From NCBI GenBank assembly GCA_944380095.1, contig CALWGP010000001.1, forward strand, positions 2,524 through 66,523: 64,000 bases of DNA, in the 5' to 3' direction. Origin of the DNA: an uncultured Lachnospiraceae bacterium (lineage in GTDB: Bacteria > Bacillota > Clostridia > Lachnospirales > Lachnospiraceae). This document shows positions 1-64,000 of the stretch, in pieces (within the stretch, counting starts at the first letter, position 1; every line of letters begins with the position of its first letter). A program made the translations under genes and the position numbers. The notes below the pieces were generated by a model, which made no database searches, was not told where the DNA came from, and worked only from the letters and a program-made list of their open reading frames with translations.

Positions 1-832
1 CTTCCTGGGCGTCAATCACTTCCGCGCCGGTTTCCTGCGCATCCTGGCTTTCCTGCGCGGACTCGTTTTCCGCTTCCGCAAGCGCTTCCCCGACTTCCAC
101 GGTCAGGTCGTCTTTCATCTGTGCCAGATATTCGTAGAGCTCCTCGTTTTCCTGAACCGCATCATTGAAAGCCACCTGCACCCGGTTCATCAGGTCCACC
201 ACGTCATCCTGGGCGGAAATCTCTTCCAGATAGAGGTTTACATTCTCATCCACTTCTCCTTCATGGATATAGTAGCTGCCGTCTTCCCGGGCGTAGACCA
301 GGTAGGGGCTCACACCGGGCACCATCGTATCCATATCCTTAAACTTCACTTCATAAGAAGCGTACACCACGAAAGAATTCTCTGCAGGCCCCTTTTTCGT
401 ATAACATTTCAGCTCGTTATACGATTCAATATAGTTGCTCATCTTCTGCAGATAAATCAGGTTCTCCTCATCAATGGAATCCACCAGGGTCCGGATCTTC
501 TCCGTATCCTGGTCGGTAACCGCCTGATAATATTCCGAAATCAGGGCGTTCACTTCCGGATAAGCGTCCTCTTCCAGAGGCACCGCCGCCGTCTCCTGAC
601 TTTCCTGCGTTACCGCGCTCTCTGCAGGAACGCTCTCATCCGCCTCCTGCGCTGCGCCCGTGGAAGTCGTGCTGGTAGACCTGCCGGCAATAATCCCGAT
701 CACAATCGCCGCTGCAATAATCACCACAGCGATCACGCCAAGCATAACCGTAACCATCCTGTTCTCCCGCAGAAAACGGAAGAAGGATTTCCATTCATTC
801 TTTTTTTCTGACTGCTTCTTCTGTTCGCTCAT
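1..832 (-). CDS. Membrane-anchored acidic extracytoplasmic protein, 3' end outside the window (possibly an SH3b-domain protein)
   Basis: Hand translation from ATG at 832: MSEQKKQSEKKNEWKSFFRFLRENRMVTVMLGVIAVVIIAAAIVIG, one TM helix, then a Glu/Asp-rich region. The frame appears open to the window edge, so it is absent from the ORF track. Confidence 0.75.
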   Translation of the reverse strand, partial: MSEQKKQSEKKNEWKSFFRFLRENRMVTVMLGVIAVVIIAAAIVIGIIAGRSTSTTSTGAAQEADESVPAESAVTQESQETAAVPLEEDAYPEVNALISEYYQAVTDQDTEKIRTLVDSIDEENLIYLQKMSNYIESYNELKCYTKKGPAENSFVVYASYEVKFKDMDTMVPGVSPYLVYAREDGSYYIHEGEVDENVNLYLEEISAQDDVVDLMNRVQVAFNDAVQENEELYEYLAQMKDDLTVEVGEALAEAENESAQESQDAQETGAEVIDAQE

Positions 833-939
833 GTAATCCCAACCTTTTTTTGAATACTGCCGTACACGTATCAACGTTATTTTTTATGCGGCATAAGATT
901 TTATTTTCTGCCGTATAAAAAATCAGAGTGATGCTAAAG

Positions 940-1011
940 TGCAACCGACAGGAATCGAACCTGCATTAAAGGCGTCGGAGGCCTCCGTTCTATCCGTTAG
1001 ACTACGGTTGC
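940..1011 (-). tRNA. tRNA-Arg(CCG), CCA not encoded
   Basis: Reverse complement GCAACCGTAGTCTAACGGATAGAACGGAGGCCTCCGACGCCTTTAATGCAGGTTCGATTCCTGTCGGTTGCA folds as a cloverleaf: anticodon stem GAGGC/GCCTT, loop CTCCGAC, T-loop GTTCGATTC. Confidence 0.95.
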
Positions 1012-1063
1012 AAAAATCGTAATATACTAGATATTACAGAATTGTTACGCATCACTCTGAAAC

Positions 1064-1092
1064 ATAATAGCACAGGAATTCTGTCTTGTCCA
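1064..1092 (-). promoter_or_regulatory. SigA-type promoter of the tRNA gene
   Basis: TGGACA-17 bp-TATTAT with extended -10 TG on the minus strand. Confidence 0.6.
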
Positions 1093-1159
1093 TAGTTTTT
1101 TATACGACTAAAAATTCCTTCCCAGCCGTACAGGAAAGATTCCGGTCCCGGCAGTTCTT

Positions 1160-1891
1160 TTACAAAACCCGGATCTCTCTTTTTTCCCAATCATAGTAGT
1201 AAACGGATTCCGAAAGGAACTTTTCCCGGTCCTGCATCCTGCTGTTGGCATGGGCGACCATCCCGTAAAGCTGCCTTTTTGTTTCCCTTCCTCCTTCCGG
1301 CAGAAGAATCACCTCATGGACGCTGGAAGGCAGAATATAGAAACTGCGTCCTACCTGCCCGGCAAATCCGTCCGCTACCCCCGGATAAAGCAGGGAGACT
1401 GCTCCGAAAAGCCAGCTTTCGTTTCCCAAAACCCACATCGGCTGCAGGCCGCTTCTTTCCCGCATTTTTTCCCTGAGGCGCTGTGCCAGCACCTGCGCCA
1501 CCTGGTCCAGAATTTTTCCCTCCGTATCGGGGAACCGCTCTGCAAGCAGATGTTTCAGGACACTGCGGACGGATCCGCTCACCGGGCTCTCCATCAGAAA
1601 ATCCAGTCTGTACAGTCTGGGAGGGAACAGGTTTTGCATATTGGAAAAAACTTCTTTAAAAAGTTCCTCCTGCCCGATCCCCCAGCAGTCCATCCTCTGA
1701 AAAGTGACCGGGGACCCGGCCAGCTTTCGCCCGTTCTTTCGTTCAAAAAAGCAGGGGATCACATCCAGATCCGCAAACGCCCTTCTGTAGGGGACATCCG
1801 GCAGCAGCATCCTCCGCCCTGTCTGGATCAGGCGGCAGGCCACGTAGGGCCTGGCCCGCTCAAAGCTGAGAAAGAAATCATCCTTTTGCAT
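1160..1891 (-). CDS. DUF5688-like protein of unknown function
   Basis: C-terminal motif FYILPSSVHEVILLP...FLSESVYYYD is typical of DUF5688; start chosen at the ATG of MQKDD. Confidence 0.65.
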   Translation of the reverse strand: MQKDDFFLSFERARPYVACRLIQTGRRMLLPDVPYRRAFADLDVIPCFFERKNGRKLAGSPVTFQRMDCWGIGQEELFKEVFSNMQNLFPPRLYRLDFLMESPVSGSVRSVLKHLLAERFPDTEGKILDQVAQVLAQRLREKMRERSGLQPMWVLGNESWLFGAVSLLYPGVADGFAGQVGRSFYILPSSVHEVILLPEGGRETKRQLYGMVAHANSRMQDREKFLSESVYYYDWEKREIRVL

Positions 1892-1904
1892 ATCGCACTC
1901 TCGC

Positions 1905-1947
1905 AAAAATCCGGATACTGCTCTGCTGCGGCACTATCCGGATTTTT
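1905..1947. terminator. Hairpin after the lactonase gene
   Basis: Perfect 13-bp inverted repeat AAAAATCCGGATA / TATCCGGATTTTT with T-runs in both directions. Confidence 0.7.
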
Positions 1948-1964
1948 CTTCCTGTTTTGTGAAG

Positions 1965-3020
1965 TTATCCGATCCTGTGGAAAATCACACAGTTTGGCTG
2001 GTCTACATGGATTTCAGGCCCGTTCATCACGATCAGCCCCTTTTCCAGGTCCACATTGAAAAAAGTCATGGTATTGGATTCGTGGTTTAAGGATACCAGA
2101 TGCCTGTTATCCGGGAAGAGCATGGCGTCCTTGGGGTACTCGCCGCTGATGGGCAGGCAGAACAGCTTGGACAGCATTCCCGTCTCCGGGTCGATTTTAA
2201 ACAGGATCACGCTGTTGTCGCCCGCATTGGAACTGAGCAGGTATTTGAAATCGTCGGACAGGTTCAGCGCGCTGGCCGCGGTACCGCCCGCATGATAATT
2301 GTTCACCGTAGGCACCGTCTGAATCTTGTCAAAGAAGGGATTATCATTCTCTTCCTTATAAGTGTAAACGTCGATAATATTTTTCAGCTCGTGGACGATA
2401 TAGAGGAACTCCCCGTTTTTGCTGAATTTGATATGACGGGGGGCGGATTCCACTTCGCTCCGGATCACGTCCGCCAGCTTCAGCTTCCCGGTCTCATGAT
2501 CCAGCCGGTATACATTGGTATGGTCCAGTCCCAGGTCCGTGGCGCACAGGTAATGGTTGTCCCTCGTCATCTTCACGCAGCTGACGTGGGGCCGGAAATT
2601 GCGCTCTGCAATGCTGCCGAGCCCGCGGTGGAAAATCTCTTCCGTAATCTCTCCCACGCTTCCGTCCTCGCCCACCCGGAGCACCGTAATTTTCCCGTCA
2701 TGCCATCCGGCCACGAACAAAAACCGGTCCTCATAATCCGTGGACAAATAACAGCCTCTCATGCCGTTGATACCTGCCATATTGATGGTCTTTAATCCCC
2801 CGTCCGGCAGGATCTCATAGGCCTCCACCCCGAAGTCCGTAATAGAATACAGCCATTTGCGGTTATGGGAAATCGTCAGATAGGAAGAGTTGGTGATCTC
2901 CACCCGGTCCTTTAACGAAAATCTCCCGTTCTCCAGATCCACGTCGTAAATTGAAATGCCGTGATTGTCCCCCATCGTATAGGTAGAGACATAGGCTACG
3001 TATTTTCCCCTTTCAGCCAT
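1965..3020 (-). CDS. pgl: Lactonase family beta-propeller (6-phosphogluconolactonase-like)
   Basis: YVSTYT N-terminus, RPHVSCV, DLGLD, PRHIKFS and GEYPKD motifs; SD GGAGG before ATG at 3020. Confidence 0.8.
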   Translation of the reverse strand: MAERGKYVAYVSTYTMGDNHGISIYDVDLENGRFSLKDRVEITNSSYLTISHNRKWLYSITDFGVEAYEILPDGGLKTINMAGINGMRGCYLSTDYEDRFLFVAGWHDGKITVLRVGEDGSVGEITEEIFHRGLGSIAERNFRPHVSCVKMTRDNHYLCATDLGLDHTNVYRLDHETGKLKLADVIRSEVESAPRHIKFSKNGEFLYIVHELKNIIDVYTYKEENDNPFFDKIQTVPTVNNYHAGGTAASALNLSDDFKYLLSSNAGDNSVILFKIDPETGMLSKLFCLPISGEYPKDAMLFPDNRHLVSLNHESNTMTFFNVDLEKGLIVMNGPEIHVDQPNCVIFHRIG

Positions 3021-3204
3021 AAAAACCTCCCACATGTGATACGGATTTTCTCCTGCATCCTCTCCTGCAGCCAAAGCCGCCTCTTTCACTGCCTATTCTA
3101 ACACATAATCCCCTCTTTTGTTAATCCTTTTTCCCTGATTTTCCATGGTTTTGGAATCTCCGGAAATTTGCCGGAAATTTTGCCCGGATTTTTCAAATAT
3201 TCCA

Positions 3205-3265
3205 TTGACATTCCGGTGAAAAAACGTATAATGGGTATCAGCGCTTTTGTTTAGTTTTAGTAAAC
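3205..3265 (+). promoter_or_regulatory. SigA promoter plus candidate repressor operator of the XRE-potABCD operon
   Basis: TTGACA-16-TATAAT (3205-3232); downstream inverted repeat GTTTA-N7-TAAAC (3249-3265). Confidence 0.7.
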
Positions 3266-3309
3266 TTTTTGTTTATTATCACTGTTTTCATATAAGGGAA
3301 GGATTTCGA

Positions 3310-3846
3310 ATGAAAATCGGAGCAAAACTCAAGGAGCTCAGGGTTCAGAAGTCGCTGACCCAGGAGGAGCTGGCGGACCGCACCGAACTGTCGAAGGGAT
3401 TTATTTCCCAGTTGGAGCGGGATCTGACTTCTCCTTCCATCGCCACCCTGATGGATATCCTCCAGGTCCTGGGAACCGATCTGAAGGACTTTTTCAATGA
3501 GGAACCGGAAGAACAGATCGTCTTCCACGAAAGCGACTATTTCGAAAAAGAAGACGAAGAATACCGAAACCGGATGGAATGGATCATTCCAAACGCGCAG
3601 AAAAACATCATGGAACCGGTCCGGCTGACCTTGGCGCCGGGCGGGAGCACCTATCCGGATAACCCCCACGAGGGCGAAGAGTTCGGCTACGTGCTTTCCG
3701 GCAGCATTACCATCCATATCGGCAAAAAAAATTACAGGGCCAAAAAGGGGGAATCCTTCTATTTTACCCCGAAATCAACCCATTCCATTACAGCCGGTTC
3801 CAAGGGCGCCGTCCTGATCTGGGTATCCAGTCCGCCCAGTTTTTGA
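3310..3846 (+). CDS. XRE-family HTH plus cupin transcriptional regulator (PuuR-like, polyamine operon)
   Basis: HTH LTQEELADRTELSKGFISQLERD; cupin PHEGEEFGYVLSG; directly upstream of potABCD. Confidence 0.85.
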   Translation: MKIGAKLKELRVQKSLTQEELADRTELSKGFISQLERDLTSPSIATLMDILQVLGTDLKDFFNEEPEEQIVFHESDYFEKEDEEYRNRMEWIIPNAQKNIMEPVRLTLAPGGSTYPDNPHEGEEFGYVLSGSITIHIGKKNYRAKKGESFYFTPKSTHSITAGSKGAVLIWVSSPPSF

Positions 3847-3937
3847 CCGGCAGTCTGCAAAATCACTGCATTTGGCAGTTTACTGATGACTATGACAAAG
3901 GAAGGAACAGTGGGACACACTGTACGGGAGAGAACGA

Positions 3938-5011
3938 ATGAGCACCAGACTGATCGATTTAGTACATATCACCAAAAGTTATGACGACAACACGGTCCTG
4001 GATGATATGAACCTCTATATCCGGGAGAACGAATTCCTGACCCTCCTGGGCCCCAGCGGCTGCGGCAAGACCACTACGCTGCGCATTATCGGCGGTTTTG
4101 AAAAGCCCGACCAGGGCACGGTTTTATTCAACGGTCAGGACATCACCAACCTGCCTCCCAACAAGCGGCAGCTCAATACGGTGTTCCAAAAATACGCCCT
4201 GTTTCCCCATATGACCATCGCGGAAAACATTGCCTTTGGCTTAAAGATCCGCAATAAGAGCAAGGCCTATATTAACGACAAGATTAAATATGCCTTAAAG
4301 CTGGTCAATCTGGACGGTTACGAAAACCGGATGCCGGATTCCCTAAGCGGCGGACAGCAGCAAAGAATCGCCATTGCACGCGCCATCGTCAATGAGCCCA
4401 AGCTGCTTTTGCTGGATGAGCCCCTGGGCGCCCTGGATTTAAAACTCCGCCAGGATATGCAGTACGAACTGATCCGCCTGAAAAACGAGCTGGGGATTAC
4501 CTTCATCTATGTGACCCACGATCAGGAAGAAGCCCTCACCATGTCCGACACCATCGTCGTAATGAACCAGGGCTACATCCAGCAGATCGGCACGCCGGAG
4601 AAAATTTACAATGAGCCCGAGAACGCCTTTGTGGCGGATTTCATCGGGGATTCCAACATCATCGATTCCATTATGGTCCGGGACGAACTGGTAGAAATTT
4701 TAGGAGCAAAGTTTGCCTGCGTGGACAAGGGATTCGGCACCAACCGTCCGGTGGACGTGGTGATCCGTCCGGAAGATGTGGATCTGGTCAAACCCGAAGA
4801 AGGCACGCTGCAGGGTGTGGTAACCCATCTGATTTTCAAGGGCGTTCATTATGAAATGGAAGTTACTGCCAACGGATTTGAATGGCTGGTCCACTCCACC
4901 GATATGTTCCCCGTAGGGACAAAGGTAGGAATCCGCGTGGACCCCTATGACATTCAGATTATGAACAAACCGTCTTCCGAAGATGAGGAGGCTGTGGGGA
5001 TCAATGAATAA
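3938..5011 (+). CDS. potA: Spermidine/putrescine ABC transporter ATPase
   Basis: [25 protein letters not shown]-terminal TOBE region. Confidence 0.9.
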
Positions 5012-5861
5012 ACCTGTACGGAAAAAAGCCCCCGCCGGGGTATCCTATTTCAATCAGAAAGCCATGACCGCACCCTACCTGTTTTGGTCCGCGGCATTTA
5101 TTATCATCCCGCTGTGCATGATCTTTTACTACGGGCTGACGGACCGGAGCGGCGCCTTCACCCTGGAGAATATCCTGGCCATCGCTTCGCCCGAACACGC
5201 CAAAGCCCTCTGGCTTTCCATCCTGCTTTCCATTATCAGCACGCTGGTCTGTCTTGTCCTGGCCTATCCTTTGGCCATGATCCTGACGGCAAAAAACGTA
5301 AGCCATCAGAGCTTCATCGTGCTTATTTTCATCCTTCCCATGTGGATGAACTTCCTTTTGCGGACGCTGGCCTGGCAGACGCTCCTGGAAAAGACCGGGG
5401 TGATCAATTCGATCCTCTCCTTCCTGCACCTGCCGTCTTTGGATATTATCAATACACCCTATGCCATTGTGCTTGGCATGGTATACAACTTCCTGCCCTT
5501 TATGGTGCTGCCCCTGTATAACTCCCTGACCAAAATTGATCCCAGCGTGGTCAATGCGGCGCGGGATCTGGGCGCCAACGGGGTGCAGACTTTCTGCCGG
5601 GTTATTTTCCCGTTAAGCATCCCCGGCGTCATCAGCGGCATTACCATGGTTTTTGTCCCCGCCCTGACCACTTTCGTAATCAGCAACCTGCTGGGCGGCA
5701 GTAAAATCCTGCTCATCGGCAATGTGATCGAGCAGGAATTCACCCAGGCCTCCAACTGGCATCTGGGCAGCGGCCTTTCCATCGTATTGATGGTATTTAT
5801 CCTCATCAATATGGTCCTGACCGCCATATTCGATAAGAAAGGGGAGGGAACTGCGTTATGA
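5004..5861 (+). CDS. potB: Spermidine/putrescine ABC permease
   Basis: Multiple TM segments, EAA-like loop NAARDLGA, overlaps potA stop. Confidence 0.85.
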
Positions 5862-6652
5862 TCAAAACCACCGCTCAGAAAATCTACGTGGCGCTGATTT
5901 TCATTTTCATGTACGCCCCCATCGCCACCCTGATGGTCCTTTCCTTCAACGCCAGCAGGACCCGTGCAAAATGGGGCGGTTTTACGCTGAACTGGTATGT
6001 GGAGCTGTTTGCCAACGAAGATATCATGCAGGCTTTGTACAACACCCTGCTGATCGCCTTTTTGTCCGCGCTTTTTGCCACGGTAATCGGCACCGTGGCA
6101 ACGATCTCCTTTTCGGGGATGAAGAGAAGGAACCGCGCCATTTTTATGAGCATTACCAACATTCCCATGCTCAACGCCGAAATCGTCACCGGGATTTCCC
6201 TGATGCTGCTTTTTTTAACCCTGGGCGTCCGGTTTGGATTCGGCACAATCCTCCTATCCCACATCACCTTCAATATCCCTTATGTGATCTTAAGCGTGAT
6301 GCCGCGGATGAAGCAGTTAAATCCCAGCGTATATGAAGCGGCCCTGGATCTGGGCGCTTCCCCGGCAAAGGCATTTTTCAAGGTCGTTTTCCCCGATCTT
6401 CTGCCCGGCATCCTGTCCGGTTTCCTGATGGCCTTTACCATGTCGCTGGACGATTTTATCATCACCCACTTTACCAAAGGACCCGGTGTGGACACTCTGT
6501 CCACTAAAATCTATACAGAAGTCAAAAAGGGAATCAAACCCGAAATGTACGCCCTGTCCTCCCTTATTTTTGTGACAGTGCTGATCCTTCTGATCCTGGT
6601 CAACAAATCACCAAAGCCAAAGGACAAAGTCCACAAGGCGGAAAGGAATTGA
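5858..6652 (+). CDS. potC: Spermidine/putrescine ABC permease
   Basis: YEAALDLGA loop, SLDDFIITHF, ATGA overlap with potB. Confidence 0.88.
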   Translation: MIKTTAQKIYVALIFIFMYAPIATLMVLSFNASRTRAKWGGFTLNWYVELFANEDIMQALYNTLLIAFLSALFATVIGTVATISFSGMKRRNRAIFMSITNIPMLNAEIVTGISLMLLFLTLGVRFGFGTILLSHITFNIPYVILSVMPRMKQLNPSVYEAALDLGASPAKAFFKVVFPDLLPGILSGFLMAFTMSLDDFIITHFTKGPGVDTLSTKIYTEVKKGIKPEMYALSSLIFVTVLILLILVNKSPKPKDKVHKAERN

Positions 6653-6654
6653 AA

Positions 6655-7722
6655 ATGAAAAGAAAAGGTCTTTGCGCACTTGCGCTCGCATCTCTGGCCG
6701 TCGGCGGTATGCTGGCCGGCTGCGGTTCTTCCTCTTCCGGAAGCAACGGCGAGGTCGTGGTCTACAACTGGGGAGAATATATCGATCCCGACACGATCAC
6801 CATGTTTGAGGAAGAAACCGGGATCAAAGTCATCTATGACGAATTTGAAACCAATGAAATCATGTACCCGAAGGTAGAATCCGGCGCATCCGAATACGAT
6901 GTGATCTGCCCTTCCGACTACATGATCCAGAAAATGATTGAAAATGACCTTCTGGCCGAACTCAACTTTGACAACCTTCCCAACGCCACGGCCAATATCG
7001 GCGAACAGTACTGGGAACAGTCCAAAGGATTTGACCCGGAGAACAAATACTCCGTCCCCTACTGTTGGGGCACCGTGGGTATCCTCTATAACAAAACCAT
7101 GGTGGATGATCCGGTGGACAGCTGGTCCATCCTCTGGAACGAAAAATATGCGGACAACATCCTGATGCAGGACTCCGTTCGGGACGCTTTCATGGTAGCC
7201 CTGAAATTAAACGGCAATTCCATGAATACCACGGATCCGGATGAACTGGCAGCCGCCAGGGACCTGCTTATCGAGCAAAAGCCCCTGGTACAGGCCTATG
7301 TGATCGACCAGGTGCGGGATAAGATGATCGGCGGGGAAGCCGCCCTTGGCGTGATCTATTCCGGGGAAGCGATCTATACCCAGAGGGAAAACCCGGATCT
7401 GGAATACGTGGTTCCCAAGGAAGGCACCAATGTCTGGATCGATTCCTGGGTAATTCCCAAAAACGCGCCCAACAAGGAAAACGCGGAGAAGTTTATCGAC
7501 TTCATGTGCCGCGCGGATGTGGCTTTGATGAACTTCGAATACATCACCTACTCCACTCCCAACGTAGCGGCAAGGGAGCTGATCGAGGACGAGGATATCC
7601 GCAATTCCGAGATTGCTTTCCCTGATCTGAGCCAGTACAATAATCTGGAAGTCTTCACCTACATCGGGGAAGAAGGAGACTCCTTATACAACGAAATGTG
7701 GAAGGAAGTCAAATCCAACTAA
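6655..7722 (+). CDS. potD: Spermidine/putrescine-binding lipoprotein
   Basis: Lipobox LAGC, VYNWGEYIDP, PYCWGTVGI, WIDSWVIP. Confidence 0.9.
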   Translation: MKRKGLCALALASLAVGGMLAGCGSSSSGSNGEVVVYNWGEYIDPDTITMFEEETGIKVIYDEFETNEIMYPKVESGASEYDVICPSDYMIQKMIENDLLAELNFDNLPNATANIGEQYWEQSKGFDPENKYSVPYCWGTVGILYNKTMVDDPVDSWSILWNEKYADNILMQDSVRDAFMVALKLNGNSMNTTDPDELAAARDLLIEQKPLVQAYVIDQVRDKMIGGEAALGVIYSGEAIYTQRENPDLEYVVPKEGTNVWIDSWVIPKNAPNKENAEKFIDFMCRADVALMNFEYITYSTPNVAARELIEDEDIRNSEIAFPDLSQYNNLEVFTYIGEEGDSLYNEMWKEVKSN

Positions 7723-7740
7723 CTTATCACAAGAATCAGC

Positions 7741-7786
7741 CGCCGCACGAGCGCCATACCGGATAACGGCTCGTGCGGCGCTTTTT
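7741..7786 (+). terminator. Intrinsic terminator of the pot operon
   Basis: 12-bp stem CGCCGCACGAGC / GCTCGTGCGGCG followed by CTTTTT. Confidence 0.75.
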
Positions 7787-7809
7787 ATACGACAGGAATC
7801 CCTATAATC

Positions 7810-8706
7810 ATGGAACGAATTCTCACCTACCCGGTCCCCCCTTTGGAAGAAGGGCTTTGCGTAGCGCAGTTTCTCAAAAAACGGCGCTATTCCTCCGCCA
7901 ATATCACAGACTTAAAAAAGATGGAAGAAAGCATTCTGATCAACGGCTCCCCTGCCTTCATGGTCGCCCGTCTGCACGCGGGGGACGTCCTGACCGTACG
8001 GATCCGCGAATTGGTTTCCTCCCCCAAAATCCCGCCCAGCCCGATCCCGTTAAATATCGTCTATGAAGACGAGGATCTTCTGGTGGTCAACAAGCCGGCC
8101 GATATGCCCATCCACCCTTCCATGCACAACTACACCAATTCCCTTGGAAACGCTGCCGCCTGGTATTTTGCGCAGCAAAACTGCCCCTTTGTCTTCCGCT
8201 GCATCAACCGGCTGGATCACAACACTTCCGGCCTGACCATAATTGCCAAGCACTTAGTCAGCGGCAGCATCCTTTCCTCCATGGTAAAAGGACGGGAAAT
8301 CCACCGGGAATATCTGGGAATCGTGCGGGGAACCCTGACGCCGCCCTCCGGTACCATTACCGCGCCCTTAGGACGGAAGCCCGGCTCCATCATCGAACGT
8401 ACCATCGACTTTGAAAACGGGGAATCGGCGGTTACCCACTATCAGGCAATCGCCGTCCGAAACGGCCATACGCTGGTCCGTCTTCATCTGGAAACCGGCC
8501 GCACCCACCAGATCCGGATCCACATGAAGTATCTGGGACATCCCCTCATCGGGGATTCCCTTTATAACCCGGATATGGAGTGGATCCAAAGGCAGGCCCT
8601 GCACTCATACCGCCTTTGCTTTACACACCCCATCACCGGGGAAGCGATGGAATTTACCTCCCCCCTTCCTAAGGATATGTGCCGGGTGCTTTGGGGAAAA
8701 CACTGA
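7810..8706 (+). CDS. RluA-family pseudouridine synthase
   Basis: VVNKPADM, NRLDHNTSG (catalytic Asp), TGRTHQIRIH, QALHS. Confidence 0.9.
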   Translation: MERILTYPVPPLEEGLCVAQFLKKRRYSSANITDLKKMEESILINGSPAFMVARLHAGDVLTVRIRELVSSPKIPPSPIPLNIVYEDEDLLVVNKPADMPIHPSMHNYTNSLGNAAAWYFAQQNCPFVFRCINRLDHNTSGLTIIAKHLVSGSILSSMVKGREIHREYLGIVRGTLTPPSGTITAPLGRKPGSIIERTIDFENGESAVTHYQAIAVRNGHTLVRLHLETGRTHQIRIHMKYLGHPLIGDSLYNPDMEWIQRQALHSYRLCFTHPITGEAMEFTSPLPKDMCRVLWGKH

Positions 8707-8713
8707 ATTTTCT

Positions 8714-8742
8714 TTGCAAAATGTTTCAAATAACGGTATACT
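8714..8742 (+). promoter_or_regulatory. SigA promoter of the NYN gene
   Basis: TTGCAA-17-TATACT. Confidence 0.6.
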
Positions 8743-8779
8743 GATAGAGAATGAAAGGAAAAGACAGGGAGTATTGAAT

Positions 8780-9796
8780 ATGGATATGATCAACGAACCC
8801 AAAATGCAGATCGCCGTTTTAATCGATTCCGAAAACGTCAGTTCCCGCTACGCCTCCATCATCTTCAATGAGATCGAGTCCTACGGGTTTGCCACGTACC
8901 GGAGGATTTACGGCGACTGGACCAAAAACAACGGCTGGAACGAAAACCTCCTTCTGGAAAATTCCATCACGCCCATCCAGCAGTTTGACTACACGTTCGG
9001 GAAAAATTCCGCGGATATCGCCATGGTCATCGACGCCATGGATATCCTCTATTCCGGCAACGTGGACGGCTTTTGCCTGGTTACCAGCGACAGCGACTTT
9101 ACCCGTCTGGCCATGCGCCTCCGGGAAGCCAACATGTATGTAATCGGCATGGGCGAATCCAAAACCCCGGTGGCCCTGACCAAGGCCTGCAACAAGTTCA
9201 TCCACTTGAACCTGATCTACGAACAGCCTGCCGCTCCTGCGGCGGAAGTTCCCGCTGCAGACGACCACCTGCACGAGGATTACAGCACAGCCAGCATCGC
9301 AAAGACCAATGCCGTCACTTCCATCGGTGAAATCGAAGAAGCCATTATTTCCATCGTAAACGACAATGAAAACAAGGGCAAAACCACTTATATGGGAGAA
9401 ATCGGAAGCCGGTTAAACAGCAAGTTCACCGACTTTGACGTACGAAACTACGGCTATACCAAACTGCTTACTTTCCTTAAGGACAAGTGTTCCAAGCTGG
9501 ATATCCTAAAGGACAATACCTCTTATACCGTCAACGTCCGGGAGCTGAACAACGTAACCGACGTACAGAAAGAAATCGCCGCCCTCATCCAGAAAAACGG
9601 GGGCACCATCGACAATCTGTCCGTTCTTTACGAACAGCTCAAAAAGAAATATCCCGCCTTTGATTTAAAGGACTACGGCTACAGCCGTTTCTCCAGCTTC
9701 CTTCGAAGCATCGACAACATCGTTGTCCGCGGCAACGCAGTCAGTGTAAATGTAAAGGCCGCTTCCAGACCCCGCCGGGGCGGGAAAAAAGGATAA
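8780..9796 (+). CDS. NYN (PIN-like) domain protein with two C-terminal OST-HTH/LOTUS domains
   Basis: LIDSEN, KNSADIAMVIDA, TSDSDF acidic motifs; two repeats of the type FDVRNYGYTKL / FDLKDYGYSRF. Confidence 0.85.
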   Translation: MDMINEPKMQIAVLIDSENVSSRYASIIFNEIESYGFATYRRIYGDWTKNNGWNENLLLENSITPIQQFDYTFGKNSADIAMVIDAMDILYSGNVDGFCLVTSDSDFTRLAMRLREANMYVIGMGESKTPVALTKACNKFIHLNLIYEQPAAPAAEVPAADDHLHEDYSTASIAKTNAVTSIGEIEEAIISIVNDNENKGKTTYMGEIGSRLNSKFTDFDVRNYGYTKLLTFLKDKCSKLDILKDNTSYTVNVRELNNVTDVQKEIAALIQKNGGTIDNLSVLYEQLKKKYPAFDLKDYGYSRFSSFLRSIDNIVVRGNAVSVNVKAASRPRRGGKKG

Positions 9797-9805
9797 AACG
9801 CCGCA

Positions 9806-9857
9806 TGCCGCGCAAGTCTTCCTGGGCCGTTCTAGCCTGGGACAAACTTGCGCGGCA
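9806..9857. terminator. Hairpin between convergent NYN and histidine kinase genes
   Basis: 12-bp inverted repeat TGCCGCGCAAGT / ACTTGCGCGGCA. Confidence 0.6.
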
Positions 9858-9890
9858 CGTTTGTTTCTACGCACCCTTATTCTTTCCGGA

Positions 9891-12476
9891 TCACTCCAGG
9901 CACGGGAAAGTAATCAGTACTTTGAACAGATCCCCGTCCAGATAGATCTCGAATTTTCCTTTCTGCAGTTCTGTCAGGCTTTTGGCAATGGACAGGCCAA
10001 GCCCGCTTCCTTCCGTGCTTCTGGAAATGTCTCCCCGGATAAATCGCTCCGTCAGTTCTTCCGCCCGGATATTCAGCGCCTGGGCGGAAATATTTTTCAG
10101 GGAAAAGACAGCGTATTTCTGCCCCTTTTCCTCTTTCATCCGGATTTCCAGATAAACCCGGGTCCCCTCCAGGGCATACTTGTAAACGTTGGAAAACAGG
10201 TTTTCCACCACTCTCCAGATCCTTCTGGAATCGGCTTCGATGTAAAGGGGCTTTTCCGGAAGGCTGAGCACTGTCTCCAGGCACTTTTCCCGGAATTTAT
10301 CGGAAAACTCCCCGCAGGTCTGCTGCACCAGTTCGGAAAGGTTCAGACGTTCCATCTGCAGGGAAATATTGCCGGAAGTAATCTTGGAAGCCTCCACCAG
10401 ATCGTCCGTCAGCTGCTTTAGGCGCTGGGATTTTGAATCCAGCACATCGATATATCCCCGGATGCGCCCATCCTCGATCTGCTCCCGTTTCAGAAGGTTC
10501 ACAAAGTTAATGATGGAAGTCAGGGGCGTTTTGATATCATGGGACACATTGGTAATCAGGTCCGCCTTCAGGCGTTCGTCCTTCATACTCTTTTCCACGG
10601 CATACTTGATACCCTCTCCCAGCCCGTTGACAGCGTCCGCCAGCTCCCTGTTTTCCCCGTGCATCTTGTCTGCGCTGATTTTCAGCTCAAAATCCCCTCT
10701 GCCGATCCTCCGGGTGCTCTCCACGATTTCCTGCAGCGCTTTCTTTTCCCGGTACATCACAAGGATGGCGATCACATCCACTGCGGCAGCGATGAGGATC
10801 CCTGCCACCCCGCATCCGCCCAGGACAAGGTTGGCGGACAGAAGGAGCAAAAAGGGCACCAGCGTCCTGACCAGGATACTGCTGTGATCATACAAAGACA
10901 GCACGCACCGGCGGATCGTAAGCGCAGCCAGACGGGTCAGGGAATTTTTCCAGAGGGTGTGCGCCTTGCATCTTCTCACCACGCTCAGGTAGAAAAACAT
11001 CAGCACATAATCCGCCAGGAAAATCACCGCGCCGGCCGCAAAGGGAAACCACAGGGTATGAATCACGTCCTCCCAGTTGTCCGCACAGAATACATAGCCC
11101 AGATAGCCGCATCCCAGAACCGCCCCGGTAAGCAAAATTCCCAGCAGCACAAACGGCTCCGTCAGGATCCGGTCCGCTTTGTGCAGGACAATTCCGTATT
11201 CCCCTTCCTCTGAAAGGGCTTGCCGGCCCTCGTACCGGGTCAGATGGACAAACAGGAACAAAGACAGGGCAACAAGCAGCACAAAGGAAGCTGCCAGATA
11301 TCCGTAGTACGGCATCAGCCGGTTAAAAGCGTCCCTGGCCTGGTAGAAATTGTCCTGTGCCGGATAGGAAGTGTCCACCGCCACCCACAGCCTGCTGTTA
11401 TCCCCGAAAGCATACTGGTAATAGCCCACTTCCTGTTTCATGGTGTCGGCATCCATATGGGTATTGGTCTCGATTTCCGCCCGGTCCGCATTGTAATAAA
11501 TATATCTGCCGTATTCGGAAAACCGGCGGGTAATCTCCCCCGTATCCAGGCCATAGGGATCTATGTCCGCATTGGTAAACCAATTCATTTCCCCTTCCGT
11601 ATTCATCTGATAACAGTAACGAAGGTTGGTGGCTTCCGGCGCATAGGCGTCCCGGTTCTCGGAATATTCGGTAAAGTTATAAAACAGTTCCCGGGATGTG
11701 GTCTTTAAATCTTCCCGCAGCTGGACGTATTCTTCCGCATCGGAAGCATATTCCGCCAGATCCTTCCCTTCTGCGGAAAAATACCGGGGAACCAAAACGT
11801 CCAGGCTGATGATCTCGGCGTCCCCCACATATTTCCCCAGCTCCTGGGCCATCTGCAGATATTCTTCCCGGCTGGAGGGAAGCTCTTCGATCATCTTTAA
11901 GGACAGGGAATCCTCCTCCCCGCCGCTTACCAGGCTTTTGATAATGGTGCGGGTTTCGTCGGACTGCTTTTTCCAGTCCCCTGCCGTCAGCTCATTTTGC
12001 ATGGAAAAAACGCTGGTCCCGTTGGCAAAATAAGAGTTGATCTCATCTTCCGTCCCGTAAACGGTCTCCGTCACAAAACCGAAGTTTCCCCACTTCACCA
12101 GATCGTCCAGATAAAAACGCGCCGTGGCCGCCGCCTCCACAAGGTTTTCCTGTCTGTGGGCATATCCGGCTATATCGATCCTCTTTTTCCCGTCATATTC
12201 CCCGTCCGTCTCCAGCTGGCTTTTGATCACGGCCATCCGGGTCACGCTGCGGATTTCTTCCTGCAAAATCTCATTGAACAAAGAAGAGTTTTCAAAAGAA
12301 TCTTTCTTTTCCAGGGGCCCTATGGTTTCGCTGTATACTTTGCCGTTTGTCACCACGGTGACCGTGGAATTACAGGACAGGGCGACGAAAATAACCGCTG
12401 CCGCAGCGGCAAAGACCCGCCGTGTAATCAGCCAGAATCCCCTTTTTGCTTTCCCCATGACCTTTTTTTGCTTCAT
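9891..12476 (-). CDS. Sensor histidine kinase with large extracytoplasmic domain
   Basis: H-box NVSHDIKTPLTSI, N-box ENLFSNVYKY, G-box GSGLGLSIA, HAMP-like segment and several TM helices. Confidence 0.9.
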   Translation of the reverse strand: MKQKKVMGKAKRGFWLITRRVFAAAAAVIFVALSCNSTVTVVTNGKVYSETIGPLEKKDSFENSSLFNEILQEEIRSVTRMAVIKSQLETDGEYDGKKRIDIAGYAHRQENLVEAAATARFYLDDLVKWGNFGFVTETVYGTEDEINSYFANGTSVFSMQNELTAGDWKKQSDETRTIIKSLVSGGEEDSLSLKMIEELPSSREEYLQMAQELGKYVGDAEIISLDVLVPRYFSAEGKDLAEYASDAEEYVQLREDLKTTSRELFYNFTEYSENRDAYAPEATNLRYCYQMNTEGEMNWFTNADIDPYGLDTGEITRRFSEYGRYIYYNADRAEIETNTHMDADTMKQEVGYYQYAFGDNSRLWVAVDTSYPAQDNFYQARDAFNRLMPYYGYLAASFVLLVALSLFLFVHLTRYEGRQALSEEGEYGIVLHKADRILTEPFVLLGILLTGAVLGCGYLGYVFCADNWEDVIHTLWFPFAAGAVIFLADYVLMFFYLSVVRRCKAHTLWKNSLTRLAALTIRRCVLSLYDHSSILVRTLVPFLLLLSANLVLGGCGVAGILIAAAVDVIAILVMYREKKALQEIVESTRRIGRGDFELKISADKMHGENRELADAVNGLGEGIKYAVEKSMKDERLKADLITNVSHDIKTPLTSIINFVNLLKREQIEDGRIRGYIDVLDSKSQRLKQLTDDLVEASKITSGNISLQMERLNLSELVQQTCGEFSDKFREKCLETVLSLPEKPLYIEADSRRIWRVVENLFSNVYKYALEGTRVYLEIRMKEEKGQKYAVFSLKNISAQALNIRAEELTERFIRGDISRSTEGSGLGLSIAKSLTELQKGKFEIYLDGDLFKVLITFPCLE

Positions 12477-12488
12477 TTTCCTTCCTCT

Positions 12489-13184
12489 TTACGCCTGCTT
12501 CTCGATTTTGTACCCTACTCCCCAGACTACTTTCAGATAGCGGGGTTCTTTGGGATTGATTTCAATTTTTTCCCGGATATGGCGGATATGGACGGCTACC
12601 GTATTGTCCGCCCCGATGGCCTCCTCTTCCCAGATGCTCTCGTAAATCTGGCTGATGGAAAACACCCTTCCCTGGTTTTTTACCAAAAGAAGGAGGATAT
12701 TATACTCAATGGGCGTCAGCTTCACAGCCTCCCCGTCCACTGTCACTTCTTTTGTTTCATCGTTGATCACCAGGCCCCCTGCCTTGAAAACCGCGTTGTT
12801 CTCTGCATTCAGGTTGCCCAGCTTCGTATAGCGGCGCAGCTGGGACTTCACCCGGGCCACCAGCTCCAGCGGGTTAAACGGCTTGGTCACATAATCGTCC
12901 GCGCCGATATTCAGCCCTAAAATCTTATCCGCGTCCTCGGACTTGGCGGAAAGGATAATAATGGGAATGCTGCTGTACTCCCGGATCTTTAAGGTGGCGT
13001 GGATCCCGTCCAGTTTCGGCATCATCACGTCGATAATCAGAAGCTGGATATCATTCTTCTTCAGCGCTGCAATGGCCTGGTCCCCGTCGTAGGCCTTAAT
13101 CACATGGTATCCTTCCTGCACCAGGTAAATTTCAATCGCTTCCACGATCTCCCTGTCGTCGTCGCAAACCAGTATATTCGTCAT
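12489..13184 (-). CDS. OmpR-family response regulator
   Basis: ILVCDDD, IIDVMMPKLDG, DYVTKPF, winged helix ending VWGVGYKI. Confidence 0.92.
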   Translation of the reverse strand: MTNILVCDDDREIVEAIEIYLVQEGYHVIKAYDGDQAIAALKKNDIQLLIIDVMMPKLDGIHATLKIREYSSIPIIILSAKSEDADKILGLNIGADDYVTKPFNPLELVARVKSQLRRYTKLGNLNAENNAVFKAGGLVINDETKEVTVDGEAVKLTPIEYNILLLLVKNQGRVFSISQIYESIWEEEAIGADNTVAVHIRHIREKIEINPKEPRYLKVVWGVGYKIEKQA

Positions 13185-13266
13185 CTTCTGTCCCCCTTTT
13201 GACACTTTCAATTAAAACAGATAAAAATGAATGGAAAGGCAGGAACTTTCTTAAAATTTTATGAAA

Positions 13267-14133
13267 TCATTCCTTAAGCATGATGAAAGCCCCGAAATTG
13301 CCCCTCCTGCCGCCGCTGGCCCGGTGGGAAAACAGATAGTCCGGGTTGCAGCAGGTACAGATATCCGTCACAAAAAGATGTTCCCTCCGGATTCCCGCTG
13401 CCAGAAGCACTGCTTCGTTGGCCCGCCAAAGATCCAGCTGATATTTTCCTCCCCCTTTGGAAAAAAGGATTCTTTCCGGATCTACAAAACCGTACCGGCT
13501 TTGGGAAAACAGCCGCAGGAATTCTTCCGCCACATCGGCGCTGACCTCATAGCAGTCCCGGCAGATGGAAGGTCCCACCGCAGCCCGTATATTTTCCGGA
13601 CGGCAGCCGTAATGCCCTTCCATGGCCAGCACCGTGGCCCGTCCCATTTCCTGCACGGTCCCCCTCCAGCCCGAATGGGAACAGCCGATCGCCTTTCTTA
13701 CAGGATCCACAAACAAAAGCGGCACACAGTCCGCATAAAAGGTGGACAGAATCAGGCCGGGAACATCCGTGACCAGCCCGTCCACATCCGTATAGCCCTT
13801 CGGGCGGACCACACCCCGGCCCCGGTCGTTTGCCGTTACTGCCCGTACATTGGCCGTGTGGGTCTGATCCGAACAGACGAAAGCGCCCAAATCCGTATGA
13901 AACAGGCGGGCCGTCCTGGCAAAATTTTCCCGGACCGCCAGAGGGTCGTCCCCCCTTGTAAAGCTTAAGTTCATGGAGGCATAGATCCCTTCGCTGACGC
14001 CGCCGATCCGGGTGCTGAACATATGCTGTGCGGCCCCGCAGGCTTCCAGTCCGGGAAAAGTCAGGTATTCGATTCCGTTTTCCCTGTTTTGCTTGAGCAC
14101 CGGACGTCCCGGGTCCTTTCTAATCACTTCCAT
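13267..14133 (-). CDS. pgeF: PgeF/YfiH-family protein
   Basis: DQTHTANV, VDGLVT, ADCVPLL, HSGWRG, LFSHR. Confidence 0.88.
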   Translation of the reverse strand: MEVIRKDPGRPVLKQNRENGIEYLTFPGLEACGAAQHMFSTRIGGVSEGIYASMNLSFTRGDDPLAVRENFARTARLFHTDLGAFVCSDQTHTANVRAVTANDRGRGVVRPKGYTDVDGLVTDVPGLILSTFYADCVPLLFVDPVRKAIGCSHSGWRGTVQEMGRATVLAMEGHYGCRPENIRAAVGPSICRDCYEVSADVAEEFLRLFSQSRYGFVDPERILFSKGGGKYQLDLWRANEAVLLAAGIRREHLFVTDICTCCNPDYLFSHRASGGRRGNFGAFIMLKE

Positions 14134-14140
14134 CTTCCTG

Positions 14141-14494
14141 CTACCTCCTGTAATCAAACGCATTCCGGATCCACACCATCTTCCCGGCGCAGATTGCCGC
14201 CACATCGAAACGCACCTGCCTGTCCGGCGGAATCCTGTGCTGATACAGATACAGCTGCGCGCAGCGGCAGATGGTTCTCTGCTTTTTTTCGGTTACGGCC
14301 TCCAGCGCCGTTCCGAAACGGTCGTCACTGCGGTATTTTACCTCCCAGAAAACAAGACAGCCCTGATGATATCCGATCAGATCGATTTCACCACGGCTGC
14401 ACCTGAAATTGCGCTCCGTGATCACGGCGCCCGCCTCCGTCAGGCAGCGCGCCGCATACTCTTCCCAGAGAGCGCCGGTTTTTCTTTTGTTCAT
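14141..14494 (-). CDS. YraN-family putative endonuclease (UPF0102)
   Basis: GALWEE, NFRCSRGEIDLI, EVKYR, RFDVAAI. Confidence 0.88.
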   Translation of the reverse strand: MNKRKTGALWEEYAARCLTEAGAVITERNFRCSRGEIDLIGYHQGCLVFWEVKYRSDDRFGTALEAVTEKKQRTICRCAQLYLYQHRIPPDRQVRFDVAAICAGKMVWIRNAFDYRR

Positions 14495-14507
14495 TTTCTT
14501 CCTTTGA

Positions 14508-15284
14508 TCATATGAAATGGGTAAGAAAGCTTCTGCGGTGAATGGGCGTAGGTCCGTACTTTTTCAGGGCCTCGATGTGGGACGCAGCGCCGTATCCTTT
14601 GTTCGCCGCAAAGCCATATCCCGGATAGACTTTCTCGTATTCTTCCATCAGGCGGTCCCGGGTGACCTTGGCCACAATACTGGCCGCCGCAATGGAAACG
14701 CTTTTGGCATCCCCTTTGATAATGGGCACCTGCCGGATCCCCACTCCCGGAATGGTCACCGCATCGTTTAACAGTACGTCCGGCTGTGGGTTCAGTTTTC
14801 CGATGGCCTGGCGCATGGCCTCGTAGGTTGCCTGGAGGATATTGATCTCATCGATCCTTTCCGGCCCTACAAATCCCAGCCCGATGCCCACTGCCTCCCT
14901 GCAGATTACCTCGTACAGCTCCTCCCTTTTTGACGGGGACAGCTTCTTGGAATCATTCAGGTACAAAATTTCACAGTCGGCGGGCAAAATCACCGCGCCT
15001 GCCACCACCGGTCCGGCCAGGGGCCCCCTGCCCACCTCGTCGATGCCGCAGATCAGCCCGTATTCCCGGTACTGATCTTCGTAAAAACGCATCTTTTGAA
15101 GCCGGCTTCTTTCCGCTTCCAGCGCCTGGACCCGTTTTAAGGCGCTTTCTACCAGGCTGCGCACGCCGGCCCGGGAATCCTCCCGGTAACAGGCAATCAA
15201 TCCACCCAGTTCCTCCTGCCGGCAGCTTTTGAATTTTTCCCGGATCTCCCCGATCTTTTCCGCCATCTGTTCCTCCGTTTTCAA
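14508..15284 (-). CDS. rnhB: Ribonuclease HII
   Basis: GIDEVGRGPLAGPV, LNDSKKL, SIAAASIVAKVTRD, IHRRSF. Confidence 0.95.
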   Translation of the reverse strand: MKTEEQMAEKIGEIREKFKSCRQEELGGLIACYREDSRAGVRSLVESALKRVQALEAERSRLQKMRFYEDQYREYGLICGIDEVGRGPLAGPVVAGAVILPADCEILYLNDSKKLSPSKREELYEVICREAVGIGLGFVGPERIDEINILQATYEAMRQAIGKLNPQPDVLLNDAVTIPGVGIRQVPIIKGDAKSVSIAAASIVAKVTRDRLMEEYEKVYPGYGFAANKGYGAASHIEALKKYGPTPIHRRSFLTHFI

Positions 15285-15296
15285 GCGTCTGTCATC

Positions 15297-15836
15297 CTAC
15301 TGGTGCCGCAGCACCCCGAATTTCCCAAGCGGCCAGATCCGTATCCAGGCTTTCCCGATAATGTCTCTGCGGTGGATGTTTCCCACGCTGGGGTCCCTGC
15401 TGTCCGAGCTGTTGTTCCGGTTGTCCCCCAGCACGAAATATTCGTCCTCCCCCAGGGTAATGGGTTCTGCCGCCCTTCCGGCGGCCACCATCACTTCCCT
15501 GCCGTAGCTTTCCTGCAGGACTTCCCCGTCGATATAGATCGTCCCCGCCTCGTCAATATACACCGTCTCCCCGGGCATCCCGATGATCCGCTTGATATAA
15601 TAGGTATCCTCTTCATACTGGAACGGGAATACAATAATATCAAACCGCTGCGGATCCGAAAAGCGGTAGGAAATTTTATCCACGATAAGATTGTCGTTAT
15701 GGCTCAAAGTAGGCTCCATGGAGCTGCCGTTTACCTGCGTGCGCTGTCCCACAAAAGTAATTACCAGCCAGGTTGCTGCCAGCACCACCAGGATATACAG
15801 CAGCGTGCTAAAAACTTCCTTCACGATATTTTTCAT
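15297..15836 (-). CDS. lepB: Signal peptidase I
   Basis: GSSMEPTL (Ser), YIKRIIG (Lys), GDNRNNSSDSR. Confidence 0.92.
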   Translation of the reverse strand: MKNIVKEVFSTLLYILVVLAATWLVITFVGQRTQVNGSSMEPTLSHNDNLIVDKISYRFSDPQRFDIIVFPFQYEEDTYYIKRIIGMPGETVYIDEAGTIYIDGEVLQESYGREVMVAAGRAAEPITLGEDEYFVLGDNRNNSSDSRDPSVGNIHRRDIIGKAWIRIWPLGKFGVLRHQ

Positions 15837-16690
15837 GCTTCTTCCTGTCCTTCCTGCGGCCATTCCAGTGAAATCCGTCCCAGGCGCCCGCTCCTGAAAT
15901 CATCCAAAAGCAGGCGGGCCGCTTTCCCGTAATCCGGCTCCTGCCCGCGCAGATAACAGTTTCTCGCCCGGCAGATTCGCTCCAGCATAACGGCGCCCTT
16001 TTCTTCTTCCGTCCCATACCGGGCCGCCAGCACGCCCGGATAAGATTCCGTAAGGAAATCAACCAGATCCAGGGCCAGTTCCTCCGGAATCAGGATCTCA
16101 TCGTTCATGGAGCCGATGAAAGCAAGCTTCATCCCCACCGCCGGATCCTCGAATTTCGGCCAGAGGATCCCGGGCGTATCCAAAAGCTCCAGCCCTTTTC
16201 CCAGGCGGATCCACTGCTTCCCCCTGGTCACCCCGGGCTTATTTCCCGTCTTCGTACAGGCCCTCTTGGCGTAAGAATTGATAAAGGTGGACTTTCCCAC
16301 GTTGGGAATCCCCGCCACCATGGCCCGCACCGGCCGGTTTAAGATCCCCCTGCGGCGATCCCTCTCCCGCTTTTCTTTGCACACCAGTTCCACTTTCTGC
16401 TGGATGGCTTTCAGTCCCACTCCCGCTTTGGCGTTAATTTCCAGTACTGCGATCCCCTGTTTTTCAAACCAGGCCGTCCACCGGGCATTTCCTTTCGGAT
16501 CCGCTAAATCCGCCTTATTCAGCAGCACCAGGCGGGCCTTGTTTTTTCCCATGGAATCGATATCGGGATTTCTGCTGGACAAAGGCATGCGGGCATCCAC
16601 CAGCTCGATGATCAGATCGACCAGGCCGATATCCTCCTGCATGGCCCTCACGGCCTTTGTCATATGTCCCGGATACCATTGATAATTCAT
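15833..16690 (-). CDS. rbgA: Ribosome biogenesis GTPase YlqF/RbgA
   Basis: QWYPGHM, DARMPLSSRNP, GIPNVGKS, LLDTPG. Confidence 0.95.
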   Translation of the reverse strand: MNYQWYPGHMTKAVRAMQEDIGLVDLIIELVDARMPLSSRNPDIDSMGKNKARLVLLNKADLADPKGNARWTAWFEKQGIAVLEINAKAGVGLKAIQQKVELVCKEKRERDRRRGILNRPVRAMVAGIPNVGKSTFINSYAKRACTKTGNKPGVTRGKQWIRLGKGLELLDTPGILWPKFEDPAVGMKLAFIGSMNDEILIPEELALDLVDFLTESYPGVLAARYGTEEEKGAVMLERICRARNCYLRGQEPDYGKAARLLLDDFRSGRLGRISLEWPQEGQEEA

Positions 16691-16699
16691 AACTCCTCC

Positions 16700-17284
16700 T
16701 TAACGGACCAGGCCCCATCCTTCCTGTCCGTTGCTGAAATGAAACCACGCCTTCCCGATAATGGTGCTTTTATGGACCGGCCCGATATTGGCGGAACGGC
16801 TGTCCTCGCTGTTGTTGCAGTTATCTCCCAGCACGAAATATTCATCTGTCCCAAGCCGGATTTCGTTTTCCGCGATTCCCGGGGCCGCAATCAGATCCAT
16901 GTCCTCGTCTCCGTAAGCCTTCCCGTCCACATACAATACCCCGTCCGAAATCAGGACGGTCTGTCCCGGAACGGCCACCACCCGCTTCACATAATAGTGG
17001 GCGTTCTCATTCCCGTTGGGCAGAAAAACGATCACGTCCCCTGCTTTCGGGGAAACGATCCGGTAGGAAATCCGGTTGACCAAAATCCCCTGCCCGTTGG
17101 TCAGTCCAGGCTCCATGGAAACGCCGATCACCGTAGTGCGCAGCCCTACGAAATAGGTGAACCAAAAAGCCAGAAACACTGCCAGGAAGATACCCGCGGT
17201 CCAGCTGAAAATCTCCCGCATCAAAGATGCGCTGATTTTTTTCTTCTTATGATAAAAATGAAGTCCCTTTTTGCTTCTTCTCAT
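16700..17284 (-). CDS. lepB: Signal peptidase I (second paralog)
   Basis: GVSMEPGL, YVKRVVA, GDNCNNSEDSR. Confidence 0.9.
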   Translation of the reverse strand: MRRSKKGLHFYHKKKKISASLMREIFSWTAGIFLAVFLAFWFTYFVGLRTTVIGVSMEPGLTNGQGILVNRISYRIVSPKAGDVIVFLPNGNENAHYYVKRVVAVPGQTVLISDGVLYVDGKAYGDEDMDLIAAPGIAENEIRLGTDEYFVLGDNCNNSEDSRSANIGPVHKSTIIGKAWFHFSNGQEGWGLVR

Positions 17285-17349
17285 GGTTTCTTTCTGTTCA
17301 TCCGTCGTTTTCTTTCCGTATGCCGTCTCGATTTCATCATTCTAACACA

Positions 17350-17389
17350 AAACAAAAGAGGAGACAACCCTGCTGGATGCCCCCTCTTT
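17350..17389 (-). terminator. rplS terminator
   Basis: Stem AGAGGGGGCA / TGTCTCCTCT followed by TTTGTTTT on the minus strand. Confidence 0.6.
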
Positions 17390-17421
17390 CGATGTCCGCA
17401 CAGCGGCAAAACCGCCGGTTC

Positions 17422-17769
17422 TTATCTCAGGACTTCTTTTACCTTCGCGCTCTTGCCGATCCTGTCGCGCAGGTAATTGAGTTTTGCCCTTCTTACTTTA
17501 CCTTTTCTGACAACCTCAACTTTTTCCACGTTGGGAGAATGAAGCGGCCAGGTCTTCTCCACGCCTACGCCGTTGGAAGTCTTCCTGACGGTGAAGGTCT
17601 CGCGGTTGCTGCCGCCCTGCTTTTTGAGTACAACGCCTTCAAAAACCTGGATTCTCTCGCGGTTTCCTTCTTTGATCTTGCCGTACACTCTGACGGTATC
17701 GCCCGTCTCGAATGCGGGTACCTCTGCCTTTAACTGTGCAGCTTCAATTTCTCTGATGATTTCGTTCAT
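17422..17769 (-). CDS. rplS: 50S ribosomal protein L19
   Basis: [28 protein letters not shown]; SD AGGAGG. Confidence 0.97.
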
Positions 17770-17787
17770 TGCTCTTCCTCCTGATTC

Positions 17788-17877
17788 CCGGATGTTCTTA
17801 ATACGGCTGGCGTAACAGAGGACCATCTCCTGTATTCGCAACATTAGTACTATAGCATAACGGTCTGCCGTTTGCAA
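17788..17877 (-). promoter_or_regulatory. rplS promoter and L19-leader-like structured 5' UTR
   Basis: TTGCAA-17-TATAGT (17849-17877); leader GATGGTCCTCTG...AAGAACATC can close a stem and resembles the Firmicutes L19 leader as recalled. Confidence 0.55.
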
Positions 17878-17885
17878 GTTCTTTT

Positions 17886-19286
17886 TCAGGAGATCCAGTA
17901 GATTTTTCCCGGGCAGACCCGGAAGCCCATCTTTTTCTGCAGCTGCAAGGACGCCAGATTATCCGTAAAAATATGGCCGTACGGGGTTTTCCCCTGTTCC
18001 AGCAGACGGTTGATCAAAAACCGTTCCAGCTGCTGGGCGATCCCCCTGTGACGAAATTTTTCCAGCACGTGCAAAATCCCCATGGAACCCTCTTCATGGG
18101 TCCCGATAAATCCGGCCAGTTCTTCCCCTTTTTCTCCCGGCAAAAACGCGCCGTAAAGGATTCCCTGTCCAAGAATCTCCCGCACCCGTTCCCGCTTTTC
18201 GATCAAAGGATACAGGGAATGGACAAGATCCGTATACTCTTCCCCGAGGGTACGGACCGCAATTCCTTCCGGCCCCGGCAAAGGGGATTTTTTCGTATAG
18301 ACCACCTGGAAGCATTCGCTTAGGAATGTTTTTTGGAATCTTCTTTCTATACTTTCCGCCAGAAACCTCTGGTGGCAGGTAAACACTTTTGCATCCGGAT
18401 CCGCCATGGAAAGCAGCCGTTCCCCGACGTCCGGGTTCTGCGCGGTCACCATATAGACGCCGCTGACCGTGTCTTTTAAGATCACGCCGTCCTCCCGCAC
18501 GGCCAGCACCTTCGCCTGGCCGTTTCGGATATCCTCGATCATATCCGCATGCAGAAGCCTATCCTTTTTCAAATATTCCAGCGCACGGCCCGGCAGGTCA
18601 TAGCCTGCATACAGATCCGGACGTCTCTGCTTCGTCCGCTCCACGGACCGTTCTTTCCTCCAGGCGTCCACCTTCGCATGGTCCCCGGACAAAAGCACCT
18701 CGGGCACGGGACGCCCGTTCCACACCTCCGGTCTGGTGTACTGGGGATATTCCAGAAGGTTTTCCTGAAAAGATTCCACCTCTCCCGACTCCTGGTTTTT
18801 CAGTACCCCGGGCACCATCCGGGCGATGGCATCAATCATCACCGCTGCCGGAAGTTCGCCCCCGGTGAGCACATAATCCCCGATGGAAACATAGTCCGTC
18901 ACGATTTCTTCCAGCACGCGCTCGTCCACGCCCTCATAATGGCCGCACAGAAAGCAGAGCTCTTCTTCCCCGGCAAATTCCCTTGCCATCTGCTGGTTAA
19001 AAACCTTCCCCTGGGGCGTAACGTAGATTACCCGCATGGGACATGCGCTCCCCGACTTTTGGCGCACCGCCTGCCATGCGTCAAAAACCGGCTGCGCCTG
19101 CATCAGCATACCGGCGCCGCCGCCATAAGGGTAGTCGTCCACTTTTTTGTGCTTATCCAGCGTATAATCCCGGATATTTACCGCATCCACTTCCAGAAGT
19201 CCCCTGTCGGCCGCCCGTCCCAGAATACTGGTATTCAGACAGCCCAGCACCATCTCCGGAAACAGGGTCAAAACATGAAAACGCAT
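17886..19286 (-). CDS. trmD: tRNA m1G37 methyltransferase TrmD fused in frame to a C-terminal GNAT acetyltransferase
   Basis: [41 protein letters not shown]; continues ~230 aa with no stop into a GNAT ([23 protein letters not shown]). Confidence 0.9.
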
Positions 19287-19330
19287 TCCGTCATTCCTCC
19301 GCTTATCCCTCTGTCCTTTTTCGTCCTGCC

Positions 19331-19837
19331 TCAAAGCAGGCCGTCGAGCACATGCACCCGCATAACGCCTGCCTGCACATCCACGGAAAGCACGCACTGC
19401 CGGATAGCCGGAAGCAGCAGTTCCCTTCCGTCCTCCATCCGGATCTGATAAACATCGTTGGCCCCCGTTTCGATTACGTCTTCCAGCCGTCCCAGGACCG
19501 CTCCCGATTCATCTTCCACCGAAATCCCGATCAGGTCCGCAATAAAATACTCGTTTTCTTTCAGCTTCACCGCGTTTTCACGGGTCACAAAAAGGTCGCA
19601 GCCCCTGTATTTTTCGATATCGTTTATAGAGTCAATCCCTTTGAATTTAAGAATTGCAAACTGTTTGAAAAATTTCACGTTTTCAATTTCAAGGACAAAG
19701 CTTTCCCGGCCGGCCTGAAGGATCACTTCCTTAAGCCGTTTAAACCGTCTCACATCGTCCGTAGTGGGGAAAACCTTCACTTCTCCCCGTACGCCGTGGG
19801 TGGAAGAGATGATTCCCACCTTCAGTCTGTCTTCCAT
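19331..19837 (-). CDS. rimM: Ribosome maturation factor RimM
   Basis: [25 protein letters not shown] barrel. Confidence 0.93.
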
Positions 19838-19908
19838 CTGTCCCTCCTTTATGACGTTTCCTATCGTATATAAAAAGGGGCGTTCTCCTGTCGGCCGCCC
19901 CTCTTTCC

Positions 19909-20136
19909 TTAGATGATATCTACATCCACTTTTCTGTTGTCCTCCGTCGCGGCAGCCTTTACCACCGTACGGATTGCTTTTGCGATGCGGCCCTGTTTGC
20001 CGATCACCTTTCCCATATCAGAGGGAGCGACATGAAGTTCCAGCGTGAGGGTTTTTCCGTTTTCCTTCTCCGTCACAACCACTTCATCCGGATTGTCGAC
20101 AAGCGCTTTTGCGATCACTTCCACCAAATCTTTCAT
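19909..20136 (-). CDS. khpA: KH-domain RNA-binding protein KhpA
   Basis: [17 protein letters not shown]; located between rpsP and rimM. Confidence 0.9.
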
Positions 20137-20171
20137 AATCCACCTCCAAAAGCGTCCCCAAGGGTGACTTT

Positions 20172-20417
20172 TTATTTCTCGATACCCGCTGCCTTGAAGA
20201 TCTTTCCAACGATTTCAGTGGGCTGTGCGCCGTTGTTCAGCCACTTTTTCGCCAGCTCTTCATTTACCTTGAAAGTGCTGGGATCCGTATTGGGATCGTA
20301 GGTGCCGATTTCCTCGATGAAACGTCCGTCTCTGGGGGATCTGGAATCTGCCACGATAATTCTGTAAATCGGGTTCTTTTTGTATCCCATTCTTCTTAAT
20401 CTGATCTTGACTGCCAT
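20172..20417 (-). CDS. rpsP: 30S ribosomal protein S16
   Basis: [32 protein letters not shown]. Confidence 0.97.
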
Positions 20418-20481
20418 TTTTTCTTACCTCCGAAAATAAATGATAAATTGGTTTGTAATGTCCGTGCTTTCGCACGATTTA

Positions 20482-21834
20482 TCAGAAAGGAAGCCTGAAC
20501 TTGCCTTTTCTTGCACCTTTTCCTCCCATCAGGGAAGGGAACTGCTTCATCATCTTCTGGCTTTGCTCAAACTGCTTGATGAAGCGGTTGACAACGCTGA
20601 TATCCACACCCGCGCCCCGGGCGATCCGGTGTTTGCGGCTGGGATTTAAAAGTTTGGGGTTTCTGCGTTCCTCCGGCGTCATGCTCAGCACGACCGCCTC
20701 CATACGGGCCAGCTGTTTTTCATCGATCAAAGACTCAAGCTCTGCGGATTTTGCCCCAAGGCCGGGCATCATGCCCAGGATGCTGGACAACCCGCCCATT
20801 TTGCGCATCTGCTTCATGCTTTCCAGGTAGTCCTCAAAATCGAACTTCCCTTTCTTCATGCGGGCGGCCATTTCCTTTTCCTTGTCTTCGTCCAGGTCGA
20901 TGCTGGACTGTACCTTGTCAATCAGGGAAAGGACATCGCCCATACCCAGGATACGTCCTGCCATACGATCCGGATAAAACTGCTCCAGATCGGACAGCTT
21001 TTCACCCATACCCACATATAAAATCGGCTTGCCTGTGACTGCCTTGATGGAAAGCGCCGCGCCACCCCTGGTATCCCCGTCCATTTTGGACAGGATCACA
21101 CCGTCGATTCCGACCTTTTCGTCAAATTCCTTCGCCACGTTGACCGCGTCCTGGCCGGTCATGGCGTCCACTACCAGAAGCGTCTGATGGACGGTAACGT
21201 TTTGCTTGATCTCCTGCAGCTCCGCCATCATATCCGCGTCAATATGCAGCCGTCCGGCAGTATCGAGGATGACAATATTGTGTCCGTTCTTCTGTGCGTG
21301 TTCGATCGCCGCTTTGGCAATATTCACCGGTTTGTGTCCGGTTCCCATGGAAAAGACGTCCACCTGCTGCTTTTCTGCGTTGATCTGCAGCTGTTCAATG
21401 GCGGCCGGCCGGTACACGTCGCAGGCCACCAGCAAAGGTTTCTTGCCTTTTTGCTTGAATTTTCCCGCAAGCTTTGCCGTAGTGGTGGTTTTGCCTGCGC
21501 CCTGCAGGCCGCACATCATAAGCACGGTCATGGCCTTTCCGGGCTGGAGGGCAATCTCCACCGTCTCGGAACCCATCAGGGCAGTCATCTCTTCATTGAC
21601 GATTTTGACCACCATCTGGCCGGGATTTAACCCGTTCATCACATCCTGGCCAACGGCCCGCTCCTCTACGGACTTCACAAACTGCTTGACCACTTTGAAA
21701 TTGACGTCAGCCTCCAGAAGGGCCATCTTCACTTCTTTGAGGGCGATCTTTACATCCTCTTGCGTCAGCCTTCCTTTGCTTCTTAAGCTTTTGAAAACAT
21801 TCTGCAGTTTATCCGTTAAGCTCTCAAATGCCAT
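20482..21834 (-). CDS. ffh: Signal recognition particle protein
   Basis: GLQGAGKTT, DTAGRL, DGDTRGGAALS, Met-rich M domain. Confidence 0.97.
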   Translation of the reverse strand: MAFESLTDKLQNVFKSLRSKGRLTQEDVKIALKEVKMALLEADVNFKVVKQFVKSVEERAVGQDVMNGLNPGQMVVKIVNEEMTALMGSETVEIALQPGKAMTVLMMCGLQGAGKTTTTAKLAGKFKQKGKKPLLVACDVYRPAAIEQLQINAEKQQVDVFSMGTGHKPVNIAKAAIEHAQKNGHNIVILDTAGRLHIDADMMAELQEIKQNVTVHQTLLVVDAMTGQDAVNVAKEFDEKVGIDGVILSKMDGDTRGGAALSIKAVTGKPILYVGMGEKLSDLEQFYPDRMAGRILGMGDVLSLIDKVQSSIDLDEDKEKEMAARMKKGKFDFEDYLESMKQMRKMGGLSSILGMMPGLGAKSAELESLIDEKQLARMEAVVLSMTPEERRNPKLLNPSRKHRIARGAGVDISVVNRFIKQFEQSQKMMKQFPSLMGGKGARKGKFRLPF

Positions 21835-21874
21835 CCGCGTCCTCTCCTGCGCCTCCGTCCCCGACGAAGATCCT

Positions 21875-22189
21875 CTACAGCTCTTCCAGAATTTTTCTGG
21901 CCAGCAGCTTCACATTTTCTTCGGAGCTGATCCGTTCGATCTGCTCCACGGTTTCCTTCACCTTCCCGAACTTTTCCAGAAGATGCAGCCTGCCCTCATA
22001 TCCTTTCAGCGTCTTGTCGCAGCGCCGGATCAGGTCATGGACCCCCTGCCTGCTGATCCCCTGTTCTTCGGCGATCTCGCTTAAAGACATGTCGTTGAGC
22101 ACTGCGTCCTCATAAATCCGCTGCTGATGGGGTGTCAACAGCTCCCCGTAAAAGTCGTACAGCAGACCCTGCTCCACAATTTTTTCCAT
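21875..22189 (-). CDS. ylxM: YlxM-family DNA-binding protein
   Basis: DFYGELLT, DMSLSEIAE, ISRQGVHD; upstream of ffh. Confidence 0.9.
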   Translation of the reverse strand: MEKIVEQGLLYDFYGELLTPHQQRIYEDAVLNDMSLSEIAEEQGISRQGVHDLIRRCDKTLKGYEGRLHLLEKFGKVKETVEQIERISSEENVKLLARKILEEL

Positions 22190-22210
22190 TGTCAGCTCCT
22201 CACTCCGGGT

Positions 22211-22256
22211 AGTGTACTATAAAAGTTTTTGGCTGTCAAGTATTTTTTCTTTACAG
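22211..22256 (-). promoter_or_regulatory. ylxM-ffh promoter with an overlapping imperfect palindrome
   Basis: TTGACA-17-TACACT; CTGTAAAG-N8-CTTGACAG covers the -35. Confidence 0.7.
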
Positions 22257-22286
22257 CTTTCGGGAGAAAAGCTGAAGTCTCATTTT

Positions 22287-23513
22287 TTACATTACGGTAC
22301 GCACCAGTTTGGGACGGTATCCCCCCTGCTCCAGTGCCTGCATAATCTCGTTTTTGTGCTGCGTGCCGAAAGCTTCCATGGTAATGCGCAGTTCCACGGC
22401 AGCGTTGCGGTTGATGGAAACAAACTGGTTGTGGGACAGCTTGATGACGTTGCCGCCCAGTTCTGCCACGACGCCGGATACCTTATGCAGCTCGCCCGGT
22501 TTGTCCGGCAGAAGTACGGACACCGTAAAGATCCGGTCCCGCAGGATCAGTCCCTGCTGCACCACGGAAGACATGGTAATTACATCCATGTTCCCTCCGC
22601 TTAAAATCGCCACCACTTTCTTTCCCTTCGCGTCCAGATATTTCAGCGCCGCCACGGTTAAAAGGCCGGAATTTTCCACCACCATCTTGTGGTTTTCCAC
22701 CATATCCAAAAAAGCCACTACCAGCTCCGCGTCCTCCACAGTAATAATATCGTCCAGATTTTCCTGGATGTAGGGGAAAATCTTCTCGCCCGGCGTTTTT
22801 ACCGCCGTGCCGTCGGCAATGGTATTGACCGCAGGCAGCGTGGTCACCTTGCCGTTTCTTAAGGACTCCTGCATACAGTTGGCATTGGCAGGCTCCACGC
22901 CGATCACCCGGATTTTAGGATTCAAAAGCTTTGCCAGGGTGGAAACCCCGGCCGCAAGGCCCCCGCCCCCGATGGGTACCAGGATATAATCCACCAAAGG
23001 CAGTTCCTTGATGATCTCCATGGCGATGGTCCCCTGTCCGGTGGCTACGGCCAGGTCGTCGAAAGGATGGACAAAGGTATATCCGTGCTCTTTTGCCAGC
23101 TCATAGGCTTTTGCGCAGGCTTCGTCATACACGTCCCCATACAGCACCACCTCGGCCCCGTATCCTTTCGTCCGGTTGACCTTGATCAGCGGCGTGGTGG
23201 TAGGCATCACGATGGTGGACTTCACCCCGTAGCACTGCGCCGCATAGGCCACGCCCTGGGCATGATTGCCCGCGGAAGCGGTGATGACACCCTTCTGGCG
23301 CTCTTCCGGCAAAAGGGTGCTCATTTTATAATAGGCCCCCCGCACTTTATAGGCCCCGGTAAACTGCATGTTTTCCGGCTTGATATATACCTTCGCGCCG
23401 GTCTGCTGGCTGAAATAGTCGCTGTAAACCAGTTTTGTTTCCAGCGTCACCTTTTTTACCACTTCCGCAGCTTCCTCGAACGTTTCCAGCGTCAGCATCT
23501 TTTTTTCTTCCAT
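22287..23513 (-). CDS. ilvA: Threonine ammonia-lyase with C-terminal ACT domain
   Basis: PLP Lys in FTGAYKVRGA, SAGNHAQG, PIGGGGL, SGGNMD, LPDKPGEL. Confidence 0.88.
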   Translation of the reverse strand: MEEKKMLTLETFEEAAEVVKKVTLETKLVYSDYFSQQTGAKVYIKPENMQFTGAYKVRGAYYKMSTLLPEERQKGVITASAGNHAQGVAYAAQCYGVKSTIVMPTTTPLIKVNRTKGYGAEVVLYGDVYDEACAKAYELAKEHGYTFVHPFDDLAVATGQGTIAMEIIKELPLVDYILVPIGGGGLAAGVSTLAKLLNPKIRVIGVEPANANCMQESLRNGKVTTLPAVNTIADGTAVKTPGEKIFPYIQENLDDIITVEDAELVVAFLDMVENHKMVVENSGLLTVAALKYLDAKGKKVVAILSGGNMDVITMSSVVQQGLILRDRIFTVSVLLPDKPGELHKVSGVVAELGGNVIKLSHNQFVSINRNAAVELRITMEAFGTQHKNEIMQALEQGGYRPKLVRTVM

Positions 23514-23514
23514 T

Positions 23515-24465
23515 TCAGTCATTCCCTTCTTCTGTCGTCCTGATGTCAAACAGCGCGTTTACAAACTGATTTGCATCGAATTTCTGCAAATCCTCTATGG
23601 TTTCGCCTACCCCGATGTATTTTACCGGGATATGCAGTTCGGACTGGATGGCCACCGCAATCCCGCCTTTGGCTGTCCCGTCCATCTTCGTCAGGATGAT
23701 CCCCGTCAGGTCTGCCACCTGGGAAAATTCCCTGGCCTGCGCCAGGGCATTCTGTCCGGTAGTGCCGTCCAGGACAACCAGGTTTTCCCGATGGGCGTCC
23801 GGAAATTCCCGGTCGATGATCCGGTTCATCTTTTTGAGTTCTTCCATCAGGTTTTTCTTGTTATGAAGCCTCCCGGCAGTATCGCACAAAAGCACGTCGA
23901 TATGCCTGGCTTTTGCCGCATGTACGGCGTCGTAGATGACGCTGGCCGGATCGGAGCCTTCCCGGCCGCCGATCATGTCCACCCCGGCGCGGTTGGCCCA
24001 TTCTTCCAGCTGCTCTCCCGCCGCCGCCCGGAACGTATCCGCCGCCGCGATCAGCACCCGCCTTCCCTGGGCTTTGAGTTTGCCCGCCAGCTTTCCCACG
24101 GAAGTGGTTTTCCCTACCCCGTTGACGCCGATGACCAGCACCACGGACTGCTTCGTTTCAAAATCGTAGGCGGTTTCCCCCACGTCCATCTGTTCCCGGA
24201 TGCTGTCGATTAAAAGCTGCCTGCAGGCCTCCGGCTCCCGGATGCCCTGTTCCTTTACCTGTTTTTTAAGACGCTCCAAAATGGCGGCGGTGGCGTTGAC
24301 GCCAAGGTCCCCCATAATCAGCGTTTCTTCCAGCTCTTCATAAAAATCGTCGTCGATGGAAGAAAATCCGGAAAAAATGGAATCAATCCCCTTGACGATG
24401 TTGTTCCTGGTCTTGGTCAGCCCTTCTTTCAGCCGGGCAAAAAAACCTTTCTTTTCTTCACTCAT
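23515..24465 (-). CDS. ftsY: SRP receptor FtsY
   Basis: GVNGVGKTT, DTAGRLHNK, TKMDGTAKGG. Confidence 0.96.
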   Translation of the reverse strand: MSEEKKGFFARLKEGLTKTRNNIVKGIDSIFSGFSSIDDDFYEELEETLIMGDLGVNATAAILERLKKQVKEQGIREPEACRQLLIDSIREQMDVGETAYDFETKQSVVLVIGVNGVGKTTSVGKLAGKLKAQGRRVLIAAADTFRAAAGEQLEEWANRAGVDMIGGREGSDPASVIYDAVHAAKARHIDVLLCDTAGRLHNKKNLMEELKKMNRIIDREFPDAHRENLVVLDGTTGQNALAQAREFSQVADLTGIILTKMDGTAKGGIAVAIQSELHIPVKYIGVGETIEDLQKFDANQFVNALFDIRTTEEGND

Positions 24466-24481
24466 TCAAAAAATCCCCCTT

Positions 24482-27400
24482 CTAATCGGTCAGTTCCTTA
24501 TCAATCAGGTTTACGCTTACCAGTGTGGACACGCCTTTTTCCTGCATGGTGATTCCGTACAGGCGGTCTGCCGCTTCCATGGTTCCCCGTCTGTGGGTGA
24601 TGACAATAAACTGGGTATGGGCGGTAAGCTTGTGCAGATATTTTGCGAACCGTCCTACGTTGCTGTCGTCCAGGGCGGCTTCGATTTCATCCAGAAGACA
24701 GAACGGCGAAGGCTTTAGGTTCTGGATGGCAAAGAGCAGGGAAATGGCAGTAAGGGCCTTTTCCCCGCCGGAAAGCTGCATCATGTTCTGCAGTTTCTTC
24801 CCGGGCGGCTGCGCGATGATGCGGATGCCCGCTTCCAGGATATCCTCATCCTCCATCAGCTCAAGCGTCCCTTTCCCGCCTCCGAACAGCTCCTTAAACA
24901 CTTTATCGAATTCCCGGCCGATCTGGGCGAATTTTTCCTTAAACTGCCGCCGCATGGCTTCGTCCAGTTCCCGGATAATCCCTGTCAGCGTCTTTTCCGC
25001 CTCTACCAGGTCGTCGTGCTGGTTCTTTAAAAACGTATACCGCTCCATCAGGTTTTTATAATCTTCGATGGCGTTTACGTTCACATCCCCCAGCTTTTTG
25101 ATTTCGTCCTTTACCGCCGCCGCTTCCTTTTTCATGGCCGCCAGATCCGTCAGCGCCTCATCCCGCAGGGCCATGGCGTCCCGCAGTGTCACTTCATACT
25201 CGCTCCACATATAGCTGATCTGGTTTTCCGCCGTTTCTTCCACCTTTTCCTTCTGGGCGTTTAAACGGTACACTTCCTTATCCAGGGCGTTCATCCGTCC
25301 GGACAGCTCTTCTCTGACCGCAAAAAAGCTTTTCTGCTTTGCAGACAGCTCTTCTTTCCTGGCCGTATCGCGGGCCAGCTTTTCCTGCGCGTCGGACTGG
25401 GAGGTATGGGAAGCTGCAATGGTCTTTTCCAGTTCCAGGATGTTCTTTTCCTTCTCCTCGATCTCTGCCTTCCCGTTTTTTAATCCTTCCTCCACTTCCG
25501 AAAGCTCTGCCCTGTAACGGTCGCTCTCTGCTTCCAGACGGTTTTCGTTGGTTTCAAAAAATCCAAGCTGCTGCCGGATCTTTTCCATTTCCACTTCCTG
25601 CTCGTTTAACGTCTCCGTCTGGCAGGACTCTTCTTTCCTTTTTTCCGTCAGCTCCGCCTGGAAAACGGCAATCTCTTCTTCCAGCTGTTTTTCCCTGGAT
25701 TCAGACTCCGTCAGTTCCAGCGCGATTTTCTGCCGGTTCTCCCGGATCTCGGCGGCCTGTTTCTCGATTTGGGCCTCTTCTTTTTTCAGGTCCCCGAATC
25801 CAGCCTCCGTCTGGGATTTCTTCTCCTGGGCCGCCAGTACATTAAGCCTTGCGGTGTTCTGCCGGATAAAGGCCTCCTGCAGCTTTTCCCGCCCTTCTTC
25901 CAGTTCCATCCTAAGGCGGTTGCGCTCGCTTTTGACCTGCTCGATGGCGTCCAGAAGGCCGTCAATTTCCATCAGGCTTTTTTTGACCCTGGCCTCCAGC
26001 TCATCCATTTCCCTGCGCCGGCCCAGCAGATTGCTGCTGTTTTTAAAGGCGCCGCCGCTGATGGCGCCTCCCGGCACCAAAAGTTCCCCTTCCAGCGTAA
26101 CAATCCGGAAGGAATAACCGTATTTTTTGGCCAGCTTCACCGCATGGTCCACCTGGTCCACCACCAGGATCCGGCCCAACAGGGATTTCGCCACATCCTC
26201 ATAGGCTTTTCCCACCGTTACCAGTTCATGGGCCAGCCCCAGCACCCCGGGCTCGGACAGCGCTTCCTTCTGTTTAAAGGCCTGGGCATTTTTCACGCTC
26301 GTTAAGGGAAGGAAGGTGGCCCTTCCGCCCCTGGTACGCTTCAGATAAGAAATCATCCGTTTGGCGGTATCCTCGTCTTTGGTCACCACATTCTGGATGC
26401 TGCCGCCCAGCGCCGTTTCAATGGCCACTTCATATTTCTTTTCTACTTTGACGATGTCGGCCACCACGCCGATGATGCCGGGTTCTTCGTCCTTTTGCTC
26501 CATCACCCGGCGGACGCTGCCCCCGTATCCTTCATAACGTTCCGTCAGGTTGGTCAAAGCGTCCAGCTTGGACTTTTCCTGATGATAGGTCACCTGGGTA
26601 TCCCGAAGCTGTTTGTCCTTTTGCGCCAAATCGTTCCTGGCCGCCGACAGCTGCTCTTCCAGCCGGGACTGCTGCGCGTTTCTCTGCTCGATTTCCCGGT
26701 TTACTTCCTCGAAAACCGCATTGAGCTCTTTGATGGCTTCCTCCTGCAAAACTTCGTCGGACTTGGCCTGCAGCAGGCGGGAATTGAGCTGCGCCCTGCG
26801 GATCTGGAGCTGTTCCGTCATGGTATCCAGCCGCCCCGCCCCGGATTTGATGGCCGCCCTCTGATTGAGGATCTCGATAATGGCGTTCTTTCCGGACTCC
26901 ACGGAAGTATTGAGCTGCGCAATCCTCTCCCTGGTCGCTTCCAGCGTCCCAGACGCCCTGTCACGGCTTTCCTGCTGCTTTTGAAACTCTGCCTCAATCC
27001 CGGCTTTTTTGGCAAGCAGCCCTTCCATTTCTTCCCTGCGGGAAGAAAGTTCCCCTTCCAGGGTCTGTCTGCGTCCTTCCAGATGCTCCCCGTTTCCCGT
27101 AAGGGAACGGATTTTTTCTTTTAAGACGGCGATTTCCCCTTCCAGTTTCCCGCGCAGCACGGAAGTATCCGTCAAAAGCGCCCTGGAGGCTTCCATCTCC
27201 TTTTCCAGCCGTTCGATTTCGCTTTGGCCTTTTTCGTATTCTTCCCGGATCCCTTCGTATTTTTCCGTCGTCTCTTTCAGATCCCCGCTGGCAATGGAAA
27301 GCTTTTCCTGCGTCTGGGCCAGCTGTTCGCGAAGCCTTTCGTTTTCCAGCAAAAATACGTTCACATCCAGGTTTTTTAAGATTTCCTTTTTCTTTAAATA

Positions 27401-28042
27401 AATCCTTGCCTTTTCCGACTGTTTTTCCAGCGGGGCAACCTGCTTTTCCAGTTCGGTCAAAATATCCGTCACACGCAGCAGGTTTTGCTTTTCGGCTTCC
27501 AGCTTTTTCACCGCGCTGTCCTTACGGCGCTTGAACTTGACAATGCCGGCCGCTTCGTCAAACAGTTCCCTGCGTTCCTCCGGTTTCCCGCTTAAGATCC
27601 GGTCAATCTGTCCCTGTCCGATAATGGAATAGCCCTCTTTGCCGATACCCGTATCGTAAAAAAGCTCATTCACGTCCTTTAACCGGCAGGGCGTGTTGTT
27701 GATCAGATACTCGCTCTCCCCGGACCGGTACAGCCTTCTGGCCACGGTCACTTCATCGTAATCGATCGCCAGCTGGTGATCGGAATTGTCCAGCGTAATG
27801 GCTACATAAGCATACCCCAGGGGCTTTCTCAACTCGGTACCGGAAAAAATAACGTCCTGCATACTTGCGCCGCGCAGCTGCTTGATCCGCTGTTCGCCAA
27901 GCACCCAGCGCACCGCGTCCGCCACATTACTCTTTCCGCTGCCGTTTGGCCCCACAATTCCGGTGATCCCGTTGTGAAACTGAAAATCGATCTTATTGGC
28001 AAAGGATTTAAATCCGTGTACTTCAATACTTTTTAAATACAT
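24482..28042 (-). CDS. smc: Chromosome segregation protein SMC
   Basis: GPNGSGKSN, hinge GGRATFLPL and GGAISGG, coiled coils, [16 protein letters not shown]. Confidence 0.97.
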
Positions 28043-28051
28043 GTATACTCC

Positions 28052-28741
28052 TTACCGGTTTCGCAGATTCAGAATCGCCTCATAGGCAGCCTGCTGTTCC
28101 GCCGCTTTTTTCGTCCTACCCCTCCCGCTGCCCAGGCACTGTCCATCCAGGCGCACTTCCACCCAAAACTCCTTGCTGTGGTCCGGCCCCAGTTCCCCTT
28201 TGAGCTCATATTCCAGACGGTTCTCCCCTTCTGCCTGCACCATTTCCTGCAGCACCGTTTTGCTGTCATAAAACAGGATCTTATTCTCCAGGTCCGACAG
28301 CACAAACCGGTGGATGAAAGCGTGGGCCGCCCCAAAGCCGCCGTCTAAGTACAGCGCCCCGATCAGCGCCTCCATGGCGTCCGAAGTAATGGATTCCCTA
28401 TGTCTTCCCCCGGTGGCTTCCTCTCCCCGGCCAAGAAGCATATACTCTCCCAGCTCCAGCTCCCTGGCGCAGTATGCCAGCGCGGGTTCGCAGACCATGG
28501 AGGATCTTAATTTGGTCAGTTTCCCTTCCGGCAGGCTGGGGTTTTCATGGAAGAGAAAGTCGCTTGACACCAGTTCCAGCACCGCGTCTCCCAAAAACTC
28601 CAGTCTTTCATAGTCTTTGAGCTTGTTGATTTTTTGCTCATTGGCATAGGAACTGTGGGTCAGCGCCTGCTTTAAAAGCCCCTTTTCCCGAAACCGGTAT
28701 CCGATCCGGTTTTCCAGTTCCTCCATTGTATAAGTTCTCAT
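28052..28741 (-). CDS. rnc: Ribonuclease III
   Basis: ERLEFLGDAVL signature, C-terminal dsRBD. Confidence 0.96.
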   Translation of the reverse strand: MRTYTMEELENRIGYRFREKGLLKQALTHSSYANEQKINKLKDYERLEFLGDAVLELVSSDFLFHENPSLPEGKLTKLRSSMVCEPALAYCARELELGEYMLLGRGEEATGGRHRESITSDAMEALIGALYLDGGFGAAHAFIHRFVLSDLENKILFYDSKTVLQEMVQAEGENRLEYELKGELGPDHSKEFWVEVRLDGQCLGSGRGRTKKAAEQQAAYEAILNLRNR

Positions 28742-28858
28742 TTTTACCTCCCTGTGCCTGAAAAAGGGCCGCCGCACCAATCCGTCAGCCAGCATCCCGG
28801 TCCCAAACCCTACTGCTGCCATCCGTTTTGTACAACAGCCCTCTGCATACCGCAGTCC

Positions 28859-29092
28859 TTATCCTTTTTCCGCCCTCCTAATCAGCTCCACCGCCTCTTT
28901 CACGGTAGTGACTTTTTCCGCTTCCGATGCAGGGATCTCAATTCCAAAGGCATCCTCGATCCCCATGATAATCTGATATACATCAAGGGAATCCGCACAC
29001 AAATCTTCCACAAAGGTCGTCTCTTCCGTCACTTCTCTCGGGTCTACACTGAGCACCTCCGCAATCACCTGTCTGAGCTTCTCCAGTTCCAT
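28859..29092 (-). CDS. acpP: Acyl carrier protein
   Basis: DLCADSLD phosphopantetheine motif; acidic 77-aa protein. Confidence 0.9.
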   Translation of the reverse strand: MELEKLRQVIAEVLSVDPREVTEETTFVEDLCADSLDVYQIIMGIEDAFGIEIPASEAEKVTTVKEAVELIRRAEKG

Positions 29093-29093
29093 G

Positions 29094-30122
29094 TCAGCCT
29101 TCTTCCTTTGCAGCCGCAAGGCTTTCTTTGATCTTGCCGATGATATCCTGCTTACGGAAAGTAACGCACTGCAAAACAGTATTTTTGATTTCCACGGCTT
29201 TGGAACTTCCGTGGGTCTTGACTACCAGTCCCTTCAATCCCAGAAGCGGCGCCCCGCCGTACTGTTCCAGGTCAAACTCCTTGAGCGTCTGCTTCAGGGC
29301 GGGCTTGACCAGCAGGGCGCCTATTTTGCTGCGCACGGAACTCATCATCCCGCCTTTCACCTTTTTGATCAGGGTAGCGCCCACGCCTTCGTAGAGCTTG
29401 ACGATGACGTTGCCCACAAAGGCTTCGCAGACAATCACGTCCGCATATCCTGCCGGGATCTCCCTGGCCTCTATGCTTCCGATAAAGTTGATATCCCTGC
29501 ATTCCTTCAGCAGCGGGAACGTCTCTTTCACAAGCGCGTTTCCTTTTTCTTCTTCCGCGCCGATATTGACAATGGCGACTCTCGGATTTTTCACTCCCAC
29601 CACATGTTCCATATAGATGGAGCCCATCCGCGCAAACTGTACAAGATGGGAAGGCCTGGCATCCACGTTGGCCCCGCAGTCAATGAGCAAAGAAACCCCT
29701 TTTTCCGTAGGGATCAGCGGCGCCAGCGGAGGTCTCTCCACGCCTTTGGCCCGGCCCACAAGCACCTGTCCGCCCACAAGCACCGCCCCCGTACTGCCGG
29801 CGGATACAAAAGCGTCACAGGTCCCGGACTTCACCAGTTCCAGTCCGCGGACAATGGAAGAATCCTTCTTTTTCCGAATGGCGTTCACCGGGGGTTCTGC
29901 CGTTTCGATCACTTCCGTCGCGTTGACGATCTCCACCCTGTCTTTCGGGTAGCTGCAGGAAGCCAGCTCCTTTTCGATCACCTCCTGCCTGCCTACCAGA
30001 AAAACCTGAATCCGGCCGTCTGCCTCCACGGCCTGCAGCGCGCCCTTTACGATCTCCGCCGGGGCATTGTCCCCGCCCATGGCATCCACTGCCACTTTCA
30101 CAAACTCCGCCATCTTTGCCAT
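29094..30122 (-). CDS. plsX: Phosphate acyltransferase PlsX
   Basis: VAVDAMGGDNAP, SAGSTGA, DCGANVD, GGAPLLG, KTHGSS. Confidence 0.95.
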   Translation of the reverse strand: MAKMAEFVKVAVDAMGGDNAPAEIVKGALQAVEADGRIQVFLVGRQEVIEKELASCSYPKDRVEIVNATEVIETAEPPVNAIRKKKDSSIVRGLELVKSGTCDAFVSAGSTGAVLVGGQVLVGRAKGVERPPLAPLIPTEKGVSLLIDCGANVDARPSHLVQFARMGSIYMEHVVGVKNPRVAIVNIGAEEEKGNALVKETFPLLKECRDINFIGSIEAREIPAGYADVIVCEAFVGNVIVKLYEGVGATLIKKVKGGMMSSVRSKIGALLVKPALKQTLKEFDLEQYGGAPLLGLKGLVVKTHGSSKAVEIKNTVLQCVTFRKQDIIGKIKESLAAAKEEG

Positions 30123-30251
30123 CCGTCCTTTCCATCGCGTCCGCCCGTTTTCAGGCCTTCGCCTCATACGTTTTTGCCGCCCTTTTGCAGCAGGCCGGCA
30201 TTATGTTTACTATACTAAACTCCCGGGGAAAAGTCAATTTTCCTGTCGTAT

Positions 30252-30291
30252 AAAAAAACTGCTGCAACGGACTGAACTGTCCATGCAGCAG
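30252..30291 (-). terminator. rpmF terminator
   Basis: Stem CTGCTGCA / TGCAGCAG plus T7 on the minus strand. Confidence 0.7.
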
Positions 30292-30304
30292 CTTTCTTTT
30301 CTGC

Positions 30305-30487
30305 TTAAGCTTCTACCTTAACGATCTCGCGCTTGTTATAAGAACCGCAGGCCTTGCAAACTCTGTGAGGCATCATCAGTGCGCCGCATTTGCTGCACTT
30401 TACCAGCGTGGGTGCGCTCATTTTCCAGTTCGCTCTTCTCTTGTCTCTTCTGGACTTGGAAGACTTATTCTTAGGACAGATAGACAT
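30305..30487 (-). CDS. rpmF: 50S ribosomal protein L32 (Zn-ribbon form)
   Basis: PKNKSSKSRRDKRRA, CSKC...HRVCKAC. Confidence 0.96.
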   Translation of the reverse strand: MSICPKNKSSKSRRDKRRANWKMSAPTLVKCSKCGALMMPHRVCKACGSYNKREIVKVEA

Positions 30488-30489
30488 CG

Positions 30490-31014
30490 TTACACCTCCT
30501 TATTCGCGTTAAAGACATCCATAATTGCCGCCATCCTCGGATCAGGAACGAATGTATCGCAGCCGCACGCTCCTGTGTTCAAATCCTTCCCGCATACGGG
30601 ACAGAGTCCTTTGCAGTCGGGTCTGCACAATACCTTCATAGGCCAGCTTGTCATAATTTCATTTTGAATCAGGCAGTCTGTGTCCAGCGTATAACCGTCC
30701 ATGAAATCCGCCTGTTCCTGCGCCTCTTCCTCAGAGGCCCGGTCAGGCGCCACCACCTGTCTTGCAAACTGCAGCAAAAAGGGGTACTCCACTTCCCTCA
30801 AGCATCTGTCGCAGGGGATTACCGCCGTCAGCTTCCCGGACACCTCTGCCAGCGCTTTGCCCGGCTCGGTATTCGTCAGCCGAAGGGAAAAAGCGGTGCA
30901 GTCCCGCACAGGATAGGAAACGCCCTGATGCTCCAGCTGTGTGAAGCCGGCCGGGATCTCCTTTTCCACAACCCTGCCTTCGGATGTAAAAACATCTGTT
31001 ATATTCACTAACAT
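30490..31014 (-). CDS. yceD: DUF177/YceD-family protein
   Basis: CDRCL, LCRPDCKGLCPVCG, DPR; upstream of rpmF. Confidence 0.9.
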   Translation of the reverse strand: MLVNITDVFTSEGRVVEKEIPAGFTQLEHQGVSYPVRDCTAFSLRLTNTEPGKALAEVSGKLTAVIPCDRCLREVEYPFLLQFARQVVAPDRASEEEAQEQADFMDGYTLDTDCLIQNEIMTSWPMKVLCRPDCKGLCPVCGKDLNTGACGCDTFVPDPRMAAIMDVFNANKEV

Positions 31015-31050
31015 GACATACTCCTGACGTCCGATAAAATCATACAGACT

Positions 31051-31096
31051 TTATCCACACTCAACAAATTATACCCGGCACACCCCGGTTTGTCAA
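31051..31096 (-). promoter_or_regulatory. yceD-rpmF promoter with an adjacent perfect DnaA-box 9-mer
   Basis: TTGACA-17-TATAAT (31068-31096); TTATCCACA at 31051-31059. Confidence 0.7.
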
Positions 31097-31104
31097 CAAT
31101 TTTT

Positions 31105-32079
31105 TTATCCTTCCCTCACGATCCCGTGGTCCAGCAGAAATTCCTTCCATACCTGGTAATACTTGGCTTTCAGGTGGATCTGGTCAAAGGTCCAGTCCCC
31201 GTGCAGATTGCCGTTTTCATCGCAGACCGCTTCGTTGACGTCGATATAAAAAATGTCCTTTTTATCTTCCAGCGTTGCAATTTCCACGTTCCGGATATTG
31301 ATATTGGTATTGTTAAAAATCGGATCCGATGCGTTCTTCTCTCCCGCCACCCGCATGATCCCTTCCACAAACACAATGGCTTGCGGCTGCAGCTGGCGGA
31401 TCCGGTAAACGGCCCTGGCATATTCCTCGAAAAAGGATTCCGGCGTCCCCGTTCCCATCTCATTGATCCCGACCATCAGATAAATTTTGCCGAAGCTGTG
31501 CCGTTCCAGCGCCTGGGTCAGGGTCAGGTCCTCCCCCTCTTCCCGGATAAAGGCTTTTTCCTTTGCAAACAGGTCGTATACCGTCAGGGACGTCCGGCAG
31601 TAAAAGGTGGCTCTTTCTTCAATCCCCCCGTATTCCAGAAGGCCCTGGGTCCTGGAGTCCCCGATGAAAAGGGCGTCGTCAAAATAGTCCTCCTCAACCC
31701 GGCAGAATTCATAGGTTTTCTCTTCCTCCGGGGGCTGTGTTTCTTCCGGTTCCGATTGCGGCTGTGGTTCCGATTGCGGTTCCGATTGCGATTCCGATTC
31801 CGGTTGCGGATCCGGGACCGGTTCTTTGGTCTGTTCTTCGTTCGCTGCCTGGTTTTGGGTTTCCGGCTGTACTTGCGCCATGACGCTTTGTTCCTCCCCG
31901 CTCCAGGGATAGACGCCTTCTTTTATTCCCCAAAAAACCGCCCCCAAAGGAGGGGTCATCACCGTTTTTCCCTCATATCCGGCATAAGCCTTATCCAGAT
32001 TCACGGCGCCTGTTATCTCCGCTGCAATGGCGGTAACGGACAGGATCAAAAGCAGCGGACACTTGTGCAGGAATTTCAT
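31105..32079 (-). CDS. Exported SGNH/GDSL hydrolase-fold protein with a Pro/Gln/Ser/Glu linker
   Basis: N-terminal hydrophobic segment, FIGDSR, VGINE, DQIHL blocks. Confidence 0.82.
   Translation of the reverse strand: MKFLHKCPLLLILSVTAIAAEITGAVNLDKAYAGYEGKTVMTPPLGAVFWGIKEGVYPWSGEEQSVMAQVQPETQNQAANEEQTKEPVPDPQPESESQSEPQSEPQPQSEPEETQPPEEEKTYEFCRVEEDYFDDALFIGDSRTQGLLEYGGIEERATFYCRTSLTVYDLFAKEKAFIREEGEDLTLTQALERHSFGKIYLMVGINEMGTGTPESFFEEYARAVYRIRQLQPQAIVFVEGIMRVAGEKNASDPIFNNTNINIRNVEIATLEDKKDIFYIDVNEAVCDENGNLHGDWTFDQIHLKAKYYQVWKEFLLDHGIVREG
31750..31812. repeat. Short tandem repeats (TCCGATTGCG units) encoding the PQSE linker
   Basis: Repeated TTCCGATTGCG-type units; protein PQPESESQSEPQSEPQPQSEPE. 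Confidence 0.7.
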
Positions 32080-32093
32080 ACGTCCTTCCTCCT

Positions 32094-33470
32094 TTAAAAA
32101 TTGGCATACATAAAAGGATTGTTCGCTGCGTTGGCCATCCGGTATACGGCGATCCAGAACACCGCCGCCAGCAGGAGCATCACGACCGTGTTCCTCCTAT
32201 GCTTTTCGCACCAGATTCCCACTGCCGGAATGCAAAAAAGGACGGCTGCGGCCAATGTGGGCGCAAAAATCGTCAGCTCTTTGAGGAAATCCCCCGCGTA
32301 TACGGTTTCCCCTGTCCCAAAAAAAGGAAACAGGCGGGTAAAATACAGGCCGGCCTGGGGCAGGGATTCCACGGCAAACAGGATCCATGTCAGGGGGATC
32401 ACAAGCAGGACATACAGATGGGACAGGATCCTGTGTTCTGCCAGGAACCGTCCCAGCCACAGCTTTTCTGCCACGATCAGCAGCCCCAGGCAAAGGCCCC
32501 AGACCAGGAAATGGATCCCGTTTCCGTGCCAGAATCCCGTCAGCAGCCATACCGCCAGAAGGTTTAACACGGTCCGCTTCGTCCCTTTCCGGCTTCCTCC
32601 CAGCGGGATGTATACATAATCTTTAAACCAGCTTCCCAGCGTCATATGCCATCTGCGGTAAAACTCACTGACGGACCGGGACGCATAGGGGTAGTGAAAG
32701 TTTTCGATTACCGGAAAGCCGATCATCTGCCCGATCCCCACCGCCATCAGGGAATACCCCGCGAAATCAAAATACAGCTGCAGGGAATAGGCCGCCATCC
32801 CCAGCCACGCCAGAGGTGTAGAGATGCTTTCAAATCCCACTGTCTGCACATCGTTCCACAAAATTCCCAGCCGGTCCGCTATAAGCACTTTCGCCGCCAG
32901 TCCCGCTACAAGATACTTCAGACCGTCTTCCACCCTTGTCAGCCTGTAGGTTTCGCAGGTCAGCCCCTTTAAGGCATCCTCATACCGCATGATAGGGCCG
33001 GACACAATCTGCGGGAACATGCACAGATAGGCGGCCAGACGCAAAAAAGACCTCTCCTCCGGAATTTTTTTCCGGTAAACGTCCGCCAGATAGGAAAGAC
33101 TTTTAAACGTATAAAAACTGATTCCCACCGGAAGCAGGAACGAAGCGTCAAACGCGTTGGAAAGCTTGAAATAAACCAGCAGCCCCACATTGCAGGCTAC
33201 CGCTGCGGCCATCCACCTTTTGGCTCCCTTTCCCACGGTGCGGCCGAACAGATAGTTCACCAGCGCCATCCCCAAAAGCAGGAAAACGTATTGCGGATCC
33301 CCCAGGGCATAAAATACAATGCTGCAGGAAAACAGCACAAAGAGTTTGAACCGGTCCGGCACTGCAAAAAAGAGGAGTAAAAAAAGAGGCAGGTATCGAA
33401 ACAGAAACTCCAGACTGCTAAATACCAGCGTATTTAACTCCATCAGTTTTTCCATTTCGATTCCTGCCAT
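32094..33470 (-). CDS. MBOAT-family O-acyltransferase (AlgI/PatA-like)
   Basis: VFSSLEF, LPVGISFYTF, FPQIVSGPI, YFDFAGYS, FYRRWHMTL, GFWHG; exact start uncertain. Confidence 0.9.
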   Translation of the reverse strand: MAGIEMEKLMELNTLVFSSLEFLFRYLPLFLLLFFAVPDRFKLFVLFSCSIVFYALGDPQYVFLLLGMALVNYLFGRTVGKGAKRWMAAAVACNVGLLVYFKLSNAFDASFLLPVGISFYTFKSLSYLADVYRKKIPEERSFLRLAAYLCMFPQIVSGPIMRYEDALKGLTCETYRLTRVEDGLKYLVAGLAAKVLIADRLGILWNDVQTVGFESISTPLAWLGMAAYSLQLYFDFAGYSLMAVGIGQMIGFPVIENFHYPYASRSVSEFYRRWHMTLGSWFKDYVYIPLGGSRKGTKRTVLNLLAVWLLTGFWHGNGIHFLVWGLCLGLLIVAEKLWLGRFLAEHRILSHLYVLLVIPLTWILFAVESLPQAGLYFTRLFPFFGTGETVYAGDFLKELTIFAPTLAAAVLFCIPAVGIWCEKHRRNTVVMLLLAAVFWIAVYRMANAANNPFMYANF

Positions 33471-33529
33471 TTTCTGTCCGCTCCTTTTTTACCGGTCCGC
33501 CTTTTCTGCGGTCCTGCAGCAGACAGTCC

Positions 33530-34732
33530 CTATTTTATGAGGGCATATGTCTGCCTTGCAATTGCCAGTTCCTCGTTTGTCGGAATCACCAGCACTTTCG
33601 TCGCAGACTCCGGGGTGGAAATCACCATGTCCTTCCCCCTCTTTGCATTCGCCTCTTCGTCCAGGGTAATTCCCAGATATCCCAGGTAATCCCCGCAGAT
33701 CATGGTGCGCATGATAGGGCTGTTTTCCCCTACCCCGGCCGTAAAGCAGACAGCGTCCACCCCGTTCATGGCCGCCGCATAGGCGCCCACATATTTGGCC
33801 GTCCGCAGGGCATACGCTTTCAGGGCGCGCGCCGCATTTGGATTTTTCTCCTTTTCCCAGGCATCTTCCAGATCCCTGAAGTCGGAAGAAAATCCGTCCG
33901 AAAGTCCAAGCACTCCCGATTCCTTATTCAGCATATTTGTAATTTCTTCAATGGATTTTCCTTCCTTATGGGCGATGAACTCAATCACCGCAGGATCCAC
34001 GTCCCCGCTCCTGGTGCCCATAATCAGGCCTTCAAGAGGGGTAAGTCCCATGGAAGTATCCACACATTTGCCATATTTTACGGCGGAAACGGACGCGCCG
34101 TTTCCCAGATGGCAGACAATGAGCTTCAGTTCTTCCACCGGTCTGCCCAGCACCGCAGCCGCCCGTTTGGAAACATAGTCGTGGCTGGTGCCGTGAAATC
34201 CGTATCTTCTGATCCGGTACTGTTCATAATACCGGTAGGGAATGCCGTACAGATAGGCTTCTTCCGGCATGGTCTGGTGAAAGGCCGTATCAAAGACCGC
34301 CACCATGGGGACCCCCGGCATCAGCGCTTTACAGGCCCTTATCCCGATGAGGTTGGCCGGATTGTGCAGGGGCGCCAGGTCGCTGCACGCGGCGATTTCA
34401 TTCTCCACTTCCGGCGTAATCAGCGTAGCGCCGGAAAATTTTTCCCCGCCGTGCACTATCCTGTGTCCCACTGCCCCGATCTGCGACAGATCCTTTACCA
34501 CCCCGGTTTCCGGATTGGTCAAAACGTCCAGCATGAGCCGGATCGCTTCCCTGTGATCCGCCATGGGCACCTGCTTTTTCTGCTTGGCGCCGCCGGCCGG
34601 CGTGAAGCTGATCTGGCTTGCGTCGATCCCGATTCTTTCACATAAACCTTTCGCAATCAGCTCCTCCGTATCCGCGTCGATCAGCTGGAATTTCAGAGAA
34701 GAGCTGCCGCTGTTGATAACCAGTATATTCAT
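33530..34732 (-). CDS. ackA: Acetate kinase
   Basis: LVINSGSSSLK, GHRIVHGG, FDTAFH, YGFHGTSH, PTNEEL. Confidence 0.97.
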   Translation of the reverse strand: MNILVINSGSSSLKFQLIDADTEELIAKGLCERIGIDASQISFTPAGGAKQKKQVPMADHREAIRLMLDVLTNPETGVVKDLSQIGAVGHRIVHGGEKFSGATLITPEVENEIAACSDLAPLHNPANLIGIRACKALMPGVPMVAVFDTAFHQTMPEEAYLYGIPYRYYEQYRIRRYGFHGTSHDYVSKRAAAVLGRPVEELKLIVCHLGNGASVSAVKYGKCVDTSMGLTPLEGLIMGTRSGDVDPAVIEFIAHKEGKSIEEITNMLNKESGVLGLSDGFSSDFRDLEDAWEKEKNPNAARALKAYALRTAKYVGAYAAAMNGVDAVCFTAGVGENSPIMRTMICGDYLGYLGITLDEEANAKRGKDMVISTPESATKVLVIPTNEELAIARQTYALIK

Positions 34733-34790
34733 TTTACCCCCGTCCTTTTCCTTTTTTGCCGCCTGTCCCATCCAGGCATTGGAACAGCGT

Positions 34791-35792
34791 TTACAGAAGC
34801 TGTGCCTGTACCGCTGTCAGCGCTACTACCCCGACGATATCCTCCCAGGAACATCCTCTGGAAAGATCGTTGACCGGCTTGGCGATCCCCTGCAGCATCG
34901 GTCCGTAGGCCTCTGCCTTCGCCAGCCTCTGCACCAGCTTATAGCCGATGTTGCCGCAGTCCAGGTTCGGGAAAATCAGGACGTTGGCCTTGCCCGCCAC
35001 TTCGCTGCCGGGCGCTTTGGATTTTGCCACCTGGGGGACCAAAGCCGCATCCGTCTGCAGCTCCCCGTCCAGCGTCAGGCCGGGATACTGCTCGTGGGCA
35101 ATCTCCACCGCACGCACCACCTTATCCACCAAGGGGTGCTTGGCGCTTCCTTTTGTGGAATGGGACAGCATGGCGATAATGGGCTTGGCGCCCACCAGGG
35201 TCTTAAAGCTCTTGGCGCTGGTATCGGCAATGGCTGCCAGCTCCTCCGAAGTGGGATCCTGGTTCAGGCCGCAGTCCGCAAACAGGAAGGTGCCGTTTTC
35301 CCCGTATTCGCAGTCGGGCACATCCAGGATAAAGAAGCCGGAAACCAGCTTCACGCCGGGCGCCGTCTTTAAAATCTGCAGTGCAGGCCGCAGGGTATCT
35401 GCGGTGGCGTGGCACGCCCCGGCCACCATACCGTCCGCGTCGTTGGCTTTTACCATGATCACGCCGAAGGTTAAGTTATCGCTCAACAGGATCTCCCTGG
35501 CCTTTTCCGGCGTCATCCCCTTATGTTTCCTTGTTTCGTATAAAAGCTGCACATACTCATCCAGCTTGTCGCAGGCACGGGGATCTACCACTTTGACGCC
35601 CGTCAGGTCAACTTCCAGCCATCCGGCGCCGTCCATGATCTTTTCCTCATTCCCCACCATGATGATATCCGCAATGCCTTCTTCCAGAATATGCGCCGCA
35701 GCAATCAACGTTCTCTTATCGTTGGTTTCCGGCAGAACGATCGTTTTTCTGTCTGCCCTCGCCTTTTCTTTGATGATGTCGATATAAGACAT
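34791..35792 (-). CDS. pta: Phosphate acetyltransferase
   Basis: IVLPE, DCGLN, SHSTKGSA, DGELQTDAA, GNIGYKL, NDLSRGCS. Confidence 0.96.
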   Translation of the reverse strand: MSYIDIIKEKARADRKTIVLPETNDKRTLIAAAHILEEGIADIIMVGNEEKIMDGAGWLEVDLTGVKVVDPRACDKLDEYVQLLYETRKHKGMTPEKAREILLSDNLTFGVIMVKANDADGMVAGACHATADTLRPALQILKTAPGVKLVSGFFILDVPDCEYGENGTFLFADCGLNQDPTSEELAAIADTSAKSFKTLVGAKPIIAMLSHSTKGSAKHPLVDKVVRAVEIAHEQYPGLTLDGELQTDAALVPQVAKSKAPGSEVAGKANVLIFPNLDCGNIGYKLVQRLAKAEAYGPMLQGIAKPVNDLSRGCSWEDIVGVVALTAVQAQLL

Positions 35793-35849
35793 ACCCCTTG
35801 TACTCTCCTTTCAAACCTTCTCTGTCTCTCTTGCTTTGCAGCTAAATAA

Positions 35850-35877
35850 ATTATACCATTTTCATGTGTGTATACAA
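35850..35877 (-). promoter_or_regulatory. pta-ackA promoter
   Basis: TTGTAT-16-TATAAT with extended -10 TG. Confidence 0.55.
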
Positions 35878-35994
35878 GGAGTTTTTCTTGAATTTCTTGT
35901 ACAAAATCCAGCACATCGCATTGCTTTTTCCCCGGACGGCATGCTATGATTTTCTTCACTGAAATGATTTTTGATCCGCATGGGAGGAACCGCC

Positions 35995-37266
35995 ATGAAA
36001 ATCGCAGGCGTCATCGTAGAGTATAACCCGTTTCACAACGGCCATCAGTATCATCTTGCCCGCACCCGGGAAATCACGGGCGCGGATTTCGTGGTGGCCG
36101 TCATGAGCGGGGATTTCGTCCAGCGCGGGGAACCTGCCCTGCTGGACAAGTATACCCGGGCCAGGATGGCGCTTTTGGGCGGCGCGGACCTTGTGCTGGA
36201 ACTGCCGGTGCCTTTTGCCTGCGGCAGCGCGGGGGATTTTGCTTCCGGCGCAGTGGCCCTGTTAAACCGGCTGGGCACGGTGGACGCTTTGTGCTTTGGC
36301 AGCGAATGCGGGCGTATAGAACCGCTGTGGTCTTTGGCGGGCCTTCTGGAAAAGGAATCCCCTTCTTTTTCGGGGTCCCTTCGCCAGGGGCTTAAACAGG
36401 GGCTCCCCTATCCCCAGGCCCGGGCCCGGGCCCTTGGGGCGGCTTTTGAAGAACCGGCTCTGCCCCTTCTTTCCTCCCCAAACAATATCCTGGGGCTGGA
36501 ATACTGCCTGGCCCTGCGGCGGCAAAACAGCTCCATCCGCCCGGTCACCCTTTCCAGGCGCGGCAGCGGGTACCATGCCTCCGACCTGGCCCCCGGCAGG
36601 CAGGGACAGGATTTTCCCTCGGCCCTTGCCATCCGCCGGGCCTTACGTTCGATAAAAGACAAAGACCCGGCGCTGCCGGATCCCTGTTCTTTCCTCCCCT
36701 CCTGTGTTCCCAAGGCTGTCCGCCCCCTGTGGCAGACCCTTCTGGAAGAAAGGCGGTTTCTTTTTCCCGCCGACTTTACGCCCTTTTTAAAGTACCGGCT
36801 TCTCTACGGCGCTTCCGAGGATTTTTCCTCCTTTGCGGACGTCTCCCGGGAACTTGCCGGAAAACTGGCCAAAACCGGCACGGCCTTTTTGGACTGGGAC
36901 GACCTGTGTCTGCGCCTGAAAACAAAGGAACTTACCTTTTCGCGGATCAGCCGCGCCCTCTGCCACATCCTCCTGTCCATCCGTCAGGAAGATGTGCAGA
37001 GGCTGCGCGCGACAGGCTATGTGCCCTACGCGCGTATCCTCGGACTGCGCCGAAGCAGTAGCGCACTTTTGTCCTCCATCAAAAAAAACAGCAGCATCCC
37101 CCTGATCTCCAAGCTGGCGGACGCACGCGCCCTGCTTTCTTCCGAAGATTTTTTGCTTCTGCAGACGGATATACGGGCGGCGGATCTTTACGAAAACGCC
37201 CTTGCCCTTCGCACCCGTACCGTCCCCGTAAACGAATACCAAAAGCAGTTCCCCATCCTGCCCTGA
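35995..37266 (+). CDS. tmcAL: tRNA(Met) cytidine acetate ligase (YlbM family)
   Basis: EYNPFHNGH HIGH-type motif, MSGDFVQRGEP, FGSE, PNNILG; divergent from pta. Confidence 0.85.
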   Translation: MKIAGVIVEYNPFHNGHQYHLARTREITGADFVVAVMSGDFVQRGEPALLDKYTRARMALLGGADLVLELPVPFACGSAGDFASGAVALLNRLGTVDALCFGSECGRIEPLWSLAGLLEKESPSFSGSLRQGLKQGLPYPQARARALGAAFEEPALPLLSSPNNILGLEYCLALRRQNSSIRPVTLSRRGSGYHASDLAPGRQGQDFPSALAIRRALRSIKDKDPALPDPCSFLPSCVPKAVRPLWQTLLEERRFLFPADFTPFLKYRLLYGASEDFSSFADVSRELAGKLAKTGTAFLDWDDLCLRLKTKELTFSRISRALCHILLSIRQEDVQRLRATGYVPYARILGLRRSSSALLSSIKKNSSIPLISKLADARALLSSEDFLLLQTDIRAADLYENALALRTRTVPVNEYQKQFPILP

Positions 37267-37275
37267 CCGGCGCTT

Positions 37276-38106
37276 TTAAAGAAGGGCGGGCAGCGACGCA
37301 GCCACTTCGTAAAGCCACTTTTCCTTCACTTCTTCCACCTGCCCGCAGTCGCACAGACGGGCCACTTCCGGATCCATGGGGATTTGGCCCATGGACGGGA
37401 TCCCATACCGGGCCGCCAGCTCTTTTGCCCGGCTCTTTCCGAAAATTTCATGCCGCTCATGGCAGGAAGGACATTCGTACCAGGACATATTCTCCACAAT
37501 GCCAAGCACCGGTACATTCATCATCTCCGCCATTTTCACCGCTTTCTCCACGATCATTTCCACCAGTTCCTGGGGGGAGGTAACCACAATGATGCCGTCC
37601 ACCGGCAGGGACTGGAATACGGTCAAAGGCACGTCTCCCGTCCCGGGAGGCATATCCACAAACATATAGTCCACGTTGTCCCAAAGCACATCGGTCCAGA
37701 ACTGCTTCACAACGCCGGCAATCACCGGCCCCCTCCAGATCACAGGGTCCGTATCGCAGTCCAGCATCATATTGACGGACATAATCTGCACGCCCGTTTT
37801 GGTCACAGCAGGCAGGATGGCCTCCTGGGTGGCATAGGCGTGTTCGGAAACGCCGAACATCTTCGGGATGGAGGGCCCTGTAATATCCGCGTCCAGCACA
37901 GCGGCCCGGTATCCTTCTTTCTGCATCCGTGCCGCAAGAAGGGATGTAACCAGGGATTTGCCGACGCCGCCCTTGCCGCTGATTACGCCGATTACCCGGC
38001 GCACCTTCGCCTTATCGTTCAGCTTTTCCTTTTCCAGGAACGCTTCCGTGCGCTCGCTGCATTCGCTGGAACACTCCGAACAGTTGTGAGAACAGTTTTC
38101 GCTCAT
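37276..38106 (-). CDS. Mrp/NBP35 (ApbC) Fe-S carrier ATPase
   Basis: N-terminal Cys cluster, SGKGGVGKS, WRGP, DMPPGTGD, CPSC. Confidence 0.9.
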   Translation of the reverse strand: MSENCSHNCSECSSECSERTEAFLEKEKLNDKAKVRRVIGVISGKGGVGKSLVTSLLAARMQKEGYRAAVLDADITGPSIPKMFGVSEHAYATQEAILPAVTKTGVQIMSVNMMLDCDTDPVIWRGPVIAGVVKQFWTDVLWDNVDYMFVDMPPGTGDVPLTVFQSLPVDGIIVVTSPQELVEMIVEKAVKMAEMMNVPVLGIVENMSWYECPSCHERHEIFGKSRAKELAARYGIPSMGQIPMDPEVARLCDCGQVEEVKEKWLYEVAASLPALL

Positions 38107-38133
38107 TGATCTATCTCCTTTTCTCTTTTCCCA

Positions 38134-39498
38134 TTAGTTTTTAAAGCTGTGGATGGGCGCGGGAATCCTGCCGCCCCGGTTGATAAACCCGTCGCAGCCA
38201 AAAGGGTTCACCGGCATGATCGGCGCATAGCCCAAAAGGCCGCCAAACTCCACGGTCTCCCCCACGCCCTTGCCCGCAACCGGGATCAGGCGGACTGCCG
38301 TGGTTTTCTGGTTGACCATACCGATGGCCATTTCATCGGCAATGATGCCGGAAATCGTAGTGGCCTTCGTATCCCCCGGAATGGCGATCATATCAAGTCC
38401 CACGGAGCAGACACAGGTCATTGCCTCCAGCTTTTCCAAAGTCAGGGCGCCTGCATTCACCGCGTCGATCATGCCCTGGTCCTCGCTGACCGGGATGAAC
38501 GCGCCGCTTAAGCCTCCCACATAGGAAGAAGCCATAACGCCGCCCTTTTTCACCTGGTCGTTAAGCAGGGCAAGGGCCGCCGTGGTCCCGGGCGCGCCTG
38601 CCCTCTCCAGCCCGATCTCGCACAGGATGTCCGCCACGCTGTCCCCCACCGCCGGGGTAGGCGCCAAAGACAGATCCACAATGCCAAAAGGCACCCCAAG
38701 CCGTCTGGAAGCTTCCTTGGCTACCAGCTGGCCCACGCGGGTTACTTTAAAAGCGGTCTTTTTGATGGTTTCGCAAAGTACCTCAAAATCCTTCCCCCGC
38801 ACTTTCTCCAGGGCGGTTTTGACCACGCCGGGGCCGCTGACGCCCACGTTAATGACCCGGTCCGCCTCCGTCACGCCATGGAAAGCGCCTGCCATGAAAG
38901 GATTATCGTCCGGCGCATTGCAAAATACCACCAGCTTTGCGCAGCCCAGGGAATCGGACTCCTTGGTGTATTCCGCGGTTTCAAGGATCACTTCCCCCAT
39001 CAGCTTCACCGCGTCCATATCGATCCCGCAGCGGGTGGAACCCACGTTGACGGAGCTGCAGACCCGTTCCGTCCTGGAAAGCGCCAGCGGGATGGAACGA
39101 ATCAGCAGTTCGTCTGCCGGGGTCATGCCCTTGCTGACCACGGCGGAATACCCGCCGATGAAATTGACGCCCACTTTTTGCGCAGCCCGGTCCAGAACGC
39201 ACGCCAGACGGGCAAAATCTTCTGTCGTCCTGCAGCACGCCCCGCCTACCAGGGCAATGGGCGTCACGGAAATCCGTTTGTTGACAATTGGTACTCCGAA
39301 CTCCTGCGCAATCTCATCCCCTGTGCGGACCAGGTCTTTCGCGGATTCGGTTATTTTTGTGTAAATTTTTTCCTCACAGGCGGCCAGGTCCGCGTCAATG
39401 CAGTCCAGCAGGCTGATCCCCATGGTGATGGTGCGCACGTCCAGATTTTCCCGTTCCACCATCTGGTTGGTTTCGTTGACTTCGTATCTGTTGATCAT
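38134..39498 (-). CDS. DUF711 / UPF0210 (PFL-like) protein
   Basis: [51 protein letters not shown]. Confidence 0.88.
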
Positions 39499-39508
39499 GG
39501 CGCCTCCT

Positions 39509-39781
39509 TCAGATTCTGTGCATCTGCGCGAAAATCTCTTCACGCTGGCATTTAATTACCACGCCGATCTGTTCGCCAAGCTTTGTAAGCTCCTCGGAAA
39601 TGGTGCCGAAAGGCTTTTCGGTATGGTTCATATCCACAATCATCATCATATTGAAGTATTCCTGGACAATGGTCTGGGAAATATCCAGGATATTGATCTG
39701 GTTTTCCGCCAGATAGGTGCATACCCTGGCAATGATGCCTACCGTATCGTGTCCCACTACCGTGATAATCGTTCTTTTCAT
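39509..39781 (-). CDS. ACT-domain protein (UPF0237)
   Basis: [28 protein letters not shown]; paired with DUF711. Confidence 0.88.
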
Positions 39782-39834
39782 CTCTTCCTCCCTGATTCAA
39801 AAGCTGTCTGACAGCCCGTTTCTCCGAAATTTTA

Positions 39835-40632
39835 CTAAAATGAGATCATCTCCGAAAGATTGTTGCGGGGTGCAACCCGGATCGGGAAATCCCCTGCCTG
39901 GTAGGGATTGTCCCCCATGGCAATTTCCAGCCGCACCGTCTCATAGGCCAGTTCCGGCAGGTTGTTTTCCTGGCTTAAATGCCCCAAAAAAACCGCTTTC
40001 AGGTCGTCGTGCAAAACCCGGGACAACAGCCGCCCCGAATTTTCATTGGACAGATGGCCGCGGTTTCCCAAAATCCGCTGTTTCAGGTAATAGGGATAAC
40101 TCCCCACCTGCAGCATGTTCACATCGTGATTGGCCTCCAAAAAAAGCACGTCCATCCCCTTTAGGCATTCCACCGTATAGTCGTTGTAAGTTCCCAGATC
40201 CGTACAGACCGCCGCCCGCTTTGTCCCGTAGGAAAGGCGGTAGGCCACGGGCTGGGCCGCATCGTGTGAAATCTGCATGGGATTGACCGTCAGATCTTTG
40301 ATGGTAAAGGATTCGTCCGCCCAAACCTCACAGAAAAGCTCCTCCGGAATCTTGCCGATGCTGCTACAGGACCGGATGGCCCCTATTGTTCCGGGGGTGG
40401 CGTAAACCGGGATGTGATAACGCCGGCACAAAACCCCCAGGCCGCTGATGTGGTCGCTGTGTTCATGGGTTACTAAGATTCCGTCGATATCGTGTCCGGT
40501 CAGCCCGATGGAATGAAGGCCTGCCTCCACCCTCTTGCCGCTGATCCCGGCATCCACCAGCACATGGGTGGACTCTGTTCCCGCATAGATGCAGTTCCCG
40601 CTGCTCCCGCTGGCTATGCTGCACAATCTCAT
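39835..40632 (-). CDS. MBL-fold metallo-hydrolase (YycJ/WalJ-like)
   Basis: SGSSGN, THEHSDH, SHDA, EANHD, GHLSN, HLSQENN. Confidence 0.88.
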   Translation of the reverse strand: MRLCSIASGSSGNCIYAGTESTHVLVDAGISGKRVEAGLHSIGLTGHDIDGILVTHEHSDHISGLGVLCRRYHIPVYATPGTIGAIRSCSSIGKIPEELFCEVWADESFTIKDLTVNPMQISHDAAQPVAYRLSYGTKRAAVCTDLGTYNDYTVECLKGMDVLFLEANHDVNMLQVGSYPYYLKQRILGNRGHLSNENSGRLLSRVLHDDLKAVFLGHLSQENNLPELAYETVRLEIAMGDNPYQAGDFPIRVAPRNNLSEMISF

Positions 40633-41243
40633 GTTTTCAAACCCGCTTTCTTCAGTATCTCGTCTATCTGCCTGTAAGTATCCGCCAAACTCCCGCTGTT
40701 GTCAATGACCTCTTTGCAGTGGGCCAAAAAGGCTGTTTCCGTCAGCTGGCTTGCGAAAATCCGATCCACTTTCTCGTCCGAATAGCCTCTGGACGATTTC
40801 AGCCTTTCCCTTCGCACTTCGGGCTTCGCATGGATATACCACAGCTCATCCAGAATCCTGTCGTATCCTTCTTCGATCAAAAGAGCCGCCTCCAGGAAAA
40901 AAGCGTCCCGCTTTCCTGCCCGTTTCTCTTTTTCAATCTCCTCCAGGATATACTCCTTTACCGCCGGATGGATGATTTCATCCGTTTGCTTTAAAAGGCG
41001 GGGCGACGAAAAAATCACCGCCGCCATCTTTTGTCTGTCGATCCTGCCGTCTTCCTGCAAAATCCCTTCCCCCAGCGCATCCACCAGCTTGTGGTAGCAG
41101 GGCTGCCCCGGTTCCTTGACCAGATGGGCTGCCTCGTCCGCCAGCAGGATCCTGCAGTTGCAGTTTTCCTTCAGATAATCCAGGATCAGGGATTTCCCGG
41201 CCCCGATCCCTCCCGTAATCCCAATCAGCTTCATTTTGCTCAT
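40629..41243 (-). CDS. coaE: Dephospho-CoA kinase
   Basis: GITGGIGAGKS, IIHPAV, EAALLIE; ATGA coupling to polA. Confidence 0.93.
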   Translation of the reverse strand: MSKMKLIGITGGIGAGKSLILDYLKENCNCRILLADEAAHLVKEPGQPCYHKLVDALGEGILQEDGRIDRQKMAAVIFSSPRLLKQTDEIIHPAVKEYILEEIEKEKRAGKRDAFFLEAALLIEEGYDRILDELWYIHAKPEVRRERLKSSRGYSDEKVDRIFASQLTETAFLAHCKEVIDNSGSLADTYRQIDEILKKAGLKT

Positions 41244-43915
41244 TTTGCGTCGTACCAGTTCTTTCCCGTGTGCAGATCCACTTCCAGGGAAACCGCCAGA
41301 TCGGCCGCCCCCTTCATCTGTGTCTCCAAAATCTGTCTGACCCGTTCTGCCTCGGACTCTTTCGTTTCAATCAGAAGTTCGTCATGAATCTGCAAAATCA
41401 GCCGGGAAGAAAGCCCCTCTTTGCGCAGCGCTTCCCAGACGCGGATCATGGCGATCTTGATAATATCCGCCGCCGTTCCCTGGATGGGCGAATTCATGGC
41501 GACCCGTTCCCCGAAGGAACGCTGCATGAAATTGCTGGAGTTCAGTTCCGGGACCGGCCGCCTGCGTCCAAACAGGGTGGTGGTATATCCCTTTTCCTTT
41601 GCCTCCTGCACCTGCCTGTCCAGAAATTTCTTCACGTCCGGATAGGTTTGAAAGTACTGTTCGATATAGTCCGCCGCTTCCTTCCTTGTAATGCTCAGAT
41701 CCTGGCTTAAACCAAAGGAACTGATGCCGTAGACGATGCCGAAGTTCACGGCCTTCGCATTGCGCCGCTGCAGGTCCGTGACCTCTTCAAAAGGGGTATG
41801 GAACACTTTGGACGCCGTAATCCGGTGAATGTCCGCGTCGCTTTGATATGCTTCAATCAGCTGCCGGTCCCCGGAAAGATGGGCAAGCACCCTCAGTTCG
41901 ATCTGGGAATAATCCGCATCCGTAAACAGCCAGCCCTCCCTGGGCACAAACACCCTGCGGATCAGGCGGCCCAGCTGGGTGCGCATGGGGATGTTCTGCA
42001 GATTTGGCTCCGTGGAACTGATCCTGCCCGTCGCCGTAATGGTCTGGTTAAAGGACGTATGAATCCGCCCGTCGGGGCCGATATAGTCCGCCAGCCCGTC
42101 CGCATAGGTGGATTTGAGTTTTGTCAGCCCCCGGTATTCCAGGACGTCCGCCACGATAGGATGGTCCGGCGCAAGTTTTTCCAGGATGTCCGCCGCCGTG
42201 GAATAGCCGGTCTTTGTCTTCTTGCCGCCCTTTAATCCCATTTTTTCAAAAAGCACCTCTCCCAGCTGTTTGGGAGAATTGATATTGAATTCACATCCGG
42301 CTGCTTCATGGATGGCCTTTTCCAGCTCCCCGATCCGGTCCACCAAAGCGTCCCCGTAGTTTTTCAGCTCTTCTTTCCGGACCAGGACGCCCTCTTTTTC
42401 CATCTCATACAGCACCCGGGAAAGAGGCATCTCGATGGTTTCAAACAAAGACAGCATCCCCGTCTGTTCAAGCTTTTGGGTCAGGACTTCCCTCGCCTGA
42501 AGACAGACAGACGCCGCACGGCCCGCATAGGAAAGAAATGCCTCCGGCTTTTGCGCCATGGCCTCCTTCCAGGACAGTTTCTCAAACAGCTGCTTTCTTC
42601 CCGGGATCATCCGGCCCAGGTATTCGCCCGACACATCCTCAATGGCATAATCGTTTTTCAGCGGGTTTAGCAGATAAGCGGCAATAAGGACGTCAAAAAG
42701 TCCCTTCGTGCCGCACCCTTCCTGCCGCCCTGTGTTCTCTCCTTCGCACAAAAGGGCTTCGTAGATCTTTTTGATTCCGAAAGCAGACAACGCTACCCTG
42801 CTTTGGTACAGGTCTGCCGCAAGGCGGTTTAAAAATTCCGCGGGCAGTTTTTCCCCTGCCGCAAAAACAAAAGCCTCGTCCGGACAGGTACAAAGGGCAA
42901 GGGCCGCCGGGCCGCCGTCCTTTTCATCCTCCAAAAGCATAAAGCCGCACGCCTGCGCTTCTTTGACCTTTCGGAAAATTTCTTCCGCCTCCCGGACCGA
43001 ATCCACCAGCCGGATCTTCTCGCTGTCTTCCTTTTTTGCGTCGGCGGGATCCTCGAAACGGGAAAGCATATTTTTAAACTCCAGTTTCCGGAAAATTTCA
43101 TAGGCCTGCGGCGTAAAGAGGTTGCCGATCCGGGCTTCTTCCAGGGAGAAATCCAGCGGGCTGTCCACGTTGATGGCCGCCAGCGTCCGGCTTAAATAAG
43201 CCAGAGCCTTATTGGCAATCAAGGACTCCCTCACGGCCTTTTTGTTCACTTCCTCCACATGGGCATAAATCCCGTCCAGGGAACCGAACTGCTTCATCAG
43301 CTCCGCCGCCGTCTTTTCCCCTACTTTGGGCACCCCGGGAATGTTGTCCGACGCATCCCCCATCAGCGCCTTTAAATCAATAAATCCCTGCGGCGTCACC
43401 CCGTAACGGGCTTCTACGTCGGCCGCATAATAATCTTCCACTTCCGTGCGCGCCCCTTTTGTTTTGGGAATCCGGATCTTGATTTGGTCCGTGGCGATCT
43501 GCAAAAGATCCCGGTCCCCGGATACCAGGGCCACGTCCACCCCTTCTTTCTGGGCCCGCTTTGCCAGGGTGCCCAGGATATCGTCCGCCTCCAGGCCGGG
43601 CTGTTCCAGCGTCCGGATGCCCATGGCCGAAAGCACTTCCTTCATCACCGGCACCTGTTCGTGCAGCTCTTTTGGCATGGGCTTCCTTGTGCCCTTATAC
43701 TCTTTATAGATTTCATGGCGGAAGGTAGGCGCTTTCACGTCAAAGGCCACCGCCAGGAAATCCGGTTTTTCTTCTTCCAGTATTTTAAACAGGATATTTA
43801 AGAAGCCGTATACCGCATTGGTATGCAGCCCCTGCGAGTTGGTAAGATCCGGCACGCCGTAAAACGCCCGGTTTAAGATGCTGTGTCCGTCAATCAGTAC
43901 AAGTTTTTCTTTCAT
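41240..43915 (-). CDS. polA: DNA polymerase I
   Basis: 5' nuclease LIDGHS...EADD...GEKTA; polymerase motifs DYSQIELR, AKAVNFGIVYG, QIHDEL. Confidence 0.97.
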   Translation of the reverse strand: MKEKLVLIDGHSILNRAFYGVPDLTNSQGLHTNAVYGFLNILFKILEEEKPDFLAVAFDVKAPTFRHEIYKEYKGTRKPMPKELHEQVPVMKEVLSAMGIRTLEQPGLEADDILGTLAKRAQKEGVDVALVSGDRDLLQIATDQIKIRIPKTKGARTEVEDYYAADVEARYGVTPQGFIDLKALMGDASDNIPGVPKVGEKTAAELMKQFGSLDGIYAHVEEVNKKAVRESLIANKALAYLSRTLAAINVDSPLDFSLEEARIGNLFTPQAYEIFRKLEFKNMLSRFEDPADAKKEDSEKIRLVDSVREAEEIFRKVKEAQACGFMLLEDEKDGGPAALALCTCPDEAFVFAAGEKLPAEFLNRLAADLYQSRVALSAFGIKKIYEALLCEGENTGRQEGCGTKGLFDVLIAAYLLNPLKNDYAIEDVSGEYLGRMIPGRKQLFEKLSWKEAMAQKPEAFLSYAGRAASVCLQAREVLTQKLEQTGMLSLFETIEMPLSRVLYEMEKEGVLVRKEELKNYGDALVDRIGELEKAIHEAAGCEFNINSPKQLGEVLFEKMGLKGGKKTKTGYSTAADILEKLAPDHPIVADVLEYRGLTKLKSTYADGLADYIGPDGRIHTSFNQTITATGRISSTEPNLQNIPMRTQLGRLIRRVFVPREGWLFTDADYSQIELRVLAHLSGDRQLIEAYQSDADIHRITASKVFHTPFEEVTDLQRRNAKAVNFGIVYGISSFGLSQDLSITRKEAADYIEQYFQTYPDVKKFLDRQVQEAKEKGYTTTLFGRRRPVPELNSSNFMQRSFGERVAMNSPIQGTAADIIKIAMIRVWEALRKEGLSSRLILQIHDELLIETKESEAERVRQILETQMKGAADLAVSLEVDLHTGKNWYDAK

Positions 43916-44244
43916 TTCAATACCACCGTCAGTAAAATGGCAACAGCAGCAGCCGCGGATAAAATTTCCGTGGCGTACAGCCCCCTTTGAAGGGATGCCA
44001 GGATATGCAGATGTCTTTTTTCCGTAGCTATTTTCAGCTTCAGCTCCCGGTTTAAGTCAAAAGTGTCCCCCTTTTCCAGGCGCTGCATCCCCGCAGTCAC
44101 CAAAAACTGAATGCTCAGTTCTTCCAGGCAAAAGCTGCAGTGCTCCACATGGGCCAGGAACTGCTTTTTGGTCTGGTTCTCCATCTCGTCGTTTAAAAAA
44201 GACGGGATCAGTTTTTCCGCCTGTTTGCATGTAAGGTCATTCAT
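43912..44244 (-). CDS. Zinc-binding anti-sigma-factor-like (zf-HC2/ZAS) membrane protein
   Basis: C-x-HVEHCSFC (HxxxCxxC) motif, C-terminal TM helix; stop overlaps polA ATG. Confidence 0.75.
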   Translation of the reverse strand: MNDLTCKQAEKLIPSFLNDEMENQTKKQFLAHVEHCSFCLEELSIQFLVTAGMQRLEKGDTFDLNRELKLKIATEKRHLHILASLQRGLYATEILSAAAAVAILLTVVLK

Positions 44245-44369
44245 AGCGGGCCCCCTGTCAAAACATTTCCATACGCATTTGATCAAACAAAGAGAGGCTG
44301 CTGCCTGAGCCAGAATCCTTCTGCCGGATATCCGCTCCCTGCAACAGCCTTTTTATTATCTCATATTTC

Positions 44370-45509
44370 TCACAGCATTGCAATTCCTTTGCACCAGGTC
44401 TGGACTACGCTGTAATCGTCCTCCAGTACGACGATGTCCGCGTCATACCCGGCCGCAAGCCGTCCCTTCCTGTCGTCCACACGCAGCGCCCGCGCCGGAT
44501 TGATGGTACAGGAATTTAAGGCGGCGTCAAAGGGCACCATAGCCTCATTAACAAGGATCTTTAACCCGCGGTTCATATAAAGGGTACTGCCGGCGATGGT
44601 ATCCGTGCCTTTTAACCGGGCAAGCCCGTCCTCCCCGATTTCAATGGGGTGGCCGCCCAGCTCATAATCCCCTCCCGGAGGGCAGTGCTTTGCCCGCAGG
44701 GAATCGCTGATCATAATGGCATAATCCCGTCCCTTGGCGGTGAAATAATTGTTCAGCGCTGCAAGATGGGAATGGCAGCCGTCACAGATGATCTCCCCGT
44801 AGATATCCCTGACCCGGAAAGCAGTGCCCACCAGGCCGGGCTTCCTGTGGTGATAGGCAGTCATTCCATTATACACATGGGTCATGCTCATCGCACCGTT
44901 GGCAATGCCCATCAGCGCCTGTTCGTAGGTGGCCGAGGAATGTCCCATACTCACCACCACCCCATGGCTGCTGCAATATCTGGTCAGCGCAAAATCCGGA
45001 TCATGCTCCGGCGCCATGGTGATATACTTAATCAGGCCATGGGCCGCCTCCTGGTACATCCGAAACTGCTCTACAGTGGGCTGCGCGATAGCCTCCGGAG
45101 GCTGCGCGCCCTTGTATTCCATATCCAGATAGGGCCCTTCAAAATGGATGCCCAGAATTTCCGCGCCTTCGTAACCTTCTTCCACAACCCTGGCCACGTT
45201 TGCCACCGCTTTGGAAAGGACGTCGGGCATCTGGGTCACCGTAGTGGGCAGGATGGACGTCACCCCTTCTTCCGGGATCCGTCTCATCCAGTCCCTAAGT
45301 CCTTCCGGTTCCCCGTCGTTGGTGTCGAATCCATAAGCGCCGTGGGTATGCACGTCAATGAAGCCTGGGACCATTCTTTTCTCCCCGTAATCTTCATCCG
45401 CCGCTTTCTCACCCCAGGGAAGGATCCGGACGATTTTCCCGTTTTCCGTCTCCAGCTGGGCCGCCATGAACTGACCGCCAATCCAAACTCTTTTACTCTG
45501 TAAAATCAT
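44370..45509 (-). CDS. nagA: N-acetylglucosamine-6-phosphate deacetylase
   Basis: PGFIDVHTHG, HFEGPY, SMGHS, THVYNGM, IAGS. Confidence 0.94.
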   Translation of the reverse strand: MILQSKRVWIGGQFMAAQLETENGKIVRILPWGEKAADEDYGEKRMVPGFIDVHTHGAYGFDTNDGEPEGLRDWMRRIPEEGVTSILPTTVTQMPDVLSKAVANVARVVEEGYEGAEILGIHFEGPYLDMEYKGAQPPEAIAQPTVEQFRMYQEAAHGLIKYITMAPEHDPDFALTRYCSSHGVVVSMGHSSATYEQALMGIANGAMSMTHVYNGMTAYHHRKPGLVGTAFRVRDIYGEIICDGCHSHLAALNNYFTAKGRDYAIMISDSLRAKHCPPGGDYELGGHPIEIGEDGLARLKGTDTIAGSTLYMNRGLKILVNEAMVPFDAALNSCTINPARALRVDDRKGRLAAGYDADIVVLEDDYSVVQTWCKGIAML

Positions 45510-45539
45510 CGCAACCTCCTGACTGCCGGCTGGCTTGCC

Positions 45540-46277
45540 TTATTTTACCAGGGAAAGCGCGTCTTCATCCGCTACCAGGATGAAATTCGGGTGCAGCTGC
45601 AGGATGGAAGCGGGAACCTTGGGGGTAATCGGGCCGAAGAAAGCGTCTTTTAAGATCTGCGCCTTGTCCTTGCCGCTGACAACCATCAGGACGCATTTTG
45701 CCCTCATAATGGTTGCGATCCCCATGGTATATGCCTGTCTGGGCACTTCGTCCGCGGAATTGAAGAACCTCTTGTTGGCTTCGATGGTCATTTCCGTCAG
45801 GTTTACGCAGTGGGTTTCCTTGTCGAACTCATCGTTGGGCTCATTGAAACCGATGTGGCCGTCATGACCCAGTCCCAAAAGCTGCAGGTCCACGCCGCCC
45901 ATGGAAGCGATCACTTCGTTATATTCGGAACAGGCCTTTTCGCTGTCGGGTTCCGTCCCGTCCGGCAGATGGGTGTTTTCCGGGTTGATATTCACATGGC
46001 TGAACAGGTTGTCATGCATGAAATAGTAGTAACTCTGCTCATTCTCTTTGGGAAGTCCCTTATACTCGTCCAGGTTGACGCTTCTGACCTGGGAGAAATC
46101 CAGATCCCCTTCTTCATAGCGTTTCACCAGATTCTGATAGGTGCCGATAGGCGTGGAACCGGTTGCCAGTCCCAGCACGCAGTCGGGTTTGGTAATTACC
46201 AGCGCGCCGATAATATTGGCTGCCTTCCTGCTCATGTCAGCATAGTCCTTTGTCCTGATAATTCTCATTTTCTCCAC
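45540..46277 (-). CDS. nagB: Glucosamine-6-phosphate deaminase
   Basis: GLATGSTP, NLDEY, GHDGHIGFNEP, PASILQLH. Confidence 0.95.
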   Translation of the reverse strand: MEKMRIIRTKDYADMSRKAANIIGALVITKPDCVLGLATGSTPIGTYQNLVKRYEEGDLDFSQVRSVNLDEYKGLPKENEQSYYYFMHDNLFSHVNINPENTHLPDGTEPDSEKACSEYNEVIASMGGVDLQLLGLGHDGHIGFNEPNDEFDKETHCVNLTEMTIEANKRFFNSADEVPRQAYTMGIATIMRAKCVLMVVSGKDKAQILKDAFFGPITPKVPASILQLHPNFILVADEDALSLVK

Positions 46278-46347
46278 TCTCCTGTCTTATCGATTTGCGC
46301 ACAGGCAGATCTGTGTCCTGATCCGTCAAATATGCCCGTCCGTATTT

Positions 46348-46376
46348 ATTGTAATACATCCTTGCGGTTAAGACAA
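46348..46376 (-). promoter_or_regulatory. Internal promoter for nagB-nagA
   Basis: TTGTCT-17-TACAAT, just downstream of the EIICB terminator hairpin. Confidence 0.5.
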
Positions 46377-46390
46377 ACTGAAATTCAAAT

Positions 46391-46422
46391 TCGGAAGCCT
46401 CCTTTCTCAGGGAGGCTTCCGA
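46391..46422 (-). terminator. Hairpin after the PTS EIICB gene
   Basis: Perfect 12-bp stem TCGGAAGCCTCC / GGAGGCTTCCGA, weak U-tract. Confidence 0.6.
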
Positions 46423-46480
46423 CTATGCCAGGGAAAGATGCCGCAGCAGCGGCATAACTATAGGTCTCTCAAGTGCCCGA

Positions 46481-47944
46481 TCAGAGCATCTTTTTCATTT
46501 CATCGGCCACGAACTGTACCTTCGTGCCCACAATGACCTGTACGGAATTTTTGCTCGGACGGATCACGCCTGCCACACCTGCGGATTTGATCTTCTTTTC
46601 ATCGATCTTGGTATAATCCTTGATCTCAAAACGAAGCCTTGTAATGCAGTTATCCAGGCTGACCACATTGCCCTTACCGCCGATGCCTTCCAGAACTACT
46701 GCCGCAACCTGCGTAAAGTCGTTGTTGGAAAGGGTCACATTCTTTTCGGCTTCCAGATCGTCGTCTTCACGTCCGGGAGTCTTTAAGTTGAACTTGGTGA
46801 TCACAACGCGGAATACAACGTAGTAAATAATGCCTACAACGATGCCGATGGGAACAATCATCCAAGGGTTCTGTGCCAGAGGCGTAAACGCGCTCAGCAC
46901 CAGGTCGATGGCGCCGCCGGAGAACGAGAATCCTGCCCTTACCGGGAACGCAACCGTAATGCCTGCCGTGATTCCGGCCAGGATCGCATGAACCAGGTAC
47001 AGGCCGGGCGCCAGGAACATAAAGGAAAATTCAATGGGCTCGGTAACGCCGGTAAAGAAGGAACAAAATGCCGCGGAAGCCAGCAGGCCGTACGCGATTT
47101 TCTTCTTATTCGGCTTCGCCGTATGGTACATTGCCAGGCAGGCTGCGGGAAGACCGAACATCATGAACGGGAAGAATCCTGTCATGTACATACCGGTTTC
47201 GCCGTATACGCCCGTATTTCCCCAGAAATTGCCCAGGTCGTTGATGCCGGCAACGTCAAACCAGAATACGGAGTTAAGTGCATGGTGCAGGCCGAAAGGA
47301 ATCAGCAGACGGTTCAGGAATGCATAGATACCTGCGCCCAGTGCGCCCATTCCCAGGAACGTCTCGCCCAGCGCCACAAGCGCGCCGTAAAGCAGAGGCC
47401 AAATGAAGAACAGGATCGCCGCAGCCACGATGGAGAATACGGCCGTAACGATAGCCACCGCACGTTTCCCGGAGAAGAAAGCCAGCGCATCCGGAAGCTT
47501 GGTTCCTTTAAATTTGTTGTAGCAGGTTGCGCCGATCAAACCGGAAAGGATACCGACGAACTGGTTGTTGATCTTGGCGAAAGCCGGGTCCGCCTCTGCG
47601 CCTGTCAGTCCTGCAACGGTAGCGCTAGACAGCAGGGTGGTGATCATCAGGAACGATACCAGGCCTGCCAGGCCGGCAGTCCCGTCGTTGTCGTCGGACA
47701 TACCGACGGCAACGCCAATGGCAAACAGCCATGCCATATTGTCGATCAGGGCGCCGCCCGCCTTGATCAAAAACAAACCGATGGTGTAAGAAAGGCCGCC
47801 GGCCGTAAAGCCAGCCACTTCACCGGCCATTGCCGCCGGTGCCAGTATGTAGCCAATTCCCATCAGGATACCGCAAACCGGCAGACACGCTACCGGAAGC
47901 ATCAGGGATTTTCCCAGACGCTGAAAGTATTTCATCATAAACAA
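46481..47944 (-). CDS. nagE: PTS N-acetylglucosamine EIICB
   Basis: QRLGKSLMLPVACLP, PFGLHH, GVTEPIEF, EIIB LDNCITRLR; next to nagBA. Confidence 0.9.
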   Translation of the reverse strand: MFMMKYFQRLGKSLMLPVACLPVCGILMGIGYILAPAAMAGEVAGFTAGGLSYTIGLFLIKAGGALIDNMAWLFAIGVAVGMSDDNDGTAGLAGLVSFLMITTLLSSATVAGLTGAEADPAFAKINNQFVGILSGLIGATCYNKFKGTKLPDALAFFSGKRAVAIVTAVFSIVAAAILFFIWPLLYGALVALGETFLGMGALGAGIYAFLNRLLIPFGLHHALNSVFWFDVAGINDLGNFWGNTGVYGETGMYMTGFFPFMMFGLPAACLAMYHTAKPNKKKIAYGLLASAAFCSFFTGVTEPIEFSFMFLAPGLYLVHAILAGITAGITVAFPVRAGFSFSGGAIDLVLSAFTPLAQNPWMIVPIGIVVGIIYYVVFRVVITKFNLKTPGREDDDLEAEKNVTLSNNDFTQVAAVVLEGIGGKGNVVSLDNCITRLRFEIKDYTKIDEKKIKSAGVAGVIRPSKNSVQVIVGTKVQFVADEMKKML

Positions 47945-48109
47945 TTACCCCCTTCTTGTTCCTCCCTGGCTTTGGAACAGGTTCTTTATTCTTAAGGCTA
48001 TGCCTCAACGAATAACAAAAGAAGCTATGCGGACGCTCCCCCTGCGTCCGTTTTTCCACAGCCGCCGGCATTGTCCGGCGGCCGTTAGATTCCCGTAACT
48101 TTAAAACGA

Positions 48110-48367
48110 TCAGAGATTTTCTTTCATGAAAGCTTCCAGTGCCTCCGCAGCTGCAGCCTCATCTTCTCCTTCGATGGTGAAGGTTACGGTCTGGCCCTGT
48201 TTTACGGCCATCATCATCAGGGACATAATCTTTTTTGCGTCCCCTTTCTTCGTGCCGTTATCCACAGACACCGTGCTCTTGAACTCGGAAGCCTTCTTTA
48301 CCAGAAGTCCTGCCGGTCTTGCATGAATCCCGAGTTCATCTTTGATCGTGTACTGAAACTGTTTCAT
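48110..48367 (-). CDS. ptsH: HPr phosphocarrier (His15 present, Lys at the Ser46 position)
   Basis: GIHARPA; DAKKIMSL aligns with NLKSIMGV. Confidence 0.9.
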   Translation of the reverse strand: MKQFQYTIKDELGIHARPAGLLVKKASEFKSTVSVDNGTKKGDAKKIMSLMMMAVKQGQTVTFTIEGEDEAAAAEALEAFMKENL

Positions 48368-48394
48368 TGTCATTTACCCCTTTCTGTTTCTTTT

Positions 48395-50011
48395 TCAGAT
48401 TTCCCTGATGGCCTTGCGCAGCCCCAGCACATAGGTAGGGGAAACGGAAAGCTCATCAATTCCCATATCAATAAAGGTCTTGGTCAGGGTCGTGTCGCTT
48501 GCCAGCTCTCCGCAGATGCCGACCCATGCGCCGCCCTTGTGGCCGTTCTCTATTGTCATCTGAATCATCCGCAGCACTGCCGGATGGTGGGAATCATAAA
48601 TGTTGTCCAGGCTCTGGTTCTGCCTGTCGATCGCCAGCGTATACTGGGTCAGATCGTTGGTGCCGATGCTGAAAAACTCCACTTCTTTCGCCAGCTCTTC
48701 GCTGACCATAACCGCTGCGGGCGTTTCCACCATAATCCCCAGCTCCACCTGGTTAAAGCTGATCCCTTCGTGGGTCAGTTCGGTCTTTACTTCTTCTACA
48801 ATCTCCTTGATCCTTTGGATCTCGGAAACGGAAATGATCATGGGAAACATAATGGCCGCTGTGCCGAACGCGGACGCACGGTAAATGGCGCGCAGCTGCG
48901 TCTTGAAAATATTCACCCTGTCCAGGCAGATCCGGATCGCGCGGTAACCCATGGCGGGATTTTCTTCCTTGGGCAGTTCAAAATAGTCCACCTGTTTGTC
49001 TGCGCCGATGTCCAAGGTACGGATAATCACCTTTTTGCCGCCCATACGGGAGAGCACTTCTTTATAGATTTCAAACTGCTCTTCCTCCGTCGGATAGTCA
49101 TCGCGGCCCAGATAGATAAATTCGCTTCTAAACAGGCCGATGCCGCCCGCGTCATTGGCCAGCACCTTATCCACATCCTGGGTATTCCCGATATTGGCAT
49201 AGACGTTGATGCGGCGCCCGTCGGTCGTCACATTGTCCTTGCCGATCAGCTTCTGCAGTTCCGTCCTCTCTTTTTCATAGTCCATTTTTTTGCGGATCAT
49301 CTTCTGGGCCATTCCCTCATCCGGATTGATGATGAATGTCCCGTCGATTCCGTCCACAACGGCCTGCACGCCGTTGTACTCCTCCAAAAGGGCCACATCC
49401 GTCTTCACCAGCGCCGGGATATTCATGGAGCGGGCCAGGATCGCGGTGTGGGAATTGGCGGAACCGTTCTTGGTAACAAAAGCCAGGATCTTGCTTTTAT
49501 CCAGCTGGACCGTTTCGCTGGGAGATAAGTCGTCCGCCAGCAAAATCACCGGCGACTCGGAAGCAATCCCGCCTTCCACAATACCTGCCAAAACATTTAC
49601 CACCCGTTTGGAAATATCCAGCACGTCTATGGAACGCGCTTTCATGTATTCATCGTCCATGGAAGCAAATGCCGCCGAAAAATTGTCTCCCGTAATGCTC
49701 ACCGCATATTCCGCATTGACTTTGTCGTCGCGGATCATGCTGCGGATGGAGTCCAGATAGTCTCCGTCGTCCAGCATCATCTTATGCACGTCGAAAATCA
49801 TCGCCTGCTCTTCGCCCGCTTCCTCAAGTGCCTTATGGTACAGGCTGTCCAGCTGCTGCGTAGCCGTTTCCTTGGCAAGCTCGAACCTTGCGATCTCCGC
49901 CTCGGTATCTTCAATCTGTTTCTTTTCCAGGACATATTCCTGCTTTTTGTACAGATAAATTTTGCCGATGGCAACGCCCTTTAAAACACTCTTGCCGGAA
50001 CAAATAATCAT
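48395..50011 (-). CDS. ptsI: PTS enzyme I
   Basis: SHTAILARS, GIGLFRSEF, IRTLDIGADK, MGYRAIR, IGTNDLTQY, GICGE. Confidence 0.95.
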   Translation of the reverse strand: MIICSGKSVLKGVAIGKIYLYKKQEYVLEKKQIEDTEAEIARFELAKETATQQLDSLYHKALEEAGEEQAMIFDVHKMMLDDGDYLDSIRSMIRDDKVNAEYAVSITGDNFSAAFASMDDEYMKARSIDVLDISKRVVNVLAGIVEGGIASESPVILLADDLSPSETVQLDKSKILAFVTKNGSANSHTAILARSMNIPALVKTDVALLEEYNGVQAVVDGIDGTFIINPDEGMAQKMIRKKMDYEKERTELQKLIGKDNVTTDGRRINVYANIGNTQDVDKVLANDAGGIGLFRSEFIYLGRDDYPTEEEQFEIYKEVLSRMGGKKVIIRTLDIGADKQVDYFELPKEENPAMGYRAIRICLDRVNIFKTQLRAIYRASAFGTAAIMFPMIISVSEIQRIKEIVEEVKTELTHEGISFNQVELGIMVETPAAVMVSEELAKEVEFFSIGTNDLTQYTLAIDRQNQSLDNIYDSHHPAVLRMIQMTIENGHKGGAWVGICGELASDTTLTKTFIDMGIDELSVSPTYVLGLRKAIREI

Positions 50012-50035
50012 ACCTCTCTCCTCCTGCCGGATTCC

Positions 50036-50524
50036 TTACTTGCTTAATTTCATCACTTCGTCCCCGGGCTCAACGTCCCTGCCCGCAAAACTCTCGATAT
50101 TGGTCCAGTTGTCGGAATTACAGATCACCATCGGTGTAATGGTGTCCTTCCCGGACGCCTTGATCTTCTCCAGGTCCGCCTCGATCAGCAGGTCGCCTTT
50201 TTTCACATTCTGATCGGCGGATACTTTAATGGTGAAAGGTTCCCCTTTCAGCTCCACCGTATCCAGGCCGATATGGATCAGCAGTTCTGCCCCGTCCGGC
50301 GTGGTCACGCCCACCGCATGGCCCGTGGGGAACACGGTGCTGACCACCCCGTCGGCCGGCGCATAGACACGCCCGTCGGAAGGAATGATCGCGATCCCTT
50401 TCCCCAGGATCTCTTCTCCGAACGTAGGATCCGGCACCTCACGGATGCTGACGCATTTTCCTTTCATGGGCGCCCCCAGCACGATGCCGTCGTCCTTCTT
50501 TTTAAAAATATCAAAAAGTCCCAT
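50036..50524 (-). CDS. PTS glucose-family EIIA
   Basis: DPTFGEEILGKGIAI, TGHAVG, LIHIGLDTV. Confidence 0.92.
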   Translation of the reverse strand: MGLFDIFKKKDDGIVLGAPMKGKCVSIREVPDPTFGEEILGKGIAIIPSDGRVYAPADGVVSTVFPTGHAVGVTTPDGAELLIHIGLDTVELKGEPFTIKVSADQNVKKGDLLIEADLEKIKASGKDTITPMVICNSDNWTNIESFAGRDVEPGDEVMKLSK

Positions 50525-50548
50525 TCTTTTCTCCTCCTTTCCGAATCT

Positions 50549-51391
50549 CTATGGGGTTTCGATATCGATTCCGGTCGCGTAGCGCAGCTGTATCGTCAGA
50601 TAGATTTTTTCGTCTTCCGTCATCTTACAGCCGCTCACCGACTCTATGTAGTCTTTCATTTTCCCGGCCAGTCCATACTCCCGGCAGCAATGCTCCCTGA
50701 CAAAACGGTTGAAAGCGTCGTCGCCGGACAGCTTTGTGGGAGTGTGCAAAAGCAGCCGGATCAGGATAAACTTCAGATTCGTCACTAGGCGGTCCGTATC
50801 CAGGGAATCCTTCTGGAGCGGACAGGCTACATCTACCATCTCGGTCAGCCGCCGGATCATCTCCGTCATCATCTGCCCGTCCTTCATCTTCATCCCAAAT
50901 TCCGCATTTACCAGATGAAAGGCAATGGAAGCCGCTTCGTCCTCCGGAAGGCGCACGCCGGTCCTTTCCTCAATCAAATCCAGCGCATGCCGGCCGATCC
51001 GGAATTCTTCCGGGTAAAACCGCTTGATCTCTTCATACAGGCCGTTTTCAAACAGCATGCCTTCCTTAAACCTAGTCAGCGCAAAATCAATATGGTCCGT
51101 CAGCGTCAGGTAAACATTCTGGCTCAGCTGCGGCGTCAGCACTTTCCTGGCATGGGAAATGATCTCGTCCGAAACCTGGATGCATACCATCGGCATATTC
51201 GCAAGAAGCTCCTTAAACCGCTCCAGGATGTCCGGACTTTCCAGGCGGAAAATTTTCTCCGTGCCCGTTTCCGAAATCTCCTGGCCGGGCCTTTTCTGAA
51301 ATCCGATCCCTTTTCCCATCACCACGATCTCGCTTCCGTACTCGTCCATCGCAGAGATGACATTGTTGTTGATCACCCTCTGAATCCTCAT
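50549..51391 (-). CDS. BglG/LicT-family PRD antiterminator (PRD2 histidines replaced)
   Basis: CAT domain MRIQRVINNNVI...GKGIGF; PRD1 LTDHI and AFHLVNA; PRD2 VTNLKF and YLTIQL. Confidence 0.9.
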   Translation of the reverse strand: MRIQRVINNNVISAMDEYGSEIVVMGKGIGFQKRPGQEISETGTEKIFRLESPDILERFKELLANMPMVCIQVSDEIISHARKVLTPQLSQNVYLTLTDHIDFALTRFKEGMLFENGLYEEIKRFYPEEFRIGRHALDLIEERTGVRLPEDEAASIAFHLVNAEFGMKMKDGQMMTEMIRRLTEMVDVACPLQKDSLDTDRLVTNLKFILIRLLLHTPTKLSGDDAFNRFVREHCCREYGLAGKMKDYIESVSGCKMTEDEKIYLTIQLRYATGIDIETP

Positions 51392-51425
51392 GCTCCCAGC
51401 CCTTTGCTTTTCCCCTTACATAAGA

Positions 51426-51512
51426 AAAACCAAATTTTATAAATCAATCCACCAAGCATCGTCTGAGATTAACTTATAAAATTTGGTTTTGCCTGCCTGA
51501 CAGTAACAATCC
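51426..51512 (-). promoter_or_regulatory. RAT antiterminator overlapping a conditional terminator
   Basis: Minus strand GGATTGTTACTGTCAGGCAGGCAAAACC (51485-51512) matches the canonical RAT and overlaps a perfect 17-bp inverted repeat (51426-51442 / 51474-51490). Confidence 0.92.
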
Positions 51513-51549
51513 AAAAAGATAGTTCCATATTCATCTTTCAACTGGTTAT

Positions 51550-51578
51550 AGTTTACCAAACAGCGCCCTTGCTGTCAA
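51550..51578 (-). promoter_or_regulatory. SigA promoter of the PTS operon
   Basis: TTGACA-17-TAAACT with extended -10 TG, about 35 nt upstream of the RAT. Confidence 0.75.
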
Positions 51579-51697
51579 GCACATATTGTCATGATTGCAC
51601 CAATCTTCGCATTTTTCCTTCCTGATTTCTGCAAAATATCACAAAATCTTCTGCCGGTTCCTATTGAGCAAAAAGTGTGCGCCTTGGCGCACTCGCA

Positions 51698-51737
51698 TAA
51701 AAAAGAACGGGCTCCTGACCGGGAACCCGCTCTTTTC
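51698..51737 (-). terminator. Intrinsic terminator downstream of the ABC exporter and candidate sRNA
   Basis: GAGCGGGUUCC-loop-GGAGCCCGUUC-U6; the G-U wobbles pair only in minus-strand RNA. Confidence 0.8.
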
Positions 51738-51795
51738 ATTTAAATAAATAGAAAGGAAGAAAAATGAAAAAGTTTTTGGCCTTGCTTTTTACATT
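51698..51795 (-). ncRNA. Candidate sRNA with anti-SD/anti-start-codon tract
   Basis: Repeat array and -10-like TACTAT upstream, terminator downstream, internal CUUUUUCAUUUUUCUUCCUUUCU; inferred, not confirmed. Confidence 0.4.
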
Positions 51796-51810
51796 TTTTA
51801 TAGTACGGGA

Positions 51811-51854
51811 AAAATGTGAGAAAACCATGAGGAAAATGTGACATTTTTGTAAAC
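51811..51854 (-). promoter_or_regulatory. Response-regulator-type binding array (11-bp period)
   Basis: Minus strand GTTTACAaaaa TGTCACAtttt CCTCATGgttt TCTCACAtttt; includes perfect TGACA-N4-TGTAA at 51839-51852. Confidence 0.55.
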
Positions 51855-51857
51855 GTT

Positions 51858-53717
51858 TCAGGCCGTGGTTTTCTCAAACTGGGAGTTGTAAAGCTGGGCG
51901 TAAAAACCGTTCTTTGCCAGCAGCTGTTCATGAGTTCCCTGCTCCACAATATCCCCGTCTTTCATCACCAGGATCACGTCCGCGTCCTTGATGGTGGAAA
52001 GGCGGTGGGCAATGACAAAGCTGGTCCTGCCCTTCATCAGATTATTCATGGCCTTCTGGATCTGGATCTCCGTCCGGGTATCCACCGAACTGGTAGCCTC
52101 GTCCAAAATCAGGATCGGGTTATCCGCCAGGATAGCCCTCGCGATGGTAAGAAGCTGCTTCTGTCCCTGGGAAACATTGGTGGCGTCCTCATTGAGTTCC
52201 ATCTGGTATCCGCCGGGCAGGGTCCGGATAAACCGGTCCGCATGGGCCGCCTTCGCCGCTTCGATCACTTCCTCATCCGTAGCGTCCAGTCTCCCGTAGC
52301 GGATATTTTCCATAATGGTGCCCTCAAACAGCCAGGTATCCTGGAGTACCATGCCAAACAGTTCCCTCAGCTGGCTTCTGTTAAAGGAACGCACATCATG
52401 GCCGTCCACCCGGACGGAGCCGCCGCAGACGTCATAAAAGCGCATCAAAAGTTTTACCATGGTGGTTTTCCCGGCTCCCGTAGGCCCCACGATTGCTACC
52501 ATCTGTCCGGGTTTTACGCTGCAGGAAAAATCGCTGATAATAATTTTATCCGGATTGTATCCGAAACGGACGTGGGAAAATTCCACGCTGCCTTCCATGC
52601 CTTCGATCTGTACGGGATCAGGAACCGTCTGATCTTCTTCCTCTTCCCCCAAAAACTCGAAAACCCGTTCCGCCGCAGCCGCCGTGGACTGCAGCATGTT
52701 GGATACCTGGGCGATCTGGGTAATGGGCTGGGTGAAATTTTTCACATACTGGATAAACGCCTGGATATCTCCTACTTCTATGGCGCCTTTCACCGCCAGG
52801 ACGCTGCCGCTGACCGCCACGGCCACATATCCTAAGTTTCCCACAAAGGTCATAATGGGCTGCATCATGCCGGAAATAAACTGGGATTTCCAGGCGGATT
52901 CATACAGGGTCTGGTTGGTGGCCGCAAACTGCTGCTCTACGGCCACCTCCCGGTTAAAGGCCTTCACCACATTGTGTCCGCTGTAGGTTTCTTCCACCTG
53001 GCCGTTGATCTCACCCAGCGCAGCCTGCTGGGCGGAAAAATACTTCTGGGAATGTTTCACCACCACGCCGATGAGCCCTCCCGATATGGGCAAAATCACC
53101 AGCGCAATCAGCGTCATCAGCGGGCTGATGGACAGCATCATAATCAGGACGCCCACCATGGTGGTAACGGAAGTAATCAGCTGGGTCACGCTCTGGTTCA
53201 GGCTCATTCCCAGCGTATCCACGTCGTTTGTAATGCGGGAGAGCACTTCCCCCACCGTGCGGGACTCAAAATATTTCATGGGCATCCGGTTGATCTTTTC
53301 CGAAATCTCCCGGCGCATCCGGTAACAAAGGTTCTGGGTTGTCCAGGTCATAATCCATCCCTGGAAAAAATTCAAAACGGAACTGATGCAGTAAATCCCC
53401 AGCAAAGTCAGAAGGATCCGCGCGATTTTTTCAAAATCGATCCCGCCGGTGCCTCCCACTTTCGCCACCAGGCCGTTGAACAGCTCCGTAGTCACACGGC
53501 TTAATACCTTCGGCCCTGCAATGTTAAAGATCGTGCTCCCCACCGCAAAGACCATTACGGTGAAAATGGCAATCCTGTATTTTCCCAGATAGGAAAACAG
53601 TTTTTTTACCGTCCCTTTAAAGTCCTTCGCCTTTTCCCCGGGCATCATCCCCCGTCCGGGTCCGTGTCCCGGCCCAGGTCCCGGGCGCCTTGCCGTATTC
53701 CGGGCGTTCTCACTCAT
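51858..53717 (-). CDS. ABC exporter, TMD-NBD half (consensus site)
   Basis: Six TM segments, GPTGAGKTT, VSQGQKQ, ILDEATSS, IAHRL. Confidence 0.92.
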   Translation of the reverse strand: MSENARNTARRPGPGPGHGPGRGMMPGEKAKDFKGTVKKLFSYLGKYRIAIFTVMVFAVGSTIFNIAGPKVLSRVTTELFNGLVAKVGGTGGIDFEKIARILLTLLGIYCISSVLNFFQGWIMTWTTQNLCYRMRREISEKINRMPMKYFESRTVGEVLSRITNDVDTLGMSLNQSVTQLITSVTTMVGVLIMMLSISPLMTLIALVILPISGGLIGVVVKHSQKYFSAQQAALGEINGQVEETYSGHNVVKAFNREVAVEQQFAATNQTLYESAWKSQFISGMMQPIMTFVGNLGYVAVAVSGSVLAVKGAIEVGDIQAFIQYVKNFTQPITQIAQVSNMLQSTAAAAERVFEFLGEEEEDQTVPDPVQIEGMEGSVEFSHVRFGYNPDKIIISDFSCSVKPGQMVAIVGPTGAGKTTMVKLLMRFYDVCGGSVRVDGHDVRSFNRSQLRELFGMVLQDTWLFEGTIMENIRYGRLDATDEEVIEAAKAAHADRFIRTLPGGYQMELNEDATNVSQGQKQLLTIARAILADNPILILDEATSSVDTRTEIQIQKAMNNLMKGRTSFVIAHRLSTIKDADVILVMKDGDIVEQGTHEQLLAKNGFYAQLYNSQFEKTTA

Positions 53718-55867
53718 CCTGCAGCGCCTCCTTTCAGTTCGCTTTCAGACAGCTGGGACCGCGCGATCTCCTGATACTGCGGGCAGCCACAAAGCAGCTG
53801 TTCGTGCGTCCCCATTCCGGCAATCCGGCCTTCTTCCAGCACCAGAATCTGATCCGCATGCAGGATGGTGCTGATTCTCTGCGCCACAATGATCACCGTG
53901 GCGGCAGCCGCTTTTTGGTTCAGCGCCCGCCTAAGGCGGGCGTCCGTCCTGTAATCCAGGGCGGAAAAACTGTCGTCAAACAGATATACTCTTGGGTTCT
54001 TTGCAATGGCCCTGGCAATGGCCAGCCTCTGTTTTTGTCCGCCGGACACATTGGTGCCGCCCTGGGCCACCGGGCTGTCATATCCTTCCGTCTTCTCCGA
54101 AATAAACTCCTCTGCCTGGGCCACCCGCGCCGCTTCTTTCATGGCTTCATCGCAAACCCTGTCTTCTCCGGCCAGCTTAAGGTTGGAAGCAATGGTTCCG
54201 GAAAAGAGGATCCCCTTCTGGGGCACCAGGCCGATCAGTTCCCTCAGCCTGTGCTGGGAAATCTTACGGATATCGATTCCGTCCAGGGTAATCCGTCCGG
54301 AAGACACATCGTAAAACCGCGGGATCAGGTTGATCAGCGTGGATTTGCCGCAGCCGGTACTGCCGATGATGGCCGTGGTCTTTCCGGGCTCTGCCGTAAA
54401 GGAAATATGCTCCAGCACATCCCCGTCCGCTCCCGGATAGTGGAAACTCACGTCTTCAAAGCTCACCACCCCCCTGCAGGAGGAAAGCCTGTCGTCCAGA
54501 ATCTGCGCATCGTCGTGGATGGAAGGCTCCGTATTGAGCACCTCTTCGATTCTGTCCGCCGCCACACCGGCCCTTGGCAGCATGACGGAAACCATGGTAA
54601 GCATCAAAAAGGACATGACGATCTGCATGGTATAGGTCATAAAGGCCATCATATCCCCCACCTGCAGATTGCCGGCATCGATTCCCTGTGCGCCGAACCA
54701 GACGATCATCACTGTGATCCCGTTCATAATCAGCATCATCACAGGCATCATAAAATTCATCACCCGGTTGGTAAACAGCTGGGTTTTCATCAGATTTGCG
54801 TTGGCCTCGTCAAACCGCTTTTCCTCGAACTTTTCCCTGGAAAAGGCGCGGATGACCAAAAGGCCCGTAAGGATTTCCCTGGAGACAAGGTTCACCCGGT
54901 CCACCAGCTTTTGCATGATTTTGAATTTGGGCATGGCGATATTGACCAACGTCAGGACAAGGACAAGAATCGCTGCCACCGCCACCGCAATGATCCACCC
55001 CATCCCGGTCCGGGTCCCGGACACTTTGATAATTCCGCCCAGTCCCAGGATCGGCGCGTAGATAATCATACGCAAAAGCATGACGGAAACCATCTGCACC
55101 TGCTGGATATCGTTGGTGCTCCTGGTAATCAGGGAGGCGGTGGAAAACTGGTACATCTCCCCGCTGGAAAAGGACATGACCCGTTCAAACACCCTCTGCC
55201 TGAGGTCTTTGCCGATGGAGGCCGCGGCCCGGGACGCCAGAAGGCTGATGAAAATGGCGGCGGCCATCATCACCAGGGTAAATCCCAGCATCTTTGCCCC
55301 GGTCCGAAGCAGATATCCGGTCTGAACAGCCCCCATATCCCTTCCCATGGCTTCATACTCTGCCTTCACGAAGGAAATCGCCATCTGGTTGAGCATGGAA
55401 TCACTGATCTGGCCCATGCTTTCCAGGGCCGCTTTGCGCAGATCCATGACCTGGTCTTTGTCCATGCTTTCCAGCCCCTGCACCAGGCCCGAAAGGTCCG
55501 GCTGCTGCATGGCCTGCCGCTGCCAGGAAACCAGCACCATGGGAATCCGGAGGGCGCCCTGGATCTCTTCCTGCGCCTTTTTCCCGTCTGCCGTCCTTCT
55601 AAAGACGCCGTCCTGCGCAGGCTCATACCAGCGTGCTGCCGTCCCGGCCTCCTCGTCCGTCATCCAGAAGCGAAGCGCCTCCCACGTTTCGCTGCGCATT
55701 TCCTCCGGCGCTGCCCAGGCAATCCCTCCCTGCTGGATGCCCACGTCCACAATATCCGAAGTATACTGGGGCAGGGCCAGGTCGCACCACGCCTGGACAA
55801 TCAGCAATACCACAATGGCTATTACCGATTTTTTGCATTGTTTTAAATAACCAAGCAGCTTTAACAT
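53714..55867 (-). CDS. ABC exporter, TMD-NBD half (degenerate site) with a long extracellular insertion
   Basis: GSTGCGKST, VSGGQKQ, FDDSFSALD, VAQRI; ATGA-coupled heterodimer partner. Confidence 0.92.
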   Translation of the reverse strand: MLKLLGYLKQCKKSVIAIVVLLIVQAWCDLALPQYTSDIVDVGIQQGGIAWAAPEEMRSETWEALRFWMTDEEAGTAARWYEPAQDGVFRRTADGKKAQEEIQGALRIPMVLVSWQRQAMQQPDLSGLVQGLESMDKDQVMDLRKAALESMGQISDSMLNQMAISFVKAEYEAMGRDMGAVQTGYLLRTGAKMLGFTLVMMAAAIFISLLASRAAASIGKDLRQRVFERVMSFSSGEMYQFSTASLITRSTNDIQQVQMVSVMLLRMIIYAPILGLGGIIKVSGTRTGMGWIIAVAVAAILVLVLTLVNIAMPKFKIMQKLVDRVNLVSREILTGLLVIRAFSREKFEEKRFDEANANLMKTQLFTNRVMNFMMPVMMLIMNGITVMIVWFGAQGIDAGNLQVGDMMAFMTYTMQIVMSFLMLTMVSVMLPRAGVAADRIEEVLNTEPSIHDDAQILDDRLSSCRGVVSFEDVSFHYPGADGDVLEHISFTAEPGKTTAIIGSTGCGKSTLINLIPRFYDVSSGRITLDGIDIRKISQHRLRELIGLVPQKGILFSGTIASNLKLAGEDRVCDEAMKEAARVAQAEEFISEKTEGYDSPVAQGGTNVSGGQKQRLAIARAIAKNPRVYLFDDSFSALDYRTDARLRRALNQKAAAATVIIVAQRISTILHADQILVLEEGRIAGMGTHEQLLCGCPQYQEIARSQLSESELKGGAAG

Positions 55868-55939
55868 CTGCGGTCTCCTTTCCCGAAAGCGCCCCTGTTT
55901 TTCCCGGGGCGTCCCGGATTATACTCAATATGTTTTTTT

Positions 55940-55968
55940 ATGGTATCATCCAGCGGATGGCATTGCAA
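55940..55968 (-). promoter_or_regulatory. ABC exporter promoter
   Basis: TTGCAA-17-TACCAT with extended -10 TG. Confidence 0.5.
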
Positions 55969-56137
55969 GGAACCGTCCCTAAACTTTTTCTAAAATCAGG
56001 CCGGACCCGGGTTCCTTGACTTTTTCCCCCCTGTATGCAAAAATTGAACTGGCCTTGCTTTTCCCTGCATCGCTGCATAAACCCTTTCCGGGAATGAAAC
56101 GCTAAATGCGACGGCTTACAGAAAGGATTTTACCCTT

Positions 56138-57058
56138 ATGACAGGAAAAAACGCTCGTTTTTCACATATTCTGAATCGTATTTTCAAAAAAAGCAGTCCC
56201 AGGGACTTTGCGCTGGACCTGGGCAGCGACCTTGTGGGCAGCATTCTTTATGCCATCGGGATCTATACCTTTGCCTCCCGCGCGGATTTTGCCCCCGGCG
56301 GGATCTCCGGCCTTTCCCTGATCCTCAATCATCTTTGGGGGCTTCCCATCGGTACGGTTTCCCTGCTTTTGAACATTCCCTTTATCCTGTTAAGCTACCG
56401 GATCGTGGGAAGACGTTTTATGATCAAATCCATCCGTTCCATCCTGATCAGTACCCTGATGCTGGATCTGGTCTTTCCCCATACGCCGGCCTATTCCGGG
56501 GATCCCCTGCTGGCTGCCCTGTTTTCCGGTCTTTTTTTCGGCGCCGGTCTGGCCCTGATCTATATGCGCGGCTCCTCCACCGGCGGCACCGATTTTCTGA
56601 CCATGTCCATCAAGGTGCTGCGCCCCCATCTGTCCATCGGTTTTGTTACCATGATAATCGACCTGCTGATCATCCTGCTGGGCTGGCCGGTTTTCGGCAA
56701 CGTGGACGCCGTGCTTTACGGTCTGATTTCCACCTTTATCACTTCCTCCGTCATCGACAAGATCATGTACGGCGTGGACGAGGGGAAACTGGCCATCATC
56801 ATCACTTCCAAAGGCGCGCAGGTGGCGCGCCAGATCGATGCAGCCTGCGCCAGGGGTTCCACCGTGATCCGCGCGCAGGGGGCCTACACGCTGGCGGACC
56901 TGCAGGTACTGCTGTGCGCCTGTTCCAAATCGGAGTCCTATAAGGTACGCAGCGCGGCCCACCAGATCGATCCCGGCGCTTTTGTCATGCTTACCGAAAC
57001 CAGCCAGGTATTCGGCGAAGGATTTATCGATCCTACGGACAATGTGAAAATCGGATAG
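56138..57058 (+). CDS. YitT-family membrane protein (DUF2179 C-terminus)
   Basis: APGGISG, LNIP, SSTGGTD, RGSTVI, DPGAFV. Confidence 0.85.
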   Translation: MTGKNARFSHILNRIFKKSSPRDFALDLGSDLVGSILYAIGIYTFASRADFAPGGISGLSLILNHLWGLPIGTVSLLLNIPFILLSYRIVGRRFMIKSIRSILISTLMLDLVFPHTPAYSGDPLLAALFSGLFFGAGLALIYMRGSSTGGTDFLTMSIKVLRPHLSIGFVTMIIDLLIILLGWPVFGNVDAVLYGLISTFITSSVIDKIMYGVDEGKLAIIITSKGAQVARQIDAACARGSTVIRAQGAYTLADLQVLLCACSKSESYKVRSAAHQIDPGAFVMLTETSQVFGEGFIDPTDNVKIG

Positions 57059-57089
57059 CCGTCAGTTCAGACGCAGAAAGGAGAAAAAA

Positions 57090-58112
57090 ATGAAATTCGC
57101 AAACTTCCTGCCCCCAAAGGGCACCATCGGCTTTGTGTCCCCTTCCTTTGGATGCGCCACATCCCCTTACCGGGAAGCTTTTGCAAACGCCCTGGAAAAG
57201 TGGGGCGCCATGGGCTACTCCTGCAAAATCGGGCCCAACTGCTACGCCAGCGACGGCGTGGGGATCAGTTCCACCCCGCAAAACTGCGCGGCCGAACTGA
57301 TGAAATTTTATCTGGATCCCGCCTGCGACTGTCTGCTTTCCTGCGGCGGCGGCGAGCTGATGTGCGAGATCCTGGAATATCTGGACTTCCCGGCACTGGC
57401 AGCGGCAAAGCCCAAATGGTACATGGGCTATTCGGACAATACCCACTTTACCCATCTGCTTGCCACCCTCTGCGACACCGCCTCCGTTTACGGCCCCTGC
57501 GCGCCGGCCTTTGGCATGGAGCCCTGGCATCCTTCCCTGCAGGATGCTTTCGACCTTCTTTGCGGCAGGAAAAACCGCGTGGAAGGCTATCCTCTCTGGG
57601 AAAAGGAATCTCTGAAAAATGAAGAAAACCCGCTGGCGCCCTACCATGTTACCGAGCCTAGGATTCTCACAAAAGTGCCCGACTGTGACCTTTCCTTCTC
57701 CGGCCGCCTTCTGGGGGGCTGCATGGACTGTCTGATCAATATGGCGGGCACCCGCTTTGACAAAACCGCCGCCTTCGCGGAAAAATATCGGGAAGACGGC
57801 ATTGTGTGGTTTCTGGAAGCCTGCGACTTAAACGTATTTTCCATCCGCCGCGCCATGTGGCAGTTAGAACAGGCCGGATGGTTTTCCCATGTTTCCGGCT
57901 TCCTCATCGGCAGGCCCTTAAACGGGCAGGAAATGATGGGGCTGGATGCGCGCCATGCGGTGCTGGAAGTGGCCCTGCGCCATAACGTTCCCGTCGTCAT
58001 GGACGTGGATCTGGGCCATTTGCCGCCCATGATGCCCCTTATCGTAGGCAGTCTGGCCCGGGTTTTTTGCGCGGGAAACCAAATCTCCATCGAGATGAAG
58101 CTTCAGCCGTAA
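57090..58112 (+). CDS. S66-family peptidase (LD-carboxypeptidase/MccF-like)
   Basis: IGFVSPS, MGYSD (Ser), FLE (Glu), LGH (His). Confidence 0.85.
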   Translation: MKFANFLPPKGTIGFVSPSFGCATSPYREAFANALEKWGAMGYSCKIGPNCYASDGVGISSTPQNCAAELMKFYLDPACDCLLSCGGGELMCEILEYLDFPALAAAKPKWYMGYSDNTHFTHLLATLCDTASVYGPCAPAFGMEPWHPSLQDAFDLLCGRKNRVEGYPLWEKESLKNEENPLAPYHVTEPRILTKVPDCDLSFSGRLLGGCMDCLINMAGTRFDKTAAFAEKYREDGIVWFLEACDLNVFSIRRAMWQLEQAGWFSHVSGFLIGRPLNGQEMMGLDARHAVLEVALRHNVPVVMDVDLGHLPPMMPLIVGSLARVFCAGNQISIEMKLQP

Positions 58113-59392
58113 ACCCGGATATAACCGGATATTTCCTGAATCACGGACATTCCTTCCAGAATCCGGAGAGCGTCATTGAAATAGCGCTCCCGGACATTGT
58201 CCGTAATGATCACCAGTTCCGCCACGCCGTTGTGGCTCTTCTTTTGCACCACCTGTTCGATGCTGACCCCGTTATTGCCCAGAATCCCGGCGATATTGGC
58301 CAGCGCTCCCGGCCTGTCCGTTACCTGGATCCGCAAAAAGAAGCGGCTGACGGTTTCCTCGATGGGTTTTACCGGCAGATTCAGATAACAGCCGCAGCCG
58401 ATCTTACCGCAGCTGCCATGCAGGAGATTTCGCATGCAGTCGATCACGTCCCCCATCACCGCGCTGGCCGTAGGCATTTCCCCTGCCCCCCTGCCCATAA
58501 ACATGGCGTCGTCGCAGGCTTTTCCGTGTACAAAGACTGCGTTGAAGGAATCGCGTACCGATGCCAAGGGATGCTGGTCCGGAATCAGCATGGGATGTAC
58601 TTTCACCTCAATGCCCTCGTCCGTAAGCCGGGTCATGCCGATGAGTTTGACCACATACCCGAATTCTTTTGCATAGCGGATATCCTCCGCCGTAATCTTC
58701 GTAATCCCTTCCGTATAGACCTGGGGGAATGTGACCCGGGAGTTAAAGGCGATGGACGCCATAATCGCCAGTTTGCGGCCCGCGTCATATCCTTCCACAT
58801 CCGCCGTAGGATCGCTTTCCGCATACCCCAGGCGGGTGGCCAGCTTAAGCGCTTCCCCATATCCCATTCCCTCTTCGGACATCTTCGTAAGAATATAGTT
58901 GGTGGTCCCGTTTACAATCCCCATCACCTCCGTCAGTTCCGCCGCTGCAAGGCTCTGGCGCAGGGGCCGGATAATGGGGATAGCCCCCGCTACGGAAGCT
59001 TCAAAATGCAGGTCGCAGTGCCGTTCCTGCGCGGCTTCAAACAGCTGCGCCCCGTACTGGGCCAGCAGATCCTTATTGGCCGTAACCACCTGTTTCCCGC
59101 AATGCAGCGCTTCCTGGATATAATCGAGGGCCGGATGGATCCCGCCCATCAGCTCGATCACGATTTCGATCCCGTCGTCGTCCCGGATTTCCTCCCACCG
59201 GTCCGTCAGGATTTCCGAAGGGATTCCTTCCCTCTTTTTCGATCTGTCCCTGACCAGCACTTTGTCGATTTCCAGACGGGCCCCCGTCTTCTGGAAAATG
59301 TCCTCCTTAAGAAGGTTTGCCAGCTTATAAACCCCGCCTCCCACAGTGCCTGCGCCCAGAAGGGCCGCACGGATTGTTTTTCCCTGCTCCAT
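58103..59392 (-). CDS. hom: Homoserine dehydrogenase with ACT domain
   Basis: GAGTVGGG, VTANK, EASVAGAIP, NGTTNYIL, DVEGYDA, DRPGAL. Confidence 0.94.
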   Translation of the reverse strand: MEQGKTIRAALLGAGTVGGGVYKLANLLKEDIFQKTGARLEIDKVLVRDRSKKREGIPSEILTDRWEEIRDDDGIEIVIELMGGIHPALDYIQEALHCGKQVVTANKDLLAQYGAQLFEAAQERHCDLHFEASVAGAIPIIRPLRQSLAAAELTEVMGIVNGTTNYILTKMSEEGMGYGEALKLATRLGYAESDPTADVEGYDAGRKLAIMASIAFNSRVTFPQVYTEGITKITAEDIRYAKEFGYVVKLIGMTRLTDEGIEVKVHPMLIPDQHPLASVRDSFNAVFVHGKACDDAMFMGRGAGEMPTASAVMGDVIDCMRNLLHGSCGKIGCGCYLNLPVKPIEETVSRFFLRIQVTDRPGALANIAGILGNNGVSIEQVVQKKSHNGVAELVIITDNVRERYFNDALRILEGMSVIQEISGYIRVYG

Positions 59393-59422
59393 TGCATTTT
59401 CCTCCGATCTTTGTTTTCTCAT

Positions 59423-61915
59423 TCAGTACAGTTTCAGATATCTTCCCGTCACACTCTCAGCGCTTCCGGCAATCTGCGCCGGCGTTCCCGCCGCCACAAT
59501 CCGTCCGCCCGCATCCCCGCCGCCGGGGCCCATATCGATGACATAATCTACATTCCGGATCACGTCCAGATCGTGCTCGATAACCACTACGGTTGCCCCG
59601 TTTTTTTGCAGCGTCCGAAACACTTCCAAAAGCGTCTGTACATCCAGCGGATGCAGGCCGATGGTGGGTTCGTCGAAGACAAAAACCGTATCGGCCAGGG
59701 CCCTTCCCATCTCGCTGGCCAGTTTCAGCCGCTGGGCCTCCCCGCCGGAAAGGCCCGGCGTGGCTTCTCCCAGGGTCAAATAGCCAAGCCCCAGCCGCTC
59801 CAGTACGGCCAGCCGCTGGCTGACGGTTTTTAAATCCCGGCAGACTTTCCTCGCCCTGTGTACATCCATAGCCATCAGTTCCGGCAGGGAACAGGAAAAC
59901 CCTTCGGCGTTTTGATAGCGGATCTTTTCCGCTTCCTTCGTATAGCGGGACCCCCTGCAGGCCGGACAGGAAATTTCAACATCCGGCAGAAACTGCACAT
60001 CCAGGCTGACACTTCCCGTCCCGTCGCATACGGGACAGCGCAGTTTCCCCGTATTATAGGAGAAATCCCCCGCCCGGTATCCCATCCTTACGGCGTCTTC
60101 TGTCCTTGCATATAATTTTCGCAGCTCATCGTGAATGTTTGCATAGGTGGCCACGGTGGAGCGGACGTTGACCCCGATGGGCACGGCGTCGATCAGCAAA
60201 ACCCGCCCGATCCCCTTTGCTTCCACGTTCAAAACATGATCCGGAAGTTTTCTTCCCTCTATATAGGCTTTCAGTCCGGGAACCAGGCTTTCCAGGATCA
60301 GCGTTGTCTTTCCGGAACCGGAGACCCCGGTTACCGCCGTCAGTTTCCCTTTGGGAAACTTTGCCTGCAAAGGCTTCACCGTATGGATGCTCCCGGTGGA
60401 AAGACAGATTTTTTCCTCATTACAGCTGCTTTCATTCCCGGTCGCCGCAATCCCTTTTCCGGAAAGGAAAGGGCCGATTAAGGATCCGGGATCCGTCTTC
60501 AGGTCTTCTGCCGTTCCCTGTGCAATCACCCGTCCGCCCGACGCCCCTGCCCCCGGGCCCATTTCGATCATCCAGTCTGCTTTGGACAGAATCTGGACAT
60601 CGTGATCCACCAAAAGCACCGAATTCCCGTCCGCCTTAAGATCCTGCAGCACCCCTGCCAGTCCTTCAATATTGGAAGGATGCAGGCCGATGGACGGCTC
60701 GTCCAACACATACAAAACTCCCGTGGTCCGGTTGCGCACCGCCCTGGCCAGCTGCATCCGCTGCCGTTCTCCCGTAGACAGGGTGGAGGCTGCACGGTCC
60801 AAAGTCAGATAGCCAAGCCCCAGCTGCATCAGCCTTTTGGCTGCGGTACGGAAAGAATCACAGATGCTCTCCGCCATGGGGCGCATCTGTACCGGAAGGG
60901 ACGCAGGCACGCCATCCACCCAGACGCACAGCTCTTCCAGGGTCATCCTGCAGGCTTCATCCAGACCGATCCCCCTGATCCTGGGGCTTCTCGCTGCTTC
61001 CGAAAGGCGGCTGCCCTTACAGTCCGGACACGCTTCCTCTTTCAGGAACTTTTCCACCCGCTTCATCCCTTTTTCGTCCTTCACCTTCGCCAGGGCGTTT
61101 TGCACGGTGTAGACCGCGTTAAAGTAAGTAAAATCCAGCTCCCCGGCCTGATTGGAATTTTTCGCATGGTAAAAAATATGTTTCTTTTCTGCAGGCCCGT
61201 GGTAGACGATGTCCTTTTCCTTTTCCGTCAGTTCCCGGAAAGGGACGTTTGTGCGCACGCCCATCTCCCGGCATACGTCCGTCATCAAAGACCACATAAG
61301 GGAATTCCAGGGGGCCACTGCCCCTTCCTCGATGGTCAGGGAATCATCCGGCACCAGCGAAGACTCGTTCACCGTTCGGACAATCCCTGTCCCGTCGCAG
61401 GTCCTGCACGCGCCCTGGCTGTTAAAGGACAGTTCTTCCGCCGAAGGCGCATAAAAGCCTTCGCCGCATTCCGGACAGACCAGCTGATGTCCGGCCGCCA
61501 CGGCCAGGGACGGTTCCAGATAATGGCCGTTGGGACAGCGATGGGAGGCCAGCCGGGAAAACATCAGCCTAAGGCTGTTGAGCAATTCCGTCCCCGTCCC
61601 GAAAGTACTGCGGATGCCGGGGACCCCCGGCCTTTGGTGCAAAGCCAAAGCCGCCGGGACATAGCGCACCTCGTCCACGTCCGCCCTGGCGGCCTGGGTC
61701 ATCCGTCTGCGGGTATAGGCGGAAAGACCTTCCAGATAACGGCGGGATCCTTCCGCATACAAAACGCCCAGCGCCAGGGAGGATTTCCCGGAGCCGGACA
61801 CTCCGGCAATCCCCACGATTTTATTCAGTGGAATGTCCACGTCAATATTTTTCAGATTATGAACACGCGCCCCCCGGACACGGATCGCGTAAGGGGCGGC
61901 AAAGGATTCTTTCAT
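59423..61915 (-). CDS. Class II UvrA-like (UvrA2/DrrC-type) ABC ATPase
   Basis: GARVHNLKNI, two Walker A motifs GVSGSGKS/T, LSTGE and LSGGE signatures, Zn fingers; about 830 aa, shorter than canonical UvrA. Confidence 0.85.
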   Translation of the reverse strand: MKESFAAPYAIRVRGARVHNLKNIDVDIPLNKIVGIAGVSGSGKSSLALGVLYAEGSRRYLEGLSAYTRRRMTQAARADVDEVRYVPAALALHQRPGVPGIRSTFGTGTELLNSLRLMFSRLASHRCPNGHYLEPSLAVAAGHQLVCPECGEGFYAPSAEELSFNSQGACRTCDGTGIVRTVNESSLVPDDSLTIEEGAVAPWNSLMWSLMTDVCREMGVRTNVPFRELTEKEKDIVYHGPAEKKHIFYHAKNSNQAGELDFTYFNAVYTVQNALAKVKDEKGMKRVEKFLKEEACPDCKGSRLSEAARSPRIRGIGLDEACRMTLEELCVWVDGVPASLPVQMRPMAESICDSFRTAAKRLMQLGLGYLTLDRAASTLSTGERQRMQLARAVRNRTTGVLYVLDEPSIGLHPSNIEGLAGVLQDLKADGNSVLLVDHDVQILSKADWMIEMGPGAGASGGRVIAQGTAEDLKTDPGSLIGPFLSGKGIAATGNESSCNEEKICLSTGSIHTVKPLQAKFPKGKLTAVTGVSGSGKTTLILESLVPGLKAYIEGRKLPDHVLNVEAKGIGRVLLIDAVPIGVNVRSTVATYANIHDELRKLYARTEDAVRMGYRAGDFSYNTGKLRCPVCDGTGSVSLDVQFLPDVEISCPACRGSRYTKEAEKIRYQNAEGFSCSLPELMAMDVHRARKVCRDLKTVSQRLAVLERLGLGYLTLGEATPGLSGGEAQRLKLASEMGRALADTVFVFDEPTIGLHPLDVQTLLEVFRTLQKNGATVVVIEHDLDVIRNVDYVIDMGPGGGDAGGRIVAAGTPAQIAGSAESVTGRYLKLY

Positions 61916-62007
61916 GAAATCTCCATTCCTCATTTCCCTGCTGCAGTCATTTCGATCTTAGTATACTATATCCGGCCCAAAAACGCTAAGGGCAAAAAGA
62001 AGGAGCC

Positions 62008-62262
62008 GTGAAAAAAATATTTGTGCAGTCTCGTGGGCTGAAACAGGCGGCGCATGGGATTTATCTTTCCAAAGACGCCTGGGTGGACGCCATGTATCTG
62101 CTGCATCTTCGCTGTCCGCAGGCAGTTTTTTCCCATGAAACGGCGCTGTTTTTGAAAGCGTACGCCCGCCGGAAAGATAAAGACCTGCGGACGCTGGTGC
62201 GCTATGCCAAGCTGTTCCGGGTCGAGAAGATTTTTCGCCAGTATTTGGAGGTACTCCTATGA
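62008..62262 (+). pseudogene. Internally deleted AbiEi-type (type IV TA) antitoxin
   Basis: N-part AHGIYLSKDAWVDAMYLLHLRCPQAVFSHETALF joined directly to the family C-terminus LKAYARRKDKDLRTL...RQYLEVLL; only 84 aa. Confidence 0.7.
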
Positions 62263-62273
62263 TAAAGACAGCT
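62259..62273 (+). pseudogene. First codons (MIKTA) of an AbiEii-type toxin gene, rest lost
   Basis: ATGA overlap with the antitoxin stop and SD GGAGG; similarity to the recalled toxin start ends after five codons. Confidence 0.5.
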
Positions 62274-62316
62274 TGTAGCCTCTGTTCGTTTTTACACTTC
62301 CGACACATCTACCGCC

Positions 62317-62345
62317 TTGTATTCTCCGAGGGAATAAAATATAAT
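62317..62345 (+). promoter_or_regulatory. Promoter of the second two-component system
   Basis: TTGTAT-17-TATAAT. Confidence 0.65.
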
Positions 62346-62370
62346 GGTAGACGTTGTCGGAGGTACGAAT

Positions 62371-63060
62371 ATGGACTACATGACACTCAAAGAGGCGAGT
62401 CGGATTTTACTTTTAGAAGACGATGAAGCGCTGGGGCGTGGTATTTGTATGGCACTTGAAACGCCAAATTGTACCGTCACACATTGCAGCACACGTCTCC
62501 AGGCAATCAAGACTTTGCAGGGCATCGTCTTTGATTTATTGATTTTGGATATTAACCTGCCGGACGGCAGCGGGCTGGAACTGCTGCGGACACTGCGGAA
62601 AAGCGGCAACATTACTCCCGCCATTTTACTGACGGCCAATGATTTGGAACTGGATGAAGTGACCGGTCTGGAAGCCGGGGCGGACGATTATATTACCAAG
62701 CCTTTCTCCCTGGCAGTGCTCCGGGCCAGGGTGAACGCCCAGCTGCGGCGCTCTGTCCCGGTAAAACAGGATCGGATCGAATTGAACGGTTTCATCTTTG
62801 ACTTCTCACGGATGGAATTTTCCAAAGAAGGGACAATCATCGACCTTTCCAAGACAGAACAGCGGCTGCTGCACCTGTTGGTGGAGAACCGGGGCCGCAC
62901 GTTACCGCGGGAATTGCTGCTGGAAAAGGTGTGGGACGGCGGCGAGTTTGTGGATGAAAACGCCTTGTCTGTGGCGGTGCGGCGCCTGCGGGGGAAACTC
63001 AAGGATGCCCCTATCAGAACCGTGTACGGAGTTGGCTATACTTGGGAGGTAAGCAAATGA
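62371..63060 (+). CDS. OmpR-family response regulator
   Basis: ILLLEDD, ILDINLPDGSG, DYITKPF, TVYGVGY. Confidence 0.92.
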   Translation: MDYMTLKEASRILLLEDDEALGRGICMALETPNCTVTHCSTRLQAIKTLQGIVFDLLILDINLPDGSGLELLRTLRKSGNITPAILLTANDLELDEVTGLEAGADDYITKPFSLAVLRARVNAQLRRSVPVKQDRIELNGFIFDFSRMEFSKEGTIIDLSKTEQRLLHLLVENRGRTLPRELLLEKVWDGGEFVDENALSVAVRRLRGKLKDAPIRTVYGVGYTWEVSK

Positions 63061-63971
63061 CAGCTTTGACCTGGGTGCTGCTGGCCTTTGCTGTCATTGG
63101 GTTTCTATTTGGGCTCTGGCAGTGGACGGCCCGGCGCAAAACCGTCCGGCGGCTGGACAATATGCTGGAGCAGTCCATTTCCGGCGGTTTTACCGAGGAA
63201 CATTTTGATGAAACAGAACTGTCTGCGCTGGAGACAAAATTTGTCCGGTTCCTGCGCGGCTCTGCCCATACGCAAAAAACGATGGAAACCGAACAGGAAG
63301 CGGTAAAAACACTGATCGCCGATATTTCCCATCAGACGCGCACCCCCATCGCAAATTTACTTGTCTACGCCTCGCTTTTGACGGAAAGCAATCTGCCGCC
63401 GCGCCAGCAGGAACAGGCCCAGGCGCTGCTGACACAGGGGGAGAAACTGTCGTTTCTGATTCAGACCCTGGTCAAGGCTTCGAGATTGGAAACAGGTATT
63501 GTGGTTCCAGCCCCCTCGCCTGGCCCTGTATCCCCTTTATTAGAGGCGGCTGCCGGGCAGGAAAGACCTGCGGCGGAGAAAAAGGAAATCACCTTGCAGG
63601 TCCTTGCGTTTGCAGGCGACGCCTCCTTTGACTTGCGCTGGACAAGCGAAGCCCTTGGCAATGTTATCAACAACGCGGTAAAGTACACGCCCGCTGGAGG
63701 AAGGGTTACCGTATCTGCACAGATGCTTGAGACCTTTTGCCGGGTGGACGTGACGGACACGGGCCCCGGTATTCCGGAAGAAGAACAGGGCGGGATTTTT
63801 AACCGCTTCTATCGCGGTGCTTCAACTCACCCGGCGGAGGGGCTTGGCCTGGGGCTTTATCTGGCACGGGAAATCCTGTCCCTTCAGGGCGGTTACATCA
63901 AAGTATCCTCCAAACCCGGAAACGGGAGCACTTTTTCCCTGTATTTGCCCCGTGCGTTGAATCGGATATGA
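63057..63971 (+). CDS. Small intramembrane-sensing-type histidine kinase
   Basis: Single N-terminal TM, ISHQTRTP, NAVKYT, DTGPGI, GLGLGLYLA; ATGA coupling. Confidence 0.9.
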   Translation: MTALTWVLLAFAVIGFLFGLWQWTARRKTVRRLDNMLEQSISGGFTEEHFDETELSALETKFVRFLRGSAHTQKTMETEQEAVKTLIADISHQTRTPIANLLVYASLLTESNLPPRQQEQAQALLTQGEKLSFLIQTLVKASRLETGIVVPAPSPGPVSPLLEAAAGQERPAAEKKEITLQVLAFAGDASFDLRWTSEALGNVINNAVKYTPAGGRVTVSAQMLETFCRVDVTDTGPGIPEEEQGGIFNRFYRGASTHPAEGLGLGLYLAREILSLQGGYIKVSSKPGNGSTFSLYLPRALNRI

Positions 63972-64000
63972 AGAACCGGAAATCTTTCAACTCTGTTAGA

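Follow-up and report, generated by a model that had tools for sequence, protein, structure and literature searches.

The trmD gene of an uncultured Lachnospiraceae bacterium was found to encode a 466-residue protein in which TrmD continues, within one open reading frame, into a second enzyme of the GNAT fold. TrmD, an essential protein and an antibiotic target, normally stands alone. The initial annotation of this DNA had proposed an in-frame fusion of TrmD to a GNAT protein, and this proved right: both halves are complete in the single 466-residue frame and score above the Pfam and NCBIfam cut-offs. As judged from sequence and predicted structure, the C-terminal half (C-half) is a complete two-lobed acyl-CoA N-acyltransferase that is apparently active. 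With a probability of about 0.6, we consider this acyltransferase to be a captured cargo gene, so that two independent enzymes are carried on one polypeptide.

The fusion gene and its operon

The window analysed, a 64,000-nucleotide stretch of contig CALWGP010000001.1, contains a stop-free open reading frame at positions 17886-19286 of the minus strand. The initial annotation gave these coordinates without naming a strand; a plus-strand reading of the same interval was rejected, its translation being full of stops. The gene and its immediate surroundings comprise the following features.

17886..19286, minus strand: trmD::GNAT fusion gene, 466 codons plus stop (ORF list, translation, Pfam, NCBIfam)
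19286-19284, minus strand: start codon ATG, 45 nt after the rimM stop
19296..19300, minus strand: GGAGG ribosome-binding site, read from the sequence, 9 nt upstream of the start codon
19331..19837, minus strand: rimM, directly upstream of the fusion gene (PF01782 and PF24986; stop at 19333-19331)
17422..17769, minus strand: rplS, encoding L19, directly downstream of the fusion gene (PF01245; 115 aa from the ATG at 17769)
17849..17877, minus strand: promoter-like TTGCAA-17-TATAGT with a TG extension, in the 116-nt spacer that separates the fusion gene from rplS

The order of genes around the fusion is that of the standard ffh-rpsP-khpA-rimM-trmD-rplS-lepB-rbgA-lepB-rnhB block, and the fused gene, the sole copy in the genome, occupies the operon position of trmD (rpsP-(khpA)-rimM-trmD-rplS). 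The L19 genes called in two relatives, L026 and L027, likewise encode 115 residues. The promoter-like site in the spacer is weak, since a consensus scan found one such site and one is expected by chance, and a search of the spacer for an L19 leader returned no Rfam match at E ≤ 0.1. An internal start for a separate acyltransferase was considered and rejected by eye: the first methionine past the junction, M249, lies in helix 2 of the N-terminal lobe and has no good Shine-Dalgarno sequence at the proper distance. The presence of tmcAL (35995-37200), pta (34812-35783) and ackA (33554-34726) in the locus had earlier been taken to make acetyl-dependent control of translation plausible. This argument is weak, as the three genes are 14-17 kb away from the fusion, beyond ffh, ftsY and smc.

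The TrmD half

The methyltransferase part of the protein is delimited as follows.

18600..19286, minus strand: TrmD domain, residues 1-229, SPOUT m1G37 methyltransferase (NCBIfam, alignment to 3KY7)

Pfam tRNA_m1G_MT (PF01746) matches residues 23-223 with an E-value of 1.5e-61. The NCBIfam TrmD equivalog NF000648 covers residues 1-226 with 323.6 bits (cut-off 220), and TIGR00088 scores 308.5 bits (cut-off 195). No other PF01746 match occurs in the genome, which is 97.6% complete in 208 contigs. Family membership and the sole copy suggest that the TrmD half is the housekeeping TrmD of the cell and forms m1G37 on G36-G37 tRNAs.

The general base of TrmD is Asp169 (E. coli numbering), and Arg154 together with the GxYxG and GGE-knot motifs is also expected. 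The knot motifs, CGHYEG and a second stretch of twelve residues, and Arg156 are invariant in our alignment. At the general-base position, E. coli and S. aureus TrmD have the catalytic Asp, whereas the fusion has Glu171. Glutamate (in the context ESF or ESL) occupies this position in all 21 unfused and in 16 of the 17 fused TrmDs of the family that were checked. Since unfused TrmDs of the family have Glu as well, Glu171 is a lineage trait that is not tied to the fusion, and it is probably functional.

The acyltransferase half

The remainder of the protein contains the following features, residue numbers being those of the full-length fusion.

18591..18608, minus strand: junction AGYDLP, residues 227-232 (alignments against unfused TrmDs and stand-alone acyltransferases)
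18252..18590, minus strand: acyltransferase N-lobe, residues 233-345, GNAT-like, without a CoA motif (AF2, fold match, dN/dS)
17889..18251, minus strand: acyltransferase C-lobe, residues 346-466, CoA-binding GNAT/FR47 (PF08445, PF00583, model, dN/dS)
18294..18314, minus strand: motif C325-x-Q327-x-x-Y330-T331 on an N-lobe strand (alignment column counts)
18087..18098, minus strand: H397-E-E-G400 hairpin (alignment column counts)
18036..18053, minus strand: R412-H-R-G415-I-A417, the Q/R-x-x-G-x-G/A pyrophosphate-binding motif of GNATs (column counts, model)

According to the alignments, about six residues separate the natural C-terminus of TrmD (RPDLY) from the natural N-terminal helix of the acyltransferase. 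In a model of the full-length protein the helices run continuously across the junction.

Two Pfam families match the C-half above their cut-offs, FR47 (PF08445; residues 387-464, 42.9 bits, cut-off 22.1) and Acetyltransf_1 (PF00583; residues 379-455, 29.3 bits, cut-off 20.7). An AF2 model of the C-half, built from a 35-sequence alignment, has a pLDDT of 96.8 and a pTM of 0.91 and consists of two alpha/beta lobes that fill residues 233-466. The earlier description of this part, some 230 residues ending in a GNAT fold, thus stands as to the GNAT assignment and is made more exact as to extent, the two-lobed acyltransferase taking up the whole of it. Foldseek against the PDB gave 121 matches at E ≤ 0.001; the best 50 are all of the GNAT fold and most of them are two-lobed or tandem. 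The top match is bovine glycine N-acyltransferase 7PK1 (TMq 0.72, E = 2e-12), followed by the Drosophila CG14615/FR47 protein 1SQH (TMq 0.68), other tandem GNATs and 3EC4. A sequence search of the PDB also placed 3EC4 and 1SQH among the best matches.

The C-half was compared with characterised subfamilies. Its score against the Gly_acyl_tr model PF08444 is 12.3 bits (cut-off 27) and PF06021 gave no match; the RimI model TIGR01575 scores 16.6 bits, far from its cut-off of 86.4. Among TmcA/Kre33-type domains, Pfam found no GNAT_acetyltr_2, helicase-type ATPase or TmcA_N at E ≤ 1. The C-half is thus a GNAT by membership and GLYAT-like in fold only, and it stands outside every characterised subfamily.

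The acetyl-CoA motif FRHRGIA noticed in the initial annotation is present at residues 411-417 (window positions 18036-18056). In the model it lies between the strand 171-176 and the helix 185-199 (numbered from residue 232), and in fused sequences its Arg is found in 23 of 23 and its Gly in 20 of 23. The HEEG hairpin is similarly conserved, with His in 33, Glu399 (or Asp) in 34 and Gly400 in all of 35 sequences, and is a candidate catalytic acid/base site. The C325-x-Q327-x-x-Y330-T331 motif is invariant in the 23 aligned fused C-halves, Y330 and T331 being variable in stand-alone relatives. Four positions in total (Y330, T331, N426 and Q450) are fixed in the fused clade and vary in stand-alone relatives. 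Because these four are invariant only there, the fused clade may have an acceptor of its own, which could be translation-related.

The fusion is found in relatives and is under purifying selection

Such a frame might arise in a metagenome-assembled genome, particularly one in 208 contigs, through an error of sequencing or assembly or through the recent loss of a stop codon private to this genome. The relatives reduce the probability of this to almost nothing. A previously recorded protein of 466 residues, with 44 member sequences, is identical to it. In L026 and L027, relatives that come from other samples and are 82-83% identical over the whole protein and 74-76% over the C-half, the fusion is likewise a single ORF, in the synteny of the window. 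The initial annotation had named two separate ORFs in close relatives, with an assembly error at the junction, as the outcome that would overturn the fusion; the relatives have one ORF. Because relatives and independent assemblies share it, an artefact or a private stop loss is excluded. Stop loss holds good for an old event that became fixed in a clade and fails as a private accident of this assembly.

A survey of fusion frequency in Lachnospiraceae, suggested earlier as a check, was carried out. Of the 19 other species of the genus, 18 gave a match, and at least 17 have both halves in one open frame (60-83% identity). One species, G700, seems to have a shortened C-half, and another, whose genome is 93% complete, has no match. 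Outside the genus the full fusion was found in 9 of 300 other Lachnospiraceae genera, each represented by one genome. The C-half matched 40 fused clusters of 460-527 aa, down to 45% identity. TrmD-bearing proteins longer than 406 aa form at least 6665 clusters, of which we examined the best 120, ranked by likeness to this TrmD. Almost all of these 120 are TrmD plus FR47/GNAT, with labels that include Eisenbergiella, Roseburia and Lachnospiraceae MAGs. Among the matches listed there are more than 100 fused clusters, some with more than 1000 member sequences. The GLYAT-like module appears to be the most widespread partner of TrmD, as seen in a list ranked by likeness to this TrmD. In a broader, class-level PF01746 survey of about 400 genomes, the best 150 matches included three long open frames (378, 393 and 333 aa). 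No paralogue of the C-half was found in the 97.6% complete genome.

Selection was assessed with Nei-Gojobori dN/dS against two close relatives, at dS of 0.8-1.4, which is near saturation and makes the values rough ones. TrmD gave 0.04-0.08 and the whole acyltransferase half 0.11-0.17, with 0.06-0.14 for the N-lobe and 0.12-0.22 for the C-lobe. The acyltransferase half is under purifying selection and both of its lobes are constrained; relaxed selection on the GNAT half, raised earlier as a possible objection, does not agree with these values.

Origin of the acyltransferase half

When 1.84 billion representatives were searched with a profile of the C-half, 836 clusters matched at E ≤ 1e-30. Of the 150 best, nearly all are stand-alone proteins 225-250 aa long, named in the Atlas as GNAT/FR47 proteins of Bacillota. 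In JGI names, 'TrmD' has been passed on to some of the stand-alone acyltransferases. Five stand-alone relatives could be located on contigs, where they lie beside lepA, beside fur-znuABC, beside a glycosyltransferase gene, overlapping a class I/II aminotransferase gene and beside mreB. A split form, with trmD and a neighbouring acyltransferase gene, was seen in none of these five, which come from a handful of contigs only.

A tree was built from 27 fused and 43 stand-alone C-half sequences. In the free tree the fused/stand-alone label needs 3 changes, compared with 21.6 when labels are shuffled. Constraining the 27 fused C-halves to a single clade gave a tree whose lnL exceeds that of the free search by 5.5 units, with p-AU of 0.59. 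The C-half tree thus fits a single fusion event. The backbone of the TrmD-domain tree of 40 sequences is unresolved, with 22 of 37 branches open, so that the single origin is read from the C-half tree alone.

The trmD-rplS slot

In the family survey, tails of TrmD that do not resemble the C-half turned out to be other in-frame fusions. Pfam recognises TrmD-PHP, TrmD-ABC ATPase and TrmD-HAD among them. Two TrmD fusions of the family end in a 2x[4Fe-4S] ferredoxin and two further tails have no Pfam match, one of which groups with the ferredoxin fusions in the TrmD tree. In most loci where rplS was found within the stretch examined, it directly follows the fused ORF. In one genus a MatE gene lies unfused in the trmD-rplS interval, 18 nt after trmD.

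Unrelated modules are fused to TrmD and MatE lies unfused in the same slot, and for this reason we regard the 3′ end of trmD in Lachnospiraceae as a recurrent capture site. Captured modules can erode later, since at least one related fusion, P0235 (433 aa), retains the two-lobed fold (hhalign probability 98%) but neither the CoA motif nor HEEG.

Erosion of this kind bears on the idea that the C-half is mainly a non-catalytic appendage, acyl-CoA-sensing or structural, which tunes the stability, dimer behaviour or localisation of TrmD. P0235 is what such an appendage might look like, the C-half of G700 is apparently shortened, and the TrmD extensions of L009 and L010 are unrecognisable remnants. 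We nevertheless judge the idea rather improbable for the protein described here. Its CoA motif and putative catalytic hairpin are intact, as they are in 20-23 of 23 fused relatives, and the dN/dS of both lobes (0.06-0.22) follows the pattern expected of an active enzyme.

A captured cargo gene as the preferred explanation

We favour capture of a cargo gene. A stand-alone acyltransferase gene in the trmD-rplS slot would have been joined to trmD when the stop codon between them was lost, in a single event as the C-half tree suggests, and the fusion would then have been passed down within the genus and within several further genera of Lachnospiraceae. The halves are taken to be independent because the parent family is large, stand-alone and found in unrelated gene contexts. 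The cargo reading itself is favoured because in sister genera TrmD carries PHP, HAD, ABC-ATPase or ferredoxin modules, and because MatE occupies the slot in one genus. The linker of about six residues counts against it, being tighter than a passive fusion needs.

In the enzyme so formed, the C-lobe would bind acyl-CoA through R412-x-x-G415-x-A417, and the cleft between the lobes, lined by C325, Q327, Y330 and T331 and by H397 and E399, would take an amine acceptor. For this acceptor our best guess is a small molecule (an amino acid, for example, or another metabolite amine) rather than tRNA. The guess is based on the fold family and on one stand-alone relative whose gene overlaps that of an aminotransferase. 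What the fusion would most probably bring is a free ride, namely steady, low, growth-linked expression from a ribosomal operon, and since TrmD is a dimer the acyltransferase would be made two per complex. A gain through chemical coupling to m1G37 is not favoured.

Proposed coupling of m1G37 to acylation

The initial annotation had offered an enzyme that couples m1G37 to an acetylation as one explanation of the fusion. In its general form this means that TrmD delivers the target of the acyltransferase. Proposed targets are a nucleoside of the tRNA, the amino acid carried by Pro-, Leu- or Arg-tRNA, a ribosomal protein encoded in the operon, and TrmD itself. Such coupling would account for the long retention of the fusion under purifying selection, for the very short linker and for the pocket residues (Y330, T331, N426 and Q450) that are invariant in the fused clade only. 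Fused C-halves are also slightly less acidic, with a median pI of 6.2 against 5.5 for their stand-alone relatives, and the value in the protein described here is 8.1.

None of our tests supports coupling, and we consider it unlikely. The C-half has none of the known parts of RNA acetyltransferases (TmcA helicase, TmcA_N, GNAT_acetyltr_2) and falls well below the cut-off of the RimI model. The parent family is stand-alone, and none of its five located members adjoins trmD. In sister genera TrmD is joined to chemically unrelated modules, and some lineages (P0235) keep the fold but have lost R-x-x-G-x-A and HEEG. The interdomain interface that had been proposed for inspection was looked for in a predicted full-length monomer. 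The individual domains are confident and their relative placement is not (pTM 0.56), so that the model contains no confident interface. Prediction of a complex of two TrmD domains and the C-half gave a score of 0.00 (mark 0.32), which speaks neither for nor against binding.

A particular version of the coupling idea makes the TrmD dimer a tRNA-docking platform, on which the nucleoside or the aminoacyl group of G36-G37 tRNAs (Pro, Leu, Arg) would be acylated, or lets TrmD answer to the acyl-CoA pool. We think this version very unlikely. Should the acyltransferase act on tRNA or respond to acyl-CoA, central metabolism would be linked to frameshift control and the upkeep of the reading frame in abundant gut Lachnospiraceae, and this link too is unlikely.

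Significance

A sizeable group of common gut Lachnospiraceae, comprising this genus, at least nine other genera and Roseburia-labelled MAGs, makes the essential TrmD only as an acyltransferase fusion. Databases label the fusion simply 'TrmD', and annotation pipelines consequently miss a whole enzyme. A literature search found no paper on the TrmD-GNAT architecture or on the function of the bacterial FR47-like family. The capture site at the 3′ end of trmD provides a natural setting in which to study why certain essential genes accept fusions or draw them in.

Comparison with known systems

Residues 1-229 align with S. aureus TrmD (3KY7) over its full length (E = 1.7e-76), and the SAM-binding SPOUT motifs of canonical TrmD from S. 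aureus (3KY7) and H. influenzae (4YVI/1UAK) are likewise present in the fusion. What distinguishes the fusion from canonical TrmD is 237 additional residues at the C-terminus.

These residues share the two-lobed fold with GLYAT (bovine 7PK0/7PK1) and Drosophila FR47 (1SQH), at E of about 1e-12. The C-half differs from the GLYAT/FR47 chains in being bacterial and some 55-65 residues shorter, and its identity to them is 12-16%. The stand-alone FR47-type GNATs of about 235 aa (3EC4 of Novosphingobium and clusters P0043-P0201) are the parent family; they are 30-39% identical to the C-half over both lobes and have in common with it the CoA motif and the HEEG hairpin. The PHP, HAD, ABC ATPase and ferredoxin fusions of other Lachnospiraceae have the same point of attachment as the fusion described here, the natural C-terminus of TrmD before rplS, and differ from it in the partner.

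Fusion points and cargo at the 3′ end of trmD

In further Lachnospiraceae genera, five loci carry an in-frame TrmD fusion:

L003:1488-2987, +, TrmD fusion
L006:1570-3096, +, TrmD fusion
L007:839-2218, -, TrmD fusion
L004:766-2196, -, TrmD fusion
L008:761-2209, -, TrmD fusion

The partners are unrelated modules, namely a PHP phosphoesterase, an ABC-type ATPase, a HAD hydrolase and, in two of the five, a tail that terminates with two 4Fe-4S ferredoxin motifs. The trmD 3′ end is a recurrent fusion point. Separate cargo genes occupy the trmD-rplS slot too, since in one surveyed genome (G087) an unfused gene lies there, 18 nt from the end of the upstream trmD:

L005:588-1940, -, MatE efflux gene, 450 aa

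Erosion was seen in some TrmD tails:

P0235:228-433, protein record, eroded tail
L009:2178-2741, +, eroded tail
L010:2170-2556, +, eroded tail

The P0235 tail keeps the two-lobed fold (hhalign 98%) and has lost both the R-x-x-G-x-A and HEEG motifs. No Pfam match was found for the tails at L009 and L010. The TrmD of L010 clusters with ferredoxin fusions, and its tail may therefore be the truncated remnant of such a fusion.

A hypervariable loop in the acyltransferase

In alignment A1, the loop leading into the CoA-binding lobe contains an insert of low complexity and extreme variability, made up largely of Ala, Glu, Gly and Thr:

about 18120-18165 of the window, insert loop between G375-F381 and L388 of the window protein (A1 columns about 440-500)

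Its length goes up to about 60 residues in relatives such as P0033, P0014 and P0011, and the window protein has just LPGEKGEE.

Other genes and a promoter-like site

Other features of the window are:

17849-17877, -, promoter-like TTGCAA-17-TATAGT with TG extension
17422-17877, -, mechanical L19 ORF, 151 aa from TTG
16700-17284, -, signal peptidase I (S26) paralogue
15297-15863, -, signal peptidase I (S26) paralogue
33554-34726, -, ackA
34812-35783, -, pta
35995-37200, +, tmcAL

The predicted promoter-like site begins 9 nt past the fusion gene stop and ends about 80 nt upstream of the rplS ATG; rplS may have its own promoter. The spacer between the two genes gave no match to the Rfam L19-leader. 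A 115-aa L19 starting at ATG 17769, rather than the 151-aa form, is favored by the relatives and by the Pfam match. Downstream of rplS, an rbgA/ylqF-type GTPase gene is bracketed by the signal peptidase paralogues. The tmcAL gene is divergent from pta and ackA; a second ackA (contig C148) and a pta-like pair (C5) are present elsewhere in the genome.

Stand-alone acyltransferases

In JGI records, two stand-alone acyltransferases of 232-234 aa (P0044 and P0046) bear the source-given name 'tRNA (guanine37-N1)-methyltransferase', probably a carry-over from fused proteins. Among stand-alone relatives P0043 is the closest, at 39% identity; it is encoded at locus L048:

L048:2-892, +, class I/II aminotransferase
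L048:882-1613, +, P0043 acyltransferase

The 11-nt overlap of the P0043 gene with the aminotransferase gene end hints at a role of the acyltransferase family in amino-acid or amine metabolism.

Follow-up and report, generated by a model that had tools for sequence, protein, structure and literature searches.

Which described systems come closest to a short transcription unit that seems built to block translation initiation? The csRNAs of Streptococcus (ccnA-E, CiaRH) are 51-202 nt long and contain an unpaired part that is complementary to the SD and AUG (Marx et al. 2010, PMC3091779). Their promoters carry the motif NTTAAG-N5-TTTAAG, with an invariant G, 10 nt upstream of the -10 (PMC3091779). 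The LhrC family of Listeria monocytogenes is driven by LisRK under envelope stress (Sievers et al. 2014, PMC4132741), and its CU-rich single-stranded motifs bind the ribosome-binding sites of the lapB, oppA, and tcsA mRNAs (PMC4132741; PMC5880928). Control of htrA is exerted by CssRS in Bacillus, by CiaRH in Streptococcus, and by LisRK in Listeria (PMC12826053), and the canonical B. subtilis CssR box is TTTTCACA (PMC6749698). The design that joins HtrA to an anti-SD RNA is, then, already known from Streptococcus and Listeria. The CssRS secretion-stress regulon of B. subtilis includes htrA, htrB, and cssRS; to our knowledge no sRNA is known to belong to it, and hardly any small RNA regulators of gut Lachnospiraceae have been charted.

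The locus considered here lies on the minus strand of a 64,000-nucleotide stretch of DNA from an uncultured Lachnospiraceae bacterium; this whole stretch is what we call the window. The locus is very probably a real sRNA gene of Eisenbergiella, with a predicted product of ~96 nt. We propose that this product is a stand-alone, trans-acting sRNA that forms the RNA arm of an htrA-type envelope/secretion stress regulon and acts by blocking initiation regions, a reading that we consider likely.

Promoter, RNA body, and distribution of the unit

The promoter of the putative sRNA gene starts directly behind an ABC exporter gene (ABC_membrane plus ABC_tran). The stop codon TGA of that gene occupies 51860-51858 on the minus strand, and box 1 begins 4 nt after it. 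Four boxes, TTTACA (51853-51848), GTCACA (51842-51837), CTCATG (51831-51826), and CTCACA (51820-51815), follow one another on the minus strand with an exact 11-bp period, and together they make up an activator-type array in place of a -35 (51815..51853, minus), recognized from the sequence and its orthologues. A 9-nt gap separates box 4 from the -10 hexamer TACTAT (51800..51805, minus), which is supported by sequence, orthologues, and a promoter scan. A previous sequence-only reading of this DNA had described both the four 11-bp-period repeats behind the ABC stop codon and, 9 nt after them, the -10-like TACTAT at 51805-51800, and both descriptions hold on the minus strand. In the 15 orthologues the box cores TTnAyA / CAyA / CAT / TCAyA are kept gap-free and at fixed spacing to the -10, the variants of which are TAAGAT, TATGAT, TATCAT, and TATTGT. 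A consensus promoter scan found no sigma-70 -35/-10 pair on the minus strand at this promoter; the missing -35 fits a promoter that requires an activator. Direct-repeat boxes placed one helical turn apart near the -10 are the layout of promoters activated by the OmpR/PhoB family.

The sequence-only reading had further singled out a perfect TNACA-N4-TGTAA within the repeats and had assigned the array to the PhoP/BceR/CiaR type. The palindrome is indeed present, as TGACATTTTTGTAA at 51839-51852, and the motif has two matches in the window versus 0.11 expected; however, it reads on the + strand and its TGT half varies among the orthologues. Because that half is not kept, the conserved promoter feature is, judged from the orthologues, the direct repeats and not a BceR-type palindrome. 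The response-regulator-type layout stands, but the BceR palindrome is not conserved and the boxes, rather than being the TTTAAG of CiaR, are TCACA-like and near to the CssR box TTTTCACA of B. subtilis (PMC6749698). Two promoter-like matches on the + strand, TTGGCC-17-TATAGT and TTTACA-16-AAAAAT (51776-51815), lie inside the sRNA gene; both point antisense into the ABC 3' end, and neither is kept in the other contexts.

If transcription begins at the A run located 6-7 nt past the -10 and stops within the U-run of the terminator, the predicted RNA spans 51699..51794 (minus, ~96 nt), and its predicted fold has an energy of -30.1 kcal/mol (z = -4.4). An A-rich stretch follows the -10, and then comes a CU-rich tract that reads ACTTTTTCATTTTTCTTCCTTTC at 51773-51751 on the minus strand. 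Its exact complement on the + strand is GAAAGGAAGAAAAATGAAAAAGT, in agreement with the earlier description of the tract as the exact complement of a generic strong initiation region; the tract mirrors an SD, a spacer, and AUG-AAA-AAG. Alignment of the 15 sequences shows that all 23 columns of this tract are identical (the 23-mer ACUUUUUCAUUUUUCUUCCUUUC, 51751..51773, minus), while its flanks vary and carry indels. The 23-mer includes the anti-start CAU at 51766-51764 and the anti-SD CUUCCUUUC at 51759-51751 (both minus), and the predicted fold leaves both in a largely unpaired stretch. A 5' hairpin (51752..51797, minus; MFE fold) may possibly form, in which the A-rich 5' end would pair with CUUUUUCAUUUUU and CUUCCUUUCUA would stay unpaired. 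In the 15 sequences 84% of its cells are paired, and since its 3' side is invariant this hairpin cannot display compensatory change.

The RNA is bounded by an intrinsic terminator, a 16-bp stem plus a U-run (51699..51737, minus), identified by fold and covariation. The stem pairs 51737-51722 with 51715-51700, and the U-run TTCTTTTTT (51707-51699) overlaps its 3' arm. Both-side changes are seen in 10 of 15 pairs, and 93.8% of cells are paired in the 15 sequences. The terminator had been called strand-specific, which is confirmed by this covariation and by G·U and U·G pairs that exist only in the minus-strand RNA; the + strand would have C·A mismatches in their place. A second terminator-like hairpin (GTGCGC CAAG GCGCAC plus T5; 51670..51692, minus) lies downstream of the RNA and before the promoter of the next gene, outside the conserved unit. 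The 23-nt stretch at this place (51670-51692), with GTGCGCCAAGGCGCAC plus T5, is found again without a mismatch (100% identity) on several contigs of the relatives G010 and G022, which could make it a REP-like element or a terminator present in repeated copies.

How widely is the unit distributed? A covariance model (R1) built from the 15 sequences finds one copy each in 15 of 20 Eisenbergiella species genomes, scoring 98 bits at the window locus and 75-110 bits in the 14 other species. A DNA search recovered the region spanning box 1 through the terminator from numerous Eisenbergiella genomes with 72-92% identity, and the ABC gene was frequently missing next to it. Five of the 20 species genomes do not have the RNA, though they possess both htrA and the two-component system discussed below. 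In a scan of 185,579 species genomes, the exact 23-mer turned up in only 15 stretches, once in each genome: 14 are Eisenbergiella/Lachnospiraceae MAG stretches, and one is from Helicobacter marmotae. Paralogous copies of the sRNA, for which the sequence-only reading had proposed a scan, were sought in this genome and none was found. Among 150-400 other Lachnospiraceae genera (BLAST, 300 genera; covariance model, 150), one credible homologue was detected, in G111, with the same spacing from boxes to -10, a terminator, and both the anti-AUG and the anti-SD part, with 1 extra nt between the two. The other BLAST and covariance-model matches outside the genus are real gene starts read backwards and were rejected. 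On these searches the range of the RNA is narrow, comprising Eisenbergiella plus at least one other genus.

The expectations that repeats and anti-SD tract would be kept in related species, and that a homologue search would reveal covariation, are both borne out: repeats and tract are conserved in 15 genomes, the unit is kept in 15 species, and its terminator covaries. Conservation of the whole unit in 15 species genomes places it, by sequence comparison, beyond chance, and the conservation of the unit, its strand, its terminator, its invariant tract, and its shared promoter layout are supported by this analysis. A search of Rfam 15 with 50000-53000 (E up to 10) returned no family at threshold and no csRNA match; L20_leader (34 bits vs 58.7) and LhrC (21.7 bits vs a gathering score of 110) were rejected as terminator/U-rich look-alikes.

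Proposed pairing, candidate targets, and rival explanations

We propose the following sequence of events. First, a stress-activated regulator would bind the boxes and recruit RNA polymerase to the -10. Second, the RNA would expose CUUCCUUUC and perhaps, once the weak 5' hairpin has opened, also CAU plus the U-run. Third, the CU-rich tract would pair with initiation regions of the type AGGAAG-N4-AUG-AAA-AAG, and this pairing would block ribosome loading, mainly on mRNAs of exported proteins or lipoproteins that start with Met-Lys-Lys. The RNA would in this way probably lower the translation of exported proteins by pairing at ribosome-binding sites. The transcript itself, the acting regulator, the inducing signal, the targets, and the direction of regulation are elements of this scheme that we infer from the DNA. 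It is conceivable, if doubtful, that the RNA goes further and brakes a whole mRNA class, that of Met-Lys-Lys signal-peptide starts, so that a secretion-stress two-component system would bring down the synthesis of exported proteins in bulk and raise HtrA.

What might the RNA pair with? Elsewhere in the genome the complement of the 23-mer does not occur with fewer than 4 mismatches, the nearest sites having 4-5, and predicted duplex energies form a continuum in which no target stands out. Signal-peptide-like N-termini account for 31% of the 100 best-pairing starts versus 12.9% of 1,846 plausible starts (p ~8e-7, with a crude classifier), an enrichment of exported proteins that is partly built into a tract mirroring AUG-AAA-AAG. 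The best-pairing starts include those of a Bmp/PnrA-like (G000 C4:16114) and an SBP_bac_3 (C34:2098) binding lipoprotein. Pairing with the Bmp orthologue is kept in five of seven RNA-bearing genomes and weak in the other two, and it is also weak in two genomes that have no RNA.

Since seed pairing does not usually demand as many as 23 invariant bases, the tract may be under a further constraint, for instance from a protein partner. This excess of invariance (23 of 23 bases), together with the finding of no single strong target, is the attraction of a different explanation: a protein- or ribosome-binding RNA, in which the 23-mer would be a site for a chaperone or ribosomal protein or else a decoy of the 16S rRNA 3' tail CCUUUCUA. 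The end of the tract presumably resembles the Firmicute 16S rRNA 3' end, which would suit such a decoy. However, the 1-nt insertion in G111 is easier to reconcile with two pairing modules than with a single rigid protein site, and the tract mirrors a working initiation region exactly. The similar designs of the csRNAs and LhrC, moreover, act by pairing (PMC3091779, PMC4132741). We therefore regard a binding RNA of this sort as improbable.

The trans-acting, pairing sRNA that we favor has also to be weighed against its gene neighborhood. In the 15 genomes the upstream gene falls into five different contexts, with the unit intact in all of them: it is an ABC exporter gene in four species, amylase-like in three, GroEL in two, GH36-like in two, and GH3-like in two or three. 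In 9 of the 15 genomes the unit is followed by pepF (Peptidase_M3 plus M3_N) in the same orientation. In the window the next gene encodes a licT-type antiterminator (CAT_RBD plus PRD; 50549-51391) with its own promoter and a RAT-like leader. This leader occupies 51405-51544 on the minus strand (Rfam bglG-cis-reg, 41 bits vs a gathering score of 80), and the TG-extended promoter of the licT-type gene starts at 51578. Because the upstream and downstream genes vary and the neighbors have promoters of their own, the unit is neither the leader of a neighbor nor the mere tail of the ABC operon. It possesses its own promoter and its own terminator, kept independently of the flanking genes and without a conserved ORF, as is generally expected of a trans-acting sRNA.

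Two cis-acting explanations are bound up with these neighbors. The recurrence of pepF in 9 of 15 genomes could mean that the unit is a leader or insulator of pepF, serving as an attenuator or in read-through control. Yet every pepF-adjacent genome has a sigma-A promoter between the terminator and pepF (e.g., TTGACA-N17-TAAAAT), and at least 5 genomes, as well as another genus, keep the unit in full without pepF behind it. No alternative antiterminator pairing is apparent either, and the tract finds no match in the pepF start regions. All of this makes a role in pepF control quite improbable. The second explanation arises from the window itself, where no terminator lies between the ABC stop codon and box 1, 4 nt further on; therefore, transcription of the ABC genes must continue across the unit as far as its terminator. 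Could the unit lack a promoter and represent nothing more than the 3' UTR and terminator of the ABC exporter operon, or else a processing product of that operon? The sequence-only reading had allowed for such a release of a 3'-UTR-derived RNA, but this is possible only in the four species (4 of 15 genomes) that have ABC genes upstream, since elsewhere the unit does not follow ABC genes. Furthermore, in at least G014, where the unit comes after groEL, it is preceded by a terminator-like hairpin and a T-run, and the boxes and -10 are kept at a fixed spacing that is common to other promoters. An origin as an ABC operon tail is accordingly very improbable.

The strand opposite the tract reads SD-ATG-AAA-AAG and opens a 25-codon ORF (MKKFLALLF..., 51764..51841, +). 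Immediately after codon 4, an A-run carries indels of 1-2 nt that shift the frame between close relatives, giving ORF lengths of 13, 16, 18, 20-22, 25, 36, and >49 aa (the extracted stretch ends before some of the frames do) and of 5 aa in G111. No conserved + strand promoter was found for this ORF, the hairpin and the SD being separated by only 15-25 variable nt. That it encodes a functional hydrophobic peptide of 25 aa, perhaps a type I toxin to which the minus-strand RNA would be the antisense partner, is barely credible in spite of the strong SD and ATG and the hydrophobic N-terminus, since the frame is broken by indels among near-identical relatives, no + strand promoter is conserved, and the G·U pairs of the hairpin become C·A mismatches on the + strand; we rejected the sORF/toxin on account of the broken frame and judge from these frameshifts that the ORF is not a gene.

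The reading that we prefer is thus close to the one first put forward for this locus, namely a self-standing, csRNA-like sRNA of ~95 nt, which appears well founded in view of its varied contexts, covarying terminator, invariant tract, and shared promoter layout.

Shared promoter layout and candidate regulator

Is the promoter layout of the sRNA gene found elsewhere in the genome? We expressed it as a box rule, [TAG]CA[CT][AG]-N6-[TAG]CA[CT]A-N9-TAnnnT, which the two proximal sRNA boxes fit. Seven sites in the genome obey the rule: the sRNA, three C-rich RNAs, htrA2, a gene for an 82-aa membrane protein, and a two-component operon. This count is not above that of shuffled sequence (2-8); the argument for a regulon rests on the identity of the seven sites, not on their number, and all seven sit at what look like plausible promoters of the set. 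A PWM derived from the 15 orthologous promoters yielded, in a scan of the genome, two clear secondary matches, in C8 (81-aa ORF) and C13 (ABC ATPase), and, at lower rank, two sites that are each followed by a short RNA of another kind. With a PWM trained on the promoters of the C-rich RNAs, this genome's copies left out, the sRNA promoter ranks 13th of 5.07 million positions and in the same register; an htrA-trained PWM did not have the sRNA promoter in register among its top 14 matches.

The C-rich RNAs make up a second anti-SD family, built of a 5' hairpin GAUAG...CUAUC, then UCCCCCCUCAUAAG, and then a terminator. The family is present in all 20 genomes of the genus in 1-3 copies, of which this genome (G000) has three, at C37:8004-8169 (-), C116:~671-800 (+), and C150:~1363-1480 (+), and it has no match in Rfam. 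Its promoters are without a -35 and carry phased boxes ending (G)nACAyA-N9-TATGAT. Similarly, an htrA gene on contig C87 (Trypsin_2 plus PDZ) is preceded by 5-6 TC(A/G)CA boxes phased at an 11-bp period (C87:2890-3023, +), the last of them 9 nt before TATACT, and this promoter is kept in 12 species. The paralogue htrA2, on contig C11 (-), has two boxes, TCACA-N6-TCACA-N9-TATACT. Thus direct repeats with a 10-11 bp period replace the -35 at a fixed distance from the -10 and are shared among these loci, as befits an htrA-type regulon. A response-regulator-type promoter tied to envelope stress had been suspected from the sRNA locus alone, and the suspicion gains substance from the same layout at htrA, at an OmpR-family operon, and at the second anti-SD family.

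The genome scan also returned further promoters with this layout at C8:4776, C13:36510, C81:10419, C115:25, and C27:654, all on the + strand. The genes after them include an 81-aa ORF without a Pfam match, an ABC ATPase, an 82-aa membrane protein, and others, and a 5' leader, GTTCAAAG, is common to C8 and C115. Most of the noise in the PWM scans comes from 22 contigs (~83 kb) with less than 40% G+C versus ~53% for the genome, which may be contamination, plasmid, or phage.

Which regulator might act at these promoters? The two-component operon lies on contig C9 (39299-41513, minus) and encodes an RR of 239 aa with Response_reg plus Trans_reg_C domains (OmpR family) and an HK of 491 aa with HAMP, HisKA, and HATPase_c domains and two TM segments, an EnvZ-like build; efp, groES, and groEL come next. 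Its promoter, TCACA-N6-ACATA-N9-TATACT, is kept in at least 10 species, and this conserved box pair suggests autoregulation, which we consider probable. Because the operon has the same promoter layout as the other loci, we propose it as the best candidate regulator of the sRNA, of both htrA genes, and of the C-rich family. In G013 and G014 the sRNA gene is located right after groEL, ~3 kb downstream of the two-component operon; no two-component genes were found next to the other box-bearing loci or htrA. Searches with NCBIfam equivalogs (PhoB, YycF, PieR, and others) gave no hit to the C9 RR at cut-off, and its identity as PhoP/PhoB, WalR, or PieR was rejected, the scores being below the equivalog cut-offs. 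The type of regulator can tentatively be refined to an htrA-linked system with CssR-like boxes.

Meaning and comparison with csRNAs, LhrC, and CssRS

Taken together, these loci offer a testable circuit in a common gut genus: a candidate sensor/regulator pair, a box, two HtrA proteases, and two families of RNA that mirror ribosome-binding sites. If a whole class of Met-Lys-Lys mRNAs were indeed braked, the sRNA and its C-rich sister family would amount to a two-RNA envelope-stress arm in gut Clostridia. Confirmation of the circuit would mean that the pairing of HtrA with anti-SD RNA also arose in Clostridia, with unrelated sequences, and it would open a route to studying how gut anaerobes handle envelope or secretion stress.

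How does the Eisenbergiella RNA compare with the csRNAs? Like them, it is a short, terminator-bounded RNA whose promoter has no -35 and carries direct repeats with an 11-bp period just upstream of the -10. At ~96 nt it falls within the 51-202 nt of the csRNAs, and it shares their order of an unpaired anti-SD/AUG region followed by a terminator. The csRNA regulator also drives htrA, and the Eisenbergiella htrA has the same promoter layout as the sRNA; in both cases the regulon, putative in Eisenbergiella, contains more than one sRNA gene. Unlike the csRNA promoters, however, the Eisenbergiella promoter has TCACA-like boxes with no TTTAAG pair, four boxes versus two, and 9 nt rather than 10 nt between the last box and the -10. 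The RNA shows no sequence or Rfam similarity to csRNAs, its host belongs to the Clostridia (Lachnospiraceae), and it is single-copy. Moreover, its tract mirrors a longer stretch, consisting of the SD, the spacer, the AUG, and two Lys codons.

The likeness to LhrC lies in the wiring and in the mode of pairing. LhrC depends on an envelope-stress two-component system that also controls htrA, and its CU-rich motifs act on the mRNAs of surface and binding proteins at the ribosome-binding site, as we propose for the Eisenbergiella RNA. In contrast, LhrC is multicopy, its repeated UCCC is absent from the Eisenbergiella RNA, and the latter falls short of the Rfam threshold for LhrC. With respect to CssRS, the likeness is one of boxes and does not extend to an identification of the C9 regulator, which reached no NCBIfam equivalog cut-off: htrA-type genes and the operon of the regulator itself are each preceded by repeats of the box core (a T-tract plus TCACA), and the sensor has an EnvZ-like build. 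We propose that the Eisenbergiella sRNA represents an undescribed family that, on its sequence features, is csRNA- and LhrC-like in build and wiring and a member of neither, and the module to which it would belong looks like an envelope/secretion stress regulon of the CssRS/CiaRH/LisRK kind.
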